Virus record (IMG/VR): IMGVR_UViG_3300025635_000112
Span: 1-31,078 of that record
DNA length: 31,078 nucleotides
DNA from: a virus
Lineage: Duplodnaviria > Caudoviricetes
Direction: 5' to 3' (one strand)
The notes under the pieces were generated by a model that made no database searches, was not told the origin of the DNA, and saw nothing but the letters and a program-made list of their open reading frames with translations. This document shows, in pieces, positions 1-31,078 of the stretch (position 1 is the first letter of the stretch; each line of letters opens with the position of its first letter). Both the position numbers and the translations under genes were made by a program.

Positions 1-327
1 GCAGGCTCCGAAGCCGCCTTTACCTACATAGCTGTAGGAACTGGTACCAACGCCGCTAACGCCTCCGATACCACCTTGCAGACCGAGCTTGCAACTTCCG
101 GGTTGTCTCGCGCGGCAGCTACCGCTTCCCGTGTTACCACTGACCAAACCAACGACACGGCGCAGTTGGTCTTAACCTACACCGTTACTGGTACCGCAGC
201 AGTTACCGAGTCCGGCGTATTCAACGCCAGCTCGTCCGGTGTACTGCTCTGCCGTCAAACCTTTTCCGCTATAAACGTGGTAAACGGAGACAGCTTGCAG
301 GTAACGTGGAAAATCGACGTAGATTGA
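1..327 (+). CDS. 5'-truncated small virion structural protein, tail-collar-fibre (DUF3751)-like
   Basis: Frame is open from base 1 (AGSEAAFTYIAVGTGTNAANASDTTLQTEL...ESGVFNASSSGVLLCR...LQVTWKIDVD). Same motif order as ORF 11190-11762. Confidence 0.65.
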   Translation, partial: AGSEAAFTYIAVGTGTNAANASDTTLQTELATSGLSRAAATASRVTTDQTNDTAQLVLTYTVTGTAAVTESGVFNASSSGVLLCRQTFSAINVVNGDSLQVTWKIDVD

Positions 328-336
328 TGTTGATTA

Positions 337-365
337 TTGACTAATGCGTTTTGGTAGGGTATCAT
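337..365 (+). promoter_or_regulatory. sigma70-type promoter, probably leaderless transcript
   Basis: TTGACT (337-342) N17 TATCAT (360-365); ATG at 372 lies 7 nt after the -10. Confidence 0.6.
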
Positions 366-371
366 GGAAGC

Positions 372-743
372 ATGAGAACTCCTACAAAAAAGTGTAAAGT
401 CTGTAGTCAAACATTCTCTAATCTTCGTCTAAACAAACTTGGTCAAAGAATACGAAAGTTTACTAAGTCTAAGTGGAGAAAGGCGAAGTTCTGTTCCTCT
501 AAATGCTATTGGGAAGACATGAAGGGAAAACCAGGTGTAAGAAAGGGAACGGGTAAAAGCGAGAACTATTCAGCAATCCACAAGTGGGTAGTCGTTGAAA
601 AGGGATTTGCTAGAGATAATAGATGTTCGTTCTGTGGCAAGCAAGCAAAAGAGTGGGCAAATATAGACTGGCAATATCGTCGAAGATTAAATGACTATAT
701 TCCTTTATGCCTAATTTGCCACCGACGGTACGACAAAAGATAA
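372..743 (+). CDS. HNH-like (His-Me finger) homing endonuclease with N-terminal Cys cluster
   Basis: YSAIHKWV...CSFCG...EWAN...Y...LCLICHRRYD pattern; N-terminal CKVC...FCSSKC. Start moved to ATG 372. Confidence 0.75.
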   Translation: MRTPTKKCKVCSQTFSNLRLNKLGQRIRKFTKSKWRKAKFCSSKCYWEDMKGKPGVRKGTGKSENYSAIHKWVVVEKGFARDNRCSFCGKQAKEWANIDWQYRRRLNDYIPLCLICHRRYDKR

Positions 744-757
744 TTGGGGCAAACTTA

Positions 758-792
758 AAAACCCCTTGCCTCATTTTGGGGTGAGGGGTTTT
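758..792 (+). terminator. intrinsic terminator-like hairpin
   Basis: AAAACCCCTTGCCTCA-TTT-TGGGGTGAGGGGTTTT, 16-bp stem with three G-U pairs, AT-rich tail. Confidence 0.7.
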
Positions 793-805
793 AATTTATA
801 TAACT

Positions 806-2377
806 ATGGCGCAGCAAATTATCGACCAACAAAACTTAACGGGCGGTGTGGGTATCGGATTTGGGGATACTGGCAGTGGCCGCGATTATCTCATGCAGGG
901 GTTTATTGCCAAGCTCTCGACTATAGACGCCGTAGCTTTCCAGCTTAACAGTGTCGGCTCGGCTGGCATGAAAGTATGGATAGACAATGCTGACGCTAGC
1001 TTTTTCCCGACTGGGACGGTGGGAGTTGGTATTGGCGGTGCGGTTGAAATCGCAAACGGCACCCTGTCTACGAGCCTTAAAAAGTACAGCCTCGGCTCTG
1101 CCGTTACCCTGGTCCCGGGCAACCGCTATGTTATTTGCATGGCGCCATGGAATACAAGCACTCATGTTTTCCAGTCTGACTATAGGGACGTAAACTCAAG
1201 CACTGCTAACCCTTACGGCAATGGTCGACGTGTTCACGGCGATACCGCTTTTACCACGTTTGTTGCGCCTGACGCTGGCAACGCTGATATTGTGTTTGCG
1301 ACTTATGGCACAGTAGAGGTTACTAGATTTTATTTCCAAAATGCGGCTGCCCCATACTCTCCGGCAACCAAACGTGGCTCTTGGGACGACACAGCGAGCT
1401 TTGTAGATAAAAAGATAGACGTTACCAAGTCGGGGGCTAACGCTACCATTGGAGTAGCGGAAACCACGGCAACAAATAACTGGGACGTATTGCTTGCGCG
1501 TTTCGTTTCTCCTCCTCTCGGCAGTGCAAAAACCATAACCGGCGTACTCAACTTAATGCTTGGAGTTTTGGAAAGCGACGCGGCGATGAACGCGTTTACC
1601 CACATTCACGGTTTCGTTACAGCAGGAGACACCGACACCGTTCGAGGTACTTTCCTTACTAACAAAATTGCGGTAGGTGAATGGCCGACGACTGCAACAG
1701 CGCAGTTGCGAAGCTGGGATTTGACCGACGTGAGCGCACAGGCCGGAGACAGAATCGTTATTGAAATAGGATACCAAGCGCAGAACACCGGCACGTCTTC
1801 CTATACTGGCACGATAGACTACGGCGGCACTGGCTCTGACTTAACCGACGGAAGCACTAGCACTTCGACGCTTACGGGTTTTGTAGACTTTATTGTTACC
1901 AACTTGTTTGGCGTAGCGTATACAACAACTTTGACCGAAACCACTACGCTTGTGGACACTGTAATTAAATCACCGGCACGCACTCTGACTGACGTAGTAA
2001 CTTTGGTAGACAGCAGAATACGAAGCGTTGCCCGTACTCTAAGCGATACAACAACGCTGGTGGATACGGTACTCAAGCAAGGCAGTAAGGTTTTAAGCGA
2101 TACGACTACATTAGTCGATACCGTCGTAAAATCCACGAGCCGAACTTTGAGCGACGCACTCACTCTTGCCGACACAGTTTTAAAATCCGCAGGGCGCACA
2201 CTGACCGATACGGTTACTCTGGTAGATACTTTTATAAGAGACCTCGCAAAAACTCTATCTGAAACCGTAACGCTAACTGACATACTCACTAGCGTTTACT
2301 CTGGTGTTGCTCGGGTGAAACGGCTCATGCTCAAAACTAACCGGCCGGATAAGAGCGTATTAAAATCTAAAAAATAG
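806..2377 (+). CDS. putative virion fibre/appendage protein: beta-rich N-terminal domains plus seven 18-aa repeats
   Basis: 523 aa, Thr/Gly-rich; C-terminal RTLSDTVTLVDTVLKSAG-type repeats; structural gene context. Confidence 0.65.
   Translation: MAQQIIDQQNLTGGVGIGFGDTGSGRDYLMQGFIAKLSTIDAVAFQLNSVGSAGMKVWIDNADASFFPTGTVGVGIGGAVEIANGTLSTSLKKYSLGSAVTLVPGNRYVICMAPWNTSTHVFQSDYRDVNSSTANPYGNGRRVHGDTAFTTFVAPDAGNADIVFATYGTVEVTRFYFQNAAAPYSPATKRGSWDDTASFVDKKIDVTKSGANATIGVAETTATNNWDVLLARFVSPPLGSAKTITGVLNLMLGVLESDAAMNAFTHIHGFVTAGDTDTVRGTFLTNKIAVGEWPTTATAQLRSWDLTDVSAQAGDRIVIEIGYQAQNTGTSSYTGTIDYGGTGSDLTDGSTSTSTLTGFVDFIVTNLFGVAYTTTLTETTTLVDTVIKSPARTLTDVVTLVDSRIRSVARTLSDTTTLVDTVLKQGSKVLSDTTTLVDTVVKSTSRTLSDALTLADTVLKSAGRTLTDTVTLVDTFIRDLAKTLSETVTLTDILTSVYSGVARVKRLMLKTNRPDKSVLKSKK
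1925..2302 (+). repeat. 7 x 54-bp degenerate coding tandem repeat
   Basis: TTLTETTTLVDTVIKSPA / RTLTDVVTLVDSRIRSVA / ... / KTLSETVTLTDILTSVYS. Confidence 0.9.
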
Positions 2378-2380
2378 TTT

Positions 2381-4036
2381 ATGGCTATAGCTTTCGACGC
2401 TAGTACTGCTAATTGGCAAAGCGTAAACCCCGGCACCAGTGTCTCTAATTCCATTACTATAGGCTCTGGTAGCAACAGGGTGCTTTTTGCACTTACCTTT
2501 ACCGACGCAATTAATCCTACTGTTACATTCGGTGGGGTTTCGATGACCAAGGTTAAACAAATCTCCATTGGCGCAAGGTATCTAACTCTTTGGGGTTTGC
2601 TTAATCCTGCCACCGGAGCTGCTAATATTGTCGTTTCCTCATCTAGCAGCCTATTGCAAGTAGCCGGAGTTTCTTACAGCGGTATGGTGCAAAATCTTAC
2701 CCCTGACGCAGAGGGAACCGCTACGGTGGTGTCGGATACAAGCATAACCGTTTCCTGTACTACCGTAGCAGGTAATTGTTGGCTTATAGGGGGTTGCCGT
2801 TTTGGGGCAGCTACCATAGGAGCAGGTACAGGGACAACAAAAAGGAACGATGATACTTTCAAGGGTATGTTCGATAGTAATGGTCCGAAGGCTCCGGCTG
2901 GTAGTTATTCTTTAGTAATGACTAAATCCGGTGGGGCTGGGTCGGCAGACGCTTTGGTAGTCTCTTATGCGCCAGCAGCCACAACCTCAACCCTCCTTGA
3001 GACCATGACCCTAGTAGACACCATTATTAGGGCTCCTAGCAGAGTTTTAAGCGATACTCTTACGCTCGCTGACACGGTGCTTAAACAGGCAGGTAGGACG
3101 TTAAGCGACTCTTTGGCGCTAGTCGACAGCATAGTAAAGTCCACGGCGCGCACTCTTACGGAAGTTGTTAAAATCATGTGTCCTAACCTGCTAACCAATT
3201 CTTCGTTTGAGTACACCGTTGCAGGAAACGGTAATATCCCGGCAGGTTGGACGGCTTACAATACTTCTGGCTCGCAGACGTATAAAGGCAACAGCACTGA
3301 AAACCCGGCTAGTGGTAGCCAAAGTTTTAAAATCTCCGCTTCATCTAATGGCGATACTGGTATAAAGCAACGGGTATTCTTAACAGCCGGTCAATCCGTA
3401 ACTCTCTCGGCTCGGGTAAGGACAGACGCCAGCGTTGCAAACGCTAACTTAACCTTAGCCGATGAGTTTGGGGGAGCAGGCGGAACGACTACGAATGTTA
3501 CAGCAAATCAAAATGGTCGGTTTTCCGTAAGCAAAACCGTACCTATCACTGGCGAGGTTACAGTATTTCTTGGTCTAGGCTCTTTTGGCGCAGCGTCCAG
3601 TGGCTCGGTATGGTTTGATGACATACAACTTGAGGTAGGAGCCGAAACTACCTACTGTGCAGGCAGTCTAACTTTACTTACGAGCAAGGTATTTTCCGAG
3701 GCAGTGGCGCTGGTTGACTCTAAACTTGTATCTACGGCGAGAACCCTAAGCGATGTTATTACGCTCGCCGACACAGTTTTAAAATCCGCAGGGCGCACGC
3801 TCTCCGACGCAGTTACCTTAGTTGATACATTTGTTCGAGCCATGAGCAGGACGCTTTCGGATACGGTATCCCTAGTCGATACATTTATTCGCGACGCTTA
3901 CAAAACGCTCACAGAAACCATAACCTTAAATGACATTTTAACTACCGTATACTCGGGAGTTGCCCGTATCGGCAATATAATTTTGCGTACTAAAAAGGAG
4001 CCGAAATCGACTCTGCCAACTAACAAGAAAGATTAA
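2381..4036 (+). CDS. second repeat-bearing fibre/appendage protein with inserted CBM4/9-like carbohydrate-binding domain
   Basis: 551 aa; same 18-aa repeat; NLLTNSSFE...PAGW...VTLSARVR...VWFDDIQLEVG jelly-roll signature; shares the VYSGVAR C-terminal motif with 806-2377. Confidence 0.7.
   Translation: MAIAFDASTANWQSVNPGTSVSNSITIGSGSNRVLFALTFTDAINPTVTFGGVSMTKVKQISIGARYLTLWGLLNPATGAANIVVSSSSSLLQVAGVSYSGMVQNLTPDAEGTATVVSDTSITVSCTTVAGNCWLIGGCRFGAATIGAGTGTTKRNDDTFKGMFDSNGPKAPAGSYSLVMTKSGGAGSADALVVSYAPAATTSTLLETMTLVDTIIRAPSRVLSDTLTLADTVLKQAGRTLSDSLALVDSIVKSTARTLTEVVKIMCPNLLTNSSFEYTVAGNGNIPAGWTAYNTSGSQTYKGNSTENPASGSQSFKISASSNGDTGIKQRVFLTAGQSVTLSARVRTDASVANANLTLADEFGGAGGTTTNVTANQNGRFSVSKTVPITGEVTVFLGLGSFGAASSGSVWFDDIQLEVGAETTYCAGSLTLLTSKVFSEAVALVDSKLVSTARTLSDVITLADTVLKSAGRTLSDAVTLVDTFVRAMSRTLSDTVSLVDTFIRDAYKTLTETITLNDILTTVYSGVARIGNIILRTKKEPKSTLPTNKKD
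2987..3955 (+). repeat. nine 18-aa repeats, the fourth interrupted by a 160-aa domain (3179-3658)
   Basis: Three units at 2987-3148, one split unit, five units at 3686-3955. Confidence 0.85.
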
Positions 4037-4040
4037 ATTG

Positions 4041-4049
4041 TGGTAAAAT
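4041..4049 (+). promoter_or_regulatory. extended -10 promoter
   Basis: TGGTAAAAT 28 nt before ATG 4069; same architecture as 13349-13357. Confidence 0.45.
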
Positions 4050-4068
4050 AGTAATAACAACAAACCCT

Positions 4069-4977
4069 ATGCGAGTACTCCAAGCCCCAACAGAAGACTT
4101 TATAAAGCAAGAGCGTACAACCCTTGCCGCTGACGCGACGGCTGGTAGCAATATTACGCTCACGCTTGAGAATAACGACGGCATGGCCAACGAAACTTTT
4201 ATCGTTATCGGCCGTGAGGGCTCGGAGCAAGCCGAGCTTTGCCAGATAAACCAAGCGGTTAGTGCCGGGCAGTCTGTGCGCGTGGCAACTCTTTTGTTTA
4301 ATCACAAAAAAGGCGAGCCCGTTACCGTCTATCGTTATAACAAGCGCAAGTTCTATGGAGCCACCGAAGCAGGCGGAAGCTATACGGAATTAACGAGCGA
4401 CGGCTCGCCTAAAACTATTCAAGTCGACGACCCACAAGGCACGATACTTGAGTACAGCGGAAATACTTACACCTACTTTAAGGCGACTTATTACAACAGC
4501 ACTACGCTTACCGAAACCTCTCGAGACGACGCAGACGAAGTGCTAGCAGACGAAAGCGCTCGCTATGCTACTATCTACGGAATCAGAAAGAAAGCCGGTT
4601 TGACCGAGAACCCGTATTTGAGCGACGGACGTGTGGAAGATAAACGCAAGCAGGCAGAAAACGAAATCAACTCTACCTTAATTACCCGGTACACTTTACC
4701 GCTGGACGAAGTACCTCCACTCATAACCCTCATTTGTGAGTTACTAGCCGCTGGCTATTTGCTCTACGAGGAGTTTGGCGCAGACGGCGACGGCGTAAAG
4801 TTTTTAGGCGAAGCTCGGGGAATCCTTAAGGCAATCCAGCGCGGAGACCAGAGACTTATAGGCACGGACAGCACAGAGCTTGCCGTCGTTACCAGTACGA
4901 ATGTTTTGCGCGGAAAACCGGACGGAAGCGAAGAAGGCGACGAGGTACGCAAGTTTACCATTGACCAGAAGTTTTAA
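4069..4977 (+). CDS. head-tail adaptor, Mu gp36/DUF1320-like C-terminal domain with N-terminal beta extension
   Basis: YATI...AENEINSTLITRYTLPLDEVPPLITLICELLAAGYL...ARGILKAIQRG pattern; position. Confidence 0.7.
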   Translation: MRVLQAPTEDFIKQERTTLAADATAGSNITLTLENNDGMANETFIVIGREGSEQAELCQINQAVSAGQSVRVATLLFNHKKGEPVTVYRYNKRKFYGATEAGGSYTELTSDGSPKTIQVDDPQGTILEYSGNTYTYFKATYYNSTTLTETSRDDADEVLADESARYATIYGIRKKAGLTENPYLSDGRVEDKRKQAENEINSTLITRYTLPLDEVPPLITLICELLAAGYLLYEEFGADGDGVKFLGEARGILKAIQRGDQRLIGTDSTELAVVTSTNVLRGKPDGSEEGDEVRKFTIDQKF

Positions 4978-4980
4978 ACC

Positions 4981-5439
4981 ATGTTGCAACTACAATGGAC
5001 AATCGAAGGGCAAACGCAGTTGTCCCGTGTGTTGCGGAATATCGGCAGTGAAATAAAAGACTGGACACCGGCATTTAGCGACGCGGCGAAAGATTTGGTC
5101 AAAGTTTTTTCCAACGATGTATTTACTACCAGAGGCGCAGCAATAGGTGAATCTTGGGCGCCATTACGACCTCGCTACCTCGCACAGAAAACCCGAGCAG
5201 GTTTCCCAAGCGACCCACTTGTTAAGACCGGCGCAATGCAGAAATCGTTTAAGTCGATGTTCAAAGCTGACTACGCCGAAGTTTGGAACTCTGCCGTTTA
5301 TTTCAAATACCACCAGTCGAAGGAAGCACGCAAAGTATTGCCACGGCGCGTAATGATGAAGCTCGGGGAAAATCAAAAGCAGACGATAGTTAAAATATTC
5401 CATTCCTACTGGCAGAAAAAAATAAAATCCTCAACGTAA
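4981..5439 (+). CDS. virion morphogenesis / tail completion protein (Mu gpG, P2 gpS-like)
   Basis: WAPLRPRY...PLVKTGAMQKS...YFKYHQ...LPRR motif series. Confidence 0.75.
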   Translation: MLQLQWTIEGQTQLSRVLRNIGSEIKDWTPAFSDAAKDLVKVFSNDVFTTRGAAIGESWAPLRPRYLAQKTRAGFPSDPLVKTGAMQKSFKSMFKADYAEVWNSAVYFKYHQSKEARKVLPRRVMMKLGENQKQTIVKIFHSYWQKKIKSST

Positions 5440-5440
5440 T

Positions 5441-5944
5441 ATGCAACCCTACAGCGACCCAATAATTAGGAAATACCAACAGCTCATAACCGAGACCATG
5501 GAAGGCGTCTTTAGAGGCGTATATCAAGGCGACCCGGTACGCGTGCCGAAAAGCATGTTACCGGCTTTGATTATTTCCAAGAGCATGACGCAGGTAGGCA
5601 AGCTCACCAATACGGAAGACGAGCAAGGGCAGCAACTCATACTTACGGTTATTACCGACATTCGAGACGAGGTAAACGACGACACGCAAATCGCCCCCGG
5701 AATAGCCCAACTTTATGATATAATTGAGGGTAGAGAAGAAGATACTTACAAACTGAAATCAAATTGCATTTTAAATATTCTACGTTCTAACGAGCTCGTT
5801 GACGCCGCCCACGACCTCCGCACCGACCTAGGTACTATTACCAAGGCCGACTATGGACTAACCATAGGGAAGCGTGATAGAGAGGCCTATGCGGTCGAGG
5901 GGCAAGTCGAGTTCGTAGCGTACTTTACTCAACTAAGAAGCTAA
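5441..5944 (+). CDS. putative tail terminator
   Basis: 167 aa, VYQGDP..VP...LPALII pattern, located just before the tail tube gene. Confidence 0.55.
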   Translation: MQPYSDPIIRKYQQLITETMEGVFRGVYQGDPVRVPKSMLPALIISKSMTQVGKLTNTEDEQGQQLILTVITDIRDEVNDDTQIAPGIAQLYDIIEGREEDTYKLKSNCILNILRSNELVDAAHDLRTDLGTITKADYGLTIGKRDREAYAVEGQVEFVAYFTQLRS

Positions 5945-5955
5945 CTAGACAACCT

Positions 5956-6135
5956 ATGAAAGTAACCAGTACAAAATCTATTACTTTCCCGAAACTCGGC
6001 TGGTCAATCAGTGAAGGCGAAACCAAGGACTTGCCCGAAGATACGGAAACTCACGCGCAAATATTTGCGTGGCCGGAAATTACCCCCGTCGAAGGTAATA
6101 AAACAGAAAGCAAAACTAATTCTAAGGACAAATAA
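5956..6135 (+). CDS. small hypothetical protein, 59 aa (absent from ORF track)
   Basis: MKVTSTKSITFPKLGWSISEGETKDLPED...; AACCTATG start; fills the gap exactly. Confidence 0.7.
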   Translation: MKVTSTKSITFPKLGWSISEGETKDLPEDTETHAQIFAWPEITPVEGNKTESKTNSKDK

Positions 6136-6138
6136 TAT

Positions 6139-7143
6139 ATGGCCAAAACAGGCGGAACTCAAGTTAACGTAGGTCTTGGTATTGAGAGCTACGCAGCCCC
6201 CGGGGTAGCGGTCGCAGAGACCGTGTTTATTCCATGGGCTGATTTTTCAATACAGGGTGTTTCAGAAAAGGCGCACTTCACCTCGGCACGCGGTATTCGC
6301 AATATGTCGTCCAACTCGATGATACGGCGCAGGTATTCGCAAGGCTCAATCGGATTTGTGCCGAATGTAAAAAACTTCCCTTACTTCCTATCGCTGGCTA
6401 TGGGTGGCGTTTCTTCCTCGGGCGTGTCCGACTCCGCATACACTCATACCTTTACAATCAATAACACCAACGCAACCCCTCGCACCGCAACCGTTACCGT
6501 AGAGGAAGGCGGAATACAAACCGTGCAGTACCTTAATATGGTTTGTAACTCTCTAAACTTTGAAGTGAGCGACAGCTATGCTAAGGCCACCGCCGAGCTT
6601 ATTGGTGGTTTTGTAGGAACTGATACAATCTCCGAAAGCTATGCAAATGAAACCGAGTTTGCATACCACCAAATGACCGCAAAGTTTGGTACTTCTCTTT
6701 CTAACGCCGCTGGCAACTCGGCAACTCCGTTAAAAGGATTTACCCTCAATATCAACAACAACGTCTTGCTCGATGAAGCATTTTTGTCTGGCGCCAACAC
6801 TATCACCGCAGGCAACCTTATCCCGGGCAGAGTAGAAATTACCGGCTCGTACTCCTTGCACTTCGCAGACACTACCGAGCTTGCTAAATACCAAGCCAAC
6901 ACAAAGAACGCCCTCATTGTTACCTTTGAAGGCAGCTTAATCGGTAGCACCTCGAAAGAGACCATACAGTTTAAAATCGGTCGCTTAGTCCTGACCAAGC
7001 CACCAGTCGAATACAATATCGACGGCCTACTCGTACTTACCCAAGAGTTCACCGTAGAGTACGACGCTACTGACGTAGAACTTACCGCTATTGTTATAAA
7101 CAACGTCAACAGCGCTTCGACTCGCGTATACGATAAAGCCTAG
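6139..7143 (+). CDS. major tail tube protein
   Basis: 334 aa; VGLGIES..G.AV start, YTHTFT, EITGSYSL; precedes chaperone and tape measure. Confidence 0.8.
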   Translation: MAKTGGTQVNVGLGIESYAAPGVAVAETVFIPWADFSIQGVSEKAHFTSARGIRNMSSNSMIRRRYSQGSIGFVPNVKNFPYFLSLAMGGVSSSGVSDSAYTHTFTINNTNATPRTATVTVEEGGIQTVQYLNMVCNSLNFEVSDSYAKATAELIGGFVGTDTISESYANETEFAYHQMTAKFGTSLSNAAGNSATPLKGFTLNINNNVLLDEAFLSGANTITAGNLIPGRVEITGSYSLHFADTTELAKYQANTKNALIVTFEGSLIGSTSKETIQFKIGRLVLTKPPVEYNIDGLLVLTQEFTVEYDATDVELTAIVINNVNSASTRVYDKA

Positions 7144-7191
7144 TACTAACTAAGTACTAAAAACTACTAAACTAGTAATTAACAAAAAACT

Positions 7192-7578
7192 ATGAGCGAA
7201 AGAGCAACAAGAGAAGTTAAAATAACTGGTGAGCATACCCTTGTCTTGCACGACTATATTACTGGTCGAGACAAGAGAGAAATCGAGGGCGTATTCCTAA
7301 AAGATGTTTCCATGCGTCGGTCTGCCAATGCTTCGGACTTAAAGAACAAGGACGCTGGAAGTGTCGAAATGGTAGGCATGAAAGGCACTACTCAATTTGA
7401 GGCAGAGAACAAGGCGCTTGAGTTAGTGGTTAAGGAAATAAAGACGAGCGACGGCGCAATTATTACAGACAGAAAACAGGTTGTGGACTTCATACTCGAT
7501 TTACCCGTAGAGGCTTACGAGGAAGTTATTAAGGCGGTAAACGAGATAACCGAACCAAAAAAAGCCGAGACGACCTAG
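7192..7578 (+). CDS. tail assembly chaperone (lambda gpG-equivalent)
   Basis: 128 aa between tail tube and tape measure; ends at a slippery A7 run. Confidence 0.75.
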   Translation: MSERATREVKITGEHTLVLHDYITGRDKREIEGVFLKDVSMRRSANASDLKNKDAGSVEMVGMKGTTQFEAENKALELVVKEIKTSDGAIITDRKQVVDFILDLPVEAYEEVIKAVNEITEPKKAETT

Positions 7579-7763
7579 TACAATACGCGACTACTGGTCG
7601 TCTTGGCGGAGACCTCATTATTGCCGAGGTGTGTCGCGTGTATGGTTGGGACTACTACACCTATATGAATCAACCTACTTGGTTTGTCGAGCTCATTATC
7701 GAAAGAATGAGAATAGACGCAAAGAAACAAGAAGCCGAGGCAAAAGCGCAACGGCGTAACTAA
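7192..7763 (+). CDS. -1 frameshifted tail assembly chaperone (gpGT-equivalent, ~190 aa)
   Basis: A-AAA-AAA at 7557-7563; -1 frame reads SRDDLVQ...EVCRVYGWDYYTYMNQPTWFVELIIERM... to TAA 7761-7763. Confidence 0.8.
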
Positions 7764-7770
7764 AAAACCT

Positions 7771-9546
7771 ATGGCATTATTTGGCGGTAGCGAAACAGAA
7801 TTAAATATTGTCGTTCGTCTCAAAGACGAGGCAACCAAAGCACTCAAGAGCGTAGAGGAAAAGTTTAGCGCTTTTGATAAACGTATGCAGGGGTCTGTGG
7901 ACGCCTCGCAAAAGTTTGCTTTAGGAATGGCAGGCGCCGGTGCAGCAGTCGGCGCTTTTGCTCTTAGTGCGGTAAAGTCTGCCGCGAGTATGGAGCAAAC
8001 ACAAATCGCTTTTGAAACCATGCTCGGCTCGGCAGAAAAAGCAAAAGAGTTTTATGCCGATTTGGTCAAGTTCGCCTCGAAGACCCCGTTTGAGTTGAAA
8101 GGTCTCGAGACTGCCTCTAAGCAACTGCTCGCTTACGGTTTCCAACAAAAGGAAATATTGCCAAACTTAAAAGCCTTGGGGGACATTGCCTCGGGTGTAG
8201 GTATGGACAAGCTGCCAAACCTTATAATGGCGTTCGGTCAAGTGAAGGCAGCTACCAAACTTACAGGTATGGAACTTAGGCAGTTTACCGAAGCTGGTGT
8301 GCCTTTACTTGATATGCTTGCTAAACAATTCGGCAAGCCGGTTTCTGCCATACAGGAAATGGTTAGCGCTGGTGAGATAGGTTTTCCGGCTGTTCAGAAA
8401 GCCATGGAAGACTTAACCGGCGAGGGTGGCAGATTTAACAACCTCATGGACAAGCAGGCTAAAAGCCTCGGTGGCATGTGGTCTAACTTAGCTGACGCAT
8501 GGGAGCAATTTTTGAGAGGACAAGGCGCGGAGTTGTTAGAGTGGGGAAAGAAACTCGTGCAAATGATGATAGATATTGTTAACAATCATTTGCCACGCTG
8601 GATTAACTTAGTGAAGGATATTATTGACTGGTTTGGAAAACACAGGGAAGCAATACTTTTAGTGGCTGGCGCTATTCTCGGTATGCTCACTCCAGCTATT
8701 TACGCAGCTCTCACGGCTTTCTATCTGTGGGCGGCTGCTATGGCACCATGGGCGCTCGGTGGCGCGGCAGTGGGGGCGTTGGTAGCAGGTATAATTTGGA
8801 TAGTAAAAAATTGGGACGACTTGAAAGCCAGACTTGAGAGTAATGAGACTATAAAAGCAGCGCTTGAGGCAATCCGTGAAGCGTTTAATTCCGTGTGGGC
8901 GGTAGTTCGCGAGCAACTATGGCCAGCAATGCAAGACTTATGGGCTACGGTTGAAAATGAATTATGGCCAGCGCTGGTTAAACTTTGGGAAGCAGTACAG
9001 CCTTTATTGCCCGGGCTCGAACTTATGGCTAAAATAGTCGGCGGTGTATTACTCGCTTCGTTTATAGTATTTGTGAGCACTCTAACTGAATTACTTAAAA
9101 TAGGTGTTTCTGTACTTACATGGATAACAGATTTTACTACCTTCATGGTTAAAGTTGCGACCGTTGCTATCCAAAGTTTTAAAGGCGAAATAGACGCACT
9201 CGTGGAAAGTTTTAAGTCCGTAGTCGACTGGATTAACAAAGCAATGAACGCATGGAATAGTTACAGGGCTTCCGGCGCCTCACTTAATCCTTTCTCCTCG
9301 AGCTTTAAATTACCGGGATTTGCGACAGGGGGTATTGTGCCTGGACCAGTTGGCACCCCAGTACCGATTATGGCTCACGGCCAAGAGCAAGTAATCCCTG
9401 CCAGTCAAGTTGGTAGCAGTACTGGCAATGTAACGGTGAACATTATAAACCCTAGTGTGCGCTCAGACGATGACATTAGGCGAATAAGACAAGAGATAGA
9501 CCGCTACTTTAGACCACTTATGATAAATAACAAAATAACCGCATAG
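7771..9546 (+). CDS. tape measure protein
   Basis: FETMLGSAEKAKEFYADLVKFASKTPFE tape-measure domain, Trp-periodic helical region, C-terminal FATGGIVPG...AHGQEQVIP. Confidence 0.92.
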   Translation: MALFGGSETELNIVVRLKDEATKALKSVEEKFSAFDKRMQGSVDASQKFALGMAGAGAAVGAFALSAVKSAASMEQTQIAFETMLGSAEKAKEFYADLVKFASKTPFELKGLETASKQLLAYGFQQKEILPNLKALGDIASGVGMDKLPNLIMAFGQVKAATKLTGMELRQFTEAGVPLLDMLAKQFGKPVSAIQEMVSAGEIGFPAVQKAMEDLTGEGGRFNNLMDKQAKSLGGMWSNLADAWEQFLRGQGAELLEWGKKLVQMMIDIVNNHLPRWINLVKDIIDWFGKHREAILLVAGAILGMLTPAIYAALTAFYLWAAAMAPWALGGAAVGALVAGIIWIVKNWDDLKARLESNETIKAALEAIREAFNSVWAVVREQLWPAMQDLWATVENELWPALVKLWEAVQPLLPGLELMAKIVGGVLLASFIVFVSTLTELLKIGVSVLTWITDFTTFMVKVATVAIQSFKGEIDALVESFKSVVDWINKAMNAWNSYRASGASLNPFSSSFKLPGFATGGIVPGPVGTPVPIMAHGQEQVIPASQVGSSTGNVTVNIINPSVRSDDDIRRIRQEIDRYFRPLMINNKITA

Positions 9547-9547
9547 C

Positions 9548-9676
9548 ATGTGGTTGCTTTGTTTTTTCGGTCTGCATGACTTTCTAATATGCAATTTAGG
9601 TTGCGGTAATTTCCACTGTACGAATTGCGGAATTAAACCTTGCGAATATGGCACTGACTCTAACAATAGGCGGTAG
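9548..9676 (+). CDS. 42-aa Cys/His-rich miniprotein, DUF1660-like (absent from ORF track)
   Basis: MWLLCFFGLHDFLICNLGCGNFHCTNCGIKPCEYGTDSNNRR. Confidence 0.5.
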   Translation: MWLLCFFGLHDFLICNLGCGNFHCTNCGIKPCEYGTDSNNRR

Positions 9677-11174
9677 TAATTTCCTACCTCAATATAAAAC
9701 CAACTCTGCCAACATTCGGGAGCAACTGCAAAATCGTGGCAATACTTTGTCGTTGCAAATTACCAAGCTACCCTCGCAGACTAAGCCAAGCGAGGGCAAG
9801 GAAATTATTTTAAAAGACGGCTCAAGGTTTTTGTTTGCCGGTTTTATTACCCGAGTCGAGCCGGTAGAGGTTGGGGAAGGGCAGCTTTTTGTCTATACGG
9901 TAGAGGCGACTGATTATACCTACGTTTTAATAAACCACAACGCGCAGAAGACTTACGAAAATAAGAGCTTGGCGTATATTGTCGATGACCTTTTTGATAC
10001 TTACATACCGCTGTACTCGTTCGACGTAACCAACGTAGACACCGGCCCCACGATTGATAAAATCGCTTTTAACCACATTAATTTGCGTAAGGCGTTAGAG
10101 AAGCTATCCCAATACACAAACTATGAGTGGTGGGTGGATTATGAGCGCAAGCTGTACTTTAAACCTAAAGACTACGTGGCAGCGCCAGAGAGCTTTACCG
10201 ACGCAAGCAACAATTTTTCGGATATAAATATCGAGGTTGATGTAACCCAAGTCCGCAACTCCGTGGTGGTTAAAGGTCTCCGTGAGGAAACAAGTACTTA
10301 TTTCCAGCAAACCATAGTCGCTGACGGCGTAGCCCGTGAGTGGCTTTTGCGTGAGAAGCCTAAGACCATGGAGTATATAAAGCTAAATACGGTTGCACAG
10401 AATGTCGGGGTAGACCCTCTCGACAATGACAACGAGGCTTCGTATGACTTCATGTTTAATTTCCAAGAAAAGTTTATACGTTGCAGCTCCGCACAAGCGA
10501 CTCCTGCCGACGGCGATGAGCTTGAGGTGAGTTATAAATACGAGGTGCCTGTAATCGTTAAATTAAAAAGCGCCCTTTCCGTAGCTGCCATGCAGGCGCT
10601 CGAGGGTGGCGACGGCTTGCACGAAATTACCATTACCGATACAAGTATTCGCTCGAAAGATGTAGCTCGCCAGAGAGCGCTTAAAGAACTGGACGAGTAC
10701 GCAAATCCGCTTATCAACGCCACAGTTACCACTCGTACAGGCTTACTGACCGCTGGCTCTTATTTCCGGCCGGGACAACAGCTCACCATAAACCTGCCAA
10801 CGTGGGGAATATCCACAGACAGCGTGTATTTAATACAGGAAGTAACAACGCAGTTATTTGAGGACGGGACGAATATAGAGTATAATTACACCATAAGATT
10901 TGGTGGTCGGCTACTGAACGCAACAGCATTTTTGGAGAGCTTGGCAAGCGAAGAAAAAGTTATCGACGCAACGGAAGAAATCGACAGAATAGAGGCACTA
11001 CAGGAAGACTTAACTATTACCGAAACTATTACCAGAGAACCGCACACAGTAAGCGTAACCGCCGACGGCATAAGCATTGCCGAGAGCATATCGAAATCAA
11101 ATACAACTCCGCCGTTTAAGTGGGGAGTAACAGGAACTAAGCCTATGAAGTGGGGCAAGTTCGAGTGGGGATAA
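9648..11174 (+). CDS. tail tip / hub (Tal-like) protein
   Basis: 508 aa directly after tape measure; FAGFITRVE, WWVDYERKLYF, VRNSVVVKG, FRPGQQLTIN hub-type motifs. Confidence 0.7.
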   Translation: MALTLTIGGSNFLPQYKTNSANIREQLQNRGNTLSLQITKLPSQTKPSEGKEIILKDGSRFLFAGFITRVEPVEVGEGQLFVYTVEATDYTYVLINHNAQKTYENKSLAYIVDDLFDTYIPLYSFDVTNVDTGPTIDKIAFNHINLRKALEKLSQYTNYEWWVDYERKLYFKPKDYVAAPESFTDASNNFSDINIEVDVTQVRNSVVVKGLREETSTYFQQTIVADGVAREWLLREKPKTMEYIKLNTVAQNVGVDPLDNDNEASYDFMFNFQEKFIRCSSAQATPADGDELEVSYKYEVPVIVKLKSALSVAAMQALEGGDGLHEITITDTSIRSKDVARQRALKELDEYANPLINATVTTRTGLLTAGSYFRPGQQLTINLPTWGISTDSVYLIQEVTTQLFEDGTNIEYNYTIRFGGRLLNATAFLESLASEEKVIDATEEIDRIEALQEDLTITETITREPHTVSVTADGISIAESISKSNTTPPFKWGVTGTKPMKWGKFEWG

Positions 11175-11189
11175 ACAAATAAAAAATAT

Positions 11190-11762
11190 ATGCAACACGT
11201 CGCAAGCCAATTTGCAATCAAAGGGATACAAACCGCCTCTATTTTTGACATGCGCTCTAAGCAAGCCATGAAGCTCGAGGAAGAAATACAACGGCACATT
11301 AGGAGTCCATGGAGTGAAACGCACCGGGGAATCTATAACCAAATGCTTGCAGAGCTCAAGCGTCTTTTTATGGTGCGCGAGCATGTCGTAGAGAATCTGA
11401 TTGTTACCGTCGGCCGTTCGGTTATTGCACAGCGCCTCGCCAACACCACGACTTATACGGGGATTATTAACTACGGCGCGCTCGGCTCGGGCTCCACTGC
11501 CGTATCGAATGGACAGACCCAACTTGCTACCGAGGTATTTCGTAAAGTCGTAGCCAGTGCCAGCTACAGCACCAATATTGCGTTTATAGACTTCTTTTAT
11601 TCCAAGGCTGATACAAACGGCACATACAACGAGTTTGGCACGTTTATTGACGGCACAGGCTCCGCAAACTCGGGTCAAATGTTTACCCGTGTCCTTACTG
11701 GTGGTTGGGTAAAAACTTCCAGCGAATCCATGACCGTTGCCTGCCAGTACACCGTAAGCTAA
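11190..11762 (+). CDS. tail-collar-fibre-like virion protein, paralog of 1-327
   Basis: NLIVTVGR...YGALGSGSTAVSNGQTQLATEVFRK...NEFGTF...GQMFTR...KTSSESMTVACQYTV. Confidence 0.6.
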   Translation: MQHVASQFAIKGIQTASIFDMRSKQAMKLEEEIQRHIRSPWSETHRGIYNQMLAELKRLFMVREHVVENLIVTVGRSVIAQRLANTTTYTGIINYGALGSGSTAVSNGQTQLATEVFRKVVASASYSTNIAFIDFFYSKADTNGTYNEFGTFIDGTGSANSGQMFTRVLTGGWVKTSSESMTVACQYTVS

Positions 11763-11765
11763 TTT

Positions 11766-12044
11766 ATGGCAAAACAAACCGTAAAAATATCATTAGAGTT
11801 TGAATACAACCCGGACGAGCATAACGGTATGCCGTTGCGGAACTTTCTGTATCACTACCTAAACCGGCTCAATAACGAACTACCAATTACGGAAATACAA
11901 TACAAGGGGCAAATCCGTAAGTTCGCAGCAGAGGAACCGCTAACCGATTTACCACTCAAAGAGGTTGATAGCATTAACGAAAAAGACCGGCCTAAAAAAC
12001 CGGACATGAGCAATGTTACGAAATTACCAGAGTTTAAGAAATAA
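11766..12044 (+). CDS. hypothetical protein in tail module
   Basis: 92-aa ORF tightly packed between tail genes. Confidence 0.6.
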   Translation: MAKQTVKISLEFEYNPDEHNGMPLRNFLYHYLNRLNNELPITEIQYKGQIRKFAAEEPLTDLPLKEVDSINEKDRPKKPDMSNVTKLPEFKK

Positions 12045-12053
12045 CGTAATCCT

Positions 12054-12845
12054 ATGGCAGAAGATACAGGGCTAGCGTCGGCAAATGTTTCGGCAGGAGA
12101 CGACGGACTCGCTTCACAATACAACAATCTACGCACTGATATAAAAATACTCCGCCAGCTTACGCTAACGGCCGGTGCTACGATTGACGGCACGCCTACA
12201 CCAAAGCCGGTGTATTTAAAGGACAGCGATAATAAAGTCTACCAGTGCGACGGTAACGATATTAATACAGTTAAGTTTATAGGTTTTGCTATTACTGACA
12301 GTACCGATACTAACCCTATTATTGTCCAGCACCACGGCGTTTGCGGTGGTTTTTCCAGTTTGGATATTGGCAAGTATTACTACGTGGACGACTCCGGCGC
12401 ATTAGCGACCACAGCAGGCACATACAAGGTCTTGGTTGGTCTCGCAGTTAGCGCTACCGAAATCTTAATCATGCGTGAGCCTATAGTCATTAGAGCGCAG
12501 GGTGCAACTTCCGGTAACTCAAGCACTACACAAAATATTGCTCATGGTATGGGCGTTACTCCAAACAGAGTAAGAATTACCGCATTTAAGGGTGGCTCTA
12601 GTTTTAACTTCGGTGGCTCCGTAGGTGTTTATAACGGCTCGGCTACTGCTACCGTTACGATAAACGACAATAACTCAGGAGCTTCGGCTAGTGTAGATAC
12701 AACAAATATCATAAATATTAATACCGATACTGGTACAGACAATACGGCTACGGCATCATTTGACGCTACTAACATTACCTTAACTTGGGCTTCTTCCAGC
12801 AACAGCGCGATAGCTTTCTTATGGGAAGCCGAAGCGATTATTTAA
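12054..12845 (+). CDS. tail fibre / receptor-binding protein
   Basis: Anchor ASQYNNLRTD, beta-clip-like middle (FIGFAI...GKYYYV...VGLAVSATEILI), C-terminal IAHGMGVTP beta domain. Confidence 0.6.
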   Translation: MAEDTGLASANVSAGDDGLASQYNNLRTDIKILRQLTLTAGATIDGTPTPKPVYLKDSDNKVYQCDGNDINTVKFIGFAITDSTDTNPIIVQHHGVCGGFSSLDIGKYYYVDDSGALATTAGTYKVLVGLAVSATEILIMREPIVIRAQGATSGNSSTTQNIAHGMGVTPNRVRITAFKGGSSFNFGGSVGVYNGSATATVTINDNNSGASASVDTTNIININTDTGTDNTATASFDATNITLTWASSSNSAIAFLWEAEAII

Positions 12846-12866
12846 TCATTAACAAAAATAAAAAGC

Positions 12867-13346
12867 ATGGAAGGACTACTCGCATTTTTAGCCGGTACAG
12901 GAGCTCTTATCGCAGGGCTCGGCTACTTCATGGGGCAATATAGAAAAGGCAGAGCAGACGGCAAAAAGGATACGATAGATATTTCCAAGGACACCATGGC
13001 ATTGCTCACCTCACAGGTTGAGGCGCTACAGAGAATCGCCGAGGAAAGCAAAAAAGAAATCCAACGACTAAGCCACGAGGTAGTAAGGCTACAAACACAG
13101 TTAGACGAGAAGGATAAAAAGCTAAAAGAGTACTTGGATATTTTGCAGGGCAGAGACCCCGAGCTGAAAACTTTTATAAAAAACCTAAGCGATGTTGCTA
13201 CGCAGTCCGGGGAGTACATGAAGACCAGTAGCGAGACGCTTTCTCGCTTAGAGAAGTTTGTGGAGAAGGTGGAGCCTTTTATGGAGGCAATGACTAGCAG
13301 AGTAGAGCACTTAATCCCGAGCACAGCAGAACCGATGAGAGGGTAG
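12867..13346 (+). CDS. membrane-anchored coiled-coil protein, putative lysis accessory
   Basis: N-terminal hydrophobic helix then long heptad region; first gene after tail module. Confidence 0.5.
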   Translation: MEGLLAFLAGTGALIAGLGYFMGQYRKGRADGKKDTIDISKDTMALLTSQVEALQRIAEESKKEIQRLSHEVVRLQTQLDEKDKKLKEYLDILQGRDPELKTFIKNLSDVATQSGEYMKTSSETLSRLEKFVEKVEPFMEAMTSRVEHLIPSTAEPMRG

Positions 13347-13348
13347 CA

Positions 13349-13357
13349 TGTTATAAT
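13349..13357 (+). promoter_or_regulatory. extended -10 promoter for HNH gene
   Basis: TGTTATAAT 28 nt before ATG 13377. Confidence 0.55.
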
Positions 13358-13376
13358 AAGGTATAACAACAAAACT

Positions 13377-13712
13377 ATGAGCGAAGTTACACTTTATAGC
13401 ACGGGGAAAAAGAGAGAGGTTAGAGAAAAGTTATTTAACGAGCAAGAGGGTTTGTGTGGTTATTGCTTTACCGAGTGTTTTCCACCAAACAAGCAGTCAT
13501 ATAATGGCGACGAAAAGCACCGAAGTTTTGTACTAGACCATAAAATCCCTGTAGCCAGAGGAGGTACAAACTTTTTGAGCAATATTATCGGTACTTGCTG
13601 GCTGTGCAATGCAAAGAAAAGGAGAATGACAGACGAGGAGTTTTTCCAGCTAATGTATATGGGTAGTACTAATTTTGATACCAGTACTAAAAATGAGACG
13701 TACCAGTACTAA
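13377..13712 (+). CDS. HNH endonuclease
   Basis: CGYC...LDHKIPVARGGTNFLSNIIGTCWLCNAKK canonical HNH motif. Confidence 0.9.
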   Translation: MSEVTLYSTGKKREVREKLFNEQEGLCGYCFTECFPPNKQSYNGDEKHRSFVLDHKIPVARGGTNFLSNIIGTCWLCNAKKRRMTDEEFFQLMYMGSTNFDTSTKNETYQY

Positions 13713-13745
13713 AAATGATACGACCGGGCATACTAAAAATGACAC
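13665..13745 (+). repeat. four 17-bp iteron-like direct repeats
   Basis: AGTACTAATTTTGATAC (13665), AGTACTAAAAATGAGAC (13683), AGTACTAAAAATGATAC (13705), CATACTAAAAATGACAC (13729). Confidence 0.85.
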
Positions 13746-13810
13746 CCTAACTAATATCATAGTAACTAGTCTTAATAACTACTCTTAGATGTTCAAGTTT
13801 TTAACAAGAC

Positions 13811-13841
13811 TTTTCCACAAGTTATACACATTTGGGGATAA
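13811..13841. promoter_or_regulatory. three DnaA-box-like 9-mers at 11-bp pitch
   Basis: TTTTCCACA (13811), TTATACACA (13822), TGGGGATAA (13833, reverse TTATCCCCA). Confidence 0.65.
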
Positions 13842-13860
13842 AGTCGGAAAGGAAAAAACT

Positions 13861-14850
13861 ATGGGAATAGATGACTACGGAAAAGGCCTCGAGGGAGAGC
13901 ACCCACGAGACCGAGACCCAAAACGTTTTCAACTTTTGGGTGCCAATGTTATCGAGCTGGCCGGAGTGCCAACGGTGGACTTTAATATGCCGTCTGGCAT
14001 ACCAGCACCACCGGACGAAGACCAAGGCTCAAGCCTTAGTTGTACATGGCAGGCGTTCGCTTATTATTTCTGGCAATGGACTGGCATACAGCTTTCGCGC
14101 AGAGACGGGTATAGCCGTACCCACTTGCCCGGTGGCGGTGGCTATCTAGCCGACCCGTTCAGAATGATGTTAGAGGGCAAGGGTGAGGGGGCTTTTGATA
14201 GGACTCAAAGTCAAGACCCAAATCCGCAGACCGAGCAGAACATGACGGTTGTGGTAAACCTTCCCGGCCAACAGCGTAAGGTATTTAAACTTCGCTACTG
14301 GAATGTACCGTATAACAACATTGAGGCTTGCGCTTTGGCAATGAGGACATGGAAAGGCCTTGTGATTGGCGTTAACGGTAATAATACCGATTGGGCTAAC
14401 GGTGAGCACCCTAACGTCCCGAAGCCCGGCACGGTAAAGTGGGCTCACGCGCTCTATTGCCATGAAAACGGTTTTGACCGGGGCCAGGAGGCGCTTATCG
14501 CTAAGTCTAGTTGGTGTAATTGGGTTAAGAGACATTTTATTATTAAGGACTACTTTACTAGCGGCAATGTATTTTCGCCGATAGCTATGGAAGTCCGAGA
14601 GGTACCGCTTATGGACGATACTTTAATCGTAAACATTCGAGGCGCTTATGGCCTGCTACGCATTTCCGACGGCCGAGTGCTCGGAGGCGTGTTAGTGGCT
14701 AATAAGGAAGAAGCCTTGAGTGCAGAAAAAATATTTGAAAAAAAGTTGTATAACGACGACGGGACATTAAAACCGGCTGACATTGTTTACTTCCCGGCAG
14801 GCGCTACGGCGCTCGGTGAGTTCGGTGGCCAAGACGGAGAAATAGCATAA
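13861..14850 (+). CDS. papain-like (C1-type) cysteine peptidase, candidate endolysin
   Basis: DQGSSLSCTWQA (oxyanion Gln and Cys), WAHALY (His), AKSSW; next to holin-like gene. Start moved to AAAAACTATG at 13861. Confidence 0.7.
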   Translation: MGIDDYGKGLEGEHPRDRDPKRFQLLGANVIELAGVPTVDFNMPSGIPAPPDEDQGSSLSCTWQAFAYYFWQWTGIQLSRRDGYSRTHLPGGGGYLADPFRMMLEGKGEGAFDRTQSQDPNPQTEQNMTVVVNLPGQQRKVFKLRYWNVPYNNIEACALAMRTWKGLVIGVNGNNTDWANGEHPNVPKPGTVKWAHALYCHENGFDRGQEALIAKSSWCNWVKRHFIIKDYFTSGNVFSPIAMEVREVPLMDDTLIVNIRGAYGLLRISDGRVLGGVLVANKEEALSAEKIFEKKLYNDDGTLKPADIVYFPAGATALGEFGGQDGEIA

Positions 14851-14854
14851 ATCC

Positions 14855-15154
14855 ATGCTAGACGTAAACGTATTACTTACCATGTGTGTCGGGCTTGCAA
14901 GTGCAGGTCTGGTGCAGTTGGCTAAGTATGTAAAATCAATTCCTATAAGCGAAACACAGCGAGGCCGAATCCGTTTTGCTGCCGCAGCCTTGTCTTTCGT
15001 GGGGGTGTTAGTTACTCGCTACTTAAACGGTACGATAGACGACGAGCAGTTTTTGGGGTTAGTCGCCGAAAGCGCTCTCGGCTATTTCTTCTCGTACCTT
15101 GGCTACCAGTCATTACTTAAACCGAAGGAAAAGCCAAGCGAGGAAAATCAGTAA
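14855..15154 (+). CDS. putative holin
   Basis: 99 aa, three hydrophobic segments, charged C-terminus, between cell-wall enzyme candidates. Confidence 0.6.
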   Translation: MLDVNVLLTMCVGLASAGLVQLAKYVKSIPISETQRGRIRFAAAALSFVGVLVTRYLNGTIDDEQFLGLVAESALGYFFSYLGYQSLLKPKEKPSEENQ

Positions 15155-15177
15155 TTTAAAAATCTATCTTACGTCCA

Positions 15178-15687
15178 TTGCTCGCGATAACTTTGGCGGT
15201 CGCAATTCTGTATACACCTCACCAGTTGAATGACGCGACCGTAGAAGTGCTGGCAAACTTAGAAGCGAAGCCGTTTACCGGACCGATATACCTCGGTCCG
15301 GTAAAACCCCTAGAGAAACCTAAGCCAGCCCAACGAGCGACGGGAGTGAAACCCAAAACGTTACTTGACACCGCTAAGTCTTTGCAAGGGCAATACGGTG
15401 GTGAGTGCGTGGTTTTCGTCCGGCGCTTACTTGGGGCGCACCCAGACTTTCATGGATACGCTGGCAACATTGTGCCGAACGCTACCGAGCCTCAAATCGG
15501 TTATGCAGTTCTTACTACCGAGCACGGTATCGCTCATGCACAAGTTATCGTAGACATTAGAGATGAGTATTTAATTATTGCGGATAGTAATTACAGCAAG
15601 CACAGGGACAGAATCGTAAGAGTTGGCCGCGAGCTCTCCATTGCAGACCAACGAATACGCGGATACTTCAACTTTAAAATCCAGTAA
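15178..15687 (+). CDS. CHAP-domain amidase/peptidase with N-terminal signal or anchor
   Basis: GECVVFVRR (Cys), PQIGYAVL, AHAQVIV (His), IIADSNY. TTG start uncertain. Confidence 0.75.
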   Translation: MLAITLAVAILYTPHQLNDATVEVLANLEAKPFTGPIYLGPVKPLEKPKPAQRATGVKPKTLLDTAKSLQGQYGGECVVFVRRLLGAHPDFHGYAGNIVPNATEPQIGYAVLTTEHGIAHAQVIVDIRDEYLIIADSNYSKHRDRIVRVGRELSIADQRIRGYFNFKIQ

Positions 15688-15805
15688 TCGCACCGTGGAA
15701 GTTTTGCTCATAGTTTACCTTCCATGCAAAAAGCGGAAACTGGAAAGGTGGCCGCCGGTTGAGGTGTCCTCGTATCCGCTTGTCGTTTTCACAAGGAGGC
15801 ACAAC

Positions 15806-15976
15806 ATGAGAGGGGTTAGTCATTTAACTCGAGCAATGAGGTTACAACTTTTATGGCTAAAGAAAACCGGGAGACTACCGCGCAAGCAAGCAATCACTCT
15901 GACGCTCAACGTGTACGCTACAGCGTGGCTACCGCCGGAGAGCAAGAGTGGTGCGAAACCGAAGGCGAGCAATTAA
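15806..15976 (+). CDS. 56-aa basic small protein
   Basis: AAGGAGG at 15793-15799, 6 nt before ATG; MRGVSHLTRAMRLQLLWLKK... Confidence 0.5.
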   Translation: MRGVSHLTRAMRLQLLWLKKTGRLPRKQAITLTLNVYATAWLPPESKSGAKPKASN

Positions 15977-16024
15977 AACTGCTCTACAACCGAGACCTTA
16001 CGTGCGTCGGAGGCGCACAACACC

Positions 16025-16174
16025 ATGACACCTTGCAACGAATCCACGAAGCAGAACGCAGGCGGCGGTACGTCCCCTAACGCACCTCTGCCTAAAATCT
16101 CTTGTTCTTCTTGCCGTATGCAACAGAACAATCGCGGCCAGAAGAAGTGTATCCATTGTGGAGCAATGCTATGA
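16025..16174 (+). CDS. 49-aa zinc-ribbon miniprotein
   Basis: CSSC-x11-CIHCG; GGAGG at 16009-16013; ATGA overlap with next ORF. Confidence 0.5.
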   Translation: MTPCNESTKQNAGGGTSPNAPLPKISCSSCRMQQNNRGQKKCIHCGAML

Positions 16175-16266
16175 AGAATAAATTAGTCCAACTGCTCTGC
16201 TTGATTTTGACCGGCGCACACTATCTGTTACGCCGAGGCGCAAAACGCTTTAGCTGTATTCAGTAG
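16171..16266 (+). CDS. 31-aa small protein
   Basis: MKNKLVQLLCLILTGAHYLLRRGAKRFSCIQ; coupled by ATGA overlap. Confidence 0.4.
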   Translation: MKNKLVQLLCLILTGAHYLLRRGAKRFSCIQ

Positions 16267-16275
16267 GAGGCGCAC

Positions 16276-16383
16276 ATGGCACTCATTGACTCCAACGCGG
16301 ACATTGCAAAGAAAATCGCATACCGTGTGGCCGCTGTAGTCGCCTTCGGTCTGTACATTTATTTCTTTATCTACAAACCGTAG
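16276..16383 (+). CDS. 35-aa single-pass membrane peptide
   Basis: AGGAGG 5 nt before ATG; MALIDSNADIAKKIAYRVAAVVAFGLYIYFFIYKP. Confidence 0.6.
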   Translation: MALIDSNADIAKKIAYRVAAVVAFGLYIYFFIYKP

Positions 16384-16397
16384 AAAGGAGGTAAGCC

Positions 16398-16427
16398 ATG
16401 AACAACAACCAATGCAACTGCAATTAG
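16398..16427 (+). CDS. 9-aa peptide MNNNQCNCN
   Basis: AAAGGAGGT at 16384-16392, 5 nt before ATG. Confidence 0.4.
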   Translation: MNNNQCNCN

Positions 16428-16480
16428 CTTGACCCGCCAGAACCCCACCAAAAACCCTACCAATGGCACCCCTATGCCAG

Positions 16481-16516
16481 AAAGCCGACCCAGCCCTAAA
16501 GGTCGGCTTTTCTCTT
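16481..16516 (+). terminator. intrinsic terminator ending the late/lysis region
   Basis: AAAGCCGACC-N10-GGTCGGCTTT followed by TCTCTT. Confidence 0.8.
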
Positions 16517-16519
16517 GCC

Positions 16520-16574
16520 TGTGGATAACTTGTGTATAACAAGGATTGACAAGAAATAACAACAGGAGTATAAT
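16520..16574 (+). promoter_or_regulatory. consensus sigma70 early promoter preceded by two DnaA boxes
   Basis: TTGACA (16546-16551) N17 TATAAT (16569-16574); TGTGGATAA (16520) and TGTGTATAA (16531). Confidence 0.9.
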
Positions 16575-16632
16575 ATATATGTAAGGTAAAAAACCTTACA
16601 AAAACAAAAAGTAATAAAGAAAGGGCAAATAT

Positions 16633-16779
16633 ATGAATAAGAAAGAAGTGCTTAAACAGGTCAACAAAAAGATTGACCAAATCATTCTAAAGGCTAAGTT
16701 AGCTGGCAAGTGGACTGACAGCATGAAGTCTGAATATAAGAGACTTTGTAAAATCCACAAAGAGTTAGCTTTCGCCTAG
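16633..16779 (+). CDS. 48-aa basic helical protein, first early gene (absent from ORF track)
   Basis: MNKKEVLKQVNKKIDQIILKAKLAGKWTDSMKSEYKRLCKIHKELAFA downstream of consensus promoter. Confidence 0.7.
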   Translation: MNKKEVLKQVNKKIDQIILKAKLAGKWTDSMKSEYKRLCKIHKELAFA

Positions 16780-16806
16780 TAGGTCTAAAAATTAAAAACA
16801 CAAAAA

Positions 16807-17313
16807 ATGAAAAAAATAATAATTCTTATACTTGCAATCGTCGCTCTAAATTATGTAGTCGACGTGAGGCAAGAGAGGGCAATCGAGAACCTTAAAAATC
16901 TAAGCAATGAGTCCGACGATAGCGTATGTGGTTTGCGCGACGTCGTGTGTGCCGGTGAGACAAAGACAGCCGACGCAAAAATAAACACACAAAAAACCAC
17001 GAAGGCAAGTTGGTACCATTACGAAATTAACGGCCAGCGTTGGAGCGAGAATCACCGCACCGCCGCAAGCCGGGAGTTTCCAAGAGGCACTATGGTAGAG
17101 GTAACTAACAAAGCGAACGGTAAGACCGTGCAAGTCCTAATAAATGACTTCGGCCCTGACGCTAAAGTACACCCCGACCGAGAACTTGATTTATCGTGGT
17201 ATGCGTTTTCACAAATCGCAGACCCTAGAGTCGGACTCATTGAGGTTGAGTACCATGCAATCGAAGGCGACGGAAATTATAAGCCGGAGTTTGCATGGAC
17301 TGGAAAGAAGTAA
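16807..17313 (+). CDS. RlpA-like double-psi beta-barrel lytic transglycosylase with signal peptide
   Basis: ASWY...TAASREFPRGTMVEVTNKANGKTVQVLINDFGP...RELDLSWYAFSQIA; MKKIIILILAIVAL. Confidence 0.88.
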   Translation: MKKIIILILAIVALNYVVDVRQERAIENLKNLSNESDDSVCGLRDVVCAGETKTADAKINTQKTTKASWYHYEINGQRWSENHRTAASREFPRGTMVEVTNKANGKTVQVLINDFGPDAKVHPDRELDLSWYAFSQIADPRVGLIEVEYHAIEGDGNYKPEFAWTGKK

Positions 17314-17354
17314 ACACCTGCCACGAGAATTACAGCGAGAATTACATCGGCAGT

Positions 17355-17398
17355 TGTGGATAACAAGAATTGACAAAGAGTAATAACAGTTTTAATAT
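17355..17398 (+). promoter_or_regulatory. DnaA box plus sigma70 promoter, probably leaderless
   Basis: TGTGGATAA (17355), TTGACA (17370-17375) N17 TAATAT (17393-17398), ATG at 17405. Confidence 0.7.
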
Positions 17399-17404
17399 GT
17401 AGGT

Positions 17405-17653
17405 ATGAAAAAGACAACAGCAAAAATCAATCCTAAACAATGGTACTCGCTCGTGATTTGGGTGAATGATAAGTTATTCCCTTGGTGTAACAACATCGCC
17501 ACATACCGGGCATGGATACAACGAGACCGAGCCAGCCGCAACAAATTAAAAGCGGTTATCAATGGCAAGGGTGTTGCAACCAAGTATCACATAAAAGGCG
17601 AAAATATAATTAAGTTCATCGCAGCAGTAGAGGACGGTAGTTACCACCTCTAA
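17405..17653 (+). CDS. excisionase/MerR-like winged-helix DNA-binding protein
   Basis: 82 aa basic; WYSL...TYRAWI...LKAVINGKG..TKYHIKGENIIKFI layout. Confidence 0.5.
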   Translation: MKKTTAKINPKQWYSLVIWVNDKLFPWCNNIATYRAWIQRDRASRNKLKAVINGKGVATKYHIKGENIIKFIAAVEDGSYHL

Positions 17654-17672
17654 GGCGTGAACAACAAAAACT

Positions 17673-18092
17673 ATGAGCAAGCAAAACAAGGCACTTGCAG
17701 CCTACACGCAAGCCGCACTCGCGGTTAAAGAGTTTCGAGAAAAAAACGCTAAGGTATTCGGACAGTATGACAGTTTACTAGTCGCTGTTACCGAAGCGGA
17801 GAAAGCACTCAAGGACGAGGTTAAGCTAAACTTAAAAGCTAATATCGCCAACGAGTACATAAAGGTTAACTACGCCCCGGCTTTCAAAAAGTGGTATGAC
17901 CCGACTATCGTATTTGAAATGGTAACGCCAAAGGTGAAGAAAACCATTATCGACGCAGGGGCATTAGTGCAGGAAATCGACAAGGCAAAGTTTGAGGAAC
18001 TGGTCGAACTCGGACAAGTGCCAGTAGAGGTTAAACAGGCGGCCTACAAAGAGCAGGAGTTGGCGCCAAGGGTAAGTATTAAAGAACTCTAA
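17673..18092 (+). CDS. hypothetical recombination-module protein (coiled-coil N-terminus, Gam/gp157-like layout)
   Basis: 139 aa; EIDKAKFEEL motif; position upstream of annealase. Confidence 0.4.
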   Translation: MSKQNKALAAYTQAALAVKEFREKNAKVFGQYDSLLVAVTEAEKALKDEVKLNLKANIANEYIKVNYAPAFKKWYDPTIVFEMVTPKVKKTIIDAGALVQEIDKAKFEELVELGQVPVEVKQAAYKEQELAPRVSIKEL

Positions 18093-18096
18093 AACT

Positions 18097-18903
18097 ATGG
18101 GAACCATTAAAGCCGTAGCAGGCAAAAAGCTCAAGGCAGGGCAAGCGGTAGTCTTAAAGAAAAACAAGGCTTACCCCCTCGCTATCCCTAAGCGCAAGCT
18201 GGCATGGGGCGGACACATGCCTAAACCTGCAAACCAACAGGACGCCGCGGTTTCCGACTTCTGCAACAAAGTGGCTCAAATCTACGGCGTACCGTCTATG
18301 GGCGTAAATGCCATGGGGAACCAACCCTACTTAAACAAGGACGGCAGGCTCTACTTGCTCCATGAGCTACGCAAAGGCAAGCAAGCAGTCCGCGCTATAC
18401 GGGTTGAGTTTATACAAATGTCCCACAATATCGACGAGCCAGCCGTGGTGAAGAAAACTATTTTTTTCAAAGACGGCGTGGAAGTCGAAGCAGTCGGGGA
18501 AGCCAGCAAACAGAGCGTAAAGCTCGAAGCAGTAAAGCAAACCCTAAACATGATGGCCGAGACTCGTGCGCTTAACCGGGCAATCTGGCAGGCTATTGCC
18601 GCAGACGTATGGAACCGGGTAGCGGAGAACTTGGCCAAGTCGCAGCTCACCGAGGAAGAAAAGCAGAAGGTAGCCGAAGCAGGTAGGGTGTCATACGAGG
18701 AAATGGCACAGCCAGCAAACGTACAAGCGACTGCCGGTGAAAGTCCTATGTACGGCGCTACGTTAGCCCGTGTCATGGCAATTAGGGGAAACAAGGCAAA
18801 AGTACAGGAAGCACTAGAAAAGTTGCCTACGTTGCCTTTAAACGACAAAGAGAAGGGTTATATCGAAGGGAAACTACAAGCATGGCTCAAAGACACAAAA
18901 TGA
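18097..18903 (+). CDS. putative single-strand annealing protein (RecT/Rad52 superfamily)
   Basis: QPYLNKDGRLYL...AVGEAS...MMAETRALNRAI; adjacent to exonuclease. Confidence 0.65.
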   Translation: MGTIKAVAGKKLKAGQAVVLKKNKAYPLAIPKRKLAWGGHMPKPANQQDAAVSDFCNKVAQIYGVPSMGVNAMGNQPYLNKDGRLYLLHELRKGKQAVRAIRVEFIQMSHNIDEPAVVKKTIFFKDGVEVEAVGEASKQSVKLEAVKQTLNMMAETRALNRAIWQAIAADVWNRVAENLAKSQLTEEEKQKVAEAGRVSYEEMAQPANVQATAGESPMYGATLARVMAIRGNKAKVQEALEKLPTLPLNDKEKGYIEGKLQAWLKDTK

Positions 18904-19508
18904 AATTACCAAGACCGTACCTTTCCTACTCGCAGTTTTATTTGTACCAAAACGACCCTATGGAGTATTACCAACAGTACTACGTCTGTAGGGTCGATGA
19001 ACCAACACCTAAAATGTTGTTCGGTAAAATATTCCAAGAGGCATGGTGCGATAAGAAGTACGACTACGCAAAAGAACTCAAGGCAGCAGGGTTTACAGCA
19101 AACTATGAGCGTGTAATCCGTGAAGCGTTGAGCCACAAAAATACTGTGTTTCTTCCCAAGTCTATGACCGAGCACCGTATGTTAGTGAAGCACCCGAGAC
19201 TCAACTACCCGATACTCTCTATCTTTGACGGCTTCCGCCCAAGCGCTCGACTGATTGTTGAAAATAAAATGGGCGTGGTGTGGACGCAGGAGCGAGTCGA
19301 CACAGACAAACAACTTACTTGGTACTTGCTCTCATGCAAACTGAAACTCGGTTTTGTGCCAAAGATGTTGCTACAGTCGTTCAACTCTAACAACGGCATA
19401 CCGACGCAGTACTGGGTGAAGCGCTACCAGTTCGACTTCGATAAATTAATTCAAGATATTAATACCATGGTCGAAAGGCTACAGGCCGGAGACTTTGAAA
19501 TAAGGTAA
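18900..19508 (+). CDS. PD-(D/E)xK exonuclease (Cas4/RecB-like, no Fe-S cysteines)
   Basis: YLSYSQ...DP..YY...FGKIFQE...IFDG...IVENKMG...QLTWY; ATGA overlap start at 18900. Confidence 0.8.
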   Translation: MKLPRPYLSYSQFYLYQNDPMEYYQQYYVCRVDEPTPKMLFGKIFQEAWCDKKYDYAKELKAAGFTANYERVIREALSHKNTVFLPKSMTEHRMLVKHPRLNYPILSIFDGFRPSARLIVENKMGVVWTQERVDTDKQLTWYLLSCKLKLGFVPKMLLQSFNSNNGIPTQYWVKRYQFDFDKLIQDINTMVERLQAGDFEIR

Positions 19509-19512
19509 AACT

Positions 19513-19734
19513 ATGACCGAAGATGAAAAAAAAGAAATAAAAACGCAGTTGGAAATAGCAAGGACTACCGAGTCGGTGATTGAAAAAATACAGAGACAAG
19601 TACAAGGCACTAGAGATTATTATGGTATTCCCGAACTAAACCAAGTCTACAGTTTGCTAGACCAAGTAACGACAAGACTTTTAACTACTATTGAAAAGCT
19701 GGAGGACGCAGAGAAAGAGGTCGCAGATGACTAG
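19513..19734 (+). CDS. hypothetical helical protein
   Basis: 73 aa, AAAACTATG start. Confidence 0.65.
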   Translation: MTEDEKKEIKTQLEIARTTESVIEKIQRQVQGTRDYYGIPELNQVYSLLDQVTTRLLTTIEKLEDAEKEVADD

Positions 19735-19969
19735 ACCAGAAAATACAATTTTTATTCGTTCAAGGGGAGCATTTTACGAAACTTTTGCGAAAGCTCTAGG
19801 CGAGGGCATTATGCTCTCCGGGTTTGAGACCGAAGCGGAAGCGATAGAAACCACTGGCCACGCGCTATTTAACCTGAATAAGTACGGGGTTGTGGAGTAC
19901 AAAAAACATTTGAGTGAGCCATGCGGTCAAGAAACTGGCACGCATGGCTATGGAGTAATACGAGAATAA
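19727..19969 (+). CDS. hypothetical protein
   Basis: ATG 19727 overlapping the end of the previous gene; 80 aa. Confidence 0.55.
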   Translation: MTRPENTIFIRSRGAFYETFAKALGEGIMLSGFETEAEAIETTGHALFNLNKYGVVEYKKHLSEPCGQETGTHGYGVIRE

Positions 19970-19970
19970 A

Positions 19971-20165
19971 ATGACACTTATAAATAGTTTGGAAGAAATT
20001 AAAATTAAAGAAGTTAAAAAGCACGTAGCTATAGGCCGAGACAAAATGAGTATGACGATTGTATTCGATAGTCCGGTAACGATAAACGAGGGCGACATAG
20101 TGGTCTACACTTTCACGGAGAGAGGTTTTATAGACGGGGCTTTTATAAAAAGAAATGACAAATAA
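19971..20165 (+). CDS. hypothetical protein
   Basis: 64 aa, operon packing. Confidence 0.5.
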   Translation: MTLINSLEEIKIKEVKKHVAIGRDKMSMTIVFDSPVTINEGDIVVYTFTERGFIDGAFIKRNDK

Positions 20166-20829
20166 GAACACACAACTTAATCCTGGCAAGCTCTGGCCAA
20201 TTATAAAAATCACGGTCGGACTTATTCGGGAAAATCCCAAGCTCCTAGAAAATGAGGATTATTTGCGAGCAACCCTACAGCACAACATACCGGAGCTTAA
20301 CGACCGAGACCATTGTGCAAACTGTGGCGCGCTCATGGCTGAATACATATTTGAGTTTGATATACTGGACGCTTTGCTTTTGCTCGGTATGGCTCGCGCA
20401 GTTCGCAGCGCCTTAGAGAAAGGTAAAATGTTTACTGACGCTAACATGGTTAGAGTCCAACGCTTAGAGGGAATGACCTATGCCATGAAAAGCCGTACTA
20501 CTCAATGCTCGAAGCTCGGGCTTATAGCAAAGCTCAAGAGTCCCAATGGTCGACAAGTGCCGGGTACATGGGTAATCACGAAGCGAGGTTGGGAGGCGCT
20601 ATCCGGCAAGCCAGTACCGAAATCCGTGCGCGTATGGCGAGGCAAGATTGAGGAAAGAGTATCGGAGCTAACCACAATACAAGAGGCATTGCAATATCAC
20701 CGCGAAAAGGTCGAGGCGTTGGTAAAGAAAAATAAGCAACCGAAGTCCGACTACCGTGTCGAGGGAATGACCTACGACCCGTTAGAATGGGTACGATTCG
20801 GTGAAGTAAGACAAGGAGTACTCCTATGA
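20155..20829 (+). CDS. hypothetical protein with CxxC knuckle and winged-helix-like segment
   Basis: CANCG; KLGLIAKL...GTWVITKRGWEAL. Confidence 0.55.
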   Translation: MTNKNTQLNPGKLWPIIKITVGLIRENPKLLENEDYLRATLQHNIPELNDRDHCANCGALMAEYIFEFDILDALLLLGMARAVRSALEKGKMFTDANMVRVQRLEGMTYAMKSRTTQCSKLGLIAKLKSPNGRQVPGTWVITKRGWEALSGKPVPKSVRVWRGKIEERVSELTTIQEALQYHREKVEALVKKNKQPKSDYRVEGMTYDPLEWVRFGEVRQGVLL

Positions 20830-21089
20830 TTGATACAAAAAACAGGCTTGGCCAGACTTTCGTAGTTAGCGATAGTGCGGTACTGGTCGAGACGCAGAGC
20901 TTCGGCCGAGGCACAAGCCGTACAAGTTTCTCTCGCGAGCATATAGTCTCGGTAAAACGTTTCCGTGCGGTATATGATATTCCGTTTCTTGAAAACTCTA
21001 TCGAGATACGAACCATGGACGGGCGCAAGCATACGATAAAACATTTGCGAAAGTCCGTAGCAGTGGAAGCGGAAAAAGAATTAATGTAA
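20826..21089 (+). CDS. bacterial PH-domain-like protein
   Basis: TSFSREHIVSV...SIEIRTMDGRKHTIKHL plus C-terminal helix. Confidence 0.5.
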   Translation: MIDTKNRLGQTFVVSDSAVLVETQSFGRGTSRTSFSREHIVSVKRFRAVYDIPFLENSIEIRTMDGRKHTIKHLRKSVAVEAEKELM

Positions 21090-21095
21090 AAAACT

Positions 21096-21599
21096 ATGGC
21101 ACTTTTTGAGGACTATGAGCAGAAGCGCCAAAACTTATTTACCAAAATACAGAGCTTGCAGGAGTTCGAGAAAAGCGACAAGGTGGTAAATCTGGTATTT
21201 GAGGTAAGCCGTCAAATCCTAGGACAGCCTAGAAATCACAGCAATGCCCCGTGGTTGCTCCGTAAAGGCTCGGAACTTATCGCCTACTACCCTTACCTCG
21301 GAGGCAAGGCTAATGAGGCGTGGGGCGAATATAAAGCCGCAGAGGTGGCGTTTAAATCGGTACGCGACGCTTTGGTTATCAGTATGGCCGCAGGCAAGGG
21401 TACAATAACCGAGGCGAAGGCGGAAGCAGGGAGAGCGAGCGTGGACGCAGAAATTGACGTTATTGCCAGAGAGCAAAGGTCAAAAAACTACGCCATGGTG
21501 GCTGATACGTGCGACCGTATGGTATCATTTATACAAAGTACTGTAAGGCAAATTGAGGCTGAAAAAGCCAAAGCCAGCCATGCAGACCGCGGTATGTAG
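21096..21599 (+). CDS. all-helical protein, weakly UvsY-like
   Basis: 167 aa coiled coil with TITEAKAEA turn. Confidence 0.4.
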   Translation: MALFEDYEQKRQNLFTKIQSLQEFEKSDKVVNLVFEVSRQILGQPRNHSNAPWLLRKGSELIAYYPYLGGKANEAWGEYKAAEVAFKSVRDALVISMAAGKGTITEAKAEAGRASVDAEIDVIAREQRSKNYAMVADTCDRMVSFIQSTVRQIEAEKAKASHADRGM

Positions 21600-21604
21600 A
21601 AACT

Positions 21605-21913
21605 ATGGGGTGGTAATGGTGTGGTCGGAAAGTCCGAGCTACACTCGGGCGCAGACTAGCAATCTTCGGGACGGTGTATTATCAGAACACTAAGCACCGG
21701 AGCTACTTACGTGATGTAAAGTTTACGGCTTCAAAATACGGAGCTATCGGGTGAAAATCCCGGGTAAATTATTTACAGAGCCAGAAGCTAACCGCTTATG
21801 TTTGGGCGCCCCCTTTGGGTTAAACTCCAAAAAATCAGTAAGCAACGTGTACACATGCTTACGTGTTGGGGAATCAAGCAACACAAGTCCGACCCATGCC
21901 ACTACCACCTCAT
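21605..21913 (+). ncRNA. putative ~310-nt multi-hairpin structured RNA of unknown family
   Basis: 21605-21629 pairs with 21888-21913 (about 24 pairs incl. G-U, one mismatch, one bulge) enclosing at least eight hairpins. Confidence 0.7.
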
Positions 21914-21930
21914 TAGACCACTCAAAAAAT

Positions 21931-22272
21931 ATGAGACCGATACCCGAAATCTTAAAGCGCGAAATGGAGCAAGACCCGTATTATAAAGCGTGCGCCCGAG
22001 AGGGAAACGACTGCAAAGGTCGTATCACTTGGGAACACGCTTTTATTTATGGCGGCAGACAAATTAACGAGAAATGGGCAATCATTCCTTTATGTGAATG
22101 GCACCACTTAGGCGGCGGTTTAGACAAGCGCATGAATGAATGGATAGCTTTAAAACGAGCGACTAATGCAGACCTCGCTAAGTACCCTGCCGAGCATTGG
22201 GTTAGAAAATTAAAGTTTCTCGATAAGAAATATAATATCCACAAGTTATCCACCGCAAAGCCTCTTTTCTGA
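21931..22272 (+). CDS. HNH-like nuclease (P1 Ref / DUF968-like)
   Basis: CAR...CKGRITWEHAF...WAIIPLCEWHH; start moved to AAAAAATATG at 21931. Confidence 0.65.
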   Translation: MRPIPEILKREMEQDPYYKACAREGNDCKGRITWEHAFIYGGRQINEKWAIIPLCEWHHLGGGLDKRMNEWIALKRATNADLAKYPAEHWVRKLKFLDKKYNIHKLSTAKPLF

Positions 22273-22301
22273 TGTTGACTCTTATTATTTCATGCTATAA
22301 T
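22235..22301 (+). promoter_or_regulatory. two DnaA-box-like sites and extended -10 promoter for the initiator operon
   Basis: ATATCCACA (22235), TTATCCACC (22246), TTGACT (22275), TGCTATAAT (22293-22301). Confidence 0.7.
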
Positions 22302-22376
22302 CATTTTACAGAGTCGACACAGAATATATGCTATGATATTTGCAAGGGAACAACTAAGACTTGCCACCCTACAAGC

Positions 22377-22415
22377 CCCCGAACGTGTCGACTTACACTC
22401 GGGGTTTTGTTTTTT
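22377..22415 (+). terminator. conditional terminator in initiator leader
   Basis: CCCCGA-AC-GTGT-CGACTT-ACAC-TCGGGG followed by TTTTGTTTTTT, 5 nt before ATG 22421. Confidence 0.65.
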
Positions 22416-22420
22416 AAACT

Positions 22421-23173
22421 ATGAGCACAACAGAAACAAAAATCGAAGTTCGCGACTTACGGCAAAGCGATTGGGTATGGATAGAAAAAACCATACTCTT
22501 TAGCGAATATGTAAGTGCAGCAGACTACAAGGTTTATTCCGGCTTGGCTAGTTACGCAGACAACCGCGAACAAAACGCATGGCCGAGCATACCAACCCTA
22601 TGCGAGCGACTGCATTTGAGCAGGGCAACCGTACTTCGTTCTTTGGACAATCTAAAAGACCTTGGCATTATTTCCTCGGAGAAGCGCGCCGGAATGAGCA
22701 ACATATATTGCTTGCTCAAAGTGGAAGAACTAAAACCCACGCGCAAGACCAAAGCCACTTCACCGCACCAAGCCTTTGTTAAGTTTTTTTATGATACCGC
22801 AAATAAAACTAGGGGCTTCCAGCCGAAGTTTAATATCAGAGACGGAAGCCAATTAAAAAGGGTGCTGGCGCTGAATATCCTAAGCCCGATTGAGTTAGAA
22901 CAACTGGCAGTATATTTTCTGGCCAGCTACAGGTACAAGCAGTTTACGCCGAGCATTGCGACTTTCCTAAGCGGTGGAATAATGAACGGTCTTATTAACT
23001 CGATACGAAATAACCCGAACTTTTGGAAAGAACTAGACGACCTTGGAAGGCAATTTTTAAATACTACGAGCGAACCGCAACAGGTCGATTTTGTGGCCAA
23101 GCTTGAGGCATTAAAAAATAAATTATCAATTAATACGGCACCGGCAAAACAACCGGCGCTAATAGGGAAATAA
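22421..23173 (+). CDS. replication initiator / replisome organizer with N-terminal HTH_36-type domain
   Basis: KVYSGLASYAD...AWPSIPTLCERLHLSRATVLRSLDNLKDLGII...SNIYCL. Confidence 0.78.
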   Translation: MSTTETKIEVRDLRQSDWVWIEKTILFSEYVSAADYKVYSGLASYADNREQNAWPSIPTLCERLHLSRATVLRSLDNLKDLGIISSEKRAGMSNIYCLLKVEELKPTRKTKATSPHQAFVKFFYDTANKTRGFQPKFNIRDGSQLKRVLALNILSPIELEQLAVYFLASYRYKQFTPSIATFLSGGIMNGLINSIRNNPNFWKELDDLGRQFLNTTSEPQQVDFVAKLEALKNKLSINTAPAKQPALIGK

Positions 23174-23175
23174 AT

Positions 23176-23298
23176 ATGTTTAGAGGACTTTTAACCAACA
23201 TACCCTTTTTATTCGGCGTAGCGCTTCTGGCTCAAGTGGGCGGTCGCACGGCAATGATTGTGGTAGGAGTACTGCTAATTATTCTTTCACTAATTTAG
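23176..23298 (+). CDS. 40-aa hydrophobic membrane protein (absent from ORF track)
   Basis: MFRGLLTNIPFLFGVALLAQVGGRTAMIVVGVLLIILSLI; fills the gap exactly. Confidence 0.6.
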   Translation: MFRGLLTNIPFLFGVALLAQVGGRTAMIVVGVLLIILSLI

Positions 23299-23304
23299 AG
23301 AGCC

Positions 23305-23520
23305 ATGGCATACGACGCAAACCTAGAAACCGTAATCACGGTAAAGCTAAAAGTTAAAAATAAAGTAACAGAAAAATACACCGAGGAAGGTATGAAAGTA
23401 TCTATACTCGGCGACCTCGCAGACGGCAAGGAGCTTATCGACAACCTGCAAGAAAGAGCGCAGGTGCTCAACGACCAACGCCGACCGGCTGCACTGTTCG
23501 AGGAGAAAGATAAAAAATAA
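23305..23520 (+). CDS. hypothetical protein
   Basis: 71 aa, operon packing. Confidence 0.6.
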   Translation: MAYDANLETVITVKLKVKNKVTEKYTEEGMKVSILGDLADGKELIDNLQERAQVLNDQRRPAALFEEKDKK

Positions 23521-23522
23521 CT

Positions 23523-23705
23523 ATGGAAAAAATAAAAGGTGTTCAAATTAGGGTGCATGAGGATATACACCAAGCTCTCAAAATAGAGGCATTTCGTCGA
23601 GGCAAAACTATGAGAGAACTTACTGACGAAATCTTAGGGAAATTACTAAAACAACATGAAAATAAGAAAAATAAACAAAGCAAAAAAACGCAGAAAAGAT
23701 TTTGA
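23523..23705 (+). CDS. ribbon-helix-helix DNA-binding protein
   Basis: VQIRVHEDIHQALKIEAFRRGKTMRELTDEIL. Confidence 0.75.
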   Translation: MEKIKGVQIRVHEDIHQALKIEAFRRGKTMRELTDEILGKLLKQHENKKNKQSKKTQKRF

Positions 23706-23898
23706 GAAACGCAGGAATCTAAAAAACCGGAATGGAAAGAAGGCTTTACAGAGGGGCAGAGTCTTGCGCGCCGGAGACGGCATATTGCCAGAAAGTAAAA
23801 AAGGAACTTTAAGCAAAGCAGAAAAAGCAGAGCTTGAGGAGCAGAGAAAATTAAGAAATAACACACTGGCAGACGTAAAAGCCAGCGAGGAAACCTAA
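23656..23898 (+). CDS. highly basic hypothetical protein
   Basis: 80 aa, Lys/Arg-rich N-terminal half. Confidence 0.5.
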   Translation: MKIRKINKAKKRRKDFEKRRNLKNRNGKKALQRGRVLRAGDGILPESKKGTLSKAEKAELEEQRKLRNNTLADVKASEET

Positions 23899-23901
23899 AC
23901 C

Positions 23902-24273
23902 ATGGCCGCCCAAGATATTATTCAACACACAGACAGAGTACTTACTTACAAAGAATTGCTTACCCTATATCTAAATATTTTCCAAGACAAGCTCATTGCT
24001 AACTTAATTGATATTGCACACTACGAGCGTCTGGTAAAAACCGAGCCGGGCTTTGCTTCTATCGACCAGTTTGGCCAGAAGCACACAGCGCAGGACTTAC
24101 TAAAAAACCACCAAGCCGGAGCGCGGTTTGCAAAGAACAATATCGAGTATGTACTCGAGCTGCTAGAGGCAGAGTCAAAGGGCTCGCTCGATAAATATTA
24201 CAGCGACGACTCACTAAGCCGAAAACCCTTAGACCTTAGTATTCCACCTTCCCCAAAAATTAATTTGAAATAA
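23902..24273 (+). CDS. hypothetical protein
   Basis: 123 aa, operon packing. Confidence 0.65.
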   Translation: MAAQDIIQHTDRVLTYKELLTLYLNIFQDKLIANLIDIAHYERLVKTEPGFASIDQFGQKHTAQDLLKNHQAGARFAKNNIEYVLELLEAESKGSLDKYYSDDSLSRKPLDLSIPPSPKINLK

Positions 24274-24283
24274 AAAAACTTTT

Positions 24284-24484
24284 ATGGAACAAGACCAGAC
24301 ATTAGTTTGTGTAGAGCAGGGGTGCGGTAACGAGTTTACCGTCTCTGTAAGCGAACAGAGATTTTTTACTGACAAGGGTTTGTCCCTGCCGAAGCGCTGT
24401 AAATCATGCCGCGACAGACGCAGAAATCAAGCCAATTCGCCTTTTAAGGGTCTAAAGGAGCAATACAACGCTCGGGAGGAATAA
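24284..24484 (+). CDS. zinc-ribbon protein (zf-trcl-like)
   Basis: DQTLVC...CGNEFTVSVSEQRFFTDKGLSLPKRCKSCR. Confidence 0.85.
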   Translation: MEQDQTLVCVEQGCGNEFTVSVSEQRFFTDKGLSLPKRCKSCRDRRRNQANSPFKGLKEQYNAREE

Positions 24485-24489
24485 ACCCC

Positions 24490-25020
24490 ATGGAAGCCCA
24501 AATATTGACAATAGTGCCACCTCACAAGACCCCGTGCCGTGAGGTTGTGGCCGAAGACTTTGAGAATGTCAAAGCCTTAGTGGAAGCAATGCAACTCGCA
24601 GTTAACAAAAACAGGCACTGTGTGGCTCTAGCGCACTCACAGATAGACGACAAAGAGCCCTTGCGGTTATTCGTTACTCGGGACAAGTGCTTTATAAATC
24701 CGGTAATTATTCGCCACTCGAATTATTGCACCGAAAGCCTAGAGGGCTGTATGACCTTTCCTAACAAGGAAGCAATTACAAAAAAACGCTGGAATAAAAT
24801 CGAGTTTGAATATAGGAACTTAACGCCGGAGGGCTTGAGCGAAATACAAACGGCGAGCTTATCGGGTTTCAGTGCATGGGTCGTACAACATGAAGTCGAC
24901 CATTTAAACTCAAGATATTGTTACGACGATTTGCCGAGTACGTGCATTAACTGTGGACACCCTTTGCCCGAGGGAGCGTCCGCTTGCGATGACCAATGCG
25001 AGGCAAAAATAATAAATTAA
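24490..25020 (+). CDS. def: peptide deformylase with C-terminal zinc ribbon
   Basis: VALAHSQI, FINPVI, EGCMTFP, QHEVDHLN; tail CINCG...CDDQC. Confidence 0.9.
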   Translation: MEAQILTIVPPHKTPCREVVAEDFENVKALVEAMQLAVNKNRHCVALAHSQIDDKEPLRLFVTRDKCFINPVIIRHSNYCTESLEGCMTFPNKEAITKKRWNKIEFEYRNLTPEGLSEIQTASLSGFSAWVVQHEVDHLNSRYCYDDLPSTCINCGHPLPEGASACDDQCEAKIIN

Positions 25021-25029
25021 CGAAAAAAC

Positions 25030-27312
25030 ATGACAACACGCTTTAAGAAAATCATTTCCGCCGTGGGTCTAGCCGCGCTCTTGTTAGCAGGTGTTGGTTT
25101 CCTGCCAGAAGGCAAAACCACGCACGCTAGCACCTCGGTAGAAATGCTTACGTCCTCTTGGCACTTTGTGATGAACAATGGTGCTTCTGAAAAATACCAG
25201 AGCGTAGCAGCTAACATACTCAACGGTAAAGTTAGCCTTACTCTCACGTACAACCTCAATGGGACATGTATACTAGGCGGCGACGCTTCGTATATTATTT
25301 TCGACCAGAACGGTTGGAAATCAGTTAGTCTGTACAACTACACGCCACAAAATTGTTATAACGGCGAGCAGACTGTAACTATTCCATTATCTGCTTTTAA
25401 TGGTCTAAATACGGGCGCTAACTTAACGGGCAATCCCCCATATTTCCACGCAAGGTTTTGGAAGGGTAGCGGCGGTCCTTACACGGTAGATATTACGAGT
25501 GCGAAACTCAACACTCCTAATACCGCGCCGACTGTGAGCAGTTTGTCGGCAGACCCAACTAGTGCGACCAGAACTCAAAATGTTAGCTTTTCTGCCGCTG
25601 CTTCTGACTCCGACGGCACCATAGCCTCTTACTCTTGGAACTTTGGAGACGGGGGTACAGGCTCAAGCGCAGGTGGAGCGACTGCAACAACCTCACATGC
25701 TTATACTGCTACTGGAACTTTTACAGTTACAGTTACGGCAACCGACAACGAAGGGGCAACCGATACAGAGACGACACAAGTTACTGTGGCAAATGCGCCC
25801 CCTGTAGCTTCCGCGGTAGTCGCTGACCCTACGAGCACTTACCCGGGCGCAACTGTTTCTTTTAGTACTGGTGCTACTGATGCAGACGGCACAATCGCTT
25901 CCTATGCTTGGGACTTTGGCGACGGCAACACTTCAACCAGTGGAGCAGGTGCTACCGCTACCAAGACTCATTCTTACGCTGCAAATGGCACCTACACCGT
26001 GAGCGTGGTAGTAACTGACAACGACGGTGCTACGGATACGGAAACAACGCAGGTAACGGTAAATAATGCCTCTCCTACTGTTTCCACAATTACACCGGAT
26101 ACGAACAATACCTACCCCGGTTACGTTGTGCAATTTTCCTCTGGTGCTTCTGACTCTGACGGTACGATAGCTTCGTATAGTTGGAGCTTCGGAGACGGTG
26201 GTACTGCTTCAAGCGGAGCAGGAGCCACAGCTACAGCCAGCCATGCTTATACAGCTAATGGCACCTACACCGTTACTTTGACTGCTACGGACAACCTCGG
26301 AGCAACTGGCACTAATACTGTGCAAATTGTTATCCGAGACCCGACTACTCAATGGGTTGTACAATCCTTCGACATGATGAAGTACACCAAGGACGTTGTA
26401 TGTAGCCCACCTTCTGACAGCTTCATTAATAGCTCGGTTGCAAAGGCAAAAGCTAATGGGGCTACTCACATTGCAATTTCTACCCCTTACCAAAACGTAA
26501 CTTGCGGTGGTGGTACCGGTGATTCTAATTTACTCGCAAGCCGTTGGATAACAGCAGCTCGAGCACAAGGTTTAAAAATCTGGCACAGACACCCAAACGT
26601 TAAGTTTGAGGGTATCTATAGCCAAAGCAAAGTACGAAGCCCTGACGGGTACAGGCACATAAAAGATATTACCGACTGGATAGACGCACACCCGACTTGG
26701 ATACTTCCCGGTGATATTTTTACCCCGGAAGCAGAACCACAAAACGGCGGCATAAACGGCGTTACTTATTGTGGTAGCTTATGCCAGTTCTCAAGCAAAG
26801 CTGACTTCAATGAGTGGTTAAGAATGGCGCAGTTATCAACAAAGTTAGCGATGAGAGCCAACGACATACCCGTTACTACCACATGGGGTAACACTACAGG
26901 CGTATTTGTCGGGGCATACGGTTTTGACGGTTTCGTAACATGGGGAGACAATAACGGATTTTGGCAAGGTCAAAGCCAAATTGAAACTGCCACCGTGGCA
27001 GCTATGGACAACGTTATTGCGATTGACCATTACCCTGCCTCTGGCGCAACAATGGCCGGAGACCTCGACGAAATGCGAGGAGTATTCCCAAATGCGCTGG
27101 TGGTAATTGGCGAAATCGGAACCATTAACGATACGACCGACACAGCAAGGGTTAACTCGGTGAATAACTGGTTTAACGCTTTCATAGCCAGAAACTACAT
27201 ACTTGGCGTGAACTACTGGCACCAAGGTCCAGGCGGTAACGAAGCTTTAATCAATAGCGACTTTACTAACAAACCTAGTGGCAATGCAGTAGCCGACTTC
27301 TTTAAGAACTAG
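25030..27312 (+). CDS. secreted multidomain protein: signal peptide, CBM-like domain, 3 PKD domains, clan GH-A-like glycoside hydrolase domain
   Basis: Signal ending THA; three SYSWNFGDG...HAY...G.YTV units; TPEAEP, IAIDHY, VVIGEIG, GVNYW motifs. Confidence 0.75.
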   Translation: MTTRFKKIISAVGLAALLLAGVGFLPEGKTTHASTSVEMLTSSWHFVMNNGASEKYQSVAANILNGKVSLTLTYNLNGTCILGGDASYIIFDQNGWKSVSLYNYTPQNCYNGEQTVTIPLSAFNGLNTGANLTGNPPYFHARFWKGSGGPYTVDITSAKLNTPNTAPTVSSLSADPTSATRTQNVSFSAAASDSDGTIASYSWNFGDGGTGSSAGGATATTSHAYTATGTFTVTVTATDNEGATDTETTQVTVANAPPVASAVVADPTSTYPGATVSFSTGATDADGTIASYAWDFGDGNTSTSGAGATATKTHSYAANGTYTVSVVVTDNDGATDTETTQVTVNNASPTVSTITPDTNNTYPGYVVQFSSGASDSDGTIASYSWSFGDGGTASSGAGATATASHAYTANGTYTVTLTATDNLGATGTNTVQIVIRDPTTQWVVQSFDMMKYTKDVVCSPPSDSFINSSVAKAKANGATHIAISTPYQNVTCGGGTGDSNLLASRWITAARAQGLKIWHRHPNVKFEGIYSQSKVRSPDGYRHIKDITDWIDAHPTWILPGDIFTPEAEPQNGGINGVTYCGSLCQFSSKADFNEWLRMAQLSTKLAMRANDIPVTTTWGNTTGVFVGAYGFDGFVTWGDNNGFWQGQSQIETATVAAMDNVIAIDHYPASGATMAGDLDEMRGVFPNALVVIGEIGTINDTTDTARVNSVNNWFNAFIARNYILGVNYWHQGPGGNEALINSDFTNKPSGNAVADFFKN
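25519..26337 (+). repeat. 3 x 273-bp PKD domain tandem repeat
   Basis: Units start at 25519, 25792, 26065 (91 aa each). Confidence 0.9.
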
Positions 27313-27380
27313 TTATTTATTCAAATCCGGCCAGTACGGGCAATACCGGCCGGGATTGAGGAAATAATTAAAAAAACAAT

Positions 27381-27482
27381 ATGACAAACTTTATAAGAGC
27401 GCTCGTCCGCATGTATCGCGAATTAACTTGTAAATCGAGTACGCACGCCAACGGGTACTCACACTGTGAAATATTAAAATAA
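27381..27482 (+). CDS. 33-aa small protein
   Basis: MTNFIRALVRMYRELTCKSSTHANGYSHCEILK; A-rich start; abuts next ORF. Confidence 0.45.
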   Translation: MTNFIRALVRMYRELTCKSSTHANGYSHCEILK

Positions 27483-27677
27483 ATGAAAAGCGACCTAGAA
27501 AACTTTGAGCACGGAGACGAAGGCACTCACACTATTTGCCGGTCTCGGCTTGAGATATTTGGCGGCGACGGAAAATGCTGTATATGTTTTCCGCACGCAG
27601 ACTGTTTAATTATCGAGAATGAAAACGAAGACCAAACACCAAAAGAAAAAGATATATGGGGGAAGCGGAAAAGGTAG
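27483..27677 (+). CDS. small Cys/His protein
   Basis: HTIC...CCICFPHADC. Confidence 0.5.
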   Translation: MKSDLENFEHGDEGTHTICRSRLEIFGGDGKCCICFPHADCLIIENENEDQTPKEKDIWGKRKR

Positions 27678-27813
27678 GCGCTACAACTTTCAATGCGACG
27701 CTCACCACCCGTTTATTACCAACTTAGAAAAACGCCTCGCTTCTTGTCCGTATTGTGGCTCAAGAAAAATATGTGTTTATAAGGAACCGAAAATAATAAC
27801 AAGAAAGAACTAA
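27619..27813 (+). CDS. small zinc-ribbon protein
   Basis: YNFQCDAHHPF...CPYCGSRKI. Confidence 0.55.
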   Translation: MKTKTKHQKKKIYGGSGKGRRYNFQCDAHHPFITNLEKRLASCPYCGSRKICVYKEPKIITRKN

Positions 27814-27818
27814 TTATT

Positions 27819-28094
27819 ATGAAATTAATGGAGTTAAACCCAAATTGGGCTAGGAAAGATTTAAGCCAGCGGACGGCAATATCTTTTGATTGTCCATTAT
27901 GTAAACAGCACCGTATAGTGGTGCCGTTTAAAGGAGAAAAACCTATATGGGAACTTCAAGGAGACAGTTTTGAGAATATGACTCTAGTGCCAAGTATCGC
28001 GCACCAGACGCACTATGCAGACGGAATAGGCAGAGAGCCAAGGCTTTGTAATTCTCATTTCTTTATCACTAAAGGTGAGGTAGTGCTCGCGTAA
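27819..28094 (+). CDS. DUF6527-like metal-binding protein
   Basis: FDCPLC...W...TLVPSI...CNSHFFITKGEV. Confidence 0.7.
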   Translation: MKLMELNPNWARKDLSQRTAISFDCPLCKQHRIVVPFKGEKPIWELQGDSFENMTLVPSIAHQTHYADGIGREPRLCNSHFFITKGEVVLA

Positions 28095-28116
28095 TAATAA
28101 AAAAGAATTAATCAAG

Positions 28117-28671
28117 ATGAAAATGGCAACGGTATACAAAGGAGAGTATGCAGAAGAAAATATTATTTTCACTAGAGCATGGGCTATGCCTTCCCCGTGG
28201 ACGTTTTCTATCCGGCCGGTTAAATCTTTATTAGACCGATATGTGGGCGAGGGCTGGAATTGGGTAGACCCCTTTGCTGGCAAATACTCACCCGCGAAGT
28301 TAAGAAACGACATGAACCCTGAAATGCCAGCAGAGTACCATATGGAAGCACTCGAGTTTTCCGAATCAATTAGCCACGAAGGGGGATTTGAGGGGGTATT
28401 ATTCGACCCACCCTATAGCTTTCGACAAATTAGCGAGCATTATAAAAGTTTGGGGATGAAAGCCACTCAAATGCAAACCAGTATGGCGTTTTACGAAAAG
28501 GTAAAATCCGTTTTGTGTAGAAAAATAAAATCGAATGGTTACGCTATATCTTTTGGTTGGAATACAAACGGTTTTGGTAAAGCTCGTGGCTTCAAGATTA
28601 TTGAGATTATGGCAGTAGCGCACGGTGGCAGTAAAAACGACACGTTTATTACTGTGGAGAAAAAACTGTGA
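28117..28671 (+). CDS. amino (N6-adenine/N4-cytosine) DNA methyltransferase
   Basis: WVDPFAG (SAM binding) and VLFDPPYS (catalytic). Confidence 0.85.
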   Translation: MKMATVYKGEYAEENIIFTRAWAMPSPWTFSIRPVKSLLDRYVGEGWNWVDPFAGKYSPAKLRNDMNPEMPAEYHMEALEFSESISHEGGFEGVLFDPPYSFRQISEHYKSLGMKATQMQTSMAFYEKVKSVLCRKIKSNGYAISFGWNTNGFGKARGFKIIEIMAVAHGGSKNDTFITVEKKL

Positions 28672-28702
28672 AATATCATACAGGCAATAATTAAGCAAAT
28701 GT

Positions 28703-28888
28703 ATGGATTGGCCAAAAATAAAACACCTGCAAAACGAAGTTAGATACTGCCCCGTGAGTGGCAAAGTTAGATACGACAAACGCGGAGCGCAGACAGTAAA
28801 AAATAAACGTTACCAAGAAGCCCACATTAAACTACGAATATATGAATGTCCCGAGTGCCGAAGCTGGCACCTCACAAGCAAATTATAA
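28703..28888 (+). CDS. small zinc-binding hypothetical protein
   Basis: CPVSGKVRY...LRIYECPECRSWHLTSK, a common small phage protein pattern. Confidence 0.7.
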   Translation: MDWPKIKHLQNEVRYCPVSGKVRYDKRGAQTVKNKRYQEAHIKLRIYECPECRSWHLTSKL

Positions 28889-28920
28889 AAGACCACCCAT
28901 TGAACCCCGACAAGCGAAGT

Positions 28921-29061
28921 ATGAAAGTGGTCTGTATTACGGAGTGTTATTTGCCCTTAGATTTGCTAGCTTTCGCTTTCGGCTGTGCTTGCGGAATCTT
29001 TGGAGCTTTGCTCACGGTTAGGGCGGTTTTCTCTTTCATAAGCCATAATAAGAAATATTAA
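28921..29061 (+). CDS. small membrane protein
   Basis: 46 aa from ATG 28921 with one hydrophobic helix. Confidence 0.4.
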   Translation: MKVVCITECYLPLDLLAFAFGCACGIFGALLTVRAVFSFISHNKKY

Positions 29062-29101
29062 TGATAGTGTTACCAATTTAAACCATTCTCCTTAAAAAAA
29101 T

Positions 29102-29398
29102 ATGAATCTTAAACAGTTACCAAGTTTCGTGCCAGTGTTTCTACTAGAGGTCTCCATTGCCCTGCTTGTGGTCGCTGGCGTCAAATACTACGAGGCGCAA
29201 ATAGACTTAATCGACGCCGAGGTTTTGATGTACAAGGAAACCTACAGGGCAGAAGTTTTAAAATTAAACCGGCTCAAGCTGAAACGCTACAACCCCGATA
29301 ACTGTATTCAGTTGAGCTACAAGTACACAGCCAAAGGAAACGAGGGGCTAATTATGCAACTCAAGCCGGGCTGTACAGAAGGATTTATATACCCATGA
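29102..29398 (+). CDS. membrane-anchored hypothetical protein
   Basis: N-terminal hydrophobic helix; A-rich start. Confidence 0.6.
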   Translation: MNLKQLPSFVPVFLLEVSIALLVVAGVKYYEAQIDLIDAEVLMYKETYRAEVLKLNRLKLKRYNPDNCIQLSYKYTAKGNEGLIMQLKPGCTEGFIYP

Positions 29399-29586
29399 AC
29401 TTAACCGAAAAACAAAAAAGACATTTAATCGACTTCCGCAATACGCTCACTCGTGAGAACGAAGACGCTCGCATTAGCAGGAAGGGTATCGAGGGGGATA
29501 TTACTACCTTGGTAAACTACCGTGTTATGGAGCTCGTAGACATTTTGCTTGAGGAAAGCGTAGACTCCGGCGGACATACTTGTTAA
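29395..29586 (+). CDS. hypothetical protein
   Basis: 63 aa, ATGA overlap. Confidence 0.6.
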   Translation: MNLTEKQKRHLIDFRNTLTRENEDARISRKGIEGDITTLVNYRVMELVDILLEESVDSGGHTC

Positions 29587-29590
29587 AGCT

Positions 29591-29812
29591 ATGAAAGACG
29601 TAATACAGTGCTCAAACTGCAAAATTAGATATAACGCCAGTGCTTGCTCTAAATGCCCTATGTGCCAAAGAACTCGCGACGAATTGGCAGAATTAAAACG
29701 CGAAAATAATTTGGTACGAGACGATGTTATGCAAGGCTCTAACCGCATTAGACTACAGAGCGAATTAGTACAGCATAGAGCGAAACATAGCCATACAAAG
29801 TTTTTATATTGA
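29591..29812 (+). CDS. zinc-finger plus coiled-coil small protein
   Basis: CSNC...CPMC followed by heptads. Confidence 0.6.
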   Translation: MKDVIQCSNCKIRYNASACSKCPMCQRTRDELAELKRENNLVRDDVMQGSNRIRLQSELVQHRAKHSHTKFLY

Positions 29813-29817
29813 GTTCG

Positions 29818-29826
29818 TGGTATAAT
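29818..29826 (+). promoter_or_regulatory. extended -10 promoter upstream of terminase operon
   Basis: TGGTATAAT. Confidence 0.6.
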
Positions 29827-29861
29827 TAGGCAAATGGGAGTTGGCGACAACTGTACGCAGT

Positions 29862-29893
29862 AGACCCTTTTGTTGAAAAGCATGAGGGTTTTT
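29862..29893 (+). terminator. terminator-like hairpin in terminase leader
   Basis: AGACCCTTTTGTT-GAAA-AGCATGAGGGTTT then TT. Confidence 0.5.
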
Positions 29894-29905
29894 AATTTAA
29901 AAGTT

Positions 29906-30460
29906 ATGGAACGCGCCAAAAAAAAATCCCACAAAACCCCTATTAAGAAGAAGTTGCTGGCTAAAGAGATAAAATCCGGCAGGGAAGTCAATAAAAAAGA
30001 CGCCTTCGCTGATTTTGTGCGTTGGTCTGTTTTGAGCACCAAGGAGCGCAAGCAAGCAAACCTACCGCCTACTCAAAAAGCCTTTGCTGAATACTGGCAG
30101 TTAGACGAGGCAACGTGCGTGGATTGGAAAAAAAGAGAGGATTATAAAATACAGCGCGCCGACGCGATTAAACTAAACCTTGCTGACAAAACCCCCGAAG
30201 TTTTAAACGCTCTCTACACACGCATAAAAAAATACGGTATGAGCTTCGAGGTTGAGCTGTGGCTCGCCTACGTGGAAGGCTGGGACAAAAAAACTATTCT
30301 TGAACACCGCGACCAAGTAGAGTTTGGCGACGGTGATATTCGTGAGCTCATTTCTCACTTACCAGAAAAGGAGCAACAACAATTCTATGACGTCATTACC
30401 AAGCTCCTTGTCCAAGCAGAGGAAGCGAAGTCCGCTAACCTTGAGAGAAAAAATCCTTGA
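29906..30460 (+). CDS. terS: terminase small subunit
   Basis: HTH PTQKAFAEYWQLDEATCVDWKK, helical body, immediately upstream of large subunit. Start ATG 29906 preferred. Confidence 0.7.
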   Translation: MERAKKKSHKTPIKKKLLAKEIKSGREVNKKDAFADFVRWSVLSTKERKQANLPPTQKAFAEYWQLDEATCVDWKKREDYKIQRADAIKLNLADKTPEVLNALYTRIKKYGMSFEVELWLAYVEGWDKKTILEHRDQVEFGDGDIRELISHLPEKEQQQFYDVITKLLVQAEEAKSANLERKNP

Positions 30461-31078
30461 AATAACCTCATACTCGGGAAGCCAAATAAAGAACGCATAC
30501 AAACAACGACCTCTCACTTTTCTCAAGCTATACGACCCTAAGACTAAGTGGCCTCGCAAGCTACGGTGGATATTCGCTCAAATCTGGCTCGGCAAGGCCG
30601 GACCAAACATAATAATGAAAGCGCCTCGAGGCGGTGGCAAATCCCGTATGCTCGGGTCTTTGGGTTTTTGCCTATTTTACTTTAGAGACAATTCGGTTAT
30701 CGACATGGGTGGTGCTATGGCGCAGGCGAAGATTGTGTATAACTACTTCACCTCGATTATTTATTCCGACGCTCGTATCATTCGCACCCTGCCAAAAGAG
30801 CCGATGATGGAGTACACCACCGGCGTCGATAATAACTACTTTTCTTGTGTAGCTGCTAGCCCTAAAGCGGTCCGCGGTCCGCACCCTGACGTGCTCATGG
30901 CAGATGAGGTTTGCGAAACGCCGGACGACCTTGTAGAATCCGCTTTGCCTATGGTGGACACTTCCCCCACGCCTCTCCGCATTTTGACTTCCACCTTTCA
31001 CAAGGTATTCGGAATCTTCCAAGATATATGGGATAGAGCCGAGGAGCTTGGTTATACTAGGTTTTCGTGGGATATTTT
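30387..31078 (+). CDS. terL: terminase large subunit, 3'-truncated (absent from ORF track)
   Basis: Open to window end: Walker A APRGGGKS, VRGPHPD, Walker B VLMADE, coupling motif LTST. Start ATG 30387 or TTG 30441. Confidence 0.9.
   Translation, partial: MTSLPSSLSKQRKRSPLTLREKILEITSYSGSQIKNAYKQRPLTFLKLYDPKTKWPRKLRWIFAQIWLGKAGPNIIMKAPRGGGKSRMLGSLGFCLFYFRDNSVIDMGGAMAQAKIVYNYFTSIIYSDARIIRTLPKEPMMEYTTGVDNNYFSCVAASPKAVRGPHPDVLMADEVCETPDDLVESALPMVDTSPTPLRILTSTFHKVFGIFQDIWDRAEELGYTRFSWDI

What the first reader, a model, noticed from the sequence alone, without database searches (positions are those of the whole stretch)
21605..22272. ~310-nt multi-hairpin RNA closed by a long helix, abutting an HNH-like nuclease gene
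Seen: ATGGGGTGGTAATGGTGTGGTCGGA (21605-21629) pairs with TCCGACCCATGCCACTACCACCTCAT (21888-21913); three of the deviations are G-U pairs, which favours a + strand RNA over a DNA inverted repeat. Inside are back-to-back hairpins: GTCCGAG/CTCGGGC (21632-21650), CGGTG/CACCG (21672-21699), TTAC/GTAA (21707-21719), GGCTTC/GGAGCT (21727-21745), CGGG-TGAAAAT-CCCG (21748-21762, T-loop-like), GTAAA/TTTAC (21764-21776), GTAAGCA/TGCTTAC (21838-21862), GTGTTG/CAACAC (21863-21884). It is the largest gap without a convincing gene in a tightly packed genome. A Ref/DUF968-like nuclease starts 17 nt downstream, within the recombination region. Known: HNH proteins can partner cis-encoded RNAs (IscB-omegaRNA/HEARO) and phages carry large structured RNAs (GOLLD, ROOL). 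Inference: an unrecognised phage ncRNA, possibly a nuclease scaffold/guide, antitoxin or protein decoy. I cannot assign a family, and the link to the nuclease rests only on adjacency.
Basis: partly seen in the sequence, partly recalled or inferred. Interest (0 to 1): 0.85.

Follow-up and report, generated by a model that had tools for sequence, protein, structure and literature searches.

The report
Stem-closed orphan RNA in phage operon
A 309-base insert between two phage genes is predicted to fold into a many-hairpin RNA closed by a long stem that the host enzyme RNase III would likely cut to release it, but it has no known relatives and was not found beside related copies of the neighbouring nuclease gene, so it is unlikely to be that nuclease's guide.

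Summary
The structure is real. 21605-21913 folds at z about -5.5 and is the best-folding of 96 tiles in this phage contig. The sense strand is favoured. The 24-bp closing helix gives most of the signal (inner part z -1.9). Five of the eight inner hairpins hold.

The nuclease partnership is not supported. None of 94 loci with nuclease relatives carries the element. Seven keep the upstream gene and the nuclease together without it, so it is a lineage-specific insert in a variable slot.

There is no Rfam family. No homolog was found apart from the same phage and one near-identical variant, so covariation could not be tested. Resemblances to group I and II introns and RNase P stop at short motifs.

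New here: an 8-nt direct repeat (21630-37, 21885-92) whose collapse leaves a clean 54-nt hairpin, suggesting 255 nt entered a hairpin loop. Long stems around unrelated cargo recur in these phages but also in controls.

Best reading (0.45): a co-transcribed, folded RNA cassette released by RNase III-type cutting of the closing stem, which also keeps the flanking stop and start 22 nt apart. Expression is untested.

The parts
21605..21629 (+). 5' arm of the closing helix; starts 5 nt after the stop codon of the upstream gene
21888..21913 (+). 3' arm of the closing helix; ends 17 nt before the nuclease ATG
21630..21637 (+). left copy of the 8-nt direct repeat AAGTCCGA, directly after the 5' arm
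21885..21892 (+). right copy of AAGTCCGA; removing the 255 nt between the copies leaves a 54-nt hairpin with a 3-nt loop (-36.2 kcal/mol)
21632..21650 (+). 7-bp hairpin with a U-G pair in second position; its 3' strand can also pair with 21887-21892
   Evidence: (P 1.0)
21715..21777 (+). 12-13-bp helix capped by a three-way junction that holds hairpin 21727-21745 and T-loop-like hairpin 21747-21763; this module resembles the insertion between the P7 and P3 strands in a family of phage group I introns
   Evidence: similarity does not extend further
21814..21884 (+). three 3' hairpins: 21814-31, 21838-62, 21863-84
   Evidence: P 0.85, 0.97, 0.98
21096..21599 (+). upstream gene, 167 aa, no Pfam or PHROG family; lies next to the nuclease in 7 relatives that lack the element
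21931..22272 (+). 113-aa putative zinc-binding HNH-like nuclease (C21, C28, E-H36, C55, H58, H59); a neighbour, not part of the element

Best explanation
The element is a 309-base insert, specific to this phage lineage, in a variable slot of a co-directional gene run; it is likely transcribed with its neighbours, is predicted to fold with its two ends paired in a 24-bp stem, and host RNase III would likely cut that stem and release a folded RNA of about 260 nt. SHOWN: the sequence, the predicted fold, its absence from relatives, the 8-nt junction repeat, no consensus promoter before it and no terminator after it. INFERRED: (1) origin by insertion of 255 nt into the loop of a pre-existing 54-nt hairpin, duplicating 8 nt; (2) co-transcription; (3) RNase III processing, as for rRNA processing stems and intervening sequences (known biology, recalled); (4) while uncut, the stem loops the cargo out and leaves the upstream stop and the nuclease start 22 unpaired nt apart, so the insert is tolerated. 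The released RNA most likely acts through its T-loop three-way junction as a tRNA-elbow-like protein decoy. This last step is the weakest and is untested.
For: Fold z -5.36, top of 96 tiles. Sense strand favoured as RNA (-5.95 against -2.61), while DNA folding is weaker and nearly symmetric (-2.99, -2.50). Insert status: 7 contigs keep the upstream gene and nuclease without it (6, plus L021), one with a 2-nt gap (L003). No + strand promoter-like site before it and no terminator-like site after it in 21000-22270. The 8-nt junction repeat is the longest among 29 long stems examined (next 5 nt) and occurs in 0 of 812 mismatched junction pairs. One natural variant has two inferred changes in the 3' half; both turn A-U into G-U and leave the fold unchanged. 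RNase III domain found in 58 of 61 genomes of the likely host phylum. Long stems in related phage loci carry more G-U than A-C on the sense strand: 32 to 17, 43 to 29. No purine-rich Shine-Dalgarno is visible before the nuclease ATG.
Against: No homolog, so no covariation. The two variant changes are weak support: 42 of 103 possible non-synonymous transitions are of that kind and only 26 of 103 would break a pair. The inner region alone is marginal (z -1.9). The G-U excess is borderline in the larger count (p 0.06) and could come from strand-biased mutation. The element scores only 14 on the ungapped detector and is not among the 27 stems counted. Long stems are as frequent in unrelated phages and in a host chromosome, so they do not mark a special RNA class. 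The host is uncertain: 3 of 13 genome loci are Patescibacteria, and one lies in a 7.9-Mb Blastocatellia contig. The helix has a mismatch and a bulge, and RNase III specificity was not tested.
Confidence: 0.45

Rival explanations
1. A DNA-level passenger: a small non-autonomous mobile element or relic, either with imperfect terminal inverted repeats or inserted into a DNA hairpin. The RNA fold is a by-product with no function of its own.
For: Present in one lineage only. The 8-nt junction repeat looks like a target duplication. TAGA lies on both outer flanks. Most of the folding signal is in the arms. An earlier unchecked note describes elements nested in hairpin loops in a Patescibacteria genome.
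Against: Single copy in the window. No second copy in 401 genomes of the likely host phylum by DNA search or 150 by covariance model. Outer direct repeats across 26 stems are close to null (mean 3.6 against 3.2). The fold is strand-asymmetric as RNA.
Confidence: 0.25
2. A cis-acting element of the mRNA only: the closing stem, or a switch between alternative pairings, sets translational coupling from the upstream gene to the nuclease, and no RNA is released.
For: Stop-to-arm 5 nt and arm-to-ATG 17 nt. The two genes are 2 nt apart in a relative. Three 8-nt direct repeats allow alternative pairings (p 0.013 against base shuffles). 11 of the 31 other stems listed end within 20 nt of a start codon.
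Against: 12% of 309-nt windows of this genome also hold three such repeats. Relatives manage without the element. The ribosome-binding region is not inside the helix.
Confidence: 0.13
3. A stripped or rearranged self-splicing intron (group I- or group II-derived), active or dead.
For: The module at 21724-21761 matches a profile of a phage group I intron family (E 0.04 in the window; the family was selected with a pattern built from this resemblance). A P1-like hairpin with a U-G pair, a P10-like alternative pairing and a G just before the 3' arm are present. Weak Rfam hit to group-II-D1D4-4: 17.2 bits against a gathering score of 49, E 0.087-0.28. GUGUG at 21619.
Against: Outside the module, 76% of 400 flank shuffles score as well as the real sequence. 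No long-range P7 with the guanosine-site G-C pair in the required order (the 5'-first matches there are local hairpins or run outside the element). A hand-threaded P7 candidate has G-G at that site and costs 7 kcal/mol. No domain V-like hairpin on either strand. No match to four RF02003-type loci. The position is intergenic, so there is no gene to restore.
Confidence: 0.1
4. Scaffold or guide RNA for the adjacent HNH-like nuclease, as omegaRNA is for IscB.
For: Adjacency only (17 nt, same strand).
Against: 0 of 94 nuclease loci carry it, and 73 of 80 have no room for it. The protein is a bare 113-aa domain and its relatives are of like length (which searched only 62-198 aa).
Confidence: 0.03
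5. The 3' half is coding: a 60-aa N-terminal extension of the nuclease read from GTG 21751.
For: The frame is open from 21715 to 22272, and one database entry is called at 173 aa.
Against: No homolog of the extension. The single hit among 1.84 billion proteins is a sum over 15 repeats of an unrelated protein, best piece 29 bits. The variant differs at 2 of 60 residues here and 0 of 113 in the nuclease. Relatives start at the MRPIP motif.
Confidence: 0.02

Closest known systems
RNase III processing stems and intervening sequences (pre-rRNA stems, 23S rRNA IVS, T7 early mRNA sites; recalled, not from a call)
   Same: A 20-30-bp imperfect RNA helix that brackets a cargo inside a longer transcript.
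   Different: Here it lies between two phage protein genes and encloses about 258 nt of hairpins. Cleavage is untested.
HEARO / omegaRNA with IscB-type HNH proteins (recalled)
   Same: About 300-nt structured RNA directly upstream of an HNH-like gene.
   Different: No Rfam match, no co-occurrence with the nuclease family (0 of 94), and the nuclease is a bare 113-aa domain.
GOLLD and ROOL large RNAs (PMC5737381, passages read)
   Same: Structured non-coding RNA in a phage context.
   Different: ROOL averages 581 nt, lies near tRNAs and spans three phyla per that paper. This element is 309 nt, the window has no tRNA, there is no Rfam match and no homolog.
Phage group I introns with an insertion between the P7 and P3 strands (RF00028; loci L025, L034-L057)
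   Same: Hairpin plus T-loop module TACGGCT...GGAG...GGGTGAAAATCCC...TAAAT, and an upstream GGAAAGTCC in L025.
   Different: No catalytic core in order, no similarity beyond the module, not inside a gene.
Circularly permuted group II introns (PMC8637638, abstract and section 9 read)
   Same: ORF-less structured RNA with a weak domain I-like resemblance (RF02003, 17.2 bits).
   Different: Those RNAs keep D5 with the AGC triad and D6 with the bulged A at their 5' end. No D5-like hairpin was found here.
MITEs and REP-targeting insertion elements (recalled)
   Same: Small non-coding insert with paired ends and a short junction duplication.
   Different: Single copy, no family in the collections searched, and the repeat lies inside the arms rather than outside.

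Membership tests
HEARO/omegaRNA-IscB | RNA co-occurs upstream of the nuclease across the family | tested here: not met
   0 of 80, 0 of 13, L021 negative
HEARO/omegaRNA-IscB | Match to the Rfam model | tested here: not met
Group I intron | P7 with a G-C guanosine-binding pair in pseudoknot order with P3 | tested here: not met
   the hand-threaded candidate has G-G at that site
Group I intron | P1 with a U-G splice-site pair, P10, terminal G | tested here: inconclusive
   candidates exist (21632-50; 21645-50/21887-92; G21887), but no core lies between them
Group I intron | Self-splicing with GTP | not testable with these tools
   needs a bench assay
Group II intron (canonical or circularly permuted) | Domain V with AGC/CGC triad | tested here: not met
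   pattern scan of both strands; no RF00029 hit at E up to 10
Group II intron (canonical or circularly permuted) | Domain I similarity and a GUGYG 5' end | tested here: inconclusive
   RF02003 17.2 bits, under the gathering score of 49; GUGUG at 21619 lies inside the closing helix
RNase P RNA | Match to RF00010; conserved regions with the P4 pseudoknot | tested here: not met
   no match at E up to 10; a profile from five loci (four correctly excised RNase P RNAs, one mis-cut) did not hit the element
GOLLD / ROOL / other Rfam large RNAs | Rfam match | tested here: not met
tRNA / tmRNA | ARAGORN or Rfam call | tested here: not met
MITE | Multiple copies with shared terminal repeats | tested here: not met
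   host genomes sampled, true host not known
MITE | Target-site duplication outside the repeats | tested here: inconclusive
   4-nt TAGA on both flanks, within the null range
RNase III-processed stem-closed RNA | Sense-strand helix of about 20 bp or more, and RNase III in the host | tested here: met
   24 bp; enzyme domain in 58 of 61 genomes of the likely host phylum
RNase III-processed stem-closed RNA | Cleavage within the stem and a discrete product | not testable with these tools
   no suitable RNA data
HNH / Ref / DUF968-like nuclease (neighbouring gene) | Family or fold match | tested here: inconclusive
   no nuclease Pfam hit in 34 members; conserved Cys/His pattern; Atlas neighbours carry HNH 23% and HNHc_6 38% / DUF968 15%; fold search never ran

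The most novel reading that the evidence does not exclude
A compact mobile ribozyme of a new or rearranged group I-like type that inserts into the loops of RNA/DNA hairpins. Its guide strand 21644-21650 swaps between the left junction (U-G pair at 21633/21649) and the right junction (after G21887), so it splices or circularises out and reseals the host hairpin.
Probability: 0.07. Interest if true: 0.85.

Novelty: new variant of a known kind. Interest (0 to 1): 0.4.

Why it matters
If it is expressed and released, it is an uncatalogued phage RNA of about 260 nt with a T-loop junction, probably from a phage of Patescibacteria. It would show how phage operons take up non-coding cargo without breaking gene coupling. 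The junction repeat gives a cheap, sharp test for a new self-excising RNA. Against this, it is a singleton without covariation or expression data, it is not a nuclease guide, and long stems of this kind are common in the control DNA, so present interest is moderate.

Tried and rejected
HOMOLOG SEARCHES, ALL NEGATIVE.
- blastn: phages, three 32-nt chance hits; plasmids, none.
- Exact patterns in viral contigs: 0; 4 hits, none homologous; 2, none; 24, all a group I intron family by eye, with Rfam confirming 2 of 18 tested at the module and a third elsewhere in its locus; 61, none, the best (L169) reading as coding by eye. The window's own record is withheld from these scans, so they had no positive control.
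- Metagenomes: 3 hits, one the same phage at 100% and two inside a coding gene.
- Species genomes: 0.
- Whole records: 20 phage records by DNA gave three short hits; one 26-nt hit (E 0.003) lies in the syntenic slot of L021 inside a small ORF and is taken as chance. 50 of the 80 related phage records by model gave one hit (E 6e-4) inside a protein-coding gene. 34 unrelated phage records gave none. 401 host-phylum genomes by DNA gave two short chance hits; 150 and 5 by model gave none.
- The model covers only 21620-21800 and rests on one sequence, so remote relatives can be missed.

EXPRESSION. No RNA holder listed. Four runs labelled RNA-Seq were probably DNA and gave only scattered contigs. 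Neither says anything on expression.

IDEAS DROPPED. RNase P (motif resemblances recalled from memory). Group II and permuted group II. Group I relic beyond one module. Hammerhead core absent. A clade-specific class of stem-closed cassettes (controls as rich; 32 cassettes share no sequence beyond coding cargo and one tandem copy; none of those in 9 loci is an Rfam family). Conserved pairing in the DPBB gene (1 of 4 homologs).

TECHNICAL. A first inverted-repeat screen missed the element itself and a second was swamped by GC-rich DNA; neither is used for counts. The fold search of the nuclease model never ran, and a PDB sequence search gave nothing meaningful.

LITERATURE. Searches showed no description of this element. 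Only listings and abstract starts were seen, except PMC8637638 (abstract, section 9) and PMC5737381 (10 passages). Their supplements were not opened and could hold an unlisted motif.

Full report
CONTEXT. The window is a 31-kb linear fragment of a tailed phage: tail tube, tape measure and replication initiator genes. The best-matching DNA runs are freshwater and wastewater metagenomes. Three of 13 species-genome loci with nuclease relatives are Patescibacteria, one in a 113-kb contig. The rest are scattered, including one in a 7.9-Mb Blastocatellia contig. The host is therefore probably, not certainly, Patescibacteria.

THE OBSERVATION. The segment 21600-21920 folds at -114.7 kcal/mol, z -5.36, with none of 100 shuffles as stable. 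It is first of 96 tiles across the window. The closing helix has 24 pairs, 3 of them G-U, one A-C mismatch and one bulge. As RNA the + strand gives z -5.95 and the - strand -2.61. Without the arms the values fall to -1.9 and +0.2. As DNA the strands are alike (-2.99, -2.50). Three are replaced by longer-range helices, chiefly a 12-13-bp helix 21715-26/21764-77 capped by two hairpins, one with a T-loop-like UGAAAAU loop. Rfam gives nothing at gathering score and one weak hit, group-II-D1D4-4 at 17.2 bits. ARAGORN finds nothing.

THE NUCLEASE IS NOT A PARTNER. The 113-aa protein has 326 relatives of similar length, a conserved Cys/His pattern, a confident model (pLDDT 91) and HNH/DUF968-labelled neighbours in the Atlas. 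No nuclease Pfam family matches it and the fold search never ran. None of 80 viral loci holds the RNA by nhmmer or by a covariance model of 21620-21800. Neither do 13 genome loci or L021. In 73 of the 80 an ORF ends within 150 nt of the nuclease start; six have larger gaps with unrelated sequence and one is cut off. Seven contigs keep both flanking genes without the element, one with a 2-nt gap. The element is an insert in a variable slot.

NO HOMOLOGS. Five DNA pattern scans of viral contigs, one of metagenomes and one of species genomes, blastn of phages and plasmids, and model or DNA searches of related phage records and host-phylum genomes found only the same phage (L031, 100%); counts are in Tried and rejected. 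One database protein spans the 3' half in frame and differs at two residues. The simplest base changes are A21841G and A21892G, both A-U to G-U, and the fold is unchanged. About four in ten possible changes are of that kind, so this is consistent but weak. The open frame over the RNA has no protein relatives.

RESEMBLANCES TESTED. A pattern hit (L025) is a group I intron (100.5 bits) that shares a hairpin-plus-T-loop module. A pattern built on that resemblance returned 24 loci of the same intron family, and their profile hits the element at E 0.04. With the module fixed and the flanks shuffled, 76% of 400 shuffles score as well as the real element, and no proper P7 exists. Permuted group II introns keep D5 and D6 (PMC8637638, section 9); no D5-like hairpin is present. 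RNase P motifs that I recalled did not hold up against RF00010 or RNase P RNAs from likely hosts.

WHAT IS NEW. AAGTCCGA occurs directly after the left arm (21630-37) and across the start of the right arm (21885-92). Removing the 255 nt between the copies leaves a 54-nt hairpin of -36.2 kcal/mol. Among 29 long stems this is the only junction repeat above 5 nt, and 0 of 812 mismatched junction pairs reach 8. I noticed the repeat before designing this test, so the null is generous. It points to insertion into a hairpin loop or to an exchange of pairing partners.

RELATED STEMS. A sequence-blind screen found 20-28-bp stems around unrelated cargo in related phage loci: multi-hairpin segments, whole small ORFs, an HNH endonuclease-like ORF and a tRNA-like RNA. 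At score 16 or more there are 27 in 1.45 Mb against 4 and 1 in shuffles. There are also 18 in 0.79 Mb of unrelated phages (several from one tandem array; null 6 and 7) and 12 in 0.40 Mb of a host-phylum chromosome (null 1 and 1). The element itself scores 14 on that ungapped detector. Sense-strand G-U exceeds A-C by 43 to 29 (p 0.06) and 32 to 17. These stems are a common architecture, not a family.

MECHANISM. No + strand promoter-like site precedes the element and no terminator-like site follows it, so co-transcription is likely. A 24-bp sense-strand stem is the kind of substrate RNase III cuts (known biology, recalled), and 58 of 61 genomes of the likely host phylum encode the enzyme. I commit to a stem-closed cassette that is tolerated because stop and start stay 22 unpaired nt apart, and that is released as a folded RNA, most likely a T-loop-bearing protein decoy (0.45). 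Rivals: functionless DNA passenger (0.25), purely cis-acting element (0.13), intron derivative (0.10), nuclease guide (0.03), coding extension (0.02). Transcription, cleavage and any target are inferred, not shown.

VERDICT. A real, uncatalogued, lineage-specific structured insert. The attractive nuclease link is not supported. Interest 0.4; the ribozyme reading (probability 0.07) would merit 0.85.

Noticed in passing
window 16905-17242 (+): A second long inverted repeat (27 pairs) inside the DPBB/RlpA-like gene brackets the domain-coding part and shares AGTCCGAC with the element's right arm. One of four homologous genes (L109) has a different long-range helix at a similar place.
   Followed up: partly
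window 22273-22420 (+): Leader of the replication initiator gene: promoter-like sites, AGTCGACAC/GTGTCGACT pairing that competes with a terminator-like hairpin, third-best folding tile. It looks like an attenuator and shares TACACTCGGG with the element.
   Followed up: no
L066:5945-6281: 337-nt multi-hairpin non-coding element closed by a 21-bp stem, z -7.3 on the sense strand, no Rfam match at gathering score; same architecture as the finding, no detectable sequence similarity.
   Followed up: partly
L137:2842-3041: tRNA-like element with a D-arm-like start, a T-arm split by an inserted hairpin and an acceptor stem extended to 21 bp; no Rfam call at gathering score.
   Followed up: partly
L144:14333-14904; L150:9021-9423; L102:15181-15597; L105:302-769: 22-28-bp inverted repeats that bracket whole ORFs almost exactly, including an HNH endonuclease-like ORF in L144 (named by eye).
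   Followed up: partly
L074:5468-5636; L085:14654-14831: Stem-closed segments holding short hydrophobic ORFs, reminiscent of type I toxin mRNAs with 5'-3' pairing (read by eye).
   Followed up: no
L034-L057, L025: Family of phage group I introns with a conserved T-loop-containing insertion between the P7 and P3 strands; most escape the Rfam gathering score (3 hits in 18 loci).
   Followed up: partly
window 24284-27312: Treble-clef protein, peptide deformylase and a 760-aa protein with three PKD domains in a small phage.
   Followed up: no
L079:13712-13956: Stem-closed element followed by a diverged tandem copy, a possible place to test covariation.
   Followed up: no
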